Shown here: piece by piece, positions 1 to 64,000 of the stretch
Layout: every line of letters begins with the position of its first letter
Numbering within the stretch: the stretch's first letter is position 1
Assembly: GCA_038143065.1 (NCBI GenBank)
Contig: JAYQLI010000035.1
Coordinates: 896,001-960,000, forward strand
Direction of reading: 5' to 3'
Length of the DNA stretch: 64,000 bases
From: Rhodospirillales bacterium
GTDB lineage: Bacteria; Pseudomonadota; Alphaproteobacteria; Bin95
Notes under the pieces: generated by a model
The model's input: only the letters and a program-made list of their open reading frames with translations
What the model was told of the DNA's origin: nothing
Database searches by the model: none
Position numbers and translations under genes: made by a program

Positions 1-603
1 GCCGGTAATGCGTTTTTTTGAATATCAATATCAAGAGTTTCAAAAGCTCGTGCCATATTTACAAATTGCGTGTCACCGCCTGTTTTTGGAAGCGATTTAG
101 CATGCAAAATAGTGGCCTTAGGAGGGTTTGCAGCATTTGAGTGATCAGTGTGATATCCCGATCCAGGAATATAACGACGCCCATCCTCGTACTTGTCTTG
201 ATTGGAAATGTAGTGGATCTCAGGGCACTCTTCGAGCTGGAAACGCGTATTATGTTGGTGAAGAGGATCACCAAATTGGTTGGCTGCTGCGAGTAGCTCA
301 TGAGGATTAAGGTTTTGACCACGAACTACTAGCACCGAGTGTTCTAACCATGCTCGATAAACACGCTCTCGGGTATCAGACGAAAGTGGCTGACTGAGGT
401 CCAAACCTTCAACCTCAACTCCTGTATGATCGCTGAGGGCTTAAAGGTAATGCTCATCTCCAGAACTCCAATCGAGCGAATTCAGTTTAAATTTTTCTAG
501 TCACCAACCAATTGAAAATGCAATTAATCAGAATGCATGCGTCTTGAGCATTCGGCACAAGCCGCGTTAGCATAATAAAAGTTATTTATAAGAGGAAAAT
601 ATC

Positions 604-1576
604 TTGGCAAAATTTCCTAAGCGGGATGCTCTTCGCGTTCACTTTGCCCACCCCGCTTACCAACTGGCAGAACGTTTTGCATTAAAAAATACTGGAATTG
701 AACATTTCCAGACTTTTAATATGGAGGATACCAAGACCCGCATAGGTGAAGGGGATGTTTTCGTCTGCTCCGGATTTTGGCACAACGAATTTTTAGAAAC
801 AGCTCCTAATATTCGCTTTGTCCAAGTATGCGCTGTTGGCTTTGACCAATTCGACCAAACAGCTATGGCAGAAAAAGGTGTAAAATTAGCCAATGGAGCC
901 GGCGTTAATGCCAACGCAGTCAGCGACCATGCATTTGCTCTAATACTTGGCCTAACTCGCAAAATTCATGAGGCAAGAGATAATCAAGCTCGCAAATTTT
1001 GGCGCGGCATGATTAGTAATATGAATGAACGAGAAGAGGAGTTACCAGGCAAAACACTGTTAATTTACGGTACGGGCGCTATTGGAGGTAGGATTGCTTC
1101 GCTTGCGAAGGCTTTTGGAATGGCAACTATTGGTGTTAGGCGAGATACGAACAAGGAAGTCGCTGGCATTGATGAAATGTATTCAACTGAACATTTCCTC
1201 TCTTTTACCAAAGGCAGACACTGTTGTTTTGGCATGCCCGCTGAATGACGAAACAAGAGGTCTTATGAATTCTGAAGCTTTCGCTGCTATGAAGAGAACA
1301 GCCTACTTTATTAACGTAGCTCGGGGGGGCTGCATGGTGGAGTCCGATCTTGTTTCTGCAGTCAGGTCCGGCCAAATTGCCGGTGCTGGAATTGACGTAA
1401 CTGATCCCGAACCATTACCCGAAAATTCGGAGCTTTGGGACCTTGAAGAAGTAATCTTAACTTCTCACACCGGAGGAGAAACAAGGGCTTACGAAGATAA
1501 CGTGGTTGATGTTTTGATAGAAAACCTTGATCGCTTACTTGAAGGTCGAGAGGATCTGAAAAACCAAATCGTATAG
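604..1576 (+). CDS. D-2-hydroxyacid dehydrogenase family protein (one frameshift near 1200)
   Basis: ORFs 604-1248 and 1082-1576 join. Motifs GTGAIG (Rossmann), FINVARGG, GAGIDV..PEPLP, LTSHTGG. Confidence 0.9.
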
Positions 1577-1597
1577 TTCTTAACTAGTCGAAGGACT

Positions 1598-2653
1598 TCA
1601 GCTTTCTTGAGGTTGAAACACGCCCTTTCCAGTCTTCTGCTGATCAAATAGCTTATAGGCCTCATCTGCCTGATCTAATTTCCATCTATCGGAAAATAAC
1701 CCGTCGACGTCAATTTTGCGGTCGGAGACAAAGCGCGCGCAGTCTGCCTGCCCCATTTTCGAGAAGGTCCAGTGTCCCATCAAGGTTACTTGCCTACGAA
1801 TTAGATCGGGAGAAACTTCAAGCATAACTTCTCCCCTCACCGACAAAACAAGCAGCTCCCCATGCACGAACCACCTGTACTGCAGCCCGTCGCGCGTCTG
1901 GCGACGAGGATGCATCCAGCGTCTTGTGAGCACCTTCGCATGCGTCAAATCTTTAATAGCTACTACAACGTCTCCGTCTGTTGGATCTAAAGTGACATCA
2001 GCACCTAATTCCATTGCCATTTGTCGCCGCTCTGACGAAATATCTACCGCTATGACACGAGCACCCATAGCAGCACCAAGTTGTGTCGCTGATAAACCCA
2101 CCGGACCTTGGCCAAAAACCACTAAGGTTTCATCCCCCTCCAATCCAAGCCTTTTTAACGCTCCATAAGCTGTTCCTGTCCCACAAGAAATTGCCGCCCC
2201 CGCTTCAAAGGATAAATTTTCAGGGAGACCTACGAGAGTATGCGCTGGCACTCTCATGTATTTGGCATGAGCGCCATGCCCAACAGACCCAAAAACAATA
2301 GCCCCGTCTACACACATTTGAGACCATCCACCCTGACAATGGCGGCAGACACCACACCCATCGTAATGGTGGTCCATAACACGATCACCAATACGGGCTT
2401 CTTTCTCGGTCACGGCAGAGCCCACCTCAACAACAACGCCACAAGGTTCATGGCCTGCTATCATCGGGGTTGAAGCGCGTCTAATACCTCCACGCACAAC
2501 TCCTGGCTCAAACTTTGGTCTGTAAGCTTTGAGATCGGTGCCGCACATTCCTGAAGCACGGATTTCTAGGATTACATCACGCGGCCCTGGGGTAGGATCT
2601 GGAAAATCGCGAAGCTCAACCTGACGTTCCCCAAGAAAGACAACACCCTTCAT
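1598..2653 (-). CDS. Zinc-binding (MDR) alcohol/polyol dehydrogenase
   Basis: GMCGTD, GHEPCG, CGVCRHC...C structural Zn site, GQGPVG. A compensating indel pair near 1840-1940 garbles a short segment. Confidence 0.9.
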   Translation of the reverse strand: MKGVVFLGERQVELRDFPDPTPGPRDVILEIRASGMCGTDLKAYRPKFEPGVVRGGIRRASTPMIAGHEPCGVVVEVGSAVTEKEARIGDRVMDHHYDGCGVCRHCQGGWSQMCVDGAIVFGSVGHGAHAKYMRVPAHTLVGLPENLSFEAGAAISCGTGTAYGALKRLGLEGDETLVVFGQGPVGLSATQLGAAMGARVIAVDISSERRQMAMELGADVTLDPTDGDVVVAIKDLTHAKVLTRRWMHPRRQTRDGLQYRWFVHGELLVLSVRGEVMLEVSPDLIRRQVTLMGHWTFSKMGQADCARFVSDRKIDVDGLFSDRWKLDQADEAYKLFDQQKTGKGVFQPQES

Positions 2654-2666
2654 TTTTCAGATCTCC

Positions 2667-3729
2667 TCAAGAACCTGGCCTAACACCAAAAATTGCCTCA
2701 AAACGCTCTTGAAATTTCGGCCAAACTTCTGGGTTTAACAAACGTGGTGGCCGCTTTCCGTTCCGACTTCCACCAATTGCTCTGCAGCAATTTTTGCGAT
2801 GTTACTGCGACTTTCTTTAGTGATACCCGCTGTATGAGGCGATACAATAACATTGTCTAATTTAAGCAACTCATGGTCAGTTGGCGGTGGTTCAATATCA
2901 AACACATCAATGCCTGCACCATATAGCTTTCCAGATTTCAAAGCCTCGACAAGTGCATCCTCAACATGAATGTAACCACGAGCCGTAGCCACGTATATTG
3001 CTCCATCTTTCATGGCATCAAATACCGACTTGTCTACCATGCCGCGTGTTGTAGGAATCAAAGGGCAATTTAGCGACACAAAGTCAGCCTGGGCTACCAT
3101 TTCATGCAAACTATCGTATTTCTCAGCGCCTTTAGCAGCGATTTCCTCTTTTGTAAGCAAAGGATCAAAAGCAACAATTCGACAATTAAAAAGGCCTTTG
3201 CATAGTTCCGCCAGTCTGCCCCCGACATGACCAATGCCGATAATGCCAACCGTTTTGTCTTTCAGTTCTACACCTTTGAACACATCACGCTCAGTTATTC
3301 CGCCACGACGTACGGCTTGATCCGCTGGCATAATTCGTTTGGCGACAGTGAGCATCATCGCCAAAGCGTGCTCAGCCACTCCTCTTTATTTCCACCAGCC
3401 TGATTAACAACAGCAACACCCGCCGCGGTCGCTGCTTCTAAATCACAGACATCGTAACCAGCACCGTACGTAGAAAGCATTAGAATGTTAGGACAGCGGT
3501 CAAAAAGTGCTTTCTCACCCCAAAATTGCCGGGGAAGTTCGTCTTTTGCAGAGCTGATGGAATACACATGCGTATCATTCAGTGCCTCAAAGAGCGCATC
3601 TTCGGGATCTGTAAGATGCTTCCTTTCAATAACGAAACCGCCGTCTTTATCCAAAACGTCTAAAAACGACTGCTCCATTGGGCGGGTGAAATAGAGAACA
3701 CGCATAGCATTCGTGGCAGCATCGGTCAT
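2667..3729 (-). CDS. D-3-phosphoglycerate/2-hydroxyacid dehydrogenase family protein (frameshifted)
   Basis: ORFs 3355-3729 and 2735-3379 join, with a shifted tail ending ...FEAIFGVRPGS* at 2667. Motifs GAGYD, GIGHVG, TARG, DVFDIEP, SPHTAG. Confidence 0.88.
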
Positions 3730-4000
3730 TTAATCATTCCTTACATTTAACCGTGACGTACTTTTCTTTGAAATTATCAACAAGCACGACGTTAGAATGC
3801 GAAAATCATTTCAAAAGCACTAGGGCTAAAATCAATTTTCATTGAAATTTATATTAGACAATCGAAAGACTGGCTTAGCTGAAAAAGAACCGACACTCGA
3901 ATAGCTCTTTAAAAAAAGCGGTATAACCCTTGCAGAACATAAAAGATCGGCCTATCACCCGCGGCTTACCGCGCAATTTCGAGGTTAGGACCTAACTATC

Positions 4001-5014
4001 ATGGGCTACAAGGTCGCTGTCGCAGGTGCCACCGGTGCTGTAGGGCACACTATTTTAGAGTGTTTAGATGAAATTGACTTCCCAGTTGACGAAATTGTTG
4101 CACTGGCATCCTCGTCCTCAAAAGGTAAAGAAGTCTCATTTGGTGACCGTGGGACACTTAAAGTTAAAGACTTAGCGACATTTGATTTTGAGGGTTTTGA
4201 CATCGCTCTGTTTTCACCAGGGGGATCCGTCTCTGCTATTCACGCACCACGAGCAGCGGACGCAGGATGTGTTGTCATTGATAATACCAGTCACTTCCGA
4301 ATGGACCCAGAAGTTCCATTAATTGTTCCTGAAGTGAATCGCTATGCTCTCGAAGGCTTCAGGCAGCGGAATATCATTGCCAATCCAAATTGTTCGACCA
4401 TACAGATGGTTGCCGCACTTAAACCTCTGAATGATATCGCGAGAATAAGGCGAGTTGTTGTTGCAACTTATCAATCAGTCTCAGGTGCTGGTCAGAAAGG
4501 TATGAACGAACTCTACAACCAGACAAAAAGCGTTTATCAGCTCGAAGAACAAGATCCAAAAACTTTTCCTGTTCCAATTGCTTTCAATATCATCCCTCAC
4601 ATCGGTGACTTCCTCCCTAATGGCTTTACTCAGGAGGAGCAGAAGATGATCGATGAAACTAAAAAGATTTTAAGTCCAGAAATAGAGGTTGTCGCAACCT
4701 GCGCACGAGTGCCTGTTTTTGTTAGCCATTCAGAATCAATTACGGTTGAGTTTGATGAACCAATTGATGTTGATCAAGCACTCGAGGCTTGGCATGACTC
4801 CGATGGAATTATTCTTTTAGATCGACAGGAAGATGCGGGCTATGCCACACCAAAAGACGCGGCAGGAGACAATGGTGTTTTTGTCTCAAGAGTACGGCAA
4901 GATCCTTCAGTTCCATATGGACTGACATTCTGGTGCGTTTCCGACAATCTGCGAAAAGGTGCAGCTTGGAACGCTGTACAAATCGCTCAGGCGCTTGCGG
5001 AAGACTATCTATAA
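4001..5014 (+). CDS. asd: Aspartate-semialdehyde dehydrogenase
   Basis: VAGATGAVG, IANPNCST, YQSVSGAG, SDNLRKGAAWNAVQIA. Confidence 0.97.
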   Translation: MGYKVAVAGATGAVGHTILECLDEIDFPVDEIVALASSSSKGKEVSFGDRGTLKVKDLATFDFEGFDIALFSPGGSVSAIHAPRAADAGCVVIDNTSHFRMDPEVPLIVPEVNRYALEGFRQRNIIANPNCSTIQMVAALKPLNDIARIRRVVVATYQSVSGAGQKGMNELYNQTKSVYQLEEQDPKTFPVPIAFNIIPHIGDFLPNGFTQEEQKMIDETKKILSPEIEVVATCARVPVFVSHSESITVEFDEPIDVDQALEAWHDSDGIILLDRQEDAGYATPKDAAGDNGVFVSRVRQDPSVPYGLTFWCVSDNLRKGAAWNAVQIAQALAEDYL

Positions 5015-5036
5015 TTTTCCGGATATTACTAGAAAA

Positions 5037-6815
5037 CTAAGTATTCGATGTGGCGACTGAAACGGCTAATGCCGCGTCTGCACTCGGGCCTAGGATCTCG
5101 GTCAGAGCGATGGCTGGAGGCAAAAGTCGCGCAATAAAATAGCGAGCAACTGCAATCCGGGCTTCAGTGAATTTAATGTCTCCACCGGACCAATTCTTCG
5201 CTGATGCCGCTCCCTTTAGTTAATAACCAAGCAGAAACCACACGCCCTACAAGCTCTAGATAATCGACGGCAGCAGCAGATGCAGCAGATGGATTAGCCC
5301 CAAATCTCTTCAATTGTGCTTCGCTGGCAGTCTCCAAAGCATTGACACCTGCCCTTACGCCGACTGCTAAATCGGCAAAACCTTCCATCTCAGGTATTTC
5401 CAAATCATCTCGGATTAGGGCGATTAACTCGGACATTGCCTCACCGCCATCTCGGACCAATTTCCGTCCAAGCAAATCCAAGGCTTGGATGCCATTCGTG
5501 CCCTCATAGATCGGCGCTATCCTGCTATCTCTGAGTATTTGAGCGGCCCCTGTATCCTCTATAAAACCCATGCCGCCGTGCACCTGAATATTTGTCGACC
5601 CAACTTCGACACCCCTGTCAGTGCAGTAAGCCTTAACCACTGGAATTAGAAGGTCCAGCAGCCTTTGTGACTGAGCCCGAACTTCTGGGTCTAAGACCTC
5701 CTGGACTCATCCATACGCGCTGCAACCCAGTAGCATAAGGCGCGCATGCCCTCTGTTTCGGAACGCATTGTTGCGAGCATTCTCTGTACGTCTGGATGAC
5801 GAGAAATTGGAGCATTTTCCTCCCCAGTCTCAGGGTCCCGTCCTTGCTTACGCTCTGCCGCAAACGTGGTTGCTTGCTGAAGCGCACGCTCTGCAACTGA
5901 TAATCCCTGCAAGCCAACGCCAAGTCGTGCATTATTCATCATAGTAAACATCGACTGGATGCCACCATTTTCCTGACCAACCAGCCAGCCAATCGCTCCA
6001 TGATTGTCGCCATAGGACATCACACATGTAGGACTGCCATGAATGCCCATCTTGTGCTCAAGAGAAACTGGTCGGAGATCATTACGATCACCTAAAGACC
6101 CGTCTTCATTCACTAAAAATTTGGGGACAACAAATAAAGAGACACCGCGGATCCCAGGAGGAGCTCCTTCAATGCGGGCCAATACCATATGCACAATATT
6201 GTCGGTTAGATCATGATCACCGTAGGAAATGTAGATCTTTTGACCCTTGATACGAAATCTATCTCCATCTCTTGTCGCTTTTGCACGAAGAGCTCCTACA
6301 TCTGACCCCGCCTGCGGTTCGGTAAGATTCATAGTTCCGGTCCATTCTCCCGAAACCATTTTCTCTAAGTATTTCGTCTTCTGTTCATCGGTGCCATGGG
6401 CTTCGAGCAGGTCAATCGCTCCTTGGGTGAGAAGCGGCCCCAAAGAAAATGACAGACAGGCCGAGCCGAATAATTCATTAAAAGCCGTAGTTGCAGCCCA
6501 GGGTAAACCACCCCCGCCAATTTCTGGATCAAACGCAGGAGCATTCCAGCCGCCCTCTACATATTGTTTGTAAGCCGCAGGCCAACCAGGTGAAGTACGA
6601 ACTACACCATTTTCTATTTTTGGCGGTTGAGTATCACCTACTCGTTGAAGAGGAACGATCATACTTTCAGCTAATTTATTAGCCTCATCCAAAGCGGCAC
6701 CAATTAGGTCCGGCTGAGCATCTTCTAGGCCAGGCAATTTGGAGATGTCAGCCAGACCAGCCACCGCTTCAAGTGCAAATTGCATTTCTCTTAATGGAGC
6801 TGAATACCCAGTCAT
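5037..6815 (-). CDS. Acyl-CoA dehydrogenase, long FadE/DmdC-like type (frameshifted)
   Basis: ORFs 5691-6815 and 5173-5640 plus tail. Motifs GTMNLTEPQAGSD, EHKMGIHGSPT, QVHGGMGF, IYEGTNGIQALDL. Confidence 0.88.
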
Positions 6816-7023
6816 CGATATATCCTTTCAACCGCTGCAGTTAGCCATTTGGCTCAAAAGATGATGCACGTAAAGTCCTACAACTCAGTTGATCTGTAAT
6901 ATGTTCCAAAAAACTCACCTAACTGAGACCGATACAAAACCTTAGTCTAGGTAGTTTGATTTCAAAAAAATTGGTCACAAATCGCAATCTCGCGAGAAAA
7001 TATTACAGTCCCATATTCCGTTT

Positions 7024-7860
7024 TTAGTTCAGTTTTATCTTTAATTCTTGGAGTAAAGTTGCAACTTTCATTCGAAGATTGTTGTTTGTTTCTCTGTCTA
7101 GGTAAATTTGCAATTGGTGAATTGCTTCAGAGATGTTTTCCATCCGAATATGTATCATTGCAATTTCTCGCCGCAATTCGTTCACACCAGGGGCAAATGC
7201 GAGCATTCCCTCCAATGTCATTAAGGCTCCTGGCAAGTCACCAATCCGCAACCGCCGTAACTTAATGTTATTTTGAAGACGAAGAAGAACCTCCCGATCA
7301 GTTACTGGCTGATAACATTCAGCGGTGAGCTCGGCTTGTTCTCCCTGAATGCGCTTCAAAATACTGCGCATATCGGCTGCTGACAGAGACCGCCCCCCCT
7401 CAAACGGATCAATAGGTAAGCGGGATGTTCCTAGGTTTAAGCTAACTAAAAAGTGCCCAGGGAATGCAAGGCCCTGCATGTTCCAACCAAGCCTATGGCA
7501 TACACTCATGTAAAGAATCCCCAAAGCAACTGGCAAACCTCTACGTCGATCAATCACTCGCACAAGATCCGCATTTTGAAGATCGTCATATGTTGCACTA
7601 TCACCTTGATACCCAAATTTTATATGAATACTTCCGCGCAGTGCTTCGGCAAACGCCTCAGCATTATCTCCAACGAGCTGACGCTCTGACTCGGATGCAA
7701 GCTGTTCTAGATGGTCTAAATAATTTTTGAGAGGGATGTCTGGCGTTTCCCTTGCTGAAAAAGCTAAAGCCACCAGTCCTGGATCAAAATCACTATCCGT
7801 CTGGCTACCAATATCAGCTAGATAGGCCAATGGATCACTCCCCCAAGGGGCATCAGCCAT
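7024..7860 (-). CDS. SirB1 / transglutaminase-like domain protein with C-terminal TPR
   Basis: GYQGD..TY.DLQNA.L..VIDRRRGLPVALGILY, FPGHFLV, IDPFEGG, LLRLQNNIK. Confidence 0.88.
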   Translation of the reverse strand: MADAPWGSDPLAYLADIGSQTDSDFDPGLVALAFSARETPDIPLKNYLDHLEQLASESERQLVGDNAEAFAEALRGSIHIKFGYQGDSATYDDLQNADLVRVIDRRRGLPVALGILYMSVCHRLGWNMQGLAFPGHFLVSLNLGTSRLPIDPFEGGRSLSAADMRSILKRIQGEQAELTAECYQPVTDREVLLRLQNNIKLRRLRIGDLPGALMTLEGMLAFAPGVNELRREIAMIHIRMENISEAIHQLQIYLDRETNNNLRMKVATLLQELKIKLN

Positions 7861-7971
7861 AGAGCACTCCTTTCGAATTGATAACTTTGATAAAATACCA
7901 AAAGACGCCTGAAAGTGTTCTGATTTCTTCTACTTATCCAATTCTTAACCAGTATACACTGCATTAAATTT

Positions 7972-8850
7972 TTAGATTGGAGAATTATCCTTCAAATTTA
8001 ATGCTCGGGCATAAGCATCGCTTTTCGGCAAACCTAGTTCCTCTGATACTATTTTAGCTGCGTCCTTAACCGACATTTCAGGAAGGAGTTGGAGCAATCT
8101 ACTGTCTATGTCTTCCACTGAAATCGGTTGCTCTATAGGAGGTCCTACCACAATCGTAACCTCACCTTTAGGGGGACCAGCATGGTCATAATGTTGAGAC
8201 AATTCTATCAACGACCCTCTCCTGCTCTCCTCATAAAGTTTAGTCAGTTCTCGCGCGACGCAAGCTTGTCTGTTACCTAAGACCTTAGTCATGTCGGAAA
8301 GTGCTGGCGCCAAACGGCTCACACCCTCAAAAAAATCAAGGTCGCTTTAACATCCTTCAGCTCATTTAATGCTCTAATCCTCTGCCCCGTTTTTTGAAGG
8401 TAAGAACCCAGCAAATAAAAACTTATCGGAAGGCAAACCCGCGAGTGTCAGTGCAGCTAAAGCTGCTGAAGGCCCTGGCAAAGGGATTACTTTATGGCCA
8501 GCCGCAAGGGCTTCAACAACTAGACGATAGCCTGGATCTGACACAAGAGGTGTTCCCGCATCTGTTGCGAGGGCAATAGCCTCTCCTGCTTGAAGCCGAG
8601 CCATAATTTCAGGCCGTGACCGCTCTGCCCCATGTTCGTCATGACGTATTAGCTTGGGCGGCTTAATCCCATGTATATCCAGCAATCGGCGTGCCACTCG
8701 GGTGTCCTCTGCGGCTATCGCTGTCACGCTTGATAAAACATCCAATGCACGCAAAGTGATGTCGCGAGAATTACCAATTGGTGTAGAGACAATATAAAGT
8801 CCGGGGGCGAGTTTTTTTTCAGGGTCCGGTAAGGGAGTAACAACTACCAA
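7972..8850 (-). CDS. rsmI: 16S rRNA (cytidine1402-2'-O)-methyltransferase (frameshift near 8330-8380)
   Basis: LYIVSTPIGN..DITLRAL, AEDTR, DAGTPLVSDPG, ARELTKLYEE, PKGEVT. Confidence 0.95.
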
Positions 8851-8900
8851 GATTTCACTCCCCCAAATCTATCAAATCAGCACTGTTTTTTAACAAAACG

Positions 8901-9290
8901 TTAAACTTTGGCCGCTGCTACTGCTTCGATTTCAATTAACAAACTTGGATCCACCAGAGCCGCTACAACTATTGTACTGGATGTTGGACGTGAATTTCCC
9001 AATCTCTTTGCGCGCTCCTTACTGGCTATCCTTAGATCTTCAGGCTTGACTACAAATGTAGTAATTTTGACAAGGTCATCCACAGACATATCTGCATCAG
9101 CCAAACATGCCTCGATGTTATCCCAAGTTGCTGATGCCTGAGCTTCTATCCCAACCGGAATTTCCCCAGATGGTAACAGTCCAACCTGCCCAGATATGTA
9201 GAGTAAACGGGAGCCTGCCGGCACCTCAGATGTATGGCAGAATGGGCCGCTAGGTGCTGCTATTACACTTGGGTTACGCGGCTTATTCAT
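8901..9290 (-). CDS. RidA/YjgF/UK114 family protein
   Basis: LYISGQVG, NIEACL, RPTSS, LIEIEAVAA. Confidence 0.9.
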   Translation of the reverse strand: MNKPRNPSVIAAPSGPFCHTSEVPAGSRLLYISGQVGLLPSGEIPVGIEAQASATWDNIEACLADADMSVDDLVKITTFVVKPEDLRIASKERAKRLGNSRPTSSTIVVAALVDPSLLIEIEAVAAAKV

Positions 9291-9331
9291 TATGACAACT
9301 TTCCATTTTCTTTGTTAGTTGAAACGTAGAA

Positions 9332-10480
9332 CTAATCGTTTGATTCACCCTTTTTTAGCGCCCGGGCAATAATATTTCGCTGTATATCGCTAGTTCCTTC
9401 ACCAATAACATACACCAGCGCATCTCGGTGATGCATTCCTACTTTATGGTCTCGCATAATCCCAGCCCCACCCATAATACGAATAGCATTCTCCGTGACA
9501 CGCAGCGCTGCTTCACTGGCCACCAACTTAATTTTGGATGCTTCCGCATCAGTGAGTGTTCCCTGATCTACTTTCCAAGCGCCCCAATAAACCATCCATC
9601 TAGACGCTTCGATATCTGTCGCCATATCCGCTAAACGATGGGCTACCGCTTGATAATCTATAATTGGCTTTCCTCGAACTATACGTGCTTTAGCAAACTG
9701 CAAGGCCTCTTCATATGCACCTCGAGCGAGGCCAAGCACAGAAGCAGATACTCCAACACGATTTTCGCTAAGACTCTCAAGAATGACTGGATAGGTTCCT
9801 TCTTTTTCACCAAGAAGGTGACTATCAGGGACGAACAAATCATCAATATGTAGAAGTCCCGTTTCCGACCCTCTCAGTCCCTCTTTCTTAAGGCTATCAA
9901 TAGTTAAACCCTGTGCCGGTAAATCAACGAAAAAGGCTCACGGCATCTGCTGAAAGATCTGCCTTAGTTCGCGCCGCTAGAGTCATAAAATCAGCTATTG
10001 GAGAATTAGTAATATAAAGTTTTGATCCCGTGATTTTCCATCCGCCATCGACCTTGTTTGCTCTTGTTTTCATCGCGCGTATATCAGACCCCCATCAGGC
10101 TCTGACAAACCAAAGCAAGCTATCTTTTCCCCAGCAGCTGCAGGATTAAAATACTGTTCTTTCTGAACCGATGTACCTACTTTCCAGATAGGCCACATCC
10201 CCAAATGGCTATGGGCTGAAAAAGCGGCACAATATGCTTGGCTTACACGAGCAATCTCTTCTCGAATTATGCAGTCGGATACTTTATCCATTCCAACCCC
10301 ACCATCCGATTCAGGATAGCGCGCGGCTAGCATGCCAAGCTCACCCCAACGTCTAAATAATTGTTTAGGAAACGTCTCACTTTCATCAGACTGCCGGACG
10401 AATGGAGCGGCTTCTTCCTCCATGTGTCGGCGTACAGTCTCTCTGAGTGAGATATGCTCTACTGAAAAATTGAAGTCCAT
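9332..10480 (-). CDS. Acyl-CoA dehydrogenase, short-chain type (frameshifted)
   Basis: ORFs 10070-10480 and 9332-9838 with bridging frames. Motifs ACFGLSEP, YQAVAHRLADM, IMGGAG, IGEGTSDIQRNIIAR. Confidence 0.9.
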
Positions 10481-11887
10481 TCAAAGATTACCTAACTGAA
10501 ATTCACGCACATCGCCCACTCGGCCGAGAATTGCGGCTGCTGCTGCACTTGCCGGGCTCATTAGATGGGTTCTTGCACCTTGACCCTGACGACCACGAAA
10601 ATTGCGATTTGAAGTTGACGCCACGTGTTCACCATTATTAGCAAGGTCCCCATTTATCCCCACACACATGGAGCAGCCGGACTCCCTCCATTCAAATCCA
10701 GCTTCTAAAAATATGCGGTCTAGACCTTCTAACTCTGCTTGCCGTTTCACCGGCATAGAGCCAGGAGCAACAATAGCGGGCACTTTTGCTTTTCTTCCTT
10801 TAGCAACTGCGGCAGCAGCTCGGAGGTCTTCAATTCGGCCATTGGTACAAGAGCCAATAAATGTTCGGTCTATTGGAATATCAGTAACAGCCATCCCCGC
10901 GGTCAGTCCCATGTAGTCCAACGAAGATTGAAATTGAGCATTTTTATCTGCATCAGATTGGTCTGCAGGATTTGGAACTTGGGCAGTTACACCAATGCCC
11001 TCTTCTGGGCTTGTGCCCCAAGTAACCATTGGTTCTATATCGTTGGCGCTCAGGGTTACCTCACGATCAAAAACTGCTCCATCTTCAGTTTTTAGATTTC
11101 GCCAGAAAGTTTCAGCCATTGGCCACGTTTCTTCAGATGGTGCCCCAGGCCGACCTCTCAGATAAGCAAAAGTTTTTTCATCCGGCGCCACCATTCCACA
11201 GCGAGCACCGGCCTCTATAGACATGTTACATACGGTCATTCGCCCTTCCATAGAGAGGCTGCGTATTGCTGAACCGGTATATTCAATAGCTGCACCAGCA
11301 CCGCCCGCAGCTCCTATTTCAGCAATAATAGCCAGGATAACATCCTTAGCATCTACGCCATCCCCAAGAGCTCCATCGACTTCTACACGCAATGTCTCTG
11401 GCTTTGCTTGCCATAAAGTTTGGGTCGCAAAAACATGTGCTACTTCAGACGCACCTATTCCAAAAGCAATCGCGCCCATAGCACCGTGTGTCGATGTATG
11501 ACTGTCTCCACAAACAATTATAAGGCCTGGCTGAGATAACCCCTGTTCTGGTCCAACAACGTGCACTATCCCGTGACTGTCATCCTCAATACCCAGCATC
11601 CTTATGCCAAATTGATCGGTGTTCTCGTAAAATTGCGCAACAACAGATTGGATTTCTGGATTGGTGATTGTATCGAGCGATCTTGATGTTGTTGGCACGT
11701 AGTGATCGGCCATACCCATTGTCCGTTCGGGGCGACGAACCGACATTTTATTTTGCTTAAGATAATTGAATCCATGAAATGACCCCTCGTGGCAAAAATG
11801 CCAATCAATCGCAAGAAGGGTCTGGCCATCATCTCTCTCAACGATAGTGTGAGCATCCCAAATTTTTTGAAAAAGTGTCTTGGGCAT
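10481..11887 (-). CDS. 3-isopropylmalate dehydratase large subunit-like protein (divergent LeuC/aconitase family)
   Basis: PKTLFQKIWDAH, CGDSHT, IGSCTNGRIEDLR, GCSMC, STSNRNFRGRQG. No leuD is adjacent. Confidence 0.9.
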   Translation of the reverse strand: MPKTLFQKIWDAHTIVERDDGQTLLAIDWHFCHEGSFHGFNYLKQNKMSVRRPERTMGMADHYVPTTSRSLDTITNPEIQSVVAQFYENTDQFGIRMLGIEDDSHGIVHVVGPEQGLSQPGLIIVCGDSHTSTHGAMGAIAFGIGASEVAHVFATQTLWQAKPETLRVEVDGALGDGVDAKDVILAIIAEIGAAGGAGAAIEYTGSAIRSLSMEGRMTVCNMSIEAGARCGMVAPDEKTFAYLRGRPGAPSEETWPMAETFWRNLKTEDGAVFDREVTLSANDIEPMVTWGTSPEEGIGVTAQVPNPADQSDADKNAQFQSSLDYMGLTAGMAVTDIPIDRTFIGSCTNGRIEDLRAAAAVAKGRKAKVPAIVAPGSMPVKRQAELEGLDRIFLEAGFEWRESGCSMCVGINGDLANNGEHVASTSNRNFRGRQGQGARTHLMSPASAAAAAILGRVGDVREFQLGNL

Positions 11888-12101
11888 TAGTTCAGCATCC
11901 AAAGATATCGATAAAACAATAAGTGTATGGACAGACTAGTGCATGTCCAGTTCAAGCTTAACAGCCAAATGATTTGAGGTAAGGTTTTACAAAACTTTTA
12001 GCTTCTTATTGTTGAAATAATTTGAGATTTTCATTCAATCAGCAAGCCGCTTCTGATGGATTTGAAATAACAGATCAGAACAATTTAATGGGAGACGTGT
12101 T

Positions 12102-12860
12102 ATGCATCAGCGCCACATTATAGATCTCACAAGTAAAACAGCTCTCATAACAGGCGGCAGCCGAGGCTTAGGTCGCGAAATTGCACTCGCCTATGCTGCT
12201 GCTGGCGCTGATATCATTATCGCAAGCCGCAAGATACAAAACTGCGAAGTCTTAGCAAAAGAAATAGAAGCTATGGGGCGCAAAGCGCTGCCGATTGCAG
12301 CGCATATCGGTCATTGGGAAGAGTGTGACCGTCTAATTAACGAGGCTTATGCACAATTCTCCAAAATAGATATCCTTGTAAATAATGCAGGGAAGAGCCC
12401 TGTTTATAATAAGCTCACTGAAATTAGTGAGAGGCTTTATGACGCCGTCCCAGACTTAAACTTAAAAGGCCCTTTTCGATTGTCTTCTGTTATTGGAGAA
12501 CGGATGGCTGCCGATAGTGGGGGGTCAATAATTAATATTTCAAGCTTCGCTGCAATTAGGCCTCGCGCTCACTTTGTTACATATGCAGCAGCTAAGGCCG
12601 GGATGAACGCAATGACTGAGGCAATGGCGGAGGCTCTAGGTCCAAAGGTGCGCGTAAACTGCATTATGCCAGGCCCATTCCTTACAGACGTTTCAAAAGC
12701 ATGGGATATGAAAGCCTTTTCTAAGCGGGCTGATGACCTTATCGCTCTGAAACGTGCAGGAAAGCCAGAAGAAATAGTAGGTGCCGCTCTTTATCTTGCT
12801 TCTGAGCACGCCAGCTTTACAACAGCTTCTACAATACGAGTGGATGGCGGTAGCCGATAA
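12102..12860 (+). CDS. SDR family oxidoreductase
   Basis: TGGSRGLG, NNAG, YAAAK, VDGG. Confidence 0.93.
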   Translation: MHQRHIIDLTSKTALITGGSRGLGREIALAYAAAGADIIIASRKIQNCEVLAKEIEAMGRKALPIAAHIGHWEECDRLINEAYAQFSKIDILVNNAGKSPVYNKLTEISERLYDAVPDLNLKGPFRLSSVIGERMAADSGGSIINISSFAAIRPRAHFVTYAAAKAGMNAMTEAMAEALGPKVRVNCIMPGPFLTDVSKAWDMKAFSKRADDLIALKRAGKPEEIVGAALYLASEHASFTTASTIRVDGGSR

Positions 12861-12919
12861 ATTTAATACTTATGTGTAAATTCAAGCTCGAGAATACTTT
12901 TTCAAAGTTTTTTACCAGG

Positions 12920-13668
12920 CTAATTAAGGCCAACTGCGGCACTCAAGGTAGGACCAATTTCTGCATTCAAAACTAAGTCAGCATATTGGTCTAACTCAGT
13001 AGACTCACGATTTAAGATAGCTAGTTTGGCGCCGTTCTGCTTAGCCATTAATGGAAACCCCGCCGCTGGATACACAACTAACGAAGATCAATGGCGATGA
13101 ATAAATCAGCTGCCAGGGTCACCTCTTGCGCCCTACGCATTTGTTCTTCGGGCATAGGCTGTCCAAAAGAAATTGTTGCTGTTTTTACATACTCGCTTCC
13201 GCATGTAGGGCATTCTGGAAGTGTTTCATCCCTTCTAAAGGGCTCTAGCACATTTTGCAGAGGAATTCGGCAGTCACAGTCAAGGCAAGAACAATAGGTA
13301 GAATTACCATGGAGTTCGATTACCTTTTCGTCTGGCACTCCAGATATTTGATGTAACCCGTCAATATTTTGGGTGATAACAGCGCTCGCTTTACCCCGCG
13401 AAATCAAGGAAGCGATGGCTTCATGACCTCTGTTAGGCTTAGCAACAGTTATGGTTTTATCTGTTTCAATTTTTCTTCGCCATGTTTCCCGCCGTGACTC
13501 GCGGCTAGACATAAAGTCATCAAAGTAGATTGGCTTGTATCGATCCCACACCCCACCTGGCGAGCGAAAATCTGGAATTCCAGACTCTGTTGAAACACCT
13601 GCACCTGTAAAAATTACAATTCGATTGGCCGCCGAAATTAGTTCGCGAAGACGATCAACTTTGGTCAT
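12920..13668 (-). CDS. Sir2-family NAD-dependent protein deacylase (frameshift near 13085)
   Basis: GAGVSTESGIPDFR, TQNIDGLH, ELHG, two CxxC. The shifted tail SSLVVYPAAGFP...AAVGLN* ends at 12920. Confidence 0.92.
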
Positions 13669-13832
13669 AAATTCTTTGGCCTTTCAAAAATTCAAAATTT
13701 TGAATACCGACAGTATGCCACAAAAAAATTTAACAAAAACAAGACATAAAATCGGGATTATCTTTTGCTATAACTCTGGCGCAAACAAAAACGCCTGTTT
13801 AGCTTAAAGATTGAACAAATGGAGTTTTCAGC

Positions 13833-14641
13833 ATGCAAGACTGGTCGGATGCAGATGGCAATTTGAAAGGCGTCGTCGAGGAAGGTGTTTTAACCATCAC
13901 TCTAAATCGGCCAGATGCTCTAAATGCGGTGACTGGAGACATGCTGCAGGCATTATTTAATCGGGTAAGTGAAGCAGCTGCAGATAACGATATCGGCTCA
14001 ATAATTCTTACAGGAGCTGGGCGTGGGTTTTGTGCCGGAGGAGATGTAAAAAATATGTCCAAAGGGTCGAGCGAGCGGACACTATGGAAGGACGTTTAGA
14101 GCCTCTCCGTCGTAAAATGGAGGTATCACGGCTTCTTCACGATATTCCTAAGCCAACCATTGCAATGCTCAGAGGACCAGCAGCCGGCGCTGGTTTATCG
14201 CTTGCCTTGGCCTGCGATATGCGGTTTGCAGACCCATCCACCCGAATTATCACAGCGTTTGCGCGGGTCGGTTTGTCTGGTGATTTTGGTGGATCATGGT
14301 TCCTTACCCGCTTAGTTGGCCCTGCAAAAGCTAAAGAACTCTACTTGAGCTCGCCCTCTGTTGAGTCCGAAGAAGCAATGAGGTTGGGGATATTGAATCG
14401 CATTTTTGAAGCTGATGCTCTCGCCAAAGAAACGCAACAATTTGCGGCTCAACTAGCAGCTGGTCCCCGTATTGCGCTGGCCCACATGAAGCGGAACCTG
14501 AATGCTGCTGAAACTAGCGACCTAGGAAGTCTGCTCGATCTTGAAGCTATTCATCATGCCCGCTGCGGAATGACTGAAGACCATCTTGAAGCAGCAAAAG
14601 CATTTGTTGAAAAGCGCAAACCCATATTTAAAGGTCGCTAA
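13833..14641 (+). CDS. Enoyl-CoA hydratase/isomerase family protein (frameshift near 14070)
   Basis: LNRPDALNA, FCAGGDV, GPAAGAG, EAAKAFVEKRKP. Confidence 0.9.
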
Positions 14642-14647
14642 TCACAA

Positions 14648-15424
14648 ATGCTGAGGCTCCGCCAAATATGTCTTGATGCAAAAGACCTCAAGCCAATTGT
14701 GAAGGAACTCAATGAGGTTCTGGGGTTAGAGGAATGTTTTCGTGACCCTGTTGTGGCTAAGTATGGCCTAGAGAATGTTTTAACTCCAATTGGTCGAAAT
14801 TTTCTTGAGATAGTCGCGCCAATTGAGCCTGGCACAGCAGCCGCCCGCTATCTTGAAAGGCGCAATGGGGATGGTGGATATATCGTTATCCTTCAATGCG
14901 ATGACACCAGTCGTCGCCGAAACTTATATTCAAAGCTAGGCATTCGAATTGCTAACTCGATGGATTATGGAGGTTTTATTGGGACTCAACTTCACCCAAA
15001 GGACACGGGTGGGTGCATGTTAGAAGTCGACTGGCAAGACGGCGACTTAATAGATGGGCCGTGGCATCCCGCTGGACAAACATGGGAAGAAACAATTAGC
15101 ACAGCCCACGTAATCGCGATGAAAGGCGCAATTTTGCAAACAAGCGACCCATGTGGATTAGCTATGCAATGGGGAAAAACTTTAGACCGAGACATTGTCC
15201 AAACTGCCAAGGGGTTCGGCATTGAGCTGGACAATGCTCTTTTGGATTTTGTGCTTCCAATTGATGACAGAGGTGACGGTTTGGTCGGGATTAACCTCGA
15301 AGTTAGCAACAAAGACTATATCCTGGAGGCCGCATCAAAGGTCGGGTTGCCCATAACAAAAGATAGCGTCACAATCTGCGGCACACATTTTTATCTCAGC
15401 AAAAATAATGGATGTATTTCATGA
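14648..15424 (+). CDS. VOC/glyoxalase-like domain protein
   Basis: LRLRQICL, FLEIVAP..GTAAARYL.RR.GDGGY, QLHPKD.GG. Confidence 0.75.
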   Translation: MLRLRQICLDAKDLKPIVKELNEVLGLEECFRDPVVAKYGLENVLTPIGRNFLEIVAPIEPGTAAARYLERRNGDGGYIVILQCDDTSRRRNLYSKLGIRIANSMDYGGFIGTQLHPKDTGGCMLEVDWQDGDLIDGPWHPAGQTWEETISTAHVIAMKGAILQTSDPCGLAMQWGKTLDRDIVQTAKGFGIELDNALLDFVLPIDDRGDGLVGINLEVSNKDYILEAASKVGLPITKDSVTICGTHFYLSKNNGCIS

Positions 15425-16308
15425 GCGCTGGCAAACGCCTGCCTGGCACCCCAGAACCAATGCATATCTGGAAGGGTGCTGATGGACTTGAAATTGCAGG
15501 TGATGCCTGGGGCCCTAAAACAGGTCGTCATGTCTTTCTCTTGCATGGAGGGGGCCAGACACGTCATGCGTGGAAAGGAGCTGGAGAAACTCTAGCCGAA
15601 GCTGGTTACCGAGCAATCGCTTTTGATGCCCGCGGCCATGGAGACTCTGCATGGGCCTCTAATGCCGGAGATTATTCTGGGGACAAGATGGTTGAAGACT
15701 TGACCGCTCTCATTGCTTCAGAAGGAGCCGAAAAACCAGCACTAGTTGGAGCATCAATGGGCGGCGGGACAAGTCTTCTTGCAACAGGATTTGGGCATGT
15801 TAATGCCGCTGCGCTTGTACTAGTGGACATCGCTCCACAGGTTGAGCCAGAGGGTGTAGCTAAAATACAGGCCTTTATGGACCAAAAACCTGACGGTTTT
15901 GAGAGTTTGGAAGAGGTCGCTGAAGCAATTTCTAATTATCAACCGCATAGAAAACGTCCCCGAACCCTGGATGGACTCGCAAAGAACGTCCGCATATCTG
16001 AAAATGGGAAATACGTATGGCACTGGGATCCTAAGAGACGCCAAACAAGAGCTGCTGCTTCTAGTGTCAATCCATACAGGCAACAATTATCGAATGCTGC
16101 CGATCACCTTAGCTTACCGACGTTGCTCGTGCGCGGGGGGCTTTCTGATGTACTAAGTGAGGCTGGAGCTCAAGCATTTTTGCAACAATGCCCCCATGCA
16201 GAGTATGTAAATGTGAAAGATGCAGCGCACATGGTTGCTGGTGATAGAAATGACATATTTGCTGATTCAGTAGTGAGTTTTTTAAAAAGGACCGCCCCCC
16301 CAAACTGA
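15421..16308 (+). CDS. Alpha/beta fold hydrolase
   Basis: LLHGGGQT, DARGHG, GASMGG nucleophile elbow, AAHMVAGD. ATGA overlap with the upstream gene. Confidence 0.92.
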   Translation: MSAGKRLPGTPEPMHIWKGADGLEIAGDAWGPKTGRHVFLLHGGGQTRHAWKGAGETLAEAGYRAIAFDARGHGDSAWASNAGDYSGDKMVEDLTALIASEGAEKPALVGASMGGGTSLLATGFGHVNAAALVLVDIAPQVEPEGVAKIQAFMDQKPDGFESLEEVAEAISNYQPHRKRPRTLDGLAKNVRISENGKYVWHWDPKRRQTRAAASSVNPYRQQLSNAADHLSLPTLLVRGGLSDVLSEAGAQAFLQQCPHAEYVNVKDAAHMVAGDRNDIFADSVVSFLKRTAPPN

Positions 16309-16546
16309 TTTAATTGCTTGTTGCTTTCATATTGTCGATTGCATGCAGCAGCTAAATTTCACCGAAGAACTTATGTGTGATCCATACGAAAGCTAACTTC
16401 GTACGTAAGGTTATCTCCTAAGAGTTTTGCAGCTAACCTCTTACGAGTTCAGGTCTTCAAATAACGGTAGGTCAGAGGATCCAGGCTTTTGGCTATTGTC
16501 GTTTACACCAATTATTTTTCTCATTTACCCAAAGGTCGCCATTAAC

Positions 16547-16912
16547 ATGAGAAATCCAAAGGTGTTCTTTGATGGAGATTGCCCAGTTTGTTCACGTGAG
16601 ATTGATTTTTATCAGCGCAGATCAGGTGCAGAACAGATAGAATGGGTTGATGTTAATTCATGTGAAGACGTCAGTCTCCCCCCAGGCTTGGACCGCTCTA
16701 CTCTCCTAACACGCTTCCACGTTGTCGATCGGAAAGGCGAAGTCCACGAAGGTGCCGCCGCGTTTATTGCTCTATGGCGTGAGCTCCCAAGCTTCAAGGC
16801 TCCTGCAAACCTTCTTGGCTCACGTCTCGTCCTTCCAGTCCTTGAAAAGCTATATGTGTTTTTTCTCGTAGTGCGTTATAAATTCAAAATAAATCGAGAG
16901 TTCAAAAAATAA
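16547..16912 (+). CDS. DCC1-like thiol-disulfide oxidoreductase (DUF393)
   Basis: VFFDGDCPVCSREI (DxxCxxC), RFHV, GAAAF..LW. Confidence 0.88.
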   Translation: MRNPKVFFDGDCPVCSREIDFYQRRSGAEQIEWVDVNSCEDVSLPPGLDRSTLLTRFHVVDRKGEVHEGAAAFIALWRELPSFKAPANLLGSRLVLPVLEKLYVFFLVVRYKFKINREFKK

Positions 16913-16978
16913 ACTGCCCCTTCTCACCTTTATGAGCTCAAGCTTTGTAGCAAGAGCACAAAATTTTAGAGACTAAAC

Positions 16979-18013
16979 ATGCATGCTCCAATATTGTTCC
17001 CTGAAAATCATCCGCCATTGCCAAGCCCAAAAATTGGGGTGCTTCTCTTAAATCTCGGCACTCCAAATGGAACCGACTATTGGTCAATGCGTCGTTATCT
17101 TTCCGAATTCCTGTCTGATCGGCGGATTATTGAATTATCGCCAGCGCTTTGGCAGCCAATTTTGCAGGGAATAATCCTGAATATACGGCCCAAAAAATCA
17201 GGAGCCGCTTATGCCCGTATATGGAATAAAGAAAAAGATGAGTCCCCTTTGCGGACCACCACTCGGGATCTCACCGAAAAGGTCGCTGCTTTACTCCAAT
17301 CAGACAACCCCAATGTCATGGTTGAGTATGCAATGCGATACGGAGACCCATCCACCTCGAGCGTTATAGAAGAGATGATAAAAGCTGGATGCGATAGGCT
17401 TTTACTTCTGCCTCTATATCCTCAGTACAGCGCGGCAACAGTTGGTACCGCATGCGATCAAGCCTTCAGACAACTAATGCGTGAGCGCTGGCAACCATCC
17501 GTTAGAACGGTACCTCCATGGTATGACGATATAAATCATATCGATCTTTTAGCTGAGTCCATCGAAAATCATTATAAAAGCCTCGATTGGACACCAGATG
17601 CGCTGGTTGCTTCATTCCATGGCTTACCAGTTGAGTATTTTAAAAAGGGTGACCCCTACCACTGTCATTGCGCAAAGACAGCTAGGATGCTCCGTGAGCG
17701 GTTAGGTTGGGATAAGGATAAACTACTAATGGTTTTCCAATCTCGTTTTGGGCCAAAGGAGTGGCTTCAGCCTTATGCCGATGAAACAGTTAAATCATTG
17801 CCGGCAAAAGGGATAAAAAATATTGCAGTGATATCTCCTGGGTTCATTGCTGATTGTGTGGAAACTTTAGATGAGTTGGCGATAGAATTAGCACACGAAT
17901 TTCATACCGCTGGTGGTGAGAATTTCTCCTACATCCCATGCTTAAACGACGATGAAAATCATGCTCGGTTTATCGCAGCAATGGCTACTCGCGAGCTTTC
18001 CGGATGGCTTTAA
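16979..18013 (+). CDS. hemH: Ferrochelatase
   Basis: GVLLLNLGTP, YLSEFLSDRR, PLYPQYS, SFHGLP, FQSRFG..EWLQPY, DCVETLDE. Confidence 0.97.
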   Translation: MHAPILFPENHPPLPSPKIGVLLLNLGTPNGTDYWSMRRYLSEFLSDRRIIELSPALWQPILQGIILNIRPKKSGAAYARIWNKEKDESPLRTTTRDLTEKVAALLQSDNPNVMVEYAMRYGDPSTSSVIEEMIKAGCDRLLLLPLYPQYSAATVGTACDQAFRQLMRERWQPSVRTVPPWYDDINHIDLLAESIENHYKSLDWTPDALVASFHGLPVEYFKKGDPYHCHCAKTARMLRERLGWDKDKLLMVFQSRFGPKEWLQPYADETVKSLPAKGIKNIAVISPGFIADCVETLDELAIELAHEFHTAGGENFSYIPCLNDDENHARFIAAMATRELSGWL

Positions 18014-18118
18014 GCAGAGGTGCTCAAAAAGAAGTAATAATTCTTGCTACCTTGGTCATTTTGGCGCGGATTGAGAAGATTAAATAGACTAACGTAACAG
18101 GTCTTATTTCCTTATCCT

Positions 18119-19351
18119 TTGGCTATGGAATCTCGGTCTTACCAACTTCTAAGAAATTGGAACTTCCTGCTATTTGTTGCCGGGCGGTCCGCTAACACTC
18201 TAGCCGTCCATGGTCTAACGGTCGCTATTGGTTGGCATGTATATAAACTAACAAGTGATCCTTTAGATTTAGGTCTAGTAGGATTAGCGCAATTTGCTCC
18301 AGCATTTGTATTTTTCTTGGCTGCCGGAATAGCGGCAGATCGATTTGAAAGACGTTCAATATTAGCCATTTGCGCCGCTGCTCATTTTATTGTGACACTC
18401 GCGCTTTTCTGGGCCGTTACAAATGCTCTCAGCGTTAACTTAATATTCCTACTTCTCGCTTTGCATGGAACAGCTCGATCCTTCTATCATACAGCAAGTC
18501 AAGCCGTACTCCCCAACCTTGTCACAAAAGAACAATTTCCCAACGCGATTGCCTGGTCCTCTTCTGCCAATAAAGCTGGACAGCTCCTCGGCCCGGCCGC
18601 AGCAGGAGGCCTAATCGCGTGGATCGGAGATAGCGTTTATTGGCCTATCTTAGCCATGTTTGCTCTGGCTGGATTTGCTGCTGCTGCACTACCAAAAACT
18701 AAAAATAAAAGGATAGGTAAGACAGGAAATCTGTCAGAAATAATGGGTGGATTTGTTTACGTCTGGAGAGAGAAAATAGTCCTTGGTGCGATAACAATAG
18801 ACTTGTTAGCGGTTATGCTAGGCAGGGTGATGGGCTTACTTCCAATATATGCTGCTGACATTTTGCATGTTGGACCAGAAGGACTAGGCATAATGCGGGC
18901 AATGCCAGGAGTGGGCTCGTTAGTCGTTGGAATCGGATTAGCACAACTAGCGGCCCCCAGGCATATGGGACCGATGATGTTCATATCATTATTTGCCTTT
19001 GGAATATCGATTGTTGTGTTCAGTATTTCGACTGTATTTTGGCTGTCTCTAGCTGCGCTCGCACTCTATGGCGGGGCCGATATGATAAGCGTTTATGTCC
19101 GACAGACTTTGACGCAAATTGCTACCCCCGACTATATGCGCGGGCGTGTATCAGCAGTTAATTCCATCTCTATCAATGCCTCAAATGAGCTTGGAGATTT
19201 TAGAGCAGGAATTACAGCCGCAGCCATAGGTGCGATCCCAGCCGTACTAGTAGGTGGGATTGCAGTATGTGGGATCACTTTACTGTGGGCTTATTTATTC
19301 CCTGAGATCCGAAGAGTAGACCGCCTCAGAGATGTACAGCCTAACTTGTAA
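18119..19351 (+). CDS. MFS transporter (EntS/H+ antiporter-like)
   Basis: About 12 hydrophobic segments, G..ADRFERR, TPDYMRGRVSA. Confidence 0.9.
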   Translation: MAMESRSYQLLRNWNFLLFVAGRSANTLAVHGLTVAIGWHVYKLTSDPLDLGLVGLAQFAPAFVFFLAAGIAADRFERRSILAICAAAHFIVTLALFWAVTNALSVNLIFLLLALHGTARSFYHTASQAVLPNLVTKEQFPNAIAWSSSANKAGQLLGPAAAGGLIAWIGDSVYWPILAMFALAGFAAAALPKTKNKRIGKTGNLSEIMGGFVYVWREKIVLGAITIDLLAVMLGRVMGLLPIYAADILHVGPEGLGIMRAMPGVGSLVVGIGLAQLAAPRHMGPMMFISLFAFGISIVVFSISTVFWLSLAALALYGGADMISVYVRQTLTQIATPDYMRGRVSAVNSISINASNELGDFRAGITAAAIGAIPAVLVGGIAVCGITLLWAYLFPEIRRVDRLRDVQPNL

Positions 19352-19862
19352 TAATCTCAATTCCTCTGACAATTGCAGCATTAGCCTGTGCGGCAAGAGC
19401 TGTTTCGCTAGCCGAGGAAATTGGGTGATCAATTACAGCGAACCTGTAATCTTCAGCCCCCAAGGCCCGAGCCATAAGGTCAGCTGCACTCTCAAACTTA
19501 GAGGTCATCACCCCTACGGAAGGAACTCCCGCTTTTTCGGCCGCAATAGCGTCATGCAAACTGCACGACGAGCAGCTTCCTCAGTCACCTATCCCTGCAA
19601 AGGCCACATCCCAAGTGCTGGCTTCTGCAAGTATCTCAGGTTCCATCGGCGCGGAATAATTTCCTTTGGTTCGAATTATCACTTGGCCAGCACCAAAGTC
19701 CTTTAATAGTTGCTGCTCCATCGCTGAGAAAAACTGGACCGTGCCTCTTTTCCCATTTGAAATAAGGCCAACCGTTTTGCCCACCAAATCAGTAACTCTG
19801 GGAGCAAGTTCAAAAATTGCTCCTCCAGAAGCATACGTAGGATCAAATACTTTTATGCTCAT
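19341..19862 (-). CDS. UGSC-family selenoprotein, 173 aa, in-frame UGA at 19581-19583 read as Sec
   Basis: ORFs 19581-19862 and 19341-19559 are in the same frame, separated only by TGA: ...GIGD-U-GSCSSCSLHDAIAAEKAGVP... A GGAG RBS lies upstream and a hairpin lies downstream of the UGA. Confidence 0.88.
19550..19570 (-). promoter_or_regulatory. Putative bacterial SECIS element
   Basis: mRNA CGUCGUGCA-GUU-UGCAUGACG: 9-bp stem with one G-U pair, starting 11 nt after the UGA, apical G at +20. Confidence 0.7.
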
Positions 19863-19877
19863 ATCGCAACAAACTCC

Positions 19878-20923
19878 TTAAGCTTCGCAGTCAACGCAAG
19901 CGCCAACAGCCATAGTGACAGCCCGGCTTTTCCAGCCAAACCAAGGCGGAATGACAGCACCAAACCCCCAGCGGGCCCTCCAGCGGCAATGACTAATAAA
20001 TCATCAGATGATGGCAAGGCCCGGAACACCTCTTCTCCTCGCTCATCAACAACCATGCCTTTTCCACAACTTGCCCAATCACCTCGTGTAACTCGAGCCT
20101 TTTCAAACACAAACTGCCTAATATCTGCCTTAGACCAATTTGCCTTCTCAAAATGAGAGCGAAGTTGCGGTGGTACCACAATGGCAAAATTTCCTGACCA
20201 TATTGAATAGTGCAGCATGGATGCTTTTATTTCAGCTACAAACGTTTCAAGTATCTGCTCTGGCTCGGTCGTCCACTCATTCATAATTTGCCGTGGTGCA
20301 CCGGCTGACATAACCGTTACCGCAGACGCACCATCAGGAGAGCCACGCTCCACCGAAAGTGGAACCCACGCTGTATTTTCTTCATCTTCTGCTACGCAAT
20401 AAGAGATCTTTCCAGGATGTCCTAGTGTGGATCTGTCCACCTCACCGGGTCTAACATCCATCAAATTATAAAGTGCGAGACGAATTGCGCGGCCAATGGC
20501 CATCGTCGCCCTATCGCTTGCCCCAAGAGCATTAAACGTACCGTCCATTCCGAGTTCTTTTCGGGTTGGACCATTAATGATGGATAAGACCACACATCCG
20601 CCGGTAGACGAAGAGGCTCCATGAAGGAGGAACTCATCCTGCAGCATCGCCGTCCAGGCTGTAACGACCAAAGGAAAGTGCATAGGTAAACAGCCTGCCA
20701 TTACAGAGTTTATCGCTAATTTCTCTGCAATGATTGGCCTCGCGCGCACAGGCTCGACCCCAATCAGACTATCCGGCTCTAACATGGCCCACTCTAAGTG
20801 CGCTTTAACAAGGTCAGCGGTAGGTGGAATAATAGGAAGTCCATCTGTCCACTTCCGACTGTGAAAGTATTCCTGAGCTGCAAGCGCATCTTCGACTGTA
20901 TGAATTTCAGATTGAAAATTCAT
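19878..20923 (-). CDS. Conserved hypothetical protein (W-TDGLPIIPPT family), putative partner of the UGSC selenoprotein; frameshift near 19962
   Basis: WTDGLPIIPPT, KLAINSVMAGC, SSTGG, TLGHPGK. The corrected tail GGFGAVIPPWFGWKSRAVTMAVGACVDCEA* stops right before the next gene's RBS. Confidence 0.8.
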
Positions 20924-20924
20924 T

Positions 20925-21116
20925 CTACTTTATTCCACTTCTAACGCCCACATTCACAGCATTATCGTTTTCGGAATATTGAAACGCATCATGCAGCGCT
21001 TGCACCGTTTCGATGACGCACCCGTTAGGGCATTCCAGGCGATTAATTTCAACGACATAGTCCGGTCCCTGGCGTTCAACCAGAACCATTCCGTCAGCGC
21101 AAGATTCTGTGTTCAT
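20925..21116 (-). pseudogene. Truncated enoyl-CoA hydratase N-terminal remnant
   Basis: VLVERQGP..VVEINR.E..N....TVQALHDAF...END.AV.VGV resembles the crotonase N-terminus. It ends after 63 aa. Confidence 0.55.
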
Positions 21117-21376
21117 TGACTTCCCCCACCTTCACGGATGATTGTCAAACAACCTGATTTCAGAGTTCTGGACCGCGCCTGAGATGCCGCACCGGCAGTC
21201 GAGATAGTTGAAACCCTGAAAAATATTATCCACGGAAAGACCTGGTTTTGAGCGCGGAAGGACTTCCGCATGTTGTGAACATGACATTCCGTCTTTTTCT
21301 AGCTGGACAATTTAAATGTCAATTAGATATTGATCAGAAAAATTAATGCAAATTTTAAATAATAGGTTTTACCCCA

Positions 21377-22297
21377 ATGAATCAGCCGTTTCCCGATATC
21401 AGTTACAAACATTTGAACGCCATTGTTTCGCTAGCGCGTTTTAGGAGCTTTATTGCCGCAGCAAGTTATCTCGGAATTTCGCAGCCAAATCTCACTCGGA
21501 TCGTGCAGCAAACCGAGAAGAAATTGAAAACTGATCTTTTTATACGGAGCCAACGAAATGTGTCGCTGACGCCCGCAGGCCAGGCGTTTTTGCCGTTTGC
21601 AGAGCACGCTGTCAGCGAATTCATACAACAAGCGGAAAACCTTCAGGCAAGCCACACCGTTCCCGAAACCCAGCTGAACATCTCATGCCTGATGTCCATC
21701 TCGCACCTCGTTTTGCCGATGGCCCTAGTAGAATTCAGAAAAGCCTATCCGCAAGTGGCTGTCGAAATCCGTGAAGGTGTGGAAAGTACAGTCCATGATG
21801 ATATTCGCGAGGGCAGAGTAGATTTCGGTATCGGCAGTATTGATGATCAACCGCCCAATGTGATCGTCGAATCAGTCATGGAAGAGCCCTTGTGTGCGGT
21901 ACTGCCACGGGACCACCCGCTCGTACGCAACGACGTTCTGAGGCTGCTAGACTTAAAGGAAACACCAATTATATCGATGCCCGTCAGTTCCGGGCTTCGA
22001 CGCGTCATTGACGCGGCAGCCATCAAAATGGGCATCCGTCTTGTCCATGACGTGGTTACAAACCAGTACAATTCGTTATTCAGTTTTGTGTCGAACGGAC
22101 TGGGTATTGCGATCGTGCCGGCATCGGTGTTGCCTCCTGTTGCAGATGATTACTTTGTCGTACGCTCACTAACACCCTCAATGACACGGCAAATCGGTGT
22201 GATGCATCTTAACGACAGCCCCCTCAGTGCTGCCTCTGAATCATTCTTGCGCACGCTCCGTCCCATGTTGACCGAAGCGATAGCTGGGTCACGATAG
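21377..22297 (+). CDS. LysR family transcriptional regulator
   Basis: SFIAAASYLGISQPNLTRIVQQTE..L...LF.R..R.V.LT.AG HTH, VDFGI, V.NGLGIAIVP. Confidence 0.95.
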   Translation: MNQPFPDISYKHLNAIVSLARFRSFIAAASYLGISQPNLTRIVQQTEKKLKTDLFIRSQRNVSLTPAGQAFLPFAEHAVSEFIQQAENLQASHTVPETQLNISCLMSISHLVLPMALVEFRKAYPQVAVEIREGVESTVHDDIREGRVDFGIGSIDDQPPNVIVESVMEEPLCAVLPRDHPLVRNDVLRLLDLKETPIISMPVSSGLRRVIDAAAIKMGIRLVHDVVTNQYNSLFSFVSNGLGIAIVPASVLPPVADDYFVVRSLTPSMTRQIGVMHLNDSPLSAASESFLRTLRPMLTEAIAGSR

Positions 22298-22423
22298 CCT
22301 GAATTCCGTCCACAACCTGACAAGGCAAGTTATTTGCTTCATTCGTCTGAAAGCCAGTCACACAGCGGATTTCAAATTAACTTGGCCTTGAATACCGCAA
22401 CGGGTCATTTTTCCCATTCCCGA

Positions 22424-22640
22424 ATGGGAAAATTACGGCCCGAAACACCTCAGAAACGGACCAAGCCGGGTCGACCTTCTGCGGAGAAGCTCTACGAACG
22501 TCTTGTTCACCTGTTCACAGCTATCGACTACAAGTATCTGGTGGCGTCTTTTCTGCCGATGAAAGAGCGTTGCATTCAAGCTGTTCACCAGGCACTCGGA
22601 GAGCTCCAGAAACAGGGAAAACTAATTTACAAAGTGCTTC
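22424..22640 (+). pseudogene. Degraded GntR-family winged-HTH remnant
   Basis: KLYERL..L..AI....LV...LP......AVHQALGELQKQG.LIY resembles a GntR HTH with an internal deletion. No effector domain follows. Confidence 0.4.
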
Positions 22641-22648
22641 CGCTTAAT

Positions 22649-24963
22649 TTATTCCGCTGCTATTGCTGGCGCAGATCGCACCGAAATTTCAGGAAGGGTG
22701 CCTCTAAATTTCTCAACTTCGACTAATGCAGAGTGGGCCGATGTCCCCTGACCAAGTTGAGACGTACCTTCGTCCCGCGTGAGCACGTTGGGATTCCCAT
22801 GCTTTTCTAGAGCGGATGCAGGCCTCAATGGATCTGCCGGATCAAACCATGCCCCTGTTGGAAATTGGATAACGCTGGGCATTACGACATCGGATACAAT
22901 TACCCCAGCTAGAGTTTGGCCCCTGTCGTTAAAAACCCGCGCAATATCGCCGTCTTCTAATCCTCGTGCTTTTGCATCTATTGGATTAATCCAAATTGGC
23001 TCCCTGCCCTTTATCTTTGACTTCAGGCTCGCTCCGCCCGCATCCATTTGACTGTGCAACCTAGTCTTTGGTTGGTTTGATAGCATATGCAGCGGGAAGC
23101 GCTGTGCGCTTGGAGATCCGAGGTATTCCTTGGGCTCTCGCCATGCAGCGTATCCCGGACAATCCTCATAACCAAATCCAGAAACACGCTCAGAAAATAG
23201 TTCTATTTTTCCAGATGGAGTATTGAGAGAATTTTCTATCGGGTCCAACCTAAAATCAGAATATTGAACAAAGGGCTTAGAAGGTTTGGGTACCTCATAC
23301 CATCCTTGTTCCCAAAAGTCCTGAAAGGATGGCATTTCAATGCCACGCCTGGAAGCTAGCTGACGAGACACATTGTATATGTGTTCTAACCACTCCATTT
23401 CTGAACGACCTTCGGTGAACTGCTCAAGGTATCCCATGCGCTCAGACAGATCTTTGAAAATTTCATGATCTGAACGTGCCTTGCCGACTGGTTCGCTGGC
23501 TTTATGCATTGCAATAATATGCGGGTCTCGGCCACCAGATCCGATATCGTTGCGCTCCAGAGTAGTAGTAGCCGGTAAAACAATGTCTGCATGTCGAACC
23601 GTAGCTGTCCACCAGATATCTTGGACAATTATTGTTTCAGGACGCCTCCACGCTTCCACCAACCGATTTAAGTCTTGATGATGATGAAATGGGTTACCCC
23701 CACACCAATAGATTAATTTTGTGTCAGGATATGTTCTTGTCTCCCCATTAAATTCATATTCCTGACCAGGTTTGAGCAGAAGATCAGCAATCCGTGCAAC
23801 AGGGATCCAACTATCCGCCCTATTGATACCAGCTGGCATAGTAGGTGAAGGTACTCTCTCCCGTGGAGCACCCATTCCACCTACTGAGCCCATACCAAAA
23901 GCAAAGCCTCCACCAGTCTTACCAATTTGACCAAGCATGGCCGCTAAGCTAATCATTGCCCAGTATGGCTGCTCTCCGTGATCCGCCCTTTGAAGCCCCC
24001 ATGCCATATTCAAAAAGGTGCGTACACTTGCCATTTCAGTAGCTAGAGAACGAATTTTTTCTTCTGAAATCCCCGTGATCTTAGATGCCCATTCAGGGGT
24101 CTTTGCTACACCGTCATCTTCCCCCATCAAATGTGTCCGCAGGCGCTCAAAGCCAACACAGTAGCTTTCCAAAAACCCAATATCTGCTTGGCCTGCCTCT
24201 ATCAGGACATATGCCATAGCAAGGATGAGTGCTGTATCCGTGTTAGGACGGATAGGAATCCATTCTGAATTAGCCGCGCCTTCTAAATCTTCTCGAAGGG
24301 TGAAATATTAACAAAACGTATACCATTGGCAGTTGCTTGATTTAAAAAATTTGCCATCCGGTGAGTGCCGTTACCGCCGGCGTCAACTTGTGCATTTTTA
24401 AGGGGCATGCCCCCAAAACAAACAACCAACTTGGTCTCTGCAAGAATACCATCCCAATCACTTACTGGACCTTGAGCAGCTTCTGCTGTCCCCAAAATGT
24501 GAGGTAAAACTGCTAGTGCAGCGGCATAACTGTAGTTGTGCAGTTGCCCGGTAAAACCACCATGTAGGTTCATAAAGCGCTGCATTTGCGTTTTTGCATG
24601 GTGGAAGCGACCTGCAGATGACCAACCATAGGAACCTGCGAAAATCGACTCATTTCCGTGTTCAGCTTTAACTCTTTTCAATTCGGCGGCCACGCACTCT
24701 AATGCCCTATCCCAGGAGACTGGCACAAATGGTTCAGTACCACGTAACTCTGGCTTTGCTCCTGGACCGTGAAGAGCAACACTTTTTCGCATATAAGGTT
24801 CCGAAATTCGTGTTTCGGAATAAAGCATTGCTGGAATTGCGTCTAAAATTTGAGAAGGTGATGTATCCTGCTCAAAAGGCTTGACGCCAACCACACGGCC
24901 ATCTGAAACTTCTGCTCTAAACGCTCCCCAATGGGATCCATGCATTACGCCATTATCAGGCAT
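22649..24963 (-). CDS. Mo-bisPGD S/N-oxide reductase, BisC/TorZ/DorA-like (frameshift near 24285)
   Basis: HGSHWGAF, GSYGWSSAGRFHHA, NYSYAAA (Ser ligand), GGNPFHHHQDLN, RLHSQ, HGNPNVLT.D.GTS.LGQG. No Tat signal. Confidence 0.93.
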
Positions 24964-25041
24964 ACGGGTGTTTCCTCGAAATGTCTTGCCTCTTAGGGCA
25001 TTATTATAACGTTTAATCGTTCGAATCGAAATGAGAGATCC

Positions 25042-25842
25042 ATGACTTTAACTGCTCTAATTACTGGCGGCGCCGGCGGTTTAGCCCAAGCTATGATAGA
25101 TGCCCTTATTGAAGACGGTGTAACCTGCGTAGCTGCTGATCGTGACCCTAAAGCATTAGAGCACCTGAAGTCAGAGAGACCCGGGGTTCTAACGACTGTG
25201 GCTGACGTAGCGGATAGTGCTGCCTGCGCAGGGGCAGTTGCTCATGCTGTTAATGAAACTGGACAGTTGGACCTCCTAATCAACAATGCTGGGATTGGTA
25301 TGTCGAGCCTTCGTGGAGACGCCGAGACGAAATTGCCCGATTTTGACGAGCTGTCAGATGAGGTTTGGGATCGCTTTTTCACAATCAATGTTCGTGGCGC
25401 TCTCGCTATGACACGGGCTGCGTTTCCATATTTAAGAAAGAGTCCTCGTGGGCAAGTTATTAATGTCACCACGAGCTATTTCACAATGCATCGAGTTGCG
25501 CCTTACGGTCCTACGAAAGCGGCTATGGAGAGTATGACAGCAATTTTTGCAAAACAGTTTGCGCAAGATGGGGTTACATTTAACGTTTTAGTACCTGGTG
25601 GAGCAACGGATACACCTTTTGTCACTGATGCCTCAGGCTTTGATCGCTCAAAACTCCTAAAACCTGCGGTTATGGCCCCACCTATCCGTTGGCTCGCATC
25701 TCGCGCACCAAGAAATTTTACAGGAATGCGGATTGCCGGACAGGACTGGGAAAAGGCTCTCCCGGAGACTGAAGCTGCAGCCAAAGCAGCACGACCTGCA
25801 GGATGGCCTGAATTGGCACCAAAACCCGCTTGGGCAGATTAG
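25042..25842 (+). CDS. SDR family oxidoreductase
   Basis: TGGAGGLA, NNAGIG, YGPTK. Confidence 0.9.
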   Translation: MTLTALITGGAGGLAQAMIDALIEDGVTCVAADRDPKALEHLKSERPGVLTTVADVADSAACAGAVAHAVNETGQLDLLINNAGIGMSSLRGDAETKLPDFDELSDEVWDRFFTINVRGALAMTRAAFPYLRKSPRGQVINVTTSYFTMHRVAPYGPTKAAMESMTAIFAKQFAQDGVTFNVLVPGGATDTPFVTDASGFDRSKLLKPAVMAPPIRWLASRAPRNFTGMRIAGQDWEKALPETEAAAKAARPAGWPELAPKPAWAD

Positions 25843-25847
25843 TTGTT

Positions 25848-26022
25848 TTAGTGAGCGTGAGCCCCTCTCACCACTCAGAACAAATTGCCGCCCGCAATAT
25901 GGACAATCGATTTCCGACTTGCTGCCCATCTCTAAATAAATTTTTGGGTGCCCAAGGGCTCCACCGCCTCCATCGCAAACCGCGCTGGTCTTATCGACTT
26001 TGATAATCTCTGGCTGTTCCAT
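25848..26022 (-). CDS. Zinc-finger (zf-CHCC / NDUFS6-like) small protein
   Basis: MEQPEII.V....AVCDGGGGALGHPKIYLEM......CPYCGRQF. The tail is probably shifted to ...GAHAH*. Confidence 0.85.
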
Positions 26023-26230
26023 AGAATAACTCCGGCGGCAAATGACTCGTTTGACTGGATCATAAGCGCGGCTGAAAATCAGGCAAGATCTAGAGTACAA
26101 CTCTGTTTCCAGATTAATCGTCGCCCCTATGGTCAAATAATGGCAGCAGTTTTCAAACCGGTTAGAATTGATACTGGCCTCAATCAGAGCAATCCAAGTA
26201 TCCTGCCCATGCACAAGGGGACAATAGTAA

Positions 26231-27268
26231 ATGTTAAGTTCAGAAGACGGTAAAATCGTGCCTGAGCAACCAATCCAAGATCAATCTCTCTGGGTCGGAG
26301 ATGATTTTAATGCGAACAATGATTGGAAGATGCCCATTCCACTTGATGTCGTTGCAGATATTGAAGTAGCCCTACCAGGGCTAAAACAAAAATCTTTACA
26401 TCCTAGAGATATTCGCCCCGAGCATTTTCCCCTGCCCAATTCAAAATCATTTTTAAATAGCGTTAATCAGGCAATTGAGGTTGGACCTGGTTTTGCTCTA
26501 CTCACTGGGTTTCCCACGCAGCAATTAGGAGCAGCTGACGCCAGCATCGCTTATCAGGGTTTCATGAGCCATTTTGGAAATATAGCAATCCAAAATCGAA
26601 TAGGTGAATACGTTGTAGAGGTTTCCAACAAAGGTCGAGGACTTGGTCCTCAAGCCAGGGGACATTACGGCAATGCTGAACTCAACTTTCACGCAGATGG
26701 CGGCAACGCAGTATCTCTTCTTTGTTTGGAAACTGCTCCAAAAGGCGGTCAGAGCCTTCTGATTGGAGCAGCCGCAGTTTACAACGCCATTCTTAGAGAA
26801 CGGCCAGATATATTGCCGATTTTGGAAAGAGGTTTTTATCATCATCGTCGCGATGAAAGAGAAGAGCATGATCCTAAGGTAACTCCCTGGCGCACGCCGG
26901 TCTTCGCTTACTACGATGACCGCTTACACTTAATCTATACACGTATCTCCATCGATTACTGTGAGGCGGAGGGCGTTGAGATAACCCCTACGGAAAAGGA
27001 TGCACTGGATTTTCTGGACAGTGTACTCTCCCGGCCAGAGTTACAAGTTTCTATGGATCTTGCTCCAGGAGACTTACAGATTGTTAATAATTTTCTCTGT
27101 TTACACGCCCGAACTTCTTACCAAGATTCTGAAAGTCAAAAGCGACGATTGATAAGGCTCTGGCTAGACAACGAAAACAGCTTACGAAATGGCCCAGGAA
27201 AAATGGACTGGTACATGCCGGAACATTCAAGATTTTTGAGAGAACGAAGATCATTATTAACAGAATAA
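26231..27268 (+). CDS. TauD/TfdA family 2OG-Fe(II) dioxygenase
   Basis: FHAD (HxD), LLCLE.A.KGG.S, NNF.CLHART.YQD, R.LIRLWL. Confidence 0.9.
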   Translation: MLSSEDGKIVPEQPIQDQSLWVGDDFNANNDWKMPIPLDVVADIEVALPGLKQKSLHPRDIRPEHFPLPNSKSFLNSVNQAIEVGPGFALLTGFPTQQLGAADASIAYQGFMSHFGNIAIQNRIGEYVVEVSNKGRGLGPQARGHYGNAELNFHADGGNAVSLLCLETAPKGGQSLLIGAAAVYNAILRERPDILPILERGFYHHRRDEREEHDPKVTPWRTPVFAYYDDRLHLIYTRISIDYCEAEGVEITPTEKDALDFLDSVLSRPELQVSMDLAPGDLQIVNNFLCLHARTSYQDSESQKRRLIRLWLDNENSLRNGPGKMDWYMPEHSRFLRERRSLLTE

Positions 27269-27420
27269 TGGACTCTGTATTAATCTAGCCGTGCTTTACC
27301 TGATTAAATCGATAGGCCCTGCAGAGCTTAGAAATTTTCGATGGCCCAACTCGTGCATTAGCAAATAACCACAATTTGAATCTTTATAACCAGCGCTTCC
27401 AATTGCTCAAACGTCTGAAA

Positions 27421-28356
27421 TCAGTAGCTGCCTTTAGCTCGCCGTCCAACCTGAAGTTTTGGGCGTGTTTTCCCAAAGTTTTGATGTAGTCGAGCCCCTT
27501 GGCTTTTGATTTTCGAAGAACTGGCTACTAACTTTAGCCTGCTGGCCAGTTTATCGAAGTGAGCCTCCATTTCTGCTTTATCAACCGGAATTGGCTCCCG
27601 AAAAGAGGGTCTGCTACAGCCTGGTCCATTACTAAATTAATGAAATCCAACCCTTTTGGCTCACTAACTGCAATAGAAATATGAATTGATGGCCCTTCTG
27701 TGGCTAACGCATCATGAAACCGACCACGAGGTAGATAGAGTAGGTCTCCTACATTCATTACAAACTCGCGCGCAACATTGCCCTTTAACCTTGTAAGTTG
27801 CTCTTTTGACTCTCCCTGAACAGCGGATGGAGGACAGGTTTATCAATCTGCCCGTCGTATATCCGCCAGCGTTTTGACCCCAGGGTTTGTAAAACATACA
27901 CATCAGTTTTGTCGTAGTGACTGTCAAAAGCTTGATGATTTTTCTGTGAAACATAGATGTTGGCAGTAACTTTAGAGTTTAGTTCAGACGTAATAGCGTC
28001 GGTGACAGAACGTATTTGCGGAAGTAAAGATTCCACTTCATTCAAAACTAATGATGCTCACGCCCAAGATGCTGCCCAACCATTTCGAATACAGGAATAA
28101 GCTGTTGCAAACCTGTGCGATCAACAGCTTGTCGACAATATACCTGCGGAGGAACTGGCTTTGTGTCCTGCACTAACAAAAGATTTTGGTGATTCCAAAC
28201 TTCCATGTTGAGTAATTGGGAGATGTCATCCCAATCAACTAAGCCGGCCCCTCCTGTACTATTTTCTAAATGCAACCATTCTTTACCCTGAACATCTGCC
28301 AAGAATTTTGTTTTGGAAAAGGATCCCAAAAGTTTATCAAACGTTTGGATTGACAT
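27421..28356 (-). CDS. JmjC/cupin-4 domain 2OG oxygenase (several frameshifts)
   Basis: Fragments 28048-28356, 27785-28045 and 27534-27758 join. Motifs ANIYVS, AFDSHYD, QTLGSKRWRIY, GDLLYLPRGRFHDA, SIHIS. Confidence 0.82.
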
Positions 28357-28644
28357 ATCATCCTCTCCTTTCTCTGCCTTTAATGAACCAACTATTAAGT
28401 GGAGATTGGGTTTTCCACTCTTTCAGTTAGCCAAACCTTAAAGGTTATCACCTTGGAGCATGGTCATTGTTCTTAAATAGTCTCGGATAAACCTTCTGTT
28501 GGGGTAGACAGAGTTCAACTAAAAACCGCTAATAATATCAAAGCCTATGAAACTATAAATAATTTTTATTTAAAATCAATATTTTACCATGCGTTCGAAT
28601 TTTTCAATGATCCGGACTTAGTGGCAATGCGTACATAAATATGA

Positions 28645-28732
28645 TCACTTTGATCAATGCTAACGCTCGAGAAAACTTTCTTGCTAAGGCATTTCCCCCT
28701 TATTCAGCCCGGTCCTGTGCCGGGCTTTTTTT
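28645..28732 (+). ncRNA. Candidate trans-acting sRNA
   Basis: Stem-loop, then single-stranded TTTCCCCCTTATTC, then an intrinsic terminator, with no ORF upstream on this strand. The 5' end is uncertain. Confidence 0.45.
28706..28732 (+). terminator. Rho-independent terminator
   Basis: AGCCCGG-TCCTGTG-CCGGGCT followed by a T run. Confidence 0.8.
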
Positions 28733-28919
28733 GAGGTGTTGTGCTGCAAAATCGTCGGTAACATCTCGATCAATATTTTTATACGTCAATTGATTTCTTA
28801 CAAACCACTACATTCGGCTTATAAACTCACCCAGGGTGCTTTTTCCCAAAATCTACGCCGCCTTATTAAACTATGCCGTGTTTTCTTTCACCGACGTAAT
28901 GTAATGGAGGTTAATTTCC

Positions 28920-29411
28920 ATGTCAGAAATCCGCTTTGGACGAGCCACCAACGGTTTAGGAAAATCTAGCATCAAGGTCTCAGATAAAGGTTTGGTTCCT
29001 GTGAGCCTGCTCTGTTTCTTCTTTGGTTTTCTAGGGTTCCATCGCTTTTACGTTGGGAAGCACTTAACTGGCGTCTTAATGCTTGTAACATTGGGTGGCT
29101 TGGGTATCTGGCAAATAATCGATTTCGTCAGGATTAGTATTGGGGTATTCAATGATAAGGATGATCTTCCTCTTAAGCAAAATCCGCCTTCTACCTCTGA
29201 GGTTTCAGAAAAAAGTAAAACCCCAGCAATTCTTCTTTGTTTTTTTCTAGGCTTCCTTGGTTTCCACCGGTTTTACGTAGGGAAAATTCTAACTGGTATT
29301 TTGATGTTAGTTACACTTGGTGGGCTTGGGATTTGGCAATTAATTGACTTAATTACTATCATTCTAGGGGCTTTTAAGGACAAAGAAGGCCTAACTCTTA
29401 AAAATCAGTAG
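28920..29411 (+). CDS. Tandem TM2 (NINE) domain membrane protein
   Basis: Two copies of LLCFF.GFLGFHRFYVGK.LTG.LMLVTLGGLGIWQ.ID. Confidence 0.9.
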   Translation: MSEIRFGRATNGLGKSSIKVSDKGLVPVSLLCFFFGFLGFHRFYVGKHLTGVLMLVTLGGLGIWQIIDFVRISIGVFNDKDDLPLKQNPPSTSEVSEKSKTPAILLCFFLGFLGFHRFYVGKILTGILMLVTLGGLGIWQLIDLITIILGAFKDKEGLTLKNQ

Positions 29412-29425
29412 GTCTCAAAATTTAA

Positions 29426-29731
29426 ATGCGCCTAAAAATTAGTGATGAAACATCAATTTCGAAAAAAAATTATGGCGTCGCGGTAACTCTTTGCGGAATT
29501 TTTGGAACGTTAGGCGTTCATCACTTTTACATAAGAAATTGGCTTCATGGGCTATTTGATTTAGCTCTTTTCATAGCTTTTATTATTCTGATCATAAATG
29601 GTTCTATAGGCCTGGGCTTGTTAGTTCTCTGTGTGGATATACTTCATACATTGTTGGTTTTTTACAAACTTATTATTGGCAATCAGCACGATGGTCATGG
29701 CCGTTTAATCACTTGGAGCAGTAGTACCTAA
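29426..29731 (+). CDS. TM2 domain membrane protein
   Basis: SKKNY.VAV.LC.IFG.LGVHHFY. Confidence 0.85.
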   Translation: MRLKISDETSISKKNYGVAVTLCGIFGTLGVHHFYIRNWLHGLFDLALFIAFIILIINGSIGLGLLVLCVDILHTLLVFYKLIIGNQHDGHGRLITWSSST

Positions 29732-30000
29732 AATCTTGAAAAACTTATAAAGAGAAAAGTTACACGTTCGAGAGGTTGCCAATCTTGTTAAGCTAATATT
29801 GGAATAATCAAAAAAAACTAAATTCATAGTGTTCTAATATAAATAAAAAAGAACAAGTATCGATATAAATTTCCATTTATATTGCTTGTTTTAGATTTGT
29901 GTAAGCCTTAAATATACGAGAGAGTGTTATAAAAATAATAAAAACTCTTTCAGGGAACTACGCGAACTTCATCGCGAAATCCAAAAAGGATAAGCCATCT

Positions 30001-31091
30001 ATGAATGTTAAAACAATTTCTGCTTTGGCAGTTGTAGCGATTGTAGCTGCTTTCATCGGCTACTCGTTAAATTCTGGCGGACCAAAGAGAGTCAGCCAGT
30101 CGCAAGTGCTCCAGCACCTGCAGCGACTTCAGAAAAGTCAGCCACCCTTGATGATGTCAAGGCCGCTGGCGAGCTTAAGTGCGGTATTAACACAGGTTTA
30201 CCCGGATTTGCATTTACTGACGACAATGGGAAATGGGCAGGCTTTGATGTTGCATATTGTCGTGCTCTAGCTGCAGCCGTTCTTGGAGACCCAGATAAGG
30301 TCAAATATGTAAATCTTACTGGCAAAAACCGTTTTCCAGCTCTAGCTTCAGGCGAAGTGGATGTACTGTCACGCAATACAACCTGGACTCTTTCCCGTGA
30401 CGCTGATTTGGGATTCACGTTTCTCGGCGTTAGTTATTACGACGGACAGGGCTTTATCGGTCGGGTATCCCTTGGCGCAAAAAGTGCTAAAGATCTCGAT
30501 GGAGCGTCGGTATGTATTCAAACAGGCACCACAACAGAGTTAAATCTGGCTGACTTCTTCCGCGTCAATAATATCAAATATGAGCCAGTGCCAATCGAAA
30601 CTAATGAAGAGGCCCGCAAAGCTTATGAGGCAGAACGTTGCGATGTTTACACAACAGATGCTTCGGGGCTTGCAGCAACCAGATCTACTTTTGCAGAGCC
30701 AGCAAAACATATGGTTTTCCCCGAGATTGTATCAAAAGAACCTCTTGGACCTCTCGTACGTCAAGGCGATGACAAATGGGCGGATGTTGGTCGTTGGGTC
30801 CTCAATACCCTGATCAACGCCGAGGAGCTTGGTATAACTCAGGCAAATGTTGATGAACTTGCAAAAGGCACCAACAACCCAGAAATCAACCGTATCCTAG
30901 GATCCGAAGGCTCCCTCGCTGGCATGCTTGGTTTAGAAAAAGATTGGGCAATTAATGCTATTAAGGCCGGCGGAAATTACGGAGAAATCTTTGAAAAGTA
31001 CCTTGGAGTGAACACTCCACTGGCAATAGCCCGAGGAATAAACGCACAATGGAAGGAAGGCGGTTTAATTTACGCGCCTCCAATGCGATAA
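30001..31091 (+). CDS. aapJ: General L-amino acid ABC transporter substrate-binding protein (frameshift near 30090)
   Basis: LKCGINTGLPGF, GFDVAYCRA, DVLSRNTTWT.SRD, SKEPLGP.VRQGD, GNYGEIF, GGLIYAPPMR. Confidence 0.93.
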
Positions 31092-31103
31092 CTTAGCACT
31101 TAT

Positions 31104-31137
31104 GGCCCGTGGATTCTAATCCACGGGCCTTTTTTTT
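31104..31137 (+). terminator. Intercistronic stem-loop/terminator after aapJ
   Basis: GGCCCGTGGAT-TCTA-ATCCACGGGCC followed by T8. Confidence 0.85.
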
Positions 31138-31157
31138 ATGTATTCGGATTAAACTCG

Positions 31158-32350
31158 TTGGCTTTTCAGACAAAAAATAATCCCCAGTATAGCCTAGATA
31201 TGCGCCGGCTAATGACAGACGAACGCAGCCGAGGAATTATCTTACAAGTACTAGTTTTGTTAGCTGTTCTTTCATTTATAGCCTTCATTACCTCCAACAC
31301 CATTGCTAATCTTCAGCGCGTAGGACTTGCGTCTGGATTTGGTTTTCTTACTGACACTGCATTCTTTGACATTAACCAAAGACTTATCGAGTACACTTCT
31401 CAATCAACATTTGGCCGAGCATTAGTTGTTGGATTACTCAATACAGTTTTAGTGTCAGCGCTGGGCATAATTACAGCTACTATTTTAGGCTTTATTGGCG
31501 GAGTACTGCGTCTCTCAGATAATTGGATTGTAAGCCGCCTGGTAACTGCTTGGGTTGAGTTCACACCCGTAATGTTCCGCTTCTTCTTCAAATTATTTTT
31601 TGGTGGGCAATACTCACTTCATTGCCAAAAGTCCGGGACAGCATTTCGATTAATGGAATGGCTTTTCTTAACAATCGTGGCTTGCGTACCCCTGCCCCCA
31701 TATTCGAAACGGGGATGGAATGGGTCATTGCAGCGTTCATTTTTGCTGTACTTTTATCTGTTGGAATTGTTCGCTGGGCTCGCAAGCGACAAGACGCGAC
31801 TGGGAAAACATTCCCGACTGCACGAGCGGCAATTTTGTTAATTATAGGTATACCCCTCATTGTTTATTTTGCTCTCGGCCAACCTTTGACTTGGGATATA
31901 CCAGAACGTACCCGCTTTAACTTCCGTGGTGGGTTCAATATTACACCTGAACTTATTGCATTATGGTTTGCCCTCTCCACGTACACCGGAGCCTTTATCT
32001 CAGAAATTGTACGTGCTGGAATTCAATCTGTAAGCCGTGGTCAATCAGAAGCTGCATCAGCTCTTGGACTTAGCAAAAATCAAACCATGCGATTGGTCAT
32101 AATCCCGCAAGCCCTTCGAGTAATTATTCCCCCTCTGACAAGCCAACATCTTAATTTAACCAAGAATTCGTCTCTAGCCATTGCCATTGGCTACCAAGAT
32201 CTCGTTTCTATTGGTGGCACGATACTTAACCAAAGTGGACAGGCTCTAGAGGTAGTTGGCATCTGGATGGCGGTCTACCTCTCTCTAAGTCTGGCAACTT
32301 CAGCATTCATGAACTGGTACAATAAACGTATCGCTTTGGTGGAGCGATAA
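31158..32350 (+). CDS. aapQ: Amino acid ABC transporter permease (frameshift near 31565)
   Basis: GFGFL, GLLNT.LV, EIVRAGI.SV.RGQ.EAA.ALGL, KNSSLAIAIGY. Confidence 0.92.
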
Positions 32351-32354
32351 AACC

Positions 32355-33467
32355 ATGACGCAACCATTCTTCCGCCAAAAAGACCAAATGCTTGGTGAGC
32401 GTCCACCTCCCGGTTCAACCGTGGGGATCGTGGGCTGGCTTCGGACCAATCTATTCTCAAATTGGATCAACTCTCTTTTAACGATCCTATCCCTTTATAT
32501 TCTATGGTCATCAGTACCATCCCTGATCGAATGGGCTTTCCTAGAGGCTCAACTGAGTGGTGAAGACCGTTTTGCTTGCTCAGAGGGAGGAGCATGCTGG
32601 GCCTGGCTTGATCAGCGCATTGGACAGTTCCTCTATGGCCTATATCCTTCAAAAGAAACCTGGCGCATAGACATTGCGTTCGTCCTTTTATTTCCCGCTC
32701 TCGCGCCTTGGCTTATTGAAAATGTCCCAGGGAAAACGTGGCTGCGCAGGTTTTCATTCATTTACCCATTTATAGCAGCGTGGCTACTGGTAGGCGGCTG
32801 GTTTGGTATCCTCGACAGTGTCACTACTAATAACCTTGGCGGGTTCGCCCTCAATCTAACTGTGGGCCTAGCAGGCATTGTCTTGTCTTTACCCGTTGGA
32901 ATTTTACTCGCTCTGGGTCGTCAGTCGCGATTACCTCTTATTCGGTGGTTCTCAGTCATCTTTATCGAGACCGTCAGAGGTGTTCCTCTTATTACTCTTT
33001 TGTTCGTTTCGAACATCATCCTTCCAATATTTCTGCCGCCTGATGTAGCTCTAGATGCGGTAGTCCGGGTCATTATCATGGTGAGCGCATTTGCTTCTGC
33101 CTACATGGCTGAAGTCATCCGTGGTGGGTTACAGGCAATACCGAAGGGGCAGTACGAAGCCGCTGCTGCAATGGGCTTGAGCTATTGGCAATCAATGAGG
33201 CTGATTATACTCCCTCAAGCGCTTAAGATATCTATCCCAGGTATAGTTAACACTTTTATCGGTCTTTTTAAGGACACCACCCTAGTGATTGTAATTGGGC
33301 TGTTTGATATTCTTGGAATTGCTAATGCCATGGTATCGAACCCAGACTGGCTCGGCCTGTCTTCGGAAACCTATGTTTTCGTCGCCCTATTCTTCTTCGC
33401 AGTTTGTTTTTCAATGTCTCGCTACTCAATCCGCCTAGAGCGCAAGCTCGACACGGATAAGCGCTGA
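32355..33467 (+). CDS. aapM: Amino acid ABC transporter permease
   Basis: [51 protein letters not shown]. Confidence 0.93.
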
Positions 33468-33480
33468 TCGGAGGATAGCT

Positions 33481-34254
33481 ATGTCAGAAACTGACGTACG
33501 CCCAGAGACACAGCCAGGTGGTCCATCCATTCAAATCACGGGCCTGAATAAATGGTTTGGAGCGTTCCACGTCCTCAGAGATATTGATCTAGAGGTGGCG
33601 CAAGGAGAACGCATAGTCGTTTGCGGTCCTTCTGGCAGCGGCAAATCTACTCTAATTCGCTGCATAAATAGGTTAGAAGAGCATCAAGAAGGAAAAATAA
33701 TCGTCGATGGCGTGCACTTAACCAACGACTTGAAGCAAATTGATGCAGTTCGCAGTGAAGTAGGGATGGTTTTTCAGTCTTTTAATCTTTTCCCTCATCT
33801 TAGCGTTCTTGAGAACTGCACACTGGCACCAATATGGGTTCGTAACCAACCAAAAGCTGAGGCTGAAGCCGCAGCTATGGAGTATCTAGAAAGAGTAAAA
33901 ATCCCAGAACAAGCCAACAAATTTCCTGGCCAGTTATCGGGTGGGCAACAACAGCGCGTAGCCATTGCCCGTTCACTATGCATGCGCCCAAAGATAATGC
34001 TTTTTGATGAGCCAACTTCTGCATTAGATCCAGAGATGATCAAAGAAGTCTTAGACGTAATGGTAGACCTTGCTGAAAGCGGTATGACAATGCTCGTTGT
34101 CACACATGAAATGGGCTTCGCCTCGCAAGTAGCAGATCGAGTGATTTTTATGGATGAAGGACAAATAGTTGAACAGAACTCTCCGCAAGAGTTCTTCAAT
34201 AACCCTCAATCTGACCGAACAAAACTCTTCTTGAGTCAAATTCTCAGTCACTAG
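33481..34254 (+). CDS. aapP: Amino acid ABC transporter ATP-binding protein
   Basis: [39 protein letters not shown]. Confidence 0.95.
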
Positions 34255-34345
34255 AAAACTTTTGTGGCTGTTAGCAGTGCGAGCCACTAGACTCTTTATC
34301 AAACCGTAATGTCACGCAATCCTCTATTTAGAAACACAGATACAA

Positions 34346-34798
34346 ATGCAGAAAACGATTGTAATAGGCTCGGATCACGCAGGCTTTCCGATGAAAGTTG
34401 TCGTTATTGAGGCTATCAAAGCTAATGGGTTCGATGTCCAGGATGTTGGCTCATTTGACGATAAGCCGGTTGATTTTCCTGATATTGCTCGCGATTTATG
34501 CAGGAAAGTGCTGGATGGAAAGGCATTCCGTGGAATAATGGTTTGTGGAACCGGGGTCGGCGCAGTAATTGCTACTAATAAAATTAAGGGTATCAGATCT
34601 GCAATGGTCCACGATATTCATTGTGCCCATCAATGCGTAGAACATGATGACGTCAATGTAATGTGTGTTGGCGCTAAGATTATTGGGCCCTGGCTGGTAG
34701 CTGATTTGGTTGATGCTTTTCTTGCAGCTAAATTCAATGCCACCGAAGAACATGTTCGTAGAGTTGAAAAACTGGCATCAATAGAAAACTTAGATTGA
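34346..34798 (+). CDS. rpiB: RpiB/LacA/LacB family sugar-phosphate isomerase
   Basis: IGSDHAG, CGTGVG, NKIKGIR, EHDDVNV, H.RRV.K. Confidence 0.88.
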   Translation: MQKTIVIGSDHAGFPMKVVVIEAIKANGFDVQDVGSFDDKPVDFPDIARDLCRKVLDGKAFRGIMVCGTGVGAVIATNKIKGIRSAMVHDIHCAHQCVEHDDVNVMCVGAKIIGPWLVADLVDAFLAAKFNATEEHVRRVEKLASIENLD

Positions 34799-34804
34799 TC
34801 CAAA

Positions 34805-35725
34805 ATGAATCCTAAGATTCTCGTTTTTGGATCCATAAACGCAGACCTAGTTTTTCCTGTAGAAAGCTTACCTACCAAAGGCGAGACTGTACTTGGTGCC
34901 AACTACTTTTTTCACCCTGGAGGTAAAGGCGCTAACCAAGCGGTAGCAGCGGCGAAAGCTGGAGCAAATGTTGCTTTCATTGGTTGCGTAGGTAAGGACG
35001 GCTATTCGGAAGAGTTAATAGCCTCTCTGAAAAGGGCTAACGTTGATACATCACACATAAAACAGGGTGAAACACCTACTGGTTGTGCAGCAATTGGTGT
35101 CGATTCATCGGGTGAAAATCAAATAATAGTTGCGAGTGGGGCTAACTTGGAAGTTCTGGCATCCCAAGTTCCAGACCATCTAGTGAATTCCTCCACCATT
35201 GTTGTTCTCCAAATGGAGGTTCGTCCATCAGAGAATTGGTCCTTGATCCAAAGAGCAAAAGCCCAAGGCGCAACAATAATTTTAAACGTCGCGCCTGCTA
35301 GTCAGGTGCCTACGGACGTCTTATCCAAAATTGACTTCTTGGTAACCAATGAGCATGAAATTAATATTTTATCCAAAGGGTTAGGTATTCAAGACACCAA
35401 TCCAATTGAAGCCGCTCAAAAAGTTTCTCAGCTAACTAAGAACACGTGCATTCTGACTTTGGGAGCATGTGGCGCATTTGCGTTTAACCAATCAGAGACC
35501 CTCAAAATACCAGCATTAGAATTAAATCCGGTTGACACAACCGCTGCAGGCGATTGCTTTGTAGGATGGTTAGCTGCACGTTTATCTGGGGGAGACAATC
35601 TGGACCAGTCTATGCGTTGGGCATCCATTGCTGCGGGGAAGACGTGTTTAGTATCAGGAGCGCAAACGAGCCTGCCCTCCTTTGATACGGTTAAGCAGAC
35701 ATTCTTGGAACTGCATCCACAATAA
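34805..35725 (+). CDS. rbsK: Ribokinase
   Basis: GSINADL, PGGKGANQAVAAA, NEHE, VDTTAAGDCFVG, GAQTSLP. Confidence 0.92.
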   Translation: MNPKILVFGSINADLVFPVESLPTKGETVLGANYFFHPGGKGANQAVAAAKAGANVAFIGCVGKDGYSEELIASLKRANVDTSHIKQGETPTGCAAIGVDSSGENQIIVASGANLEVLASQVPDHLVNSSTIVVLQMEVRPSENWSLIQRAKAQGATIILNVAPASQVPTDVLSKIDFLVTNEHEINILSKGLGIQDTNPIEAAQKVSQLTKNTCILTLGACGAFAFNQSETLKIPALELNPVDTTAAGDCFVGWLAARLSGGDNLDQSMRWASIAAGKTCLVSGAQTSLPSFDTVKQTFLELHPQ

Positions 35726-35752
35726 GTTCTGGGAATTAAAGTTGATAAAAGG

Positions 35753-35837
35753 TGGTGCGGACCGCCGGACTTGAACCGGCACGACCGAAGTCGACAGATT
35801 TTAAGTCTGTTGTGTCTACCTATTCCACCAGGCCCGC
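35753..35837 (-). tRNA. tRNA-Leu (anticodon TAA)
   Basis: GCGGGCCTGGTGGAATAGGTAGACACAACAGACTTAAAATCTGTCGACTTCGGTCGTGCCGGTTCAAGTCCGGCGGTCCGCACCA; long variable arm, encoded CCA. Confidence 0.96.
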
Positions 35838-36183
35838 ATGATCTCACATTAACAGTAAAAGGGTCGCAACTTCCACACAAAAGTAAGACGAAAAACGATC
35901 ACTACCCTTCACAGTTGTGGAATACGACAGTCGTCTGATTATGTACATATTTTTCATGTTTTTTTATCAATTTACTCAATTTTCATTTCCCTATTCTCTT
36001 GAAGCTCAGTTCAAAAAATACGGGATGTTTGATAATTTCTCTGTTGAGCTAGTAAACAGTCGCCACCAACACGTTTGAACCCATATACCAATTACAGATA
36101 TATCTATTCTAAATAGTATATTTTTTGAATTACGGCCTATGGTATTTTGAATTATAGGTATAGCTTTCCCAGCTCAACCTCAT

Positions 36184-37086
36184 ATGAGGGCAATTATGAT
36201 TCCAACCGCCCAAACGGGCCAAGACAGGCCCGCTTTGGGCATCGCTCTTATGATTTTTGCTCTTTTCGTCCTTGCCAGCATGGATGCGGTTGCAAAGCAT
36301 TTGACGGAGTAATTAGCTGCCCCGCAAATACTAGTTGTCAGATTTTGGATCTTTCTGACATTTGCATCGTTGATAGCAAGTAGACGTGGCTTGAAGAGCG
36401 CGGTTCGCTCCCAAAAACCCAAGTTACAAATCATCCGGACTATAGTTTTAGTTGTCGAAATGACGATGTTTCTTGTTGCCTTCTCATTTCTGCCACTCGC
36501 GGAAGTACATGCGATTGCTGCCGTGTCTCCGCTTATAGTTATGGCTCTCGCGGCCATTTTTCTGGGAGAACGTATTGGACCAAGAAGGTGGGCGGCTGTT
36601 GGCGTAGGTTTTGTCGGAGTAATGCTAATTATTAGACCAGGTGCCGGTGTCTTTGATCCTATCTCTTTGTTAGCCCTTACTGGTGCATTTGGATGGGCAA
36701 CCTATCAAGTATTGCTCAGAGCTGTTTCCCGCATTGACCAGCCAGATACAACAACACTTTATACAGCGGGAATTGGCGTTATCTGTTTCAGCTTAGTCGC
36801 TCCTTTTTTTTGGGTAACTCCCACAGCTGAAAGTTGGATGTGGCTTGGCGCAGTGGGTATTCTTGGTTCAGTAGGTCACTTCTTGCTGCCGACTGCTTTC
36901 AAGTTTGCACCAGCATCAACTTTACAACCATTTGCTTACACAATGCCGGTGTGGGCGGTAATTCTCGGATGGATTGTTTTCGATCACATCCCCGACGCAA
37001 TGACATTAGTAGGTGGTGGGGTTGTTATAAGCAGTGGCTTGTTTGCAATCTGGCGCGAAAGAGTGGCTGAAACTGTCCAGCAGTGA
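36184..37086 (+). CDS. DMT/EamA family transporter with an in-frame TAA at 36310-36312
   Basis: The frame is continuous from ATG 36184 (..GIALMIF...SMDAVAKHLTE*LAAPQI..) into ORF 36370-37086. Motifs FLGERIGPRRWAAV, APASTLQPF. Confidence 0.85.
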
Positions 37087-37191
37087 ACAACACATCTGCT
37101 ACAGGCCCTTGCTTCACAGATCTTTTTATAATCACAATATTTGTGTCTTTAGGCTAAATTTAAGTTCACTTTTGTTTCACTAATTCTAAAA

Positions 37192-38445
37192 TTAATTTTC
37201 ATTTTCCAGAGCGTTTGTAATTTTTGATATACGCCTCCGAGCCCATGCCCAGGCAATTAAGCAAAGGCATGCACCAATAACAACGGGTGCCTGCAATCCT
37301 ATAAATTCAGAAGCAAAACCCATCACTAATGCACCAGCTGCAGGCCCAGCCCTAAAACATAGCCCATACAAAGACAGCACTCTGGATAATACTGATGCAT
37401 CCGTCGAACGCTGTATGAGACTTTGCATGGCAACTCCAGAAATCACCATAGCGGCACCAGACAGAGATGCGCCAAGCAGCCCAAGCCAGAAAATGTTTGT
37501 CGATGCAAATATAATGGCGGAAAACGCCAGCAATAAAACACCATCGATAGCAAATCGAGTTAGCCCAATAAAACTACTGCGCCCCCCGATCCAAATTCCC
37601 GCGAAGATAGCACCAATACCAACTGCGGCAGTCAAGGCTGCCAACCCATCCACCCCATAGCCAAATATTTTATCTGCAAAGCCAGGTAAGAGCTCAACAT
37701 AAGGGCGAACAGTTATAGCATTAGCAATTAACAACAGTAGGATTGGACCTACGCCGGGATGTCCTGCGACGTAAGAAATTCCCTCCTTCATATCGGATAA
37801 TAATCCGGCTTCTTTTGCCTTAACCGCCACAGAGCTTGGCAATACTATGCGGTTAAGCGCAAACAGAAAAAATAGATATGAAATCGCATTAAGCCCGAAT
37901 GCCCAACCAGGGCCAGCTTGCGCAATCACAATACCCGCAACTGCAGGCCCAATGAAACGAGCCGTGTTCCATAAAATTGAATTAGTTGCGACTGCAGCTG
38001 GCAGATCTTCGGGCCTCACAAGCGAACGGACCATCGAAAGTCTCGCAGGCTGTCCAAATGAAACTACTACGCCCGCAACGGCGTTCAGCACTAACAATAA
38101 AATTGGAGTTATAACCCCTAACAGCGTCAGAATAGCCATTGTCAGCGCTACTAGACAAAGAAGAGACTGGTTAATCCGTAAGAGCGTTAATCGGCTGACG
38201 CGGTCAGCAACAGCACCACCTATTGGCCCCATAAGAAGTGAAGGAGCAAGTTCTGCAGCAGCAATGGCCCCAAGCCATGCTCCAGATTCAGTCAACTCCC
38301 AAGCGAGCCAACCGACTGCAACTCTTTGAATCCAAGTGCCAATCAGACTAAAGGCATTGCCAGTCTGGTAAATTCTATAATTTCTGTTTGAAAAGGCTCG
38401 ACCAATCCCACCTGTATGGGTGGCAAACCAGTGGGCCAAACTCAC
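37192..38445 (-). CDS. MFS transporter
   Basis: RNYRIY..GN..SLIGTWIQ.VA.GWL, GAVADR, PAR.SMV, ARFIGPA. Confidence 0.92.
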   Translation of the reverse strand: MSLAHWFATHTGGIGRAFSNRNYRIYQTGNAFSLIGTWIQRVAVGWLAWELTESGAWLGAIAAAELAPSLLMGPIGGAVADRVSRLTLLRINQSLLCLVALTMAILTLLGVITPILLLVLNAVAGVVVSFGQPARLSMVRSLVRPEDLPAAVATNSILWNTARFIGPAVAGIVIAQAGPGWAFGLNAISYLFFLFALNRIVLPSSVAVKAKEAGLLSDMKEGISYVAGHPGVGPILLLLIANAITVRPYVELLPGFADKIFGYGVDGLAALTAAVGIGAIFAGIWIGGRSSFIGLTRFAIDGVLLLAFSAIIFASTNIFWLGLLGASLSGAAMVISGVAMQSLIQRSTDASVLSRVLSLYGLCFRAGPAAGALVMGFASEFIGLQAPVVIGACLCLIAWAWARRRISKITNALENEN

Positions 38446-38451
38446 TATTAT

Positions 38452-39312
38452 TTAATCCGTGCGAATACCCTGTGCGCGAACAAAGCGGCCTAAATTTTCC
38501 CGCTCGGCAGTAGAGACCTGGCGTGCCTTATCTTCAGACCAACCATAAAACTCTGCTTCACCGTAGACTTTGTTCAGACGCCGGCTAACTGACGGAATAG
38601 AAAAACGTTCGTCCCGACGTTTGTCATACCCTGCTACTTCCTCGGCAAGGTCCCAATCATCATAACGATCTGTATGAACGGTAACCTTCGGCGGAAGGCG
38701 CATCGAAATAAAGCCTTCCTGGGATGGCCATCCTAAGCAAAGACCCGCAACAGGAAACGTGTATAGCGGTAATTCCAAAATATCTCTAATTGCGTCTACG
38801 TGATTTCGCACAACACTTACGGGACAAACCCCAAGGCCCTTGGTCTCAGCTGCTAGAGTAAAGGTTTGCATTGCTAAGGCTGCATCAACGGCCGCATTCA
38901 AGAAGGCGTCCAGATGATCGTTGGCAAACGGCTTACCACGATGCTCGCAAATTCGGCGTATACGACGACTGTCACCAATCCAAATCATGAAGACTGCAGC
39001 ATTGCCTATCCATGGCATTGAAGGGATCAGATCCTGAATTGCTTGACGCTTATTTTTGTCCTTCACAACTACAACACTGGCCTGCTGTAAGTCTGATTTT
39101 GCGCTCGCTGAAAAAGCTGCTGCAAATAAGACATCTAGCAGGTCGTCAGAAACAGGCTGGTCTGTATATCGTCGGTGTGTTCTACGAAGGATGATTTGCG
39201 CCAAGGGGTCGTCAATTGGCATGTCACTGCCACTATTGCCATTACCAACCACTCCTTCGCCATAACGATGGGCGATAATGTCAGCAAGCGAGTTAAATGA
39301 CGATTCAGACAT
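38452..39312 (-). CDS. NfsA/FRP-type nitroreductase / NADPH-flavin reductase
   Basis: RRTHRRY, SASAKSDLQQASV, VDAALA, AAE..GLG.C, PVAGLCLGWP, RLP. Confidence 0.9.
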   Translation of the reverse strand: MSESSFNSLADIIAHRYGEGVVGNGNSGSDMPIDDPLAQIILRRTHRRYTDQPVSDDLLDVLFAAAFSASAKSDLQQASVVVVKDKNKRQAIQDLIPSMPWIGNAAVFMIWIGDSRRIRRICEHRGKPFANDHLDAFLNAAVDAALAMQTFTLAAETKGLGVCPVSVVRNHVDAIRDILELPLYTFPVAGLCLGWPSQEGFISMRLPPKVTVHTDRYDDWDLAEEVAGYDKRRDERFSIPSVSRRLNKVYGEAEFYGWSEDKARQVSTAERENLGRFVRAQGIRTD

Positions 39313-39531
39313 AAGTTGTTGCCCTCAATTAGATCTAGTTGTCACCGGTAACACTAAAGAGGCAATCGTTTATGGAAAAGCTTCTTATTGCAGTTAGACC
39401 CTCGTCTTGTGAATGGGAGGCCCATGAATGTACCTCCCATCACACAGCACCTTAAATGCAGACTTTCTTCGGCCCTTTAATTTTCAATGCCTCTAGTTGA
39501 CTTGTGTATACTGATCGACCTTGCTTCACGC

Positions 39532-40444
39532 TTAAATTGGGTCCCAGGAAAAATACTCGCCAGTACCATCTAAGCTGGTTAGTTCATTCCGGATCGAAGG
39601 CTCGACGGTCGCCGCCAAAGCTTCATGGGTCCAACCCCACCATTGTGGATCGTCTTCACCGGTCTAGGTTGATTGAAAAGATAAATTTCATTTCCGCGAA
39701 CACCAAACACTTGTCCGTTTATTCCAGAGGCAGTATCACTGCACAGGTAGCTAACCACAGGGGCCACGTGCTCTGCGGTCGCTCCAGTCCTAAAAGCCTC
39801 AAAGGCACGAGCTTGCTCTTCTGATTTTATTGGAATTGACTCAATCATGCGGGTCCAAGCAAATGGCGCCACGCAGTTAGATCGAATACCTTTGAAGCAC
39901 CTTCCATCGCAATCACTCGTGAAAGGCCCATAATCCCCATTTTAGCTGCAGCATAATTTGCCTGTCCAATTTGCCCCACCAACCCAGAAGTTGACGTGAA
40001 GTGCACAAATGAACCAGCCTCCTTCTCACGCATATGCTCCACTGCAGCGCGCGAAACATTAAAGCAACCGTTAAGATGCACGTCTAACACAGCCTGCCAC
40101 TGCGCAGTTTCCATCCTATGGAACATTCCATCTCGGAGAATGCCGGCGACATTAACTACACAGTCTATCGCTCCAAATGCATCCATTGCAGCCTCAACCA
40201 TGCGCTTTGCGCCTTGGGGTTCTGAAACACTATCCGTGTTAAAAGCTGCTTCGCCACCAGCCTTTTGGATATCTTGGGCTGTTTCTTCAGCTGGCCCGGC
40301 ACTGCCCTCGCCTCCATCTAAAGCTGCGCCCAAGTCGTTCACCACAACTTTTGCTCCTGCCTTAGCCATATCGAGTGCAATTGCGCGCCCAATTCCACGA
40401 CCAGAACCCGTTACTAAAGCTACCTTCCCGTCCAAAATACCCAT
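39532..40444 (-). CDS. SDR family oxidoreductase, hydroxyacyl-CoA dehydrogenase-like (frameshifted)
   Basis: TGSGRGIG, VVVNDLG, AGILRD, GQANYAAAK, APFAWTRM; the tail ends ...WDPI*. Confidence 0.9.
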
Positions 40445-40606
40445 TGAATTGGTCCCTACACTTTTGAGTTGAATCTCACTAACTCCCTGAGAGACCCCAC
40501 GCCACACTGCAAGTCAATGCCTGAATGTTTAACAATTGATTGTTTAAAGTCGTGTATCGGCCTAAATAAGCTTCAGTCGAAGCAGAGGCAGACATCAGGA
40601 GCTACT

Positions 40607-42509
40607 ATGTCTCATAGTTATGACGACTTGCATGCGCAGTCTATTGAAGATCCAGAGAGCTTTTGGGGAGAAGCAGCTAAAGCAATAGACTGGTTCAAAC
40701 CTTGGGATACTGTTCTTGACTCTGAAGATTCCTGAATTTCCTCGTCGTTGGTTCAGGGGAGCAGAAACCAACACTTGCTTCAATGCTTTAGACCGTCATG
40801 TTGCTGCAGGGCGCGGTGAGCAAGTTGCCATTTACTATGATAGCCCAATTACTGATAGCAAAAGATCTATCACATATGCAGAGCTGCTAGATCAAACAGC
40901 TCGGTTTTCTGGAGTGCTGCAAGAGCTTGGTCTGACCAAGGGCGACCGAGCAATAATTTATATGCCAAATATCCCAGAAACAGCTGTTGCGATGCTAGCC
41001 TGCGCTAGAATTGGTGCAATACATTCGGTCGTTTTTGGAGGATTTGCCGCTAGCGAGCTTGCAGTTAGAATAGAGGACAGTGGCGCAAAGATTATAATTG
41101 CCGCTTCCTGTGGAATAGAACCTGGGCGGATCGTCGAATACAAGCCTTTGCTAGACGGTGCCTTAGAAATCTCAAAGCACAAGCCTGACCATTGCGTAAT
41201 CATCCAACGAGAGCAATCTAAAGCTGGCATGATTGACGGGCGTGATATTGACTATCACTTAGCGATGCAAACGGCCAAACCAGCAGATTGTGTTAGAGTT
41301 GCAGCTCTAGATCCCCTTTACATCCTCTATACATCAGGCACCACAGGACAGCCAAAAGGTGTAGTTCGTGATACTGGCGGCCATATGGTGGCTTTGTATT
41401 GGTCCATGAAGCATATTTATGGGGTTGAACCAGGAGAAACTTACTGGGCTGCTTCTGATGTGGGCTGGGTAGTTGGCCATAGCTACATTGTATATGCCCC
41501 GCTGCTTTACGGTGCTTCTACCGTGATGTTCGAAGGTAAACCAGTTGGCACACCGGACGCGGGCGTCTTTTGGCGAATTATCCAAGATTACGACGTGAAG
41601 GCCCTTTTCACTGCACCAACTGCCTTCCGTGCTATTCGTCGCGATGATCCCCAAGGCAAGCTAATCAAAACTTATGACCTATCTGGTTTTCGGACACTTT
41701 TCCTTGCAGGCGAACGTTCTGACCCCGACACCATACAATGGGCAGAAAAACAACTAGATGTGCCTGTAATTGATCATTGGTGGCAAACAGAGACAGGCTG
41801 GTCCATAGCGGCCAACTATGCCGGTGTCGAAATACTACCAATCAAGTATGGCTCTCCAACGAAACCAGCGCCTGGTTGGAATCTCTGCGTTCTTGATGAA
41901 GGTGGGCACGAAGTGGAGCCTGGTCAAATTGGTGCTCTATGCGCAAAACTACCACTGCCTCCAAGCTCATTTCCAACTCTTTGGAATGCGCATGACCGAT
42001 ACTTAAAGGCCTATTTCACGGTTTTTCCTGGATATTACGAAACTGCCGATGCAGGTTACATTGACGAAGATGGGTATGTTTTTGTCATGGCGCGGACTGA
42101 TGACATCATCAACGTGGCCGGACATCGACTTTCTACAGGAGCGATGGAAGAAGTCATCGCAAGCCATCAAGATGTCGCTGAATGCGCCGTAGTTGGAGTA
42201 GCTGATGAGCTTAAGGGTCAATCGCCAATTGGTTTCATTGTGTTATCTGCAGGTGTCAACCGCCCTCATGAAGAAATTCAATCTGAATGTGTTCAGTTAA
42301 TTCGAAAAAATATAGGGCCTGTAGCTGCGTTCAAGACGGCAATTGTAGTAGAGAGGTTGCCAAAGACTCGATCTGGCAAAGTTCTGCGTGGCGCAATGCA
42401 AAAAATTGCGGATAGCCAAACGTTTAAAATGCCTGCAACTATTGATGATCCGATTATTCTAGAGGAAATTGAAGAAGCTTTAAAACTTGCCGGTTACGCA
42501 AAAGGTTAA
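40607..42509 (+). CDS. prpE: Propionyl-CoA synthetase (frameshift near 40735)
   Basis: [66 protein letters not shown]. Confidence 0.93.
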
Positions 42510-42513
42510 TGCG

Positions 42514-43655
42514 TTGGTTACACAACCAAACATAGATTTAGGGCTTCCAGGAAAGCCAAAAAATTCCCGAGTAGTTGTGGCTATGTCCGGGGGTGTCGAC
42601 AGTACGGTCACGGCAGCCTTATTGCATGAGGCGGGCTATGATGTTGTAGGGATGACTCTCCAACTCTACGACTATGGTGCTGCGGTCCCAACGGAAAAAA
42701 CTTGTTGCGCTGGGCAAGATATTCATGACGCTCGCCTAGCCGCAGACCGTATTGAATTCCCCACTATGTCCTGGATTATGAAAGTCGTTTCCGAGAAAGC
42801 GTGATGGATGATTTTGCCGACAGCTATCTACGAGGGGAAACGCCAATTCCATGCGTACGCTGTAACCAAACCGTAAAATTTAAAGATCTTTTAGAAACAG
42901 CTCAGGATCTTGGTGCATCAGCTCTCGCCACAGGACACTACGTTCAAAGAAAAATAGGATCCAATGGAGCTGAATTGCACAGTGGAGCTGATCCCTCAAA
43001 AGATCAAAGCTACTTTTTCTCTTTTGCAACCACCCCATCACAGTTAGATTATCTTCGTTTTCCTCTTGGTGGGATGAGCAAAAGTGAGACGCGAGCTCAT
43101 GCGCATCGCTTTGACTTAGCAGTTGCAGAAAAACCAGACAGCCAAGATATCTGCTTCGTACCCAACGGTCGCTACCAAGATGTTGTAGCTAAACTTAGAC
43201 CCGGAGCCATAGAGCCTGGTGATATTGTTGACCTTGAAGGCAACATTTTAGGCCAACACCAGGGGGTAATTGGCTTCACGGTGGGTCAGCGTCGGGGCCT
43301 CGATATTGGTGGAACTACAGAGCCATTGTATGTGGTCAAAATATCAGCTGATGAACGGCGTGTTATTGTCGGGCCTCGAGCGGCTTTAGCTGCCAGGACA
43401 GTTTTGCTATCTGATCAAAATTGGCTTGGCTCAACCGACCCAAATGGTGCTCGGGTTTTAGTTAAATTACGCTCTGCATCGCCTCTTGCCGAAGCAACTT
43501 TAATAAAAAGTGAGGAAGGAAAACTCTCTGCTTTATTAGACGAACCTCAATTTGGCGTTGCGCCAGGCCAAGCGTGTGTTTTTTACGACGCAGAACAACC
43601 TAGCAGAGTATTGGGTGGCGGTTGGATTGTTTCTGCAGAGTCAGGATTTGGCTAA
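42514..43655 (+). CDS. mnmA: tRNA-specific 2-thiouridylase (frameshift near 42760)
   Basis: [53 protein letters not shown]. Confidence 0.96.
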
Positions 43656-43824
43656 ATACAGAGACAAAAGTTAGAAAAAATGAAAAATAAGACTCTTTTA
43701 CAAAAAGTCAGTTGTAAAATTTTACCCGCGACAATCACTTTCCCGACGTCTTTAACAAATTCAATATTCTTTTTACTTGTGGCACCATTAAATGGTTACA
43801 GTAGCCCTTTTGGTCTCAAGTATC

Positions 43825-43853
43825 TTGACAGCGTGACTGGCCCCGGCCATATA
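43825..43853 (+). promoter_or_regulatory. Sigma70-type promoter of tRNA-Met
   Basis: TTGACA-17 nt-CATATA, about 36 nt upstream of the tRNA. Confidence 0.7.
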
Positions 43854-43889
43854 CCCGGACCACGCAAGAACTTGGTTTCGCGTGGTTGT

Positions 43890-43964
43890 GGCGGGGTAGC
43901 TCAGTGGTAGAGCAGGGGAATCATAATCCCTTGGTCGGGGGTTCAAATCCCTCCCTCGCTACCA
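43890..43964 (+). tRNA. tRNA-Met (CAT), elongator type
   Basis: GGCGGGGTAGCTCAGTGGTAGAGCAGGGGAATCATAATCCCTTGGTCGGGGGTTCAAATCCCTCCCTCGCTACCA; lacks the initiator C1:A72 mismatch. Confidence 0.93.
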
Positions 43965-44026
43965 AATACATCCTGTAAGGGTTGGACTACTTTATCGACC
44001 GGGGCACTGCGTAAATCGCCCCAAAA

Positions 44027-45639
44027 TCATGAAAATTTAAATTCTTTGTATCCTCCAGCAGCAACTTTAGCCGCCTTCTTGCGATATCGTGGAGCACCTC
44101 CGTTGTACCCTAACGGGCGCGGCACACTCTTTCCCTCAACATTTCGGTTTACTCCAGTTTGCCAACTTGGGACTTTTGAAGACAAAAGCAAAGCATCAAC
44201 CTCAAGAACTTCTTGCGTATAGGCTTCAACTGGTCCTGGCCGAGGCTCGCAGCGTTCATGACCTTGGTCCCGCATAAATTTTATTAGTCCAACAACCCAG
44301 TCAGAGATTTCTTCAATATTGCGCGGAATATTTCCTCGCGCCGTATGAGGTCAAGGACCATGAAAAGATTTGGGAAACCTTCTGCCTGCACTCCTAAAAA
44401 TGTCCTGGGCAATACTTTCCAATCATCAATAAGCTTGCGACCATTTGGACCACAAAAATCTATTCGATCATATGGACCAGCAACGCCATCAAATCCTGTA
44501 GCGTAAATTAGAATATCAAAATCAAATTCTCGATTTGATGTTTTCACCCCTGATCTTGTTATCTCTTCTATTGGCTCCTCTAATACTGAGACGAGCTCAA
44601 CATTGTCTCTGTTGTAAGTCTCGAAATAACCACTCTCTAAAGGTAGACGTCTTGTCCCAAAGCCGTGGTTTTTGGGTATTAAACGCTCTGCAACAATCGG
44701 GTCATTAACGCGTTGACGGACTTTGTTCGCAGCCCATTCGGTCATCAACGCGTTTGCTTTCTCATCTGTAAGAATATCTCGAAAGTTCCCAAGCCAGATA
44801 CCAAAGCCTGGAGATGCATAAAGCTTTTCCCAATGCTCAAGCCGTTCTTCTTCAGTTACCTCAAATGTGCCACGCGGATCCGGATTATGAATAAAATAAG
44901 CAATTGTTTCGCGGCAAGAAGCATAAATTTCATGATATCTGGTTTTGATTTCTTCCATCTCTTCTTTAGAGATTTTTTGCATTATGGAGAGGCGCTGCCC
45001 AATTTGGCGTTCTTTGAAATACTGTTAGCTGCCCTGCCTCTTTTGCAATTTCTGGAATAGCTTGGATGGCAGAAGCACCGGTTCCAATAATGCCTACACT
45101 TTTTCCCTTCAGATCAACACCTTCCTTAGGCCAACGGGCAGTATGTACGGCCTGTCCTTCGTACTCATCACGACCCTTAATGTCTGGGAGGGTATGCGCT
45201 GAAAGTGGCCCCAATCCAGTAACCAAAATAGGCGCAGAAAATTTACGACCATCTCGAAGGGCTATAGTCCACATTGTAGTAGCATCATCAAAATGGGCCG
45301 CAATTACCTCAGCGTTAAATGTCATGTCACGCGGAGGTCGAATTTGTCAGCAACATACTGCAAATATTTCAAAGTGTGGGGTTGAGGTGAATAATTCTCT
45401 GTCCAGTCCCACTCCTGAAGTAATTCCTCAGAGAAGGTGTACCCATAAGTCCAGCTTTCACTGTCAAACCGTGCACCTGGATAGCGGTTCCAATACCAAG
45501 TGCCGCCAACATCAGATCCATTTTCGAAAGCGCGCACCTTCATGCCTAGCGAACGCAGCCGATGGACCATAAACATACCCGAAATGCCACCACCTATAAT
45601 GATGGCCTCAAAATCCTGGGTAATTGAGGAATTTGACAC
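44027..45639 (-). CDS. Baeyer-Villiger monooxygenase (several frameshifts)
   Basis: GGGISG, GGTWYWNRYPGARFD, YEGQAVHTARW fingerprint, GTGASAIQ, FQRTPNW, ATGFD. Confidence 0.92.
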
Positions 45640-45790
45640 TCAATTTTCTCCTACACCCTTAGAACTGCATCGTAAGCAGATAAAACCTGGATCCATGGTA
45701 GAAGTTATACTCCACACCCTGGTTTTAATATCAACAAGAGCTAACATAGAGTAGGTAAAGACTCTTTTTTAGACTTACGCAGGTAAAACT

Positions 45791-47645
45791 ATGTCAGCCA
45801 TCACTAATGATCCAAAGACTGGTCGTAAGCGCTTCAATACGCGCGCTGCAAAAGCGACTGAAAAAATAACCGGCAAGGGTTATTCCGCGATTGAAGATGA
45901 AAAACTAAAAACTCTTCCACCCCCTCCACCCGGCGCAAAATTCTCTGCCGAAGAACAAGAAAAATACAAGGCCTTTAAAGAAGCTCGCCAAGGTGCAGCT
46001 GACTACATGCGGATGGAAGGTGATTTTGCACATTACCTAGAGGGATGTTTACTCTCCACCGCTCCAGTACCTCGGGAGTCTCTTACGGACGAATGTGAGG
46101 TAGTCATAGTTGGTGCCGGATTTGCTGCTCTCTTACTTTGGTACAAACTATCAAAAGCCGGCATAACAGACATACGCTTTTGCGAAAAAGGCGGAGATGT
46201 GGGCGGTACTTGGTATTGGAATCGTTACCCTGGCATAGCGTGTGATGTCGAAAGTTATTCGTATCTGCCTTTGCTAGAAGAGATGGGCTACATCCCTTCT
46301 ATGAAGTTCGCATCTGGATTTGAAATCCTCGAATATTGCCAGATGATTGCAAATAAGACCGGTTTCTATAACCAGTGTCTTTTCCACACAACCGTGGAGG
46401 ATACCATTTGGGATGAAGGCTCAAGACGCTGGACTATAAAAACTGACCGCGGTGATGCGATGAAAGCGCGTCACCTCATTCTAGCGAATGGTATCCTTAC
46501 GACTCCTCGCCTTGCGCGTATTGATGGCATGGAAACCTTTAAAGGTGAAAGTTTCCATACCTCCAGATGGAATTATCACGTAGATCTCGAAGGAAAACGT
46601 GTTGGAATAATTGGAACTGGTGCAACTGCTGTCCAAGCGGTTCCTGAACTCTCTAAAATTGCCAGTGAGTTGTTTGTCTTCCAGCGCACTCCATCCTCAG
46701 TTGATGTTCGTGACCAACGGGCAACAACCGATGAGGAACGCGCGCAATGGGCCAATGAGAAAGACTGGTCAAAAAAACGACGTGATCGATTGGCAATGAT
46801 TGATTCAGGTCGTGTCGCCCTCCAAGGCAACGATGCTTTCCTCTCTGGTAAAGAAAAAGATTACAAGGTCAGAAAAACTCATACAGGGACGCTATCAGCC
46901 GAAGAGCGCATTCAGGCCCAGCTAAATACTAACTTCCGAATAATGGAGCAGATCAGAGCTCGCGTTGATAGCGTAGTTGATGATCCCGCAACTGCAGAAT
47001 CCCTGAAGGCTTTTTATCCTTATGGATGTAAGCGCCCAACATTTCATGATGAATTTCTCCCCGCCTTCAATAAAGAACATGTCCATTTAGTCGATTGCGC
47101 TCCTCACGGGGTTAAGCAAATAAATGAAGTTGGCGTGGTTCATGATGGAAAAGAGTATCCACTGGACGTATTGATTTACGCTACTGGCTTTGAGTGGATG
47201 GCAAAATCTACCTTCGCTTCTATTGTTGGGCGCGGTGGTCGTAGCCTCAATGAAAAATGGGATACCGAGGGGGTTAAAACCTTCTTGGGCATCCATTCCG
47301 AAGGTTTTCAAATTTGTTTATTCTATCTGGCCCCAAGGCGGTGGTGGTCAATTTAACTTCATTCGCGGTATCGAGAGCCATACTGACTATGTCACCTGGC
47401 TTCTAACAAAAATGCGCGACAACGGGCAAAACCTAATCGATATAAAATCAGACCCAGAAAATGCGTATGCCCAACATTGCGCGGAAGCAGATCTGTTAAC
47501 TCGCCCTCTTCGCGACTGCTTGAGTTACTACAATGGAGAAGGTGCAGCAGCACCAGGAAGCCTTGCATACTATGGCGGACCAAAGAAGTGGCATGAGTTA
47601 AGGAGTGAAGCTCAAGAAACTCTTGCACCTTATATCTTCGCCTGA
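45791..47645 (+). CDS. Baeyer-Villiger monooxygenase with N-terminal extension (frameshift near 47305)
   Basis: GAGFAA, GGTWYWNRYPGIACDVESY, FKGESFHTSRW fingerprint, CKRPTFHD, YYNGEG. Confidence 0.92.
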
Positions 47646-47667
47646 CGCATTTACGCCAGGCGAAGAT
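47634..47667. terminator. Hairpin between convergent genes
   Basis: ATCTTCGCCTG-12 nt-CAGGCGAAGAT, a perfect 11-bp inverted repeat over the BVMO stop; weak T tail. Confidence 0.5.
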
Positions 47668-47745
47668 TTCACAGCATTAAATTCCGCTAACGGCTCAATG
47701 CTGGCAGCTTACATCGTTTATTCAAATTATAGAGAGAAAACGCTA

Positions 47746-49182
47746 TCAGCCAGCTAAGGATAAGGCGCGAGCCAGAGGCCAAAGTTCTTCTGCCATTTCA
47801 AGGTTCATAACTTCGTCATAGACTCGTTGTGCCTTTGACTTCGACACAGCGCGGGTCGCGTTAGCCCAAAATTTTTCAGCTATATCATCACTCGACAGTG
47901 GGTTAGCATCGGAGCCACGATTAACGGCTTCACGGTGCTCAATTGTGCGCCCATCTTTTGTGCGAGCAATCAGTTTACCGGAGTAGTACCTTGGAAAAGC
48001 TGTATCGGGATCATCTTGCCAATCGACTTTCGCAGCAATTGCTAAAGCTTTCTCATCGTTGATGGCGTCAGCATCCAGCTCATCTAGAGTGAATCGACCG
48101 CGCGTTAGGCTAGTAGCCACAATATAAGGAATTGAAAATTGCGCATCGTATGCATTTTGTGGTCTTCGCTTCTGAACAAGGGGTTCACAAACCACAGCAG
48201 CCTGGGTGGGATGAATAAAGGCAGTAACACTGTCGACATTATCCGCAGTTAAGCCTTGGCTCATAAGTGCGAGCGTCGCATCTGCAAAAGCATGATTAAA
48301 GTGGCAGGCCGGATAAGGTTTAAAACCAACATTCTCTAATTCCCACATTTCACCCAGACCTGCGGTACACATTGCAAGATTTGCTGAATTTTCCTGGCCA
48401 AGATAGAGATTGAAGAGGCCATAACGTCCTTCATACGCCTGGCTAGGCCCTTTAAATCCCTCTTTTGCAAGAGCAGCAGCAGTGATTGCTGAGGTCGCCG
48501 CCCAACCTGGGTGCATCCTCTTAGTCCAGGCTCCATCAGATAAGAATTCGAGATTTCCAGAAGACTGAGACAAAGCAATTCCCTGAGCATCTTCCATTTG
48601 CTTCGGCGTAAGATGTCCAAGTTTTGCGGCAGACAGCGCGGCACCGAAAACACCTACCAAACCAGTCGGGTGATAGCCACGAGAGTGAAAACCACCCTGA
48701 GCGGCTGCACCAATACGCGCCGAAACCTCAACTCCGATGAGGTATGCAGCCATCATTTCTGATCCGCTTGCGTCATGCCGCAAGCCCTGAGCAAAGGCGG
48801 CGGCAAGAGCAGACGCACTCGCGTGGATCACTCCATCGGTATGAGTATCGTCAAAATCTAAACCGTGAATAAGTGTTCCGTTCAATAAAGCTTGATCGCG
48901 TACAGGCAATGCCATGTCAAAGCCGATTACTGGATAGCCTCCATCACCGCCCAATGCTCTAAGAGCATTAGCTGCACGTTGGCCAAATTCAAATGTTGTT
49001 GATGCCAGTGCAATTCCAAAACAATCCAGGATATGCAGTTTAGCTCGTTCCACTACATGGCTTGGAGCCTCGTCAAGGCTAAAGTCAGCTGCAAACGCCG
49101 CCAGCGAGGCAGAAATAGTTGAATGGCCTTCAAGAATACTTGATGATGAAGGAAGCTGTTCTGGCTTTGAGATAATGTTCAT
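47746..49182 (-). CDS. MmgE/PrpD family protein
   Basis: ALLNG.LIHGLDFDDTH, GYHPTG, KRMHPGWAA, KPYPACHF.H, AQFSIPY. Confidence 0.92.
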   Translation of the reverse strand: MNIISKPEQLPSSSSILEGHSTISASLAAFAADFSLDEAPSHVVERAKLHILDCFGIALASTTFEFGQRAANALRALGGDGGYPVIGFDMALPVRDQALLNGTLIHGLDFDDTHTDGVIHASASALAAAFAQGLRHDASGSEMMAAYLIGVEVSARIGAAAQGGFHSRGYHPTGLVGVFGAALSAAKLGHLTPKQMEDAQGIALSQSSGNLEFLSDGAWTKRMHPGWAATSAITAAALAKEGFKGPSQAYEGRYGLFNLYLGQENSANLAMCTAGLGEMWELENVGFKPYPACHFNHAFADATLALMSQGLTADNVDSVTAFIHPTQAAVVCEPLVQKRRPQNAYDAQFSIPYIVATSLTRGRFTLDELDADAINDEKALAIAAKVDWQDDPDTAFPRYYSGKLIARTKDGRTIEHREAVNRGSDANPLSSDDIAEKFWANATRAVSKSKAQRVYDEVMNLEMAEELWPLARALSLAG

Positions 49183-49321
49183 AGATCGGACCTTTATTCA
49201 GCTGAAACTTGAAACCAGACCTCTCCGTCTCTCGAGAGAAAAAAATGCAAAAGTATCAAATATGATTCTACTCTATCATGACCAAACCTTCCCTGGCTAA
49301 TTCGCAAGGTTCTCAATTAAG

Positions 49322-50191
49322 TCAGATATTGGAGCTTACGGCCTCGGCTATGGCTAGCCTGCGCTTTGCTTTTTCATAGATGGGATAATCAATAAAATAA
49401 CCATCAACTTGGATAGATGCAGAACCTGCTGCCTCAGCGGATTGAAAAGCATCTATGACCCTACGTGCATAAGCTACTTCTAAATCGTCAGGCGTGAACG
49501 CTGCGTTAGCAGTTGGTACCTGGCTTGGATGAATACACAATTTTCCTTGAAAACCAAGGTCTCGAGCTCTCTCTGCTGAAGCCTGAAAAGCTTCACTTTC
49601 ATTCAAATGAATAAAAACAGTATCGATCGGAGGTTCAATCCCTGCAGCCCTACTCTCCATTACGCAAGTAGCGCGAGCAAACTCAAGTTCCGTCTCACCT
49701 AAACTCCAGTTGATACCAAGATCAAGCGTGTAGTCACCCGCACCAAAAGCAACTCGCCTTACTCGTGAACTGGCCCCAACAATATTCCCAATTTCTTTAT
49801 GCCCTCTAGCTGTTTCAATTATGGGGATCAGGTCAATTTCCCATTCGGAAGCTTATTTTCACGCTCAAGTTGAGCAATTTAGCCAATCAGCTGTTTTGAT
49901 TTGATCCGCATACTCGACTTTTGGCAAAACAATGCCATCCAACCAAGGACCGATAACCTCAGTTAAATCACCAAAACAATGAGGCGTCTCCATACTATTA
50001 ATGCGAACATAGCCCAAACATCGACGCGAACGTTTTAAAGCTTCAACAACGATTGCACGTGTAGCAGGCTTCTCCGCCTCAGCTACAGCATCTTCCAAGT
50101 CGAGGATTACCGCGTCAGCCCCGGCATCAAACACTTTTGCAACTTTGCGCTCATGATCTCCTGGCGCAAACAACATTGTTCTAAGTGGCAT
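49322..50191 (-). CDS. CitE/HpcH-HpaI family CoA-ester lyase (frameshifted)
   Basis: RTMLFAPG, DAVILDLEDAV, YVRIN, LPKVE, GFQGKLCIHPSQV, VDGYFIDYP. Confidence 0.9.
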
Positions 50192-50342
50192 CGACCGCTC
50201 CTAATAGACTTAGACCGGGATGATCATTAACGAACACACAGGACCGTGCAACTGATGATTTGCCAATGGTTTTTGAAACCTCATAATGCAATCACGGTTG
50301 AGCATTAATTGTGAAATTCGGAAAGCAGCATTGGAGGTTTTC

Positions 50343-51201
50343 ATGACAGAGCCATATTCCTGGATTGATGGAGAATGGATATCCGGAAACCCGCCTATAA
50401 TTGGGCCTTTAACTAACGCTGCATGGATGGCCACCGTAGTTTTTGATGGTGCTCGTGCTTATGACGGTCTCGCCCCTGATCTCGACCTTCATGCCGAAAG
50501 ATGTATTGCTTCGGCTCACGCTCTTGGCCTTGAGCCGCAGGTAACGGCAAAAGAAATACAACGTCTTGCGGTAGATGGCCTCTCACATTTCGCTTCAGGT
50601 ACAGCAGTCTATATCCGCCCGATGTTCTACGGTGACGAAAGGATGGTTGATCCCTACGACAACTAAATTCTGCCTCACGCTATTTGAACTCCCAATGAAT
50701 GCACCAGATAAAGGGTTATCGATCTGCAGGACCACCCGAGTTAGGCCAACACCGCTTGCAGCTCCAACCGACGCCAAAGCTGCGTGTCTTTATCCAAATG
50801 CTCACCGTATGCTCAAAGAAGCTATGAGCCTAGGTTTTGACGCTGCTGTAGTTGGGGATGCAAACGGGAACGTCGCTGAACTAACAACTTCGAATATATT
50901 TCTAGTTAAGGACGACGTCGTATCAACACCTGTACCAAACGGCACATTCCTGAATGGAATTACACGTCAAAGAACCATCAAACTTTTATCGGAAGCTGGA
51001 ATAAAAGTTGAAGAACGTACGATAGATTTTTCTGAATTAGACACTGCAGACGAACTTTTCTCGACTGGAAATGCCAACAAAATTCAACCAATTTCGCGTT
51101 ATGAACAGCGTTCATTTCAGCTAGGGCCGACAGCGCTTAAAGCCCAAAAGTTATATCGCGACTATGCAGAGACTCACGGGAAATTGGCGAATTTTTGCTA
51201 G
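50343..51201 (+). CDS. Class IV (branched-chain amino acid-like) aminotransferase (frameshift near 50640)
   Basis: VFDGARA, PDLDLH..R, YIRPMFY, AKAACLYPN, E...SNIF, TP.PNGTFLNGITRQR. Confidence 0.9.
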
Positions 51202-51246
51202 AAGTCAGACTAGAAAAACTATCATACAACGACGAACGGACAATTA

Positions 51247-52384
51247 TCAGACGCAGTATGTTTTGAGTGGTGGCAGCCATTAAAAGCGACCGAACAGTAG
51301 GTCGATGTGTATGCTCCAGCAGATAAAAAGTCGACCGTATCGCCTGGCTTAAGATCGTCTGGAAGGTTGTAAGCTGTCTCTTGATAAAGCACATCCACTT
51401 CATCACAAGTCGGTCCAGCAATAATCACCCTACTGGTATCGCCTTGCCCGTCTTTTGATGTGCGAATTCTATACTTTATCGCTTCGTCCATAGTCTCAAT
51501 GAGGCCACCAAATTTGCCAACGTCAAGATAGACCCAGCGTGGCCCATCTTCCATTTTATGAGACACGAGAACTACTTCACTGCGGATCATTCCAGCATCC
51601 GCAACTAAACTGCGGCCAGGCTCTATAAAGGACCTCCAGAGACGATTTCCAAAATGCTTATGCAGTGCAGTAGAGTCAATGCAGAAGCATGTTCTTCATG
51701 AGATGCGGCTTCTGTTAAATAATGGCCAGGCAACCCTCCGCCTACATTAAGCAGACGAAGATTCACGCCACGCTCGCGTAAGCTTGTGAATAACATTGCT
51801 GCCTTACCAACAGCTACATCCCATTCACCTACATCGCGCTGCTGAGAACCCACGTGAAAAGAGAGACCATATGGATCAAGACCCATTTGCCCAGCACTAA
51901 CAAGCAGTTCTTCTGCCATGGCTAAAGAGCAGCCGAACTTGCCTCCCAATGGCCAGTCTGCTGTCTTGGACTTTTCAAAACGAAGTCGGCAGTAAACTCT
52001 AGCTCCCGGAGCCGCGACTGCTAGTTTCTCAAGTTCACCCTGGCTATCAAATGCAAAAAGGCGAACACCAAGAGCATACGCCATGGCTATATCGCTCTGC
52101 TTCTTTACAGTGTTACCAAAGGAGATGCGGCTTGCAGGCGCACCTGCAGCTAGCGCTTCTCGAATTTCATAAATTGACGCTGTGTCAAAGCTAGAACCCA
52201 TCTCAGCCAGCATGCTCATTATCTGAGGAGCCGGGTTGGCTTTCATAGCGTAAAAGATGCGAGCCTGGGGCAGAGAACGTGCCAAGGCATGGTAATTTTC
52301 TCTGACCATGTCTAAGTCGATAACAAGGCATGGAGTAGCAGGACGCTGGTCAGCAAGAAATGTTTCTATGCGCGGTGTCAGCAA
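51247..52384 (-). CDS. Fold-type III PLP ornithine/lysine decarboxylase (frameshifted)
   Basis: FYAMKANP, FD.AS, KFGC, SFHVGSQ, NVGGG, EPGR, AGPTCD..D, GAYT. The corrected tail is FNGLPPLKTYCV*. Confidence 0.92.
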
Positions 52385-52520
52385 TATCCCTAAAGCAAGA
52401 GGTAGAACGACGGACGAAGTCGGGCGTGGACCCCGAACCGGCTGCCGCCCCGCCGCCGGTCCCGCGGTGGAGGCGGGGTCCAGCCTGCAAACGCGCTTTG
52501 GGGCGTGCGTTTCAGATTAG
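52385..52520 (-). ncRNA. Structured 5' leader of ornithine decarboxylase (speF-leader-like cis element)
   Basis: Very GC-rich segment with nested helices TGGACCCCG/CGGGGTCCA and ACCGGC/GCCGGT plus a 5' hairpin, lying between the predicted promoter and the start codon. Confidence 0.55.
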
Positions 52521-52527
52521 GATGCGC

Positions 52528-52556
52528 GGTATATTAGGTTCTTCTAACAAACGCAA
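52528..52556 (-). promoter_or_regulatory. Putative sigma70 promoter for the decarboxylase leader
   Basis: TTGCGT-17 nt-TATACC on the minus strand. Confidence 0.5.
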
Positions 52557-52572
52557 CTGTTTCAGATTATTT

Positions 52573-53556
52573 TTATTGCGCCCGAACGACACACTGCTCA
52601 ATATCACCAAAAGGCATTGAACCTGTGTGAGTTTGATAAGCAATTCGCACCCTGTCGTTAAACTTCAGAAATGGGGTTCTAGGCTGCCCTCTTCAATGAT
52701 TTCAATCATTCGTGCCTCTGCGATGCAAGAAGAGCCCACAGAACGATTTCGATTAGAAACTGTACCTGATCCAATGACTGTGCCTGCAGAGCCTTCGAGT
52801 ACGAGCAGCATGAGCAATCAATCGGGGAAACTCGAAGTTCATATCTATCCCGGCATCCGGTCGACCAAATTCTTGACCGTTGATTTCACACACCATTGGG
52901 CCAATCAATTTTCCACCATCCCATGCATCCCCGAGTGCATCAGGTGTAACAACAACAGGAGCAAAAGCACTAGCGGGCTTACCTTGATAGAAGCCAAACC
53001 CCTTCGATAATTCCCCTGGAATTATGTTCCTAAGAGATACATCGTTCACAATGGTAATAAGCTTAATATGTTTACCAGCCTCAGCCTCTGTTACGCCCAT
53101 GGGCACATCATCCAGGACAACTGCCACTTCAGCTTCAAAATCAATTCCCCATTCATCATCGTTGAAATCAATCGGATCTCTACATCCTTTAAAGTCATCT
53201 GAGCCGCCCTGATACATAAGTGGCTCTTCTAAAAACGTAGTTGGCATTTCAGCGCCCCTCGCTCGGCGAACAAGCTCCATATGATTGAGATAAACACTCC
53301 CATCAGACCAATTAAAACATCTTGGTAAAGGCGCTGTTAGGCGAGAAAAATCTTCTAATTTGAATCCATCCTTTAGTTTACCCAGACCCAAAGCATCCGA
53401 GGCCCGAATAAGCTCTGGCTCTATTGCAGCCCAATTATCTAGTGCTGACTGCAGTGTTGGAGCGATTTGCGGCACACGAACAGCATTTCGTAAATCATCA
53501 GACACAATTACTAGAACGCCGTCTCGGCCCTCTTTTAGAGATGCTAATTTCATCAA
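52573..53556 (-). CDS. Fumarylacetoacetate hydrolase family protein (frameshifted)
   Basis: MKLASLK.GRDG.L, DGS.YLNH.ELVRRARGA, IDFEAEVAV, NDVSLRN, KPASAF.P. The shifted tail GSGTVSN...FG.IEQ.V ends at 52573. Confidence 0.9.
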
Positions 53557-53760
53557 TTAAATCCAGTTTTTTCAGTCTTCATACTGCCACGTGTGGAGCT
53601 AAATAAATATCCAAATTTTAAATCCTAGTATTTAATAGAATTTTTTCATATAATTTTTCCAGTGGGTTAAAACTAATCCATAATAATGAAAAATTTTTCC
53701 TTAATTATATTTTTGAGGAATTAATTTTGAAATATTTGTAAATAATTGGAGTAATTTATA

Positions 53761-54783
53761 TTGCGTTTAATTAAAGAAGCTGAAGAAATAAGTGAAATTG
53801 CATTTGGATTCATGGCGTCAAAAGCCCTTTTTGCAGCCCTTCATGTTGGTATATTTACTAAATTATCTGAACGACCACGTTACGCTTCCGAATTAGCGGA
53901 TGAAGTAGGTGTCCCCGTAAACCGCATACAGACCCTTCTAACAGCGCTAACTGCCCTAGGCCTTGTATCGAGCCAAGGTGGGCTATTCGAAAATTCACCT
54001 GGAGCCGAAGCCTTCCTTGTTGAAGGAGCAAAATATGATTTTGGTAATTATCTAAGACTGCAGATAGACCGCCAGATGTTTCCAATTATGACCGGCCTCG
54101 AAGCAGTTGTAACTGGAGAAAGCGCAACATCGCCGGTTATTGAGTCCTATGCTGATTGGTTCTCAGACCCAGAGGAAGCACGACTTTATAGTGAGAGCCA
54201 GCATGCTGGATCGCTTGGTCCAGGCCGCAGTGTTGCCCGTTTATTGGATTTATCAAAAGCAGAAAAGCTAATGGATGTGGGCGGTGGCACCGGAGCATTT
54301 GCCATACGTCTTTGCGAAACTAACCCAAAACTTACCGCCACTGTCCTCGACTTCCCTAATGTAGTGAAGCTTGGCGAGGAATACGTTGAAGAAGCCGGAT
54401 TATCTGACCGGATTTCTTTCATAGCAGGCAATGCTTTGGAAGATGAATGGCCAGACGGTCAGGACATTGTATTGATGTCATACTTGTTCAACGGTGTGCC
54501 AGGGGATGCAATTCCAGATTTAACACGACGTGCTTTTTCTAGCTTAAGGAACGGTGGGCATTTTTTTGGTACATGATTTTATTGTTGACGATGATCGAAG
54601 TGGCCCTCCTCTTGCCGCCCTGTGGCAACTGCAGCATCTAGCTTTCACTCCAGCAGCAAAATCGCTAACGCCGACATGGATCGCGGGTATGATGGAGGAG
54701 TAGGATTTACAGAGGTTAAAACGCACTCGTTAATCCCTGGAATGACACGCCTTATGCATGGTCGAAAATTCACAACCACATAG
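53761..54783 (+). CDS. dsyB: DsyB-like MTHB S-methyltransferase, DMSP biosynthesis (indels near 54565 and 54700)
   Basis: AEEISEIAFGFMASKALFAAL, YDFG.YLRLQ.DRQM, SYADWFSDPEEARLYS.SQHAGSLGP, DVGGGTGAF, LMSYLF.GVPG, HDF.V..DRSGP.LAALWQLQH.AFTP match my recollection of alphaproteobacterial DsyB. Confidence 0.85.
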
Positions 54784-54880
54784 AAGTGTGATTGACCATT
54801 GCCGATTTTTTTTTGGCTTCTATTGTTAGAATTCGCATCGGCTTTTAACGCCTTGGAAAATAACTGAGGACTCTCTCTCC

Positions 54881-55147
54881 ATGACAGTCAAAGTGGAAAT
54901 CTACTCAAGTATGTGGTGCCCATTCTGCTTTCGGGCCAAAAAATTGCTTCAGTCTAAAGGCGTGGACTTTATAGAAATTGATGTGGATGGTGACCCGAAG
55001 GTCCGTGAGCTGATGAGAGAGCGCGCGGAGGGCCGGCACACCGTACCCCAGATCTTCATTGATGATGTTGGTATTGGAGGCTCTGACGATCTTGCTCAAT
55101 TAGATCAATCTGGCAAATTAGACAGCATGTTGGCAGGCGCAGAATGA
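54881..55147 (+). CDS. grxC: Glutaredoxin 3
   Basis: CPFC, TVPQIFI, GGSDDL. Confidence 0.95.
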   Translation: MTVKVEIYSSMWCPFCFRAKKLLQSKGVDFIEIDVDGDPKVRELMRERAEGRHTVPQIFIDDVGIGGSDDLAQLDQSGKLDSMLAGAE

Positions 55148-55977
55148 CCAAGTTCAAGGCTGCATGCATCCAAAATACCGCCGATCGTGATCCGGCGCCA
55201 AGCATGGCCAAGCTAAGTGAACTTATTAAGCGTGCACGCGATGTTGATAGCGACCTTATTATGACACCAGAGGTATGCCATATGCTGGAGCCAAGACGAA
55301 AGCTTGGCGTGGAAAAAACACAAATCGAAACTGCTAACGAGTCACTAGAAATATTCCGCAGCCTAGCGATTGAGACGGGGGCATGGCTTCTAATCGGATC
55401 TATGGCAATTAAATTGCAAGATGAAGAACGGATGGCAAACCGTTCTTTTTTAATAAACCCCATAGGTGAAATCATAGGCCGATACGACAAAATACATATG
55501 TTTGATGTCGATGTGGGTGAAGGCGATAGTTATCGGGAATCGAATGGCTATCGCCCTGGAGAAAGCGCTATTATCCAGAAATTGCCTTGGGGTAATTTAG
55601 GGATGACTATCTGCTACGACATGCGGTTTCCGAACTTGTATCGCGACCTGGCTAAAGCTGGTGCAGACTTTTTAGCCGCTCCCTCCGCTTTCACAGTACC
55701 AACCGGACGAGCTCACTGGCACGTGTTATTGCGAGCTCGCGCAATTGAAAATGGCTGCTTCGTATTCGCCCCCGCTCAAGTTGGCGAGCACGCAGAGGGC
55801 AGAAAAACGTATGGCCATTCTCTGATAGTGGACCCATGGGGAGAAGTGTTAGCCGATGGAGGGGACGACGTTGGTTTTGTTACTGCGGAAATAGATGTAA
55901 CCAAAGTAAAAGAAGCAAGAAGTCGAGTGCCATCCCTGTTTAATGACAGACCTTATTCTGCGCCCAAATTAGATTGA
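55144..55977 (+). CDS. Carbon-nitrogen hydrolase (Nit1 / deaminated glutathione amidase-like)
   Basis: TPE, YDKIHMFDV, ICYDMRFP, RARAIEN, TYGHSLIVDPWG. ATGA overlap with grxC. Confidence 0.92.
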   Translation: MTKFKAACIQNTADRDPAPSMAKLSELIKRARDVDSDLIMTPEVCHMLEPRRKLGVEKTQIETANESLEIFRSLAIETGAWLLIGSMAIKLQDEERMANRSFLINPIGEIIGRYDKIHMFDVDVGEGDSYRESNGYRPGESAIIQKLPWGNLGMTICYDMRFPNLYRDLAKAGADFLAAPSAFTVPTGRAHWHVLLRARAIENGCFVFAPAQVGEHAEGRKTYGHSLIVDPWGEVLADGGDDVGFVTAEIDVTKVKEARSRVPSLFNDRPYSAPKLD

Positions 55978-56061
55978 TTTATTAGATAAAAAGACTTCCA
56001 ATACTGAGGGCCTAAATACCGACCTCCTTGTTCTTGAGAATTTTTCCTCAGAGGTCGCTCT

Positions 56062-56077
56062 TGGCATCTGAAATGCC
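56062..56077 (+). promoter_or_regulatory. Possible sigma54 (-24/-12) promoter or palindromic operator
   Basis: TGGCAT-CTGAA-ATGC: GG-N10-GC spacing, one mismatch to TTGC, 44 nt upstream of the ATG. Confidence 0.35.
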
Positions 56078-56120
56078 GCAGTCATAATCTTACGCAACAA
56101 GAGCGAGTGGATCATAAGTA

Positions 56121-56902
56121 ATGTCTAGTTCCGACCCTACGGTGACGCGAGAGAATGACGGGGCCACAGCGGTACTGCGCATCTCTAACCCAAAACGGCG
56201 CAATGCTTTTTCCCCGGAGGTAAGAGGAGCCCTGGTCGGGCATATGAACGATATAGCAACTGACGACGCTATTCGCAGTATTGTTATCACTGGAGCTGGT
56301 AAAACATTTTCTGCAGGTGGTGACCTGTCAACCATGCAGGATATGACTGCATTCGAAGGTAGAGAACGCATTCGCGCAGGGCGCGCAATGGTCGAAAGCA
56401 TATGGCGGAGTGAAAAACCAGTTGTCGCTGCAGTTGAGGGTTTCGCATTTGGAGCAGGCCTCTCCCTTGCGTTGCTTGCCGACTGGATCGTTGCAGCTGA
56501 AGATGCCTCTTTTTGCGCCTCCTTTGGCCGTGTTGGGTTGATGGGTGATATGGGCCTTTTTTGGACATTGCCTCAAAGAGTTAGCGTCGGCAGAGCTCGA
56601 CGCATATTGATGCTAGCCGAAGTAGTTACAGCGCAAGAAGCACTTAAGATCGGCCTGGTTGAAGAAATATCTAACAACGGCAAAGCTCTAGACCAAGCGA
56701 TGACAAAAGCTCGAGTAATGGCAGAAGCAGCCCCCTTCCAAATAGGCTGACGCGTGAGGCACTCGGACAATTCCCGGCTACCTTAGATGACATGCTGGCT
56801 TACGAAGCCCATGGACAGGGCCTCTTATTTACTAGCGCAGATACTAAAGAGGGGCTTGCATCATTTTTTGAAAAGCGCCGCCCTGTATTTCAAGGAGCCT
56901 GA
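56121..56902 (+). CDS. Enoyl-CoA hydratase/isomerase 1 (frameshift near 56735)
   Basis: FSAGGDL, AVEGFAFGAG, F.RVGLM.D.G; shifted tail EGLASFFEKRRPVFQGA*. Confidence 0.9.
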
Positions 56903-56906
56903 AATA

Positions 56907-57685
56907 ATGGCTGAAAAAATGACAGTTAATGTGACACGAGAAGGGCCAATTGCAGTTCTTGAGATAGATAATGTTTCACAACGAAACGCATTAACTATGG
57001 CAGTCAAGGCTGTTCTCGTTCCCGCTCTCAGAGAAGCAGAAGAAGACGCAGATGTTCGCTGCATAGTCATCACAGGCGCTGGCAACACCTTCTCAGCAGG
57101 TGGAGACGTTAGCCTTTTTGGTGATATGACGCCCGCTAAGGGACGTCAAATAGTCTTTGATCAACGTAACTTCCTTCACCTTATGCTCCGAGGAGACACC
57201 CCAATTGTTGCTGCGGTTGAAGGTTTTGCTTACGGAGCTGGTTTTGGCCTTGCGATGGCCGCTGACTATATCGTCGCTGCTGAGGACGCAAAATTTTGCG
57301 CCGCTTTTAATAAGATTGGATTAATGCCAGATGGGGGCCTTCTCTGGACTTTACCCCAACGTGTAGGCATGGGCCGTGCAAAGGACATGCTTATGTGTGC
57401 AACAGTAGTCGATGGTGTTGAAGCAAAAAGGTTGGGCATTGCTGACCAACTAGCCAAACCTAATCATGCATTAAATGCAGCCATGGATAGAGCTGCAGCT
57501 TTTGCTTCAGCTGCACCTCTCGCTGTAGCCACTATTAAGTCAGCTTTTGCCCGTTACCCTCTTGATCTTGAGCAGGCCTTCGCAATCGAAAGTGATGCGC
57601 AGCCTGCATTGATGCAGAGTGAGGATGCTAAAGAAGCACGGCGTGCCTTTTCGCTAAAGAAAAACCAAACTTCCGAGGAGCCTGA
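56907..57685 (+). CDS. Enoyl-CoA hydratase/isomerase 2 (indel near the C-terminus)
   Basis: FSAGGDV, AVEGFAYGAG, FNKIGLMPDGG; tail ..KKKPNFRGA*. Confidence 0.9.
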
Positions 57686-57688
57686 GAA

Positions 57689-58459
57689 ATGTCTAATCCA
57701 GGCTGCAGCCTAGAAATTGCAAATGGCATAGCTACCATCACGATGTCGGATTCAAAGAAAAGGAACGCTCTTTCAACACCTGTTGTTACCGACTTAAACA
57801 ATCATGTCGATACCGCACTAACGCATCCAGACGTCCGGGTAGTCATTCTTGCAGGAGCAAATGGTATATTTTGTTCCGGAGGCGATATCTCAGGGTTTGA
57901 CAATGACGACTTACCCTTACGTCGTCGGATGCCACGATTACACCGTTTATGCGGAAAAATAGCCCACTCAGAAAAACCATTTATCGCTGCGGTTGAAGGC
58001 GGAGCTTTTTGGGGCGGCCTCTCTTGCTCTTTTGGCGGATCAGATAGTTGCCGCTGACAACGCGCGTTTTTGTGCCAGCTTTGTAAAGATTGGCCTTATG
58101 CCAGATCTAGGACTTCTATCCACCCTGCCCGCACGTGTTGGTATTGGCCGTGCAAAGGAAATCCTGATGCTGGGGGAAGATGTGACAGCAGTTACCGCAC
58201 TTGAAGATGGCCTCGTGGATGAGTTGTCTCCCCAGGACAAGCCCTGACAAGGGCTATGAACTTAGCAAACGAATTTGCAAGTATGGCACCACTCGCTCTT
58301 GCTTACACAAAAGCTACTGTAATGCGCTGGCCAATGACACTCCCTCAAGAGCTCGCCTGGGAAGCTCAAGGTCAGGGTCTATTATTCACCACCGATGATC
58401 TTCAAGAAGGGCGACAAGCATTCTTTGAAAAAAGGAAGCCAAATTTCAGTGGGAGTTAG
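57689..58459 (+). CDS. Enoyl-CoA hydratase/isomerase 3 (two frameshifts)
   Basis: FCSGGDI, AVEGGAF, FVKIGLMPDLG, EGRQAFFEKRKPNFSGS. Confidence 0.88.
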
Positions 58460-58740
58460 ATTTAAAAATTGTCCGCACCTGAATGTCTAAACATATAAAT
58501 TTTCCAAGTTTAAATTACTTTGAGATGCCCTTATTTTATTTGACTATTTAGATTAATTTAAAATTATAACATACTGTATTTAATTAATTTAAATTTGGTT
58601 TTTAGGATAATTAAATTTGGGATTTCCTAAAAATTGTTACTAAAATATCTTTAGTTGATTCTACCATATTTCCGGTGGGACCAATCATCTGTATGTTGTC
58701 CCCTCAATTCGAAATTATTCTCAGCAGGCAGGAATTTAAG

Positions 58741-59853
58741 ATGGCGTCTAATAAAAAGCTTTTGGTATTGCCCGGTGATGGTATCGGACCAGAGGTTGTC
58801 GGCGAAGTAAGGCGAATAGTTGATTGGATGGATCAGCGCCGCCACGTGTCTTTTGATATATCGGAGGGTCTCGTTGGAGGCGCCTCTATAGACGCTCATG
58901 GCACCCCTCTTACAGACGATACTATGGCAGAGGCAATGAATGTCGACGCTGTATTATTTGGGTCAATTGGTGGACCAAAATGGGAAACTCTTCCTTTTAA
59001 CTCACAACCAGAACGTGGGCTTCTGAGACTTAGAAAAGAGATGGATCTCTTCGCCAACCTACGCCCCGCTATGGTCTTTGATGCTCTAGCAGATGCCTCA
59101 TCACTAAAACACGAGCTAGTGGCTGGCCTAGATATTATGATCCTCCGAGAGCTCACGGGAGGCGTGTACTTTGGCGAGCCACGCGGGATAGAAACCCTCC
59201 CATCTGGAGAACGGAGAGGTTTTAACACGCAATCTTACACAGAGACCGAAATTGAGCGCGTTGCGCGGGTTGGCTTTGAATTAGCCCAAAAGCGGAGCGG
59301 CAAACTCTCCTCTGTGGAAAAAGCAAATGTTATGGAGTCCGGAGTTCTCTGGCGCGAGGTAGTCTCTTCAATTGCTGGTGATTATCCAGATGTAACGCTG
59401 TCTCATATGTACGCTGATAACTGCGCTATGCAGATTGTTCGTAACCCAAAACAATTTGATGTGATTGTCACCGACAATCTATTTGGGGACATTCTATCAG
59501 ACTGCGCAGCAATGCTCACAGGTTCTCTGGGGATGTTACCATCTGCTTCTCTAGGCGCCGAAGACCCAACCACTGGTAGAAGAATGGCCCTATATGAGCC
59601 AGTCCACGGTTCTGCACCTGACATTGCTGGACAAGGCAAGGCTAACCCGCTGGCGGAAGTATTAAGTTTTGCGATGTTACTCAGGTATTCCTTTGATATG
59701 GGCGAAGACGCCGACATCATCGAAGCGGCAGTTGGTAATGTGCTGGGAGCTGGGATCCGAACTGCGGACATAGCTGCTCCAGGTCAGACAGCAATCTCCA
59801 CTTCAGAAATGGGCACCGCGCTCCTCAAGGAGCTCGATAAGCTGGCTGCGTGA
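58741..59853 (+). CDS. leuB: 3-isopropylmalate dehydrogenase
   Basis: [53 protein letters not shown]. Confidence 0.97.
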
Positions 59854-60683
59854 TCCGCACACGCTTTGCCCCGAGCCCCACGGGCCGCCTCCATCTTGGT
59901 CATGCATATTCGGCATGGTTTGCATGGAATGCGGCTCTTCGGGCAGACGGTGAATTTCTACTGCGCATTGAAGATCTAGACCAAACTCGAAGCCGTGTTG
60001 AATATGAAGCCGGCATAATTGAGGACCTAATCTGGCTGGGGTGTCACTGGCATGGAGGAGTAGTTCGCCAGTCAGAGAAAGCGCCCGCCCATCAAGAATA
60101 TCTCACTAAGCTTATAAATTTGGGCCACGTTTATCCCTGTTTCTGTACGCGCAAAGATATTCTTAGAGAAATTGCCACTGCAGGTGATGCACCTCATGGA
60201 CCAAGCGGCCCGGTATATCCAGGAACTTGCCGCTCTATCCCTCTTGAAGAATCAGCAGAACGCATAGCAGCTGGAGAGAGCCACGCTCTCCGCCTGAACA
60301 TCAGGCAGGCTGCACGAGAGGCAGGCCCTATAAGATGGAAAGATATTGATGCGGGAACCTTTGAGGCCAAGCCTGAACGATTTGGTGATATTGTACTAGC
60401 CAGAAAAGACGCACCGGCTGCCTATCACCTTGCTGTTGTGATCGATGACGCTACATCAGGCGTTACACTCGTAACTCGGGGCGACGATCTCCTTGCTGCC
60501 ACAGACATCCAGGCCCTGCTTCAAAGACTTCTAGGTCTTCCACAACCTCTATACCACCATCACCGACTTTTACTTGGCTCAAATGGCAAGCGCCTGGCAA
60601 AAAGAGACCAATCGGCAACAATCCAGTCACTCAGAGAAGCCGGTTATTCGCCAGACGAAGTCCTTAACAAATGTCAGATATAA
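59850..60683 (+). CDS. gluQ: Glutamyl-Q tRNA(Asp) synthetase
   Basis: [46 protein letters not shown]; 277 aa with no anticodon domain. Confidence 0.92.
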
Positions 60684-61658
60684 TTCTTCCAATTCGCTCG
60701 ATGTTACCCAGTGTTTCCGAATGTTCCTGACCTGGCCATTGGAATCGTAGCAATATGTGATCAGTGCCCGTTATCTCCGCATAGCGGAGTATCTCATCCT
60801 TCGCTTCTTCAACATCTCCAATGATAAATCTACCTTTGGCAAAATCCCCAAAACCAGACGCAAAATCTCCACCGGCAGTCTCCCCTGCCCCCAAGAACTA
60901 TAGGCCTGATACTTGTACATTAGAGGCCCTCGGCTTGCTTCCTCCGCATGAGCCTTATCACGACCAACGAAACATTCTCGAATTACGGGGCAAGCGACGT
61001 TCGGATCAAGTCCATTAGCCACCCGTTCCTCGCGGAAAGCAGATAAGTAGTTAAGAATAGATTCTGTTGAAAGTGTTGGAGCTACGCACCAGGCATCAGC
61101 TAGACGCGCGGCTCGACGCACCGACGCTTCTACATCCCCACCCAGCCAAATTGGAGGTCTTGGCTGTTGCTTCGGTTGCACGGCAGGTTTTGCACCATCA
61201 AGTGTGAAATGCTTACCTTGAAAATCCACAGTCTTTTCGGTCCATAGACGCTTGATGATCTCCACGCCCTCTGTCAAACGGCCAACCCGTTTTTTCATAT
61301 CCACACCCATGGCCTGGAATTCTTCTGGCCGATAGCCTAATCCAGCACATAGCACATAATTACCATCAGTTAGCCAATCGATGGTTGCGCCTTCCTCCGC
61401 TGCCAACACGGGGTTCATCATAGAAAGTAAGAGGACACCTGGCCCGAGCTGCATTCCTTTGGCTTCCTCTGCCAAAGCACCCATAAGCGGAACTGTCTGA
61501 AACATGCCCATCGGGCCAGTCAGTAAATGCTGGCCAATAATCAAGGAGCCAAACCCAGCTTCCCTTGCTGCTCGCACCTGATCTTTGAGAGAATAGAGCA
61601 CGTCGTCTGGACGTTCCTCCTCAGACCATTGCATGGCTGTAAACATCCCTATCTTCAT
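60664..61658 (-). CDS. LLM-class flavin-dependent oxidoreductase (frameshift near 60890)
   Basis: GF.SL.IGQH, NPV..AEE.ATID, GLGYR.EEF..MG, P.QQPRPPIWLGG, RRAARLAD. Confidence 0.9.
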
Positions 61659-61720
61659 GGCCGAGCCTTCCTTTTGTACAATCGGAGAATCATGTTATCT
61701 GATTCTCGCGGTTCCAATCT

Positions 61721-63030
61721 ATGGCTCGACAACTTCATATTAATCTTTTTGTCCAATCACGGGGGCACCATGAGGGAAGTTGGCGACACCCGAAGGCAAC
61801 TCCGAAAGCCCTTACCGACATAAGTTATCTGCAGGAAATGGCTCAGTTAGCTGAGCGTGGAAAACTAGATTCAATATTCTTGGCCGACCAATTGAATGTT
61901 ACTCAAGATGCCACCCGAGCGCCTCGAAATTGGCTAGAACCAATCACCGTGCTTCCAGCCATTGCAGCCGTGACAGAGCGCATAGGCCTTATCGCAACTG
62001 CTTCAAGCACTTACTGGAGCCGTTCAATCTCGCCCGACAATTTGCCTCAATAGATCATATTTCAGGAGGAAGGGCAGCTTGGAACATTGTTACATCATGG
62101 TCGGCAGCTGCAGCGAGTAATTTTGGGGATGATAACCAAATTAGTCATGCTGACCGGTATGTGAGGGCAGAGGAATACATCCAAGTAGTCAAAGCTCTTT
62201 GGAGCAGTTGGGACGAAGGAGCAATTGTAGATAATAGAGCCACCGGTGAATATATCCGTGAGGGCAGCTTTCGCCCAATTAATCACAAGGGAACGCTCTA
62301 TTCTGTTGCAGGGCCCTTGAATGCTCCACGAGGACCGCAAGGCAGACCAGTTTTGGTTCAAGCAGGTTCATCCGACACCGGAAAAGCTTTTGCAGCGAGA
62401 CATGCAGAAGCCGTGTTCACCGCGCACTTAGAACTTAAGACTGCTAAAGACTTTTACAGTGACTTAAAATCAAGGGCATCAGAATTTGGCAGAGATCCAA
62501 AGCATGTGATTATTCTACCAGGCCTATCCCCTATGATCGGGTCAACAGAGTCAGAGGCACGACAATTTTCTGAAGAACTTGATGCCCTTACAGATCCGGA
62601 AGTAGGCCGCAAGCGGCTATCAGCACGATTTGGTGGTTATGACTTCTCGCACCTTCCATTAGATGTTCCTCTCAGACCGGAAGACCTTCCCGATCCAGAA
62701 ACAGTCGAAGCCGCTCGCAGTCGCGCAGAGACAATCGTGGGTTTTGTTAAGCGCGAGCAAGCGACTCTCCGTCAGTTACTTGCCAAGCTTGCTGGCGCCA
62801 GAGGACACTTTACTTTCGCCGGCACGCCCAACCAAGTTGCAGATTTGATGCAGACGTGGGTTGAAGCAAAGGCGGCGGACGGTTTCAATCTAATGCCCCC
62901 TGTCCTGCCCTGGATGGCAGAGACCTTTATTGATGAGGTGCTTCCAATTTTACGAAAGCGAGGTCTGTTCCGGGAAGACTATTCGGGGAGCACCCTCAGG
63001 GATCATTTAGGATTGCCTAAACCAAATTAG
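61721..63030 (+). CDS. NtaA/DmoA/DszA-family FMN-dependent monooxygenase (frameshift near 62015)
   Basis: GHH.GSWRHP, AERGKLD.IFLAD, AR.FAS.DHISGGRA.WNIVTS, PQGRPVL.QAGSS, DGFN, RGLFR.DY...TLR.HLGL. Confidence 0.92.
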
Positions 63031-63203
63031 TACTGTTTTTATTATATAAATTATATTTTTATACTTTTTAGTTAATATTAAAACTTAAAAAACAAACCCA
63101 TACGGCTAATTTTGGAGCATCTTCTACATTTAGTTTTTGTCGCAAACATCGCTTGGAAACTAAGTAGCTCGCAATCAGAGCATAGAGCCTCTAAACTATT
63201 TGT

Positions 63204-63866
63204 ATGGATTGGAATCAACCCATCGATATCTATTGCGAAAGGTTAAACCCAGAATTCTGGGCGGAGCCTGTTAATGCTATTACCAACCTAGCCTTTGTAG
63301 CCGCTGGTGTCTGGGCTTTTCTTTATGCAAGAGCTCGCAGTGTCCTTGATCCTGCAATCATAGGACTGTCATTTCTTTCAACTTGCGTAGGTGTGGGATC
63401 GTTTCTGTTCCACACTTTTGCTGTCCAGTGGGCCGGCATCGCCGATGTTGGTTCAATTGCTCTATTTATGATTGCAGGAATGTTGATTGGTCTTAGACGT
63501 TTGTTTGCCATCAGTTGGCTTTGGGCAACGATTGCAGCAATTGGTTTTGCAGTAGTTATTTTTGTTGGCCCTGAACGTTTTAATATCGAGATTCCAGCTT
63601 TAGGCGAAGGTAACCGGTATCTACCAGCCATAATAGCTCTTGGCATGATATCAGGTGCGTTGGCACTGAAGCGTCGTGAGGCGTCCAGGCCGATTGCCTC
63701 CGCAGCTTGCATTCTCAGTCTGTCACTTATTTTTAGAACCATTGACGCTGGTATATGTCAGGCTTTTCCTCTCGGAACACACTTCCTTTGGCACATTCTC
63801 AACGGGTGTGTATTCGCCTTAATTATGTATTCGATAATTAGATATCAAATTCATAGTAGTGATTAA
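63204..63866 (+). CDS. Ceramidase-like (CREST superfamily) membrane protein
   Basis: DIYCER....FWAEPVNA.TN, GSFLFHT, RTID..IC..FPLGTHFLWH.LN. Confidence 0.88.
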   Translation: MDWNQPIDIYCERLNPEFWAEPVNAITNLAFVAAGVWAFLYARARSVLDPAIIGLSFLSTCVGVGSFLFHTFAVQWAGIADVGSIALFMIAGMLIGLRRLFAISWLWATIAAIGFAVVIFVGPERFNIEIPALGEGNRYLPAIIALGMISGALALKRREASRPIASAACILSLSLIFRTIDAGICQAFPLGTHFLWHILNGCVFALIMYSIIRYQIHSSD

Positions 63867-64000
63867 GATACGGCCGATTATTCTTTGGACAGAACTTTGT
63901 TGCCTATATTTGTTAGGGCCGATCGGCCTGGCAGTTCTTCTCAGGTTTGAGCTTCTTAATATTTCAACGGTGCCACTAGTTTTTTTCGCGCTTTTTATTC

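Follow-up and report, generated by a model that had tools for sequence, protein, structure and literature searches.

A UGSC-family selenoprotein and its partner protein as a candidate two-protein selenium-dependent redox enzyme

The stretch of Rhodospirillales DNA analysed here (the window, 64,000 nucleotides) carries a pair of adjacent genes that an initial annotation read as a minimal two-gene selenium reductase, made up of a selenocysteine (Sec) subunit resembling protein B of glycine and proline reductases (GrdB/PrdB) and a dithiol-bearing subunit. This raises the question of what each gene encodes, whether the two belong together and how much of the reductase reading holds. On balance we favour a two-protein selenium-dependent redox enzyme as the product of the locus, composed of a Sec subunit that is probably a remote relative of GrdB/PrdB and the product of the neighbouring gene, hereafter the partner. 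The Sec codon, the corrected frame ending in CxxC, the co-occurrence and fusion of the two genes and the GrdB-like Sec region all stood up to analysis, whereas the novelty of the selenoprotein and the CxxC as a trait of the whole partner family did not. The features of the locus are collected in Table 1.

Table 1. Features of the locus, in positions of the window
Feature	Position	Strand	Details or basis
Divergent LysR-type gene	21377..22297	(+)	Pfam HTH_1 + LysR_substrate
Partner gene, unnamed family	19878..20923	(-)	348 aa corrected, ends ...GACVDCEA; no Pfam/NCBIfam family
5-C run (5 G on the coding strand), one base short, source of the frameshift	19965..19969		contigs and homologs
Partner C-terminal C-V-D-C, corrected frame	19887..19898	(-)	sequence and homologs
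GGAG, candidate ribosome-binding site	19874..19877	(-)	directly past the partner stop, 11 nt 5' of the UGSC ATG
UGSC-family selenoprotein gene	19341..19862	(-)	173 aa, TGA=U; stop 19341-19343
Sec codon TGA, codon 94, opens the U-G-S-C motif	19581..19583	(-)	translation and homolog conservation
SECIS-like hairpin	19550..19570	(-)	9-bp stem, 3-nt apical loop, begins 10 nt past the TGA

The selenoprotein is a member of the named UGSC family (PF24696/NF041046) and differs from it in nothing essential. With the TGA read as U, its product has the context ...GIGD-U-GSCSSC-SLHDAIAAEKAGVPSVG...FAVIDHPIS, the Sec motif D-U-G-S-C-S-S-C beginning with D93-U94-G95-S96-C97; an alignment of 50 UGSC sequences shows no variation at residue 94 (Sec, aligned as C), G95 or C97. 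PF24696 matches with an E value of 8e-46 (156.7 bits against a cut-off of 25), its positions 2-169 of 172 covering residues 5-170, and NF041046 gives 119.3 bits with U read as C, just below its equivalog cut-off of 125, so that on this model alone the NCBI pipeline would not name the window protein automatically. Family and window protein are both about 170 aa long, carry Sec in the UGSC motif, share the full-length Pfam match and have aquatic or estuarine source runs. A protein homolog search with the UGSC sequence returned 5 proteins only, presumably because gene callers cut selenoproteins at the TGA; the homologous genes used below were taken from DNA and not from called proteins.

The idea of a new selenoprotein thus falls away, since the family is already named, was printed in 2007-2008 as one whose function was not known (PMC2398784, PMC1976440), and had its fusion reported as well. 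Passages of the literature call it an abundant selenoprotein, again with no known function (PMC2398784, PMC1976440, PMC9312934, PMC13188914); "UGSC-containing protein" is the name used by Zhang and Gladyshev, and in the passages of a 2026 review the family is still uncharacterised (PMC13188914). In the GOS data, as given in passages of PMC2398784, 255 Sec forms stand against 21 Cys forms, and among the named-motif families ranked by Sec forms UGSC comes third, behind SelW-like and SelD.

The partner nearly always accompanies UGSC. When 121 genomes of the class were searched for the two families, both turned up in the same 17 and neither in the other 104. A UGSC gene lies within 4 kb of the partner at 68 of 80 loci, with 4 of the 12 misses at a contig end, and is missing within that distance at 8 of 76 evaluable partner loci. 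At 64 loci both genes could be resolved; in 58 of them UGSC lies downstream of the partner, on the same strand, and the gap is at most 150 nt in 54 of these 58. The genome of the window itself has five UGSC loci, two of which have the genes fused into one ORF, of 578 aa in one case and 549 aa in the other. Cultivable carriers of the pair include Sheuella amnicola NBD-18, and passages of PMC1976440 name Hyphomonas neptunium. Co-occurrence, adjacency and fusion therefore bear out the pairing claimed at the outset and mark the partner as an obligate companion of UGSC. Fusion of UGSC to a conserved Cys-containing unknown domain (UGSC/Unknown_1) in aquatic organisms is described in the GOS survey (PMC2398784), a likeness to the two fusions found here, and judging from the passages of that paper Unknown_1 is likely to be the partner family. 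Those passages describe no arrangement as separate genes, no strict co-occurrence and no link to GrdB (PMC2398784); the first two are seen here, and the third is probable.

The partner represents an unnamed family of very large size: at least 4960 sequence clusters belong to it, and species-representative genomes hold at least 615 of its loci. Conserved stretches of the protein are W-T-D-G-L-P-x-x-P-P-T, A-V-M-A-G-C, G-H-P-G-K and A-E-D-E, and the cysteine of the second of these, C78, is the sole invariant one. The initial annotation had seen the partner as the dithiol-bearing subunit: the corrected frame does end in CxxC, but only 29 of 75 partner ORFs have this motif and both fused paralogs lack it, so that it belongs to a subfamily and does not define the family. 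One paralog instead has a partner with an N-terminal CPTC extension, and CPTC or CATC occurs in the N-terminal extension of 5 of 11 long partner forms; when such extensions were compared with Pfam, 0 of 15 scored above threshold, with two weak matches to TraF and none to thioredoxin.

Searches with the partner itself gave little to hold on to. Pfam models matched 45 partner sequences only in a scattered way (E 0.035 or weaker), with no Grd or Prd family among them, NCBIfam gave nothing below E 0.043, and a protein atlas returned unnamed clusters only, one of them automatically named "Thioredoxin family protein". The partner profile found nothing better than E 0.85 among the sequences of solved structures. 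A predicted model of high confidence (pLDDT 93, pTM 0.92) had a best Z of 4.8 against solved structures, with none at or above 5, so that no clear relative of the family emerged among solved structures. Fold matches to class I fumarate hydratase and "Toblerone" cyclic amide hydrolases were set aside as too weak to name a fold (TM 0.16-0.31), as were those of residues 206-333 to chorismate mutase or Rid-like proteins (Z at most 4.8).

For UGSC, passages of an earlier survey guessed a fold that was "likely Trx-like" (PMC2398784). The predicted model (pLDDT 94.6) suggests otherwise: it consists of five successive beta-alpha units, with U94 past the third strand, between strand 86-92 and helix 95-110. 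The thioredoxin fold, in contrast, is a mixed-sheet beta-alpha-beta-alpha-beta-beta-alpha arrangement in which the redox motif follows the first strand. Structural matches to the UGSC model were Rossmann- or flavodoxin-like only (periplasmic-binding-protein halves, receiver and TIR domains; Z 9-11.6), Foldseek returned nothing but generic P-loop, Rossmann and TIR matches with TM of 0.5 or less, and the UGSC profile found nothing better than E 3 among the sequences of solved structures. We therefore predict a Rossmann-like and not a thioredoxin-like fold. Like thioredoxin-fold CxxC/UxxC oxidoreductases, UGSC would nevertheless have a U-x-x-C at the N-terminal end of a helix and, probably, a selenenylsulfide couple, whereas the modelled topology of five beta-alpha units sets it apart from them.

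We then compared UGSC with GrdB/PrdB. In both UGSC and GrdB/GrdF/GrdH or PrdB, Sec comes after a beta strand, where a helix begins, and both share the pattern U-x-x-C...E-x-x-G-(I/V/L)-P, with 15 residues from U to E and a later (H/F/R)P. In hhalign the UGSC profile aligned over 81 columns with PF07355-family selenoproteins with a score of 41.5 and a probability of 84.9%, a value below the usual comfort zone of 90-95% and obtained with a target of 10 alphaproteobacterial PF07355-family sequences, not with characterised clostridial GrdB/PrdB. The alignment pairs U with U and the E..AG(I/V)P of UGSC with the E..AG(I/L)P of the PF07355 family. Control scores were much lower (12.1 for the reversed profile, at most 18.4 in 12 column shuffles and at most 29.2 in 12 block shuffles), and on this sequence comparison the resemblance probably reflects remote homology of the Sec domain. 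The comparison became informative only once the 10-sequence target profile was used; against a single GrdB-like sequence the probability was 2.4%, with U still on U.

The resemblance claimed initially is thus supported for the Sec region. The PF07355 model matched 0 of 50 UGSC sequences at E values up to 10, which says little, as matches to this model stop at position 344-346 of 347, directly 5' of U, leaving it blind to the most similar part. Unlike the GrdB/PrdB family, UGSC consists of a Sec domain of about 170 aa only, with no PF07355 match. No similarity links the partner to the rest of a GrdB-like protein (probability 0.2%), and Grd and Prd are absent from its weak Pfam matches. The genome has two GrdB/PrdB-family selenoproteins elsewhere; no solved chain matched a GRDB-family protein of the genome by sequence, and no GrdB/PrdB structure was among the fold matches of UGSC. 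GrdB/PrdB acts together with a pyruvoyl proprotein (GrdE/PrdA, PF09338) and, in the Grd system, with selenoprotein A (GrdA, PF04723); neither of these was found in this genome, which is 97.6% complete, in a search that was also blank in the control genomes and whose sensitivity is unproven.

From these observations we infer how the pair might work as a physical complex with its own redox cycle, electron donor and substrate. UGSC would be the small subunit, a remote relative of the Sec-bearing domain in GrdB/PrdB-type selenoprotein B, whose Sec94 and Cys97, placed in the model at the N-terminus of a helix, appear suited to a selenol/thiol couple that forms a selenenylsulfide. The partner would be the large subunit, most likely binding the substrate and completing the active site, with D27, R145, K172 and E179/E181 lining a candidate pocket. 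Once the substrate has been turned over, a thiol relay would return the oxidised Sec/Cys pair to its reduced state, for which the donor might be the C-terminal CxxC of the partner in the subfamily of the window and the N-terminal CPTC extension in other paralogs, and ultimately thioredoxin.

The most serious competitor, which we regard as unlikely though worth weighing, is that UGSC is a mere electron carrier, a thioredoxin- or GrdA-like shuttle whose Sec stays off the substrate while the chemistry takes place on the partner. A U-x-x-C at the N-terminus of a helix is classic redox-shuttle geometry, the partner holds the larger set of invariant polar residues together with an invariant Cys, and in some paralogs a context without cysteine takes the place of Sec (the fused L005 protein reads CDGGTAAS). 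However, the Sec region resembles that of GrdB/PrdB, in which Sec is the nucleophile that attacks the substrate. Sec is also retained almost universally, in 68 of 68 genes here and in the GOS counts given above (PMC2398784), which suggests demanding chemistry.

The reading of Sec as part of a redox couple has a second, more doubtful competitor, in which U/C-x2-C-x2-C is a ligand set for a metal or an Fe-S cluster, making the pair a metal-handling or cluster-dependent protein and not a selenol/thiol reductase. The motif is indeed rich in Cys, 5 of 50 UGSC sequences gave matches to the Fe-S motif family CIAPIN1 (best E 0.032), and among the weak fold matches of the partner is class I fumarate hydratase, an enzyme that depends on Fe-S (E 1.6e-4, TM 0.31). 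Yet 12 of 64 UGSC genes have G, W, S or R in place of the third Cys, the CIAPIN1 matches lie below every threshold, and the fold matches have low TM and Z below 5.

Returning to the two-protein enzyme, it is tempting to speculate, and we do so only tentatively, that UGSC and its partner represent a widespread class of Sec-dependent reductases, found in estuarine and marine samples, which might combine a Sec domain derived from GrdB/PrdB with a catalytic subunit of new fold and reductively cleave C-X bonds (C-N, C-S or similar) in some compound abundant in the environment, or reduce it in another demanding way. If true, a reductase acting on an abundant compound would explain why UGSC is one of the commonest selenoproteins of the ocean; in metagenomes from the ocean and from freshwater, few selenoprotein families are as abundant (PMC2398784). 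The betaine- or sulfonium-type substrates that the initial annotation suggested for C-N or C-S cleavage are likewise speculative. The obligate partner, the natural fusions and the probable link to the Sec domain of GrdB/PrdB turn UGSC from an orphan into a defined two-component target, and with the partner a very large family comes into view that has neither a Pfam or NCBIfam model nor a clear solved structural relative. The locus of the window is itself modest news, being a further example of UGSC that carries an assembly error.

That error lies in the partner gene. As assembled, the partner ORF runs from 20923 to 19859 (354 aa, table 11) and starts with ...WTDGLPIIPPT; from the G run on, the alternative frame reads GFGAVIPPWFGWKSRAVTMAVGACVDCEA* and ends with a TAA at 19880-19878. 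Contigs of 3/3 DNA runs (X1, X5 and X6, from three studies) have an extra C behind 19964, each at full depth, and RNA run X15 yielded two contigs with an inserted C or T at the same site; over 1701 bases, one contig with the extra base has only 5 further differences from the window. Homologs read AGGPAGGFGAVIPPW across the C run, and partner homologs of 347-348 aa, including P0001 with 99% identity, share the corrected C-terminus exactly. Taken together, the C-termini of the homologs and the independent contigs mean that the window does carry the indel, whereas in independent assemblies the gene is intact. The initial annotation was thus correct in placing a one-base indel here, in letting the corrected protein end in CxxC (ACVDCEA*) and in having its stop abut the GGAG of the selenoprotein gene (19877-19874, after the TAA).

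It is very improbable that the partner is truly frameshifted in the strain, as a pseudogene or by programmed frameshifting, leaving the pair non-functional here. The window does have 5 C and not 6 at 19965-19969, but apart from the extra base in all three DNA runs, the same assembly breaks other genes alike: it splits a molybdopterin oxidoreductase, puts a stop inside SelA and interrupts a paralogous partner at a G/C run. The frameshift is a homopolymer error of this assembly and not the mark of a dead gene. In the partner of the L003 paralog, an in-frame TGA was considered as a second Sec codon; because another frame past a G/C run restores the family C-terminus, we read it as a frameshift instead.

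The second departure from the standard reading, the in-frame Sec codon proposed initially, was confirmed on several counts. All 68 UGSC genes that adjoin partner genes in other genomes contain exactly one in-frame TGA, at the same position, which rules out a chance stop, and in the 17 genomes of the class that hold the family, 36 of 38 UGSC matches have TGA at the Sec position. The hairpin past the TGA has a folding energy of -18.4 kcal/mol. In an alignment of 68 sequences, in which the TGA is columns 4-6 and the hairpin columns 17-37, 89.5% of the cells are paired, compared with 10.6-50.5% in slid controls, 5 of the 9 pairs vary on both sides, and the covariation score was reached by 0 of 500 shuffles. 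SelB-dependent decoding relies on a stem-loop shortly 3' of the UGA with a conserved G and U in the apical loop, as known from work on E. coli fdhF; here the loop residues G26 and T27 are invariant. The same genome encodes tRNA-Sec (RF01852, 71.5 bits against a gathering score of 47) and SelA (E 1.8e-140), the latter with one internal TAA in this assembly. That the TGA is a plain stop between two unrelated small ORFs (19581-19862 and 19341-19559), as the split of the frame by table 11 into 93-aa and 72-aa ORFs would have it, is for practical purposes refuted by a single Pfam model covering both halves (residues 5-170), by the TGA kept in 68/68 homologs with conserved sequence on either side, and by the covarying hairpin together with the Sec machinery of the genome.

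The surroundings of the pair offered no hint of a substrate: the two nearest ORFs on each side of 30 loci were heterogeneous, with no consistent context, in a scan that covered 150 of 236 listed neighbour ORFs. A LysR-type gene is among the two nearest neighbours at 4 of the 30 related loci, a weak association, and the divergent LysR-type gene of the window may possibly regulate the pair. Within the pair, the GGAG may serve as ribosome-binding site for the UGSC gene, whose ATG begins at 19862, and at its 3' end this gene overlaps by 11 nt with the 3' end of a convergent MFS transporter gene (18119-19351).

The UGSC gene of the window encodes a genuine selenoprotein that belongs to the named UGSC family. 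Under translation table 11, a minus-strand ORF runs from ATG at 19862 to TGA at 19583-19581 and a second ORF continues in the same frame to TAG at 19343-19341; with the TGA read as selenocysteine (Sec), the two yield a single 173-aa product with U94 in the context ...AFAGIGD-U-GSCSSC-SLHDAIAAEKAGVPSVGVMT...RFAVIDHPISS. This protein matched Pfam PF24696 ('UGSC family') across its whole length (E 8e-46) and NCBIfam NF041046 ('UGSC family (seleno)protein') with 119.3 bits, slightly below the equivalog cut-off of 125. In all 68 UGSC genes found near partner loci, the U position holds a TGA, the only one in frame. The source genome (4.63 Mb in 52 contigs, 97.6% complete) carries a tRNA-Sec (71.5 bits) and a SelA match. 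A hairpin, CGUCGUGCA-GUU-UGCAUGACG, begins 10 nt 3' of the TGA, and 89.5% of its pair cells were paired across 68 distinct sequences of other genomes, compared with 10.6-50.5% in slid controls. Both-side changes occurred in five of the nine pairs (19 cells), with a covariation score that none of 500 shuffles matched, and the loop G and U were invariant. A loop G and U are required in the SECIS of E. coli fdhF. The putative element has the form expected for a bacterial SECIS. Contigs from several metagenomes matched the window solely at 19548-19591 (~40 nt, spanning Sec codon and hairpin) and diverged on both sides, so the UGSC/SECIS core is kept at the nucleotide level across different organisms or paralogs.

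In the portions of the literature that deal with it, the 'UGSC-containing protein' is described in 2007 as a selenoprotein whose function is unknown (PMC1976440), and reviews of 2022 (PMC9312934) and 2026 (PMC13188914) still assign it none. The GOS paper counts 255 Sec forms versus 21 Cys homologs, and reports, with reference to its Figure S1A, a fusion to a conserved domain, 'Unknown_1', which may be the partner family (PMC2398784).

As assembled, the partner gene starts with ATG at 20923 and encodes 354 aa (starting ...HSRKWTDGLPIIPPT), overlapping the start of the UGSC gene. After a run of five G on the coding strand (plus-strand C 19965-19969), the other frame gives GFGAVIPPWFGWKSRAVTMAVGACVDCEA and ends with TAA 19880-19878. 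The initial annotation had described the Sec ORF, the corrected partner frame and the GGAG, and translation of both frames showed this description to be accurate in all details. A homolog search with the 354-aa ORF gave at least 4960 relatives among 8000 scored candidates; the best 120 were mostly 347-352 aa long and covered only 84-91% of the query. P0001, a 348-aa homolog of the partner with 99% identity, and four other homologs share the C-terminus ...AAGGPAGGFGAVIPPW(F/L)G.KS.A(V/I)T.A(V/I)GAC(V/L)DC... We aligned Logan contigs of four public runs to 19300-21000 and found an extra C behind 19964 at full depth in all three DNA runs (X1, X5 and X6, from three studies), while the RNA-library run X15 gave two contigs with C or T inserted at this point. 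The X1 contig covers the entire interval, with five differences besides the inserted C. The out-of-frame C-termini of two partner paralogs (in loci L002 and L003), together with the internal TAA of SelA, indicate that homopolymer errors recur systematically in this assembly, and the split molybdopterin oxidoreductase gene is probably another indel error. We attribute the partner frameshift to an assembly error: since independent runs restore the frame and other genes show similar breaks, we take the true partner gene to be 19878-20923 with one base added and a product of 348 aa.

UGSC and partner are tightly linked. In a class sample of 121 genomes (one per genus), UGSC was present in 17 and the partner in the identical 17, with adjoining coordinates, a striking match, though related genomes are not independent. 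A scan of species-representative genomes gave at least 615 partner loci, of which 80 were taken for analysis; a UGSC gene lay within 4 kb of the partner in 68, and of the other 12, four stop at a contig end and eight had no UGSC within reach. The motif pattern left the partner ORF unresolved in five of the 80. Of the 64 loci with both genes resolved, 58 had UGSC downstream of the partner in the same orientation, 54 of them with a gap of at most 150 nt (median 28); in three loci it was upstream and in three on the opposite strand. The source genome has five UGSC loci, four with TGA, and includes two fusions (table). The locus represents a typical member of this known, uncharacterised selenoprotein family, accompanied by its obligate, unnamed partner. 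Seven or eight partner-family matches accompany the five UGSC genes, an unusually large paralog set for a single genome.

Features in the window and in other loci of the source genome (C35 and C36, its contigs; L002-L005, its other UGSC/partner loci; L086 and L087, its PF07355 loci)
Feature	Position	Strand	Remark
Window UGSC/partner locus	19341-20923	-	one of five UGSC loci
GGAG	19877-19874	-	after partner TAA; UGSC ATG 11 nt further
DCC1-like thiol-disulfide oxidoreductase	16427-16912	+	within 7 kb of pair
MFS transporter	18119-19351		convergent with pair
63-aa ORF	20925-21116	-	like first ~55 crotonase/enoyl-CoA hydratase residues; E 6e-5, 22.6 bits vs cut-off 273
LysR regulator	21377-22297		divergent
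Molybdopterin (DMSO-reductase type) oxidoreductase	22649-24963	-	two ORFs, 24283-24963 and 22649-24217; frame change near 24290-24310
TauD/TfdA-family dioxygenase	26231-27268	+	within 7 kb of pair
L002	C35:1742085-1745594		UGSC-Sec gene, then two partner paralogs
Partner paralog	L002:395-1438	-	C-terminus out of frame
L003	C35:107617-111111		479-aa partner with N-terminal CPTC extension, then UGSC-Sec
Partner paralog	L003:2035-2140	-	C-terminus out of frame; break at G/C run, giving spurious in-frame TGA
L004	C35:2124040-2127564		single 578-aa UGSC-Sec::partner fusion
L005	C36:10985-14491		549-aa fusion, neither Sec nor Cys at U position
Partner-family match	C35:2590498-2591475		far from all five UGSC matches
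SelA match	C35:594757-595869		internal TAA
PF07355 selenoprotein	L086:721-2046	-	U-P-x-C motif
PF07355 selenoprotein	L087:1057-2301	-	U-P-x-C motif

The initial annotation had taken the pair for a minimal GrdB/PrdB-like reductase, with a Sec subunit and a second, CxxC-bearing subunit. The C-terminal CxxC is indeed present here once the frame is corrected, but it occurs in only 29 of 75 partner ORFs and in neither fused paralog, which makes it an accessory of a subfamily and not a defining second redox centre. Where the partner has the CxxC, the third Cys of U-G-S-C-x-x-C is kept in 27 of 27 UGSC sequences; where it does not, 25 keep this Cys and 12 do not, counts that come from related sequences and so do not amount to a test. 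The CxxC plausibly serves as a thiol relay.

None of 50 UGSC sequences matched Pfam PF07355 (GRDB), whose model ends just before the Sec, so that the Pfam scan is blind to the part resembling UGSC. For hhalign we therefore cut segments of ~195 residues spanning the Sec from PF07355 loci, using the 10 (of 18) in which the motif pattern located it. The UGSC profile aligned with these sequences with a probability of 84.9% (score 41.5, 81 columns, UGSC 62-151), placing U on U, E-x-x-G-x-P on E-x-x-G-x-P and H-P on F-P; the reversed control scored 12.1, none of 12 column shuffles exceeded 18.4, and 12 shuffles in blocks of 10 columns stayed at or below 29.2. On this profile similarity, the alpha/beta domain that bears the Sec is probably a remote homologue of its GrdB/PrdB counterpart, which falls short of family membership. 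No similarity links the partner to the remainder of a GrdB-like chain. The observation itself is confirmed, and its interpretation is supported in part. Among the papers listed by full-text search, none makes a specific UGSC-GrdB/PrdB link, those naming both being general surveys, and no solved chain matched a GRDB-family protein of this genome by sequence, which would have allowed a fold comparison. PF07355-family selenoprotein genes occur in 13 of the 121 class genomes. The source genome has two, one with the Sec region ...LLLPV-U-PNCTRAVCAIAHQLEAAGLPTTLI; they look like orphan selenoprotein-B-like proteins, as neither GrdE/PrdA nor GrdA was found in this 97.6% complete genome, the control genomes being silent too.

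The UGSC model (50-sequence alignment, pLDDT 94.6) shows five successive beta-alpha units; U94 follows strand 86-92 and precedes helix 95-110, whose first turn holds C97. An all-against-all structural search returned only Rossmann or flavodoxin-like matches: a methyl-coenzyme M reductase activation complex component (Z 11.6, rmsd 2.9, 130 aligned), a designed Rossmann protein (Z 10.8), and periplasmic-binding-protein halves, TIR and receiver domains (Z 9-10.5). These are effectively tied and uninformative on function. The GOS paper, where it treats UGSC, calls the fold 'likely' thioredoxin-fold (PMC2398784); the predicted model does not have a thioredoxin-like fold. For the partner, a model from 45 sequences headed by P0001 (pLDDT 93, pTM 0.92) had no convincing solved relative: the best Foldseek match was the class I fumarate hydratase alpha subunit (E 1.6e-4, TM 0.31), and VIA-align gave a best Z of 4.8, and none of 48,161 chains reached Z 5. 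Among the invariant residues of the partner are D27-G28-L29-P30, P33, M75-A76-G77-C78, G118-P119, R138, R145, N153 and E179, C78 being the sole invariant cysteine.

Beyond what the analysis shows directly, namely the genetic link, Sec decoding and the predicted folds, we infer that UGSC and its partner would bind each other and act as a Sec-dependent redox enzyme of two subunits, fused in some cases. Substrate binding would fall to the partner, and U94/C97 of UGSC would carry out the redox chemistry, either as the attacking nucleophile or as the immediate reductant, to be restored by a thiol relay (the C-terminal CxxC here, the CPTC extension in paralogs) and ultimately by thioredoxin.

The pair is a self-contained module whose neighbours point to no substrate. 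The 63-aa ORF, which ends 1 nt before the partner ATG and was not seen upstream of the partner in related loci, could represent a small leader ORF or what is left of a gene. The two closest genes per side varied widely across 30 related loci (counts in loci: MFS 5, LysR 4, family III CoA-transferase 4, TctC 3, Amidohydro_2 3, glyoxalase 3, SelA 3), with selA (selenocysteine synthase) among them in L013, L034 and L036.

What the first reader, a model, noticed from the sequence alone, without database searches (positions are those of the whole stretch)
53761..54783. dsyB homolog: the organism is a likely bacterial DMSP producer
Seen: after correcting an extra T in the run at 54561-54567 and a missing base near 54700, this is a ~340-aa methyltransferase with blocks such as SYADWFSDPEEARLYSESQHAGSLGP and AALWQLQHLAFTP. 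Known (from memory): these blocks characterise DsyB, the MTHB S-methyltransferase of the methionine-transamination route to DMSP in marine Alphaproteobacteria. The ORF track truncates it at 271 aa, so it could be missed or called a generic O-methyltransferase.
Basis: partly seen in the sequence, partly recalled or inferred. Interest (0 to 1): 0.78.

Follow-up and report, generated by a model that had tools for sequence, protein, structure and literature searches.

The report
Real dsyB masked by assembly errors
This is a copy of dsyB, the already described bacterial gene for the key step in making the marine sulfur compound DMSP; its two frameshifts are assembly errors, so this estuarine alphaproteobacterium likely makes DMSP, and most genomes of its order carry the same gene.

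Summary
Confirmed and largely ordinary. Read through its two breaks, 53761-54783 (+) encodes a 340-aa methyltransferase. Its best PDB match by far is Nisaea DsyB (E 1.7e-99; next 1.5e-23), and it is 60% identical to the Roseibium aggregatum IAM 12614 DsyB. All 6 published MTHB-binding residues and 5 of 6 SAM-binding residues are kept; the sixth change is shared with R. aggregatum. Both indels are assembly errors: contigs of 4 of 4 laid runs lack them, a public 340-aa protein is otherwise identical, and 11 of 16 local genes are frameshifted against an intact congener. DMSP production is inferred, not measured. The neighbourhood is not conserved, so there is no pathway cluster. The scan found an ordinary dsyB before, on other DNA (e1-7306083).

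The parts
53761..54783 (+). dsyB coding sequence, 340 aa when read through two assembly errors; TTG start, TAG stop
53748..53751 (+). GGAG, likely ribosome-binding site, 9 bases before the TTG; TTG start shared with G008 and G005
   Evidence: sequence
54145..54222 (+). Block SYADWF...AGSLGP with Y130, Y143, Q147 (MTHB site) and S151 (SAM site)
54561..54567 (+). Break 1: run of 7 T, one base too many (assembly error)
54614..54652 (+). Block AALWQLQHLAFTP with H292 (codon 54635-54637; His291 of Nisaea DsyB), after break 1
54695..54696 (+). Break 2: one base missing (assembly error)
53557..53760 (.). AT-rich (22% GC) spacer shared with the divergent FAA-hydrolase-family gene; likely holds the promoter. 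Sigma-70-like matches are at chance level and there is no TGC-N3/4-GCA box
54801..54817 (+). Weak terminator-like hairpin between dsyB and grxC; not above chance (2 found, 1.2 expected)

Best explanation
The locus is a single-copy dsyB gene that is intact in nature, and its product likely uses SAM to S-methylate MTHB into DMSHB, the key step by which this bacterium would make DMSP from methionine. Shown here: the reading frame, the two indels being assembly errors, membership of the DsyB family, and the kept site residues. Inferred from Nisaea DsyB (PMC10989797): SAM binds first and closes the enzyme; MTHB is held by Y97, Q101, Y130, Y143, Q147 and H292; the methyl group passes to the thioether sulfur by proximity and desolvation, with no metal or catalytic base. 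Inferred from the published pathway and not located here: a methionine aminotransferase and an MTOB reductase upstream and a DMSHB decarboxylase downstream, encoded elsewhere in the genome. The likely role is stress protection (salt, low nitrogen) at low cell levels, as in Nisaea.
For: Similarity: PDB best hits are 7WDQ/7WDW DsyB, E 1.7e-99 for the truncated piece with the next protein at 1.5e-23, and 5.5e-127 for an intact 97% homolog. Identity to R. aggregatum IAM 12614 DsyB is 60.3% over 335 aa; two assayed enzymes, Nisaea and L. aggregata DsyB, are 59% identical to each other. Residues: 6 of 6 MTHB and 5 of 6 SAM residues equal Nisaea's, and all 12 equal R. aggregatum's; 7 of 7 paralogs at 26-32% identity lack the MTHB set. 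Tree: inside the 67-row DsyB group, 100/100 against 7 paralogs. Intactness: contigs of 4 of 4 runs from 4 studies lack the extra T and carry the missing base; one 1690-base contig spans both breaks with only 4 other differences. P0133 equals the read-through except at the start residue and the two X. 14 of 15 listed cluster members reach both breaks and all 14 run through without a gap. 23 frameshifting indels in 11 of 16 local genes against G008. 59 synonymous against 7 non-synonymous codon differences from G008. Papers call dsyB a robust reporter of DMSP synthesis.
Against: No activity or DMSP was measured. In the careful tree the gene sits in a 21-row subclade (95/94) with Minwuia, OM182 and relatives, whose relation to the Roseibium and Nisaea groups is unresolved, so it is not shown to nest between assayed enzymes (the unfinished quick tree did nest it). 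Asp223 of Nisaea is Asn here. The other pathway enzymes were not identified. Run X1 may be the source sample, so it is not independent. All laid data were contigs, not raw reads. The RNA-run contigs are about 93% identical, from a relative, and cannot prove transcription.
Confidence: 0.88

Rival explanations
1. The enzyme is a true MTHB methyltransferase, but the cell stops at DMSHB or makes negligible DMSP because it lacks a DMSHB decarboxylase or barely expresses the gene.
For: No decarboxylase was identified here. The start codon is TTG in this clade, whereas 39 of the 41 more distant named loci begin with ATG or GTG in my start calls. 4 of 9 congeners lack the gene, so it is dispensable.
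Against: Papers report that dsyB and its transcription track DMSP production. The gene is under purifying selection. A salt-marsh RNA run holds contigs of a relative's copy (weak).
Confidence: 0.06
2. This subclade of the DsyB family has shifted to another methyl acceptor and is not a DMSP-synthesis enzyme.
For: I found no assayed member in the 21-row subclade. Searches for dsyB with Minwuia or OM182 found 0 papers.
Against: All six MTHB-binding residues are kept, while paralogs replace them. Identity to an assayed enzyme (60%) equals the identity between two assayed enzymes (59%).
Confidence: 0.04
3. The indels are real and the gene is a pseudogene in this strain.
For: The assembly shows two frameshifts, and 4 of 9 congeners lack the gene, so loss does happen.
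Against: Both indels are absent from contigs of 4 of 4 runs. An otherwise identical intact protein is on record. The same kind of indel hits 11 of 16 local genes, many in or beside short single-base runs.
Confidence: 0.02

Closest known systems
DsyB of Nisaea denitrificans DR41_21 (PDB 7WDQ, 7WDW; PMC10989797)
   Same: Colinear over the whole length with one 1-aa insertion; 11 of 12 listed binding residues identical
   Different: Asn224 for Asp223; 340 against 337 aa; falls in a different subclade from the Nisaea sediminum / Thalassobaculum group (N. denitrificans itself was not in the tree)
DsyB of Roseibium (Labrenzia) aggregatum IAM 12614 (locus L025; described as functional in PMC7494906)
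   Same: 60.3% identity over 335 aa, same 340-aa length, 12 of 12 site residues
   Different: Different neighbours; ATG rather than TTG start; has a TGC-N3-GCA box at -109 that this promoter lacks
DsyB-like protein of Minwuia thermotolerans (P0020; no assay found)
   Same: Closest protein from a named species: 65% identity, same 21-row subclade
   Different: Ala for Gly at Nisaea position 173; no paper with both terms found
Class I O-/N-/C-methyltransferases with a dimerisation domain (RedM, SibL, MmcR, BchU; PF00891 + PF08100)
   Same: Same domain architecture
   Different: Only E 1e-23 or weaker; below the NCBIfam cut-offs of every model listed

Membership tests
DsyB (bacterial MTHB S-methyltransferase) | At least 40% identity and 70% coverage to an assayed DsyB (screen used in PMC7494906, PMC13310141, PMC11306096) | tested here: met
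   60.3% over 335 of 340 aa; even the truncated ORF gives 61.5% over 265 of 340
DsyB (bacterial MTHB S-methyltransferase) | MTHB-binding residues Tyr97, Gln101, Tyr129, Tyr142, Gln146, His291 | tested here: met
   Y97, Q101, Y130, Y143, Q147, H292
DsyB (bacterial MTHB S-methyltransferase) | SAM-binding residues Ser150, Gly173, Asp196, Asp223, Ala224, Ser239 | tested here: met
   5 of 6 identical; Asn for Asp223, as in R. aggregatum IAM 12614
DsyB (bacterial MTHB S-methyltransferase) | Groups with DsyB and not with other methyltransferase paralogs in a tree | tested here: met
   67-row DsyB group, 100/100 against 7 paralogs; the paralogs are my outgroup, not the published non-functional set
DsyB (bacterial MTHB S-methyltransferase) | Nested between assayed enzymes | tested here: inconclusive
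   Open fork joins its subclade, the Roseibium group and the Nisaea/Rhodobacterales group
DsyB (bacterial MTHB S-methyltransferase) | Intact ~337-346-aa reading frame in the organism | tested here: met
DsyB (bacterial MTHB S-methyltransferase) | SAM-dependent conversion of MTHB to DMSHB | not testable with these tools
   needs an enzyme or complementation assay
DMSP-producing bacterium (transamination route) | DMSP accumulates in cells | not testable with these tools
   needs a culture or enrichment
DMSP-producing bacterium (transamination route) | Aminotransferase, MTOB reductase and DMSHB decarboxylase present | not tested
   no reference sequences in hand; DsyD, DsyGD and MmtN were not searched
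DMSP synthesis gene cluster (as around Gynuella dsyGD) | Pathway partners kept beside the methyltransferase | tested here: not met
   Window neighbours recur beside dsyB in 2 of 8 family loci examined (the two closest), in none of the other 6 and in neither of 2 named loci

The most novel reading that the evidence does not exclude
A whole alphaproteobacterial order, seen here only through metagenome-assembled genomes, is a mostly DMSP-producing lineage that surveys have not named: 31 of 37 genomes carry dsyB in three genus-level groups with no assayed member that I could find, and its small-genome estuarine branch (this organism) is a widespread coastal bacterial DMSP source that also carries a DMSP-lyase-type cupin.
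Probability: 0.5. Interest if true: 0.45.

Novelty: new member of a known kind. Interest (0 to 1): 0.27.

Why it matters
The gene and its chemistry are known, so the locus changes little by itself. It adds a likely DMSP producer from an estuarine and coastal lineage and points to an order in which 31 of 37 held genomes carry dsyB, a group worth adding to qPCR primers, reference sets and taxon-level DMSP budgets. It is also a clean warning for this genome: 11 of 16 local genes carry false frameshifts, so other 'pseudogene' or 'split gene' calls in it should be distrusted.

Tried and rejected
Pathway cluster: the upstream aminotransferase (PRK13356), ornithine-decarboxylase-type gene and FAA-hydrolase-family gene are tempting partners, but they lie on mixed strands and stay beside dsyB only in G008 and G005; rejected. 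PhaR-type box (lead from e1-5245207): no TGC-N3/4-GCA in the 250 bases upstream here or in G008, although it sits at about -109 in several Roseibium loci and a PHB_acc_N-domain gene is on C35. Promoter and terminator scans were at chance level. DMSP catabolism by dddP and dmdA: matches exist in the assembly but on small contigs (C47, C39, C36). dddP was found in 0 of 5 congeners, with no positive control ringing in that search. G008 has a dmdA over the cut-off, but its region matches C36 at only about 67% and not over the gene itself. These genes cannot be safely assigned to this organism. Naming the lineage: LeuB's nearest named match was Oceanibaculum nanhaiense at 79%, and a paper search for an order name recalled from memory gave nothing I could tie to it; family and order remain unnamed. 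The third row was given in the wrong orientation and is disregarded. The gap in RNA-run cover over the spacer proves nothing, since diverged spacer DNA would not lay either. No structure prediction was run, because a solved DsyB aligns over the whole length. One supplement of PMC11306096 (file 4, scanned pdf) could not be searched; it may bear on which DsyB proteins were assayed.

Full report
Observation. A TTG at 53761, preceded by GGAG, opens a 271-aa frame that ends just after a run of seven T. The adjoining frame carries the next 43 residues, and the first frame resumes to a TAG at 54781-54783. With X at each break the product is 340 aa.

The breaks are assembly errors. Congener G008 has an intact gene and differs by exactly one base at each break. 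I laid 4 of the 24 listed runs on 52600-56100. In all 4, from 4 studies, the contigs leave out one base at 54561 and put one in at 54695-54696; in X1 a 1690-base contig spans both sites with 4 other differences and 2 gaps. X1 may be the source sample; X5, X10 and X15 are other studies and somewhat different strains. A public protein, P0133, equals the read-through except at the start residue and the two X. Of 15 listed members of the 121-member cluster, 14 reach both breaks and all 14 run through without a gap. Against 17 kb of G008, the window shows 23 frameshifting indels in 15,606 coding bases, in 11 of 16 genes; one or two may lie at gene edges. Codon differences in dsyB are 59 synonymous and 7 non-synonymous. 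That such errors are typical of unpolished long-read assemblies is my background knowledge; the sequencing method is not given.

Identity. The truncated ORF matches Nisaea DsyB (7WDQ, 7WDW) at E 1.7e-99; the next of 48 PDB sequences scores 1.5e-23. The 42-aa piece behind the first break matches DsyB at 3.2e-13. Identity to the DsyB of R. aggregatum IAM 12614 (L025, taken to be the gene described as functional in PMC7494906) is 60.3% over 335 aa. PMC10989797 gives 59% between Nisaea and L. aggregata DsyB. It lists six MTHB-binding and six SAM-binding residues. The window protein keeps all six of the first set and five of the second; Asn for Asp223 is shared with R. aggregatum (the script used N. 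sediminum P0085 as numbering proxy). Seven paralogs at 26-32% identity lack the MTHB set. Pfam and NCBIfam give only generic methyltransferase labels, also for the R. aggregatum protein.

Tree. 74 rows were used; I left out two fragments and three duplicates. In the finished tree the protein lies in the 67-row DsyB group (100/100), in a 10-row clade of congeners and unnamed proteins (100/99), and in a 21-row subclade (95/94) with Minwuia, an OM182 and another gammaproteobacterial sequence, and genus g2. An open fork joins this subclade to the Roseibium group, the Nisaea/Thalassobaculum/Rhodobacterales group and genus g3. Family membership is firm; nesting between assayed enzymes is not shown.

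Mechanism. Shown: frame, family, residues. Inferred from the Nisaea structure and mutants (PMC10989797): SAM binds and closes the enzyme, MTHB is placed by the Tyr/Gln/His pocket, and the methyl group passes to sulfur by proximity and desolvation, giving DMSHB. The published pathway runs Met, MTOB, MTHB, DMSHB, DMSP. The other three enzymes were not located. Salt and nitrogen-starvation induction is known for Nisaea and only assumed here.

Context. dsyB sits between a divergent FAA-hydrolase-family gene and grxC plus a carbon-nitrogen hydrolase, behind a 22%-GC spacer. This order holds in G008 and G005 only; six other family loci and two named loci have other neighbours. In G001, G002, G003 and G006 another gene lies before grxC (NMT1-like in the 3 of 4 that I scanned). 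There is no pathway cluster. The genome holds one dsyB and one distant, also broken, paralog.

Distribution. In the order, 31 of 37 genomes match at E <= 1e-80 (this genome included; genus g1 5 of 9 others, g2 8 of 10, g3 17 of 17); three of the six without it are 99-100% complete. Among 16 genomes of other families in the class, none had more than a ~30% paralog. These genomes are kin and not independent. The closest named records are metagenome-assembled and titled Rhodospirillales or Alphaproteobacteria bacterium; whether the order has cultured members I cannot say. The laid runs with a recorded habitat are from an estuary (X1, X10) or a salt marsh (X15). The salt-marsh RNA run has contigs over dsyB at about 93% identity, a weak hint of expression in a relative.

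Other DMSP genes. A DMSP_lyase-family cupin (PF16867, over the cut-off) is on the same contig and in 5 of 5 congeners, with only weak similarity to DddQ structures (E 2e-4) and no NCBIfam call. dddP and dmdA matches are on small contigs of doubtful origin.

Literature seen. PMC10989797: abstract, passages, section 6, part 1 of section 13, supplement search. PMC7494906, PMC13310141, PMC7039863, PMC13360808: passages. PMC11306096: passages and supplement search (one file unreadable). The 2017 discovery paper was not read. dsyB in Rhodospirillales, in MAGs and in non-alpha groups is already in print. Searches for dsyB with Minwuia or OM182 found no papers; two searches listed 4 and 1 papers, of which I opened one (PMC13310141). 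Since I could not name the order, I cannot show that its dsyB is unreported. The scan's index held no look-alike sequence but one earlier ordinary dsyB on other DNA.

Verdict. Observation confirmed, interpretation supported, new member of a known family. Interest 0.27.

Noticed in passing
window 45880-62866: Frameshifting indels in 11 of 16 genes relative to G008 (BVMO, citrate-lyase-like, aminotransferase, ornithine decarboxylase, FAA hydrolase, three enoyl-CoA hydratases, two luciferase-like genes, dsyB). Split genes in this assembly are probably artefacts.
   Followed up: yes
G000 contig C35 against the other 51 contigs: C35 is 2.86 Mb, about the size of the whole genomes of the two closest congeners (2.6 and 2.8 Mb), while the assembly is 4.63 Mb. 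The 11 small contigs tested have tetranucleotide distances of 0.11-0.19 against a C35 median of 0.07 (max 0.18). Much of the extra 1.8 Mb may be foreign.
   Followed up: partly
L087:1477-2031 (G000:C35 about 1848300-1848900, - strand): 184-aa cupin of the DMSP_lyase family (PF16867), syntenic in G008 and present in 5 of 5 congeners, with or without dsyB; only distantly like DddQ structures.
   Followed up: partly
G000:C47:5158-6480, C39:15669-16992, C36:19106-20205: Two dddP over the NCBIfam cut-off and a frameshifted dmdA on small contigs; assignment to this organism is doubtful.
   Followed up: partly
L055, L060: Two gammaproteobacterial (one OM182) DsyB-like proteins group with genus g2 of this family (96/90), which suggests a horizontal transfer; direction not tested.
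   Followed up: no
L014-L020 (genus g3): The dsyB of genus g3 does not group with those of g1 and g2 of the same family, so the family's dsyB may have more than one origin; not tested with a one-clade test.
   Followed up: no
L024, L025, L029, L030, L032, L033, L035, L036, L039, L046: A TGC-N3-GCA box at about -109 to -119 before dsyB in 10 of 11 Roseibium/Labrenzia loci; absent in this window.
   Followed up: partly
G000:C35:2333957-2334930: A ~29% paralog of the same methyltransferase fold, also split in this assembly, conserved across the family with its own residue set.
   Followed up: no
window 63204-63866: 220-aa membrane protein with a sub-cut-off Ceramidase (PF05875) match.
   Followed up: no
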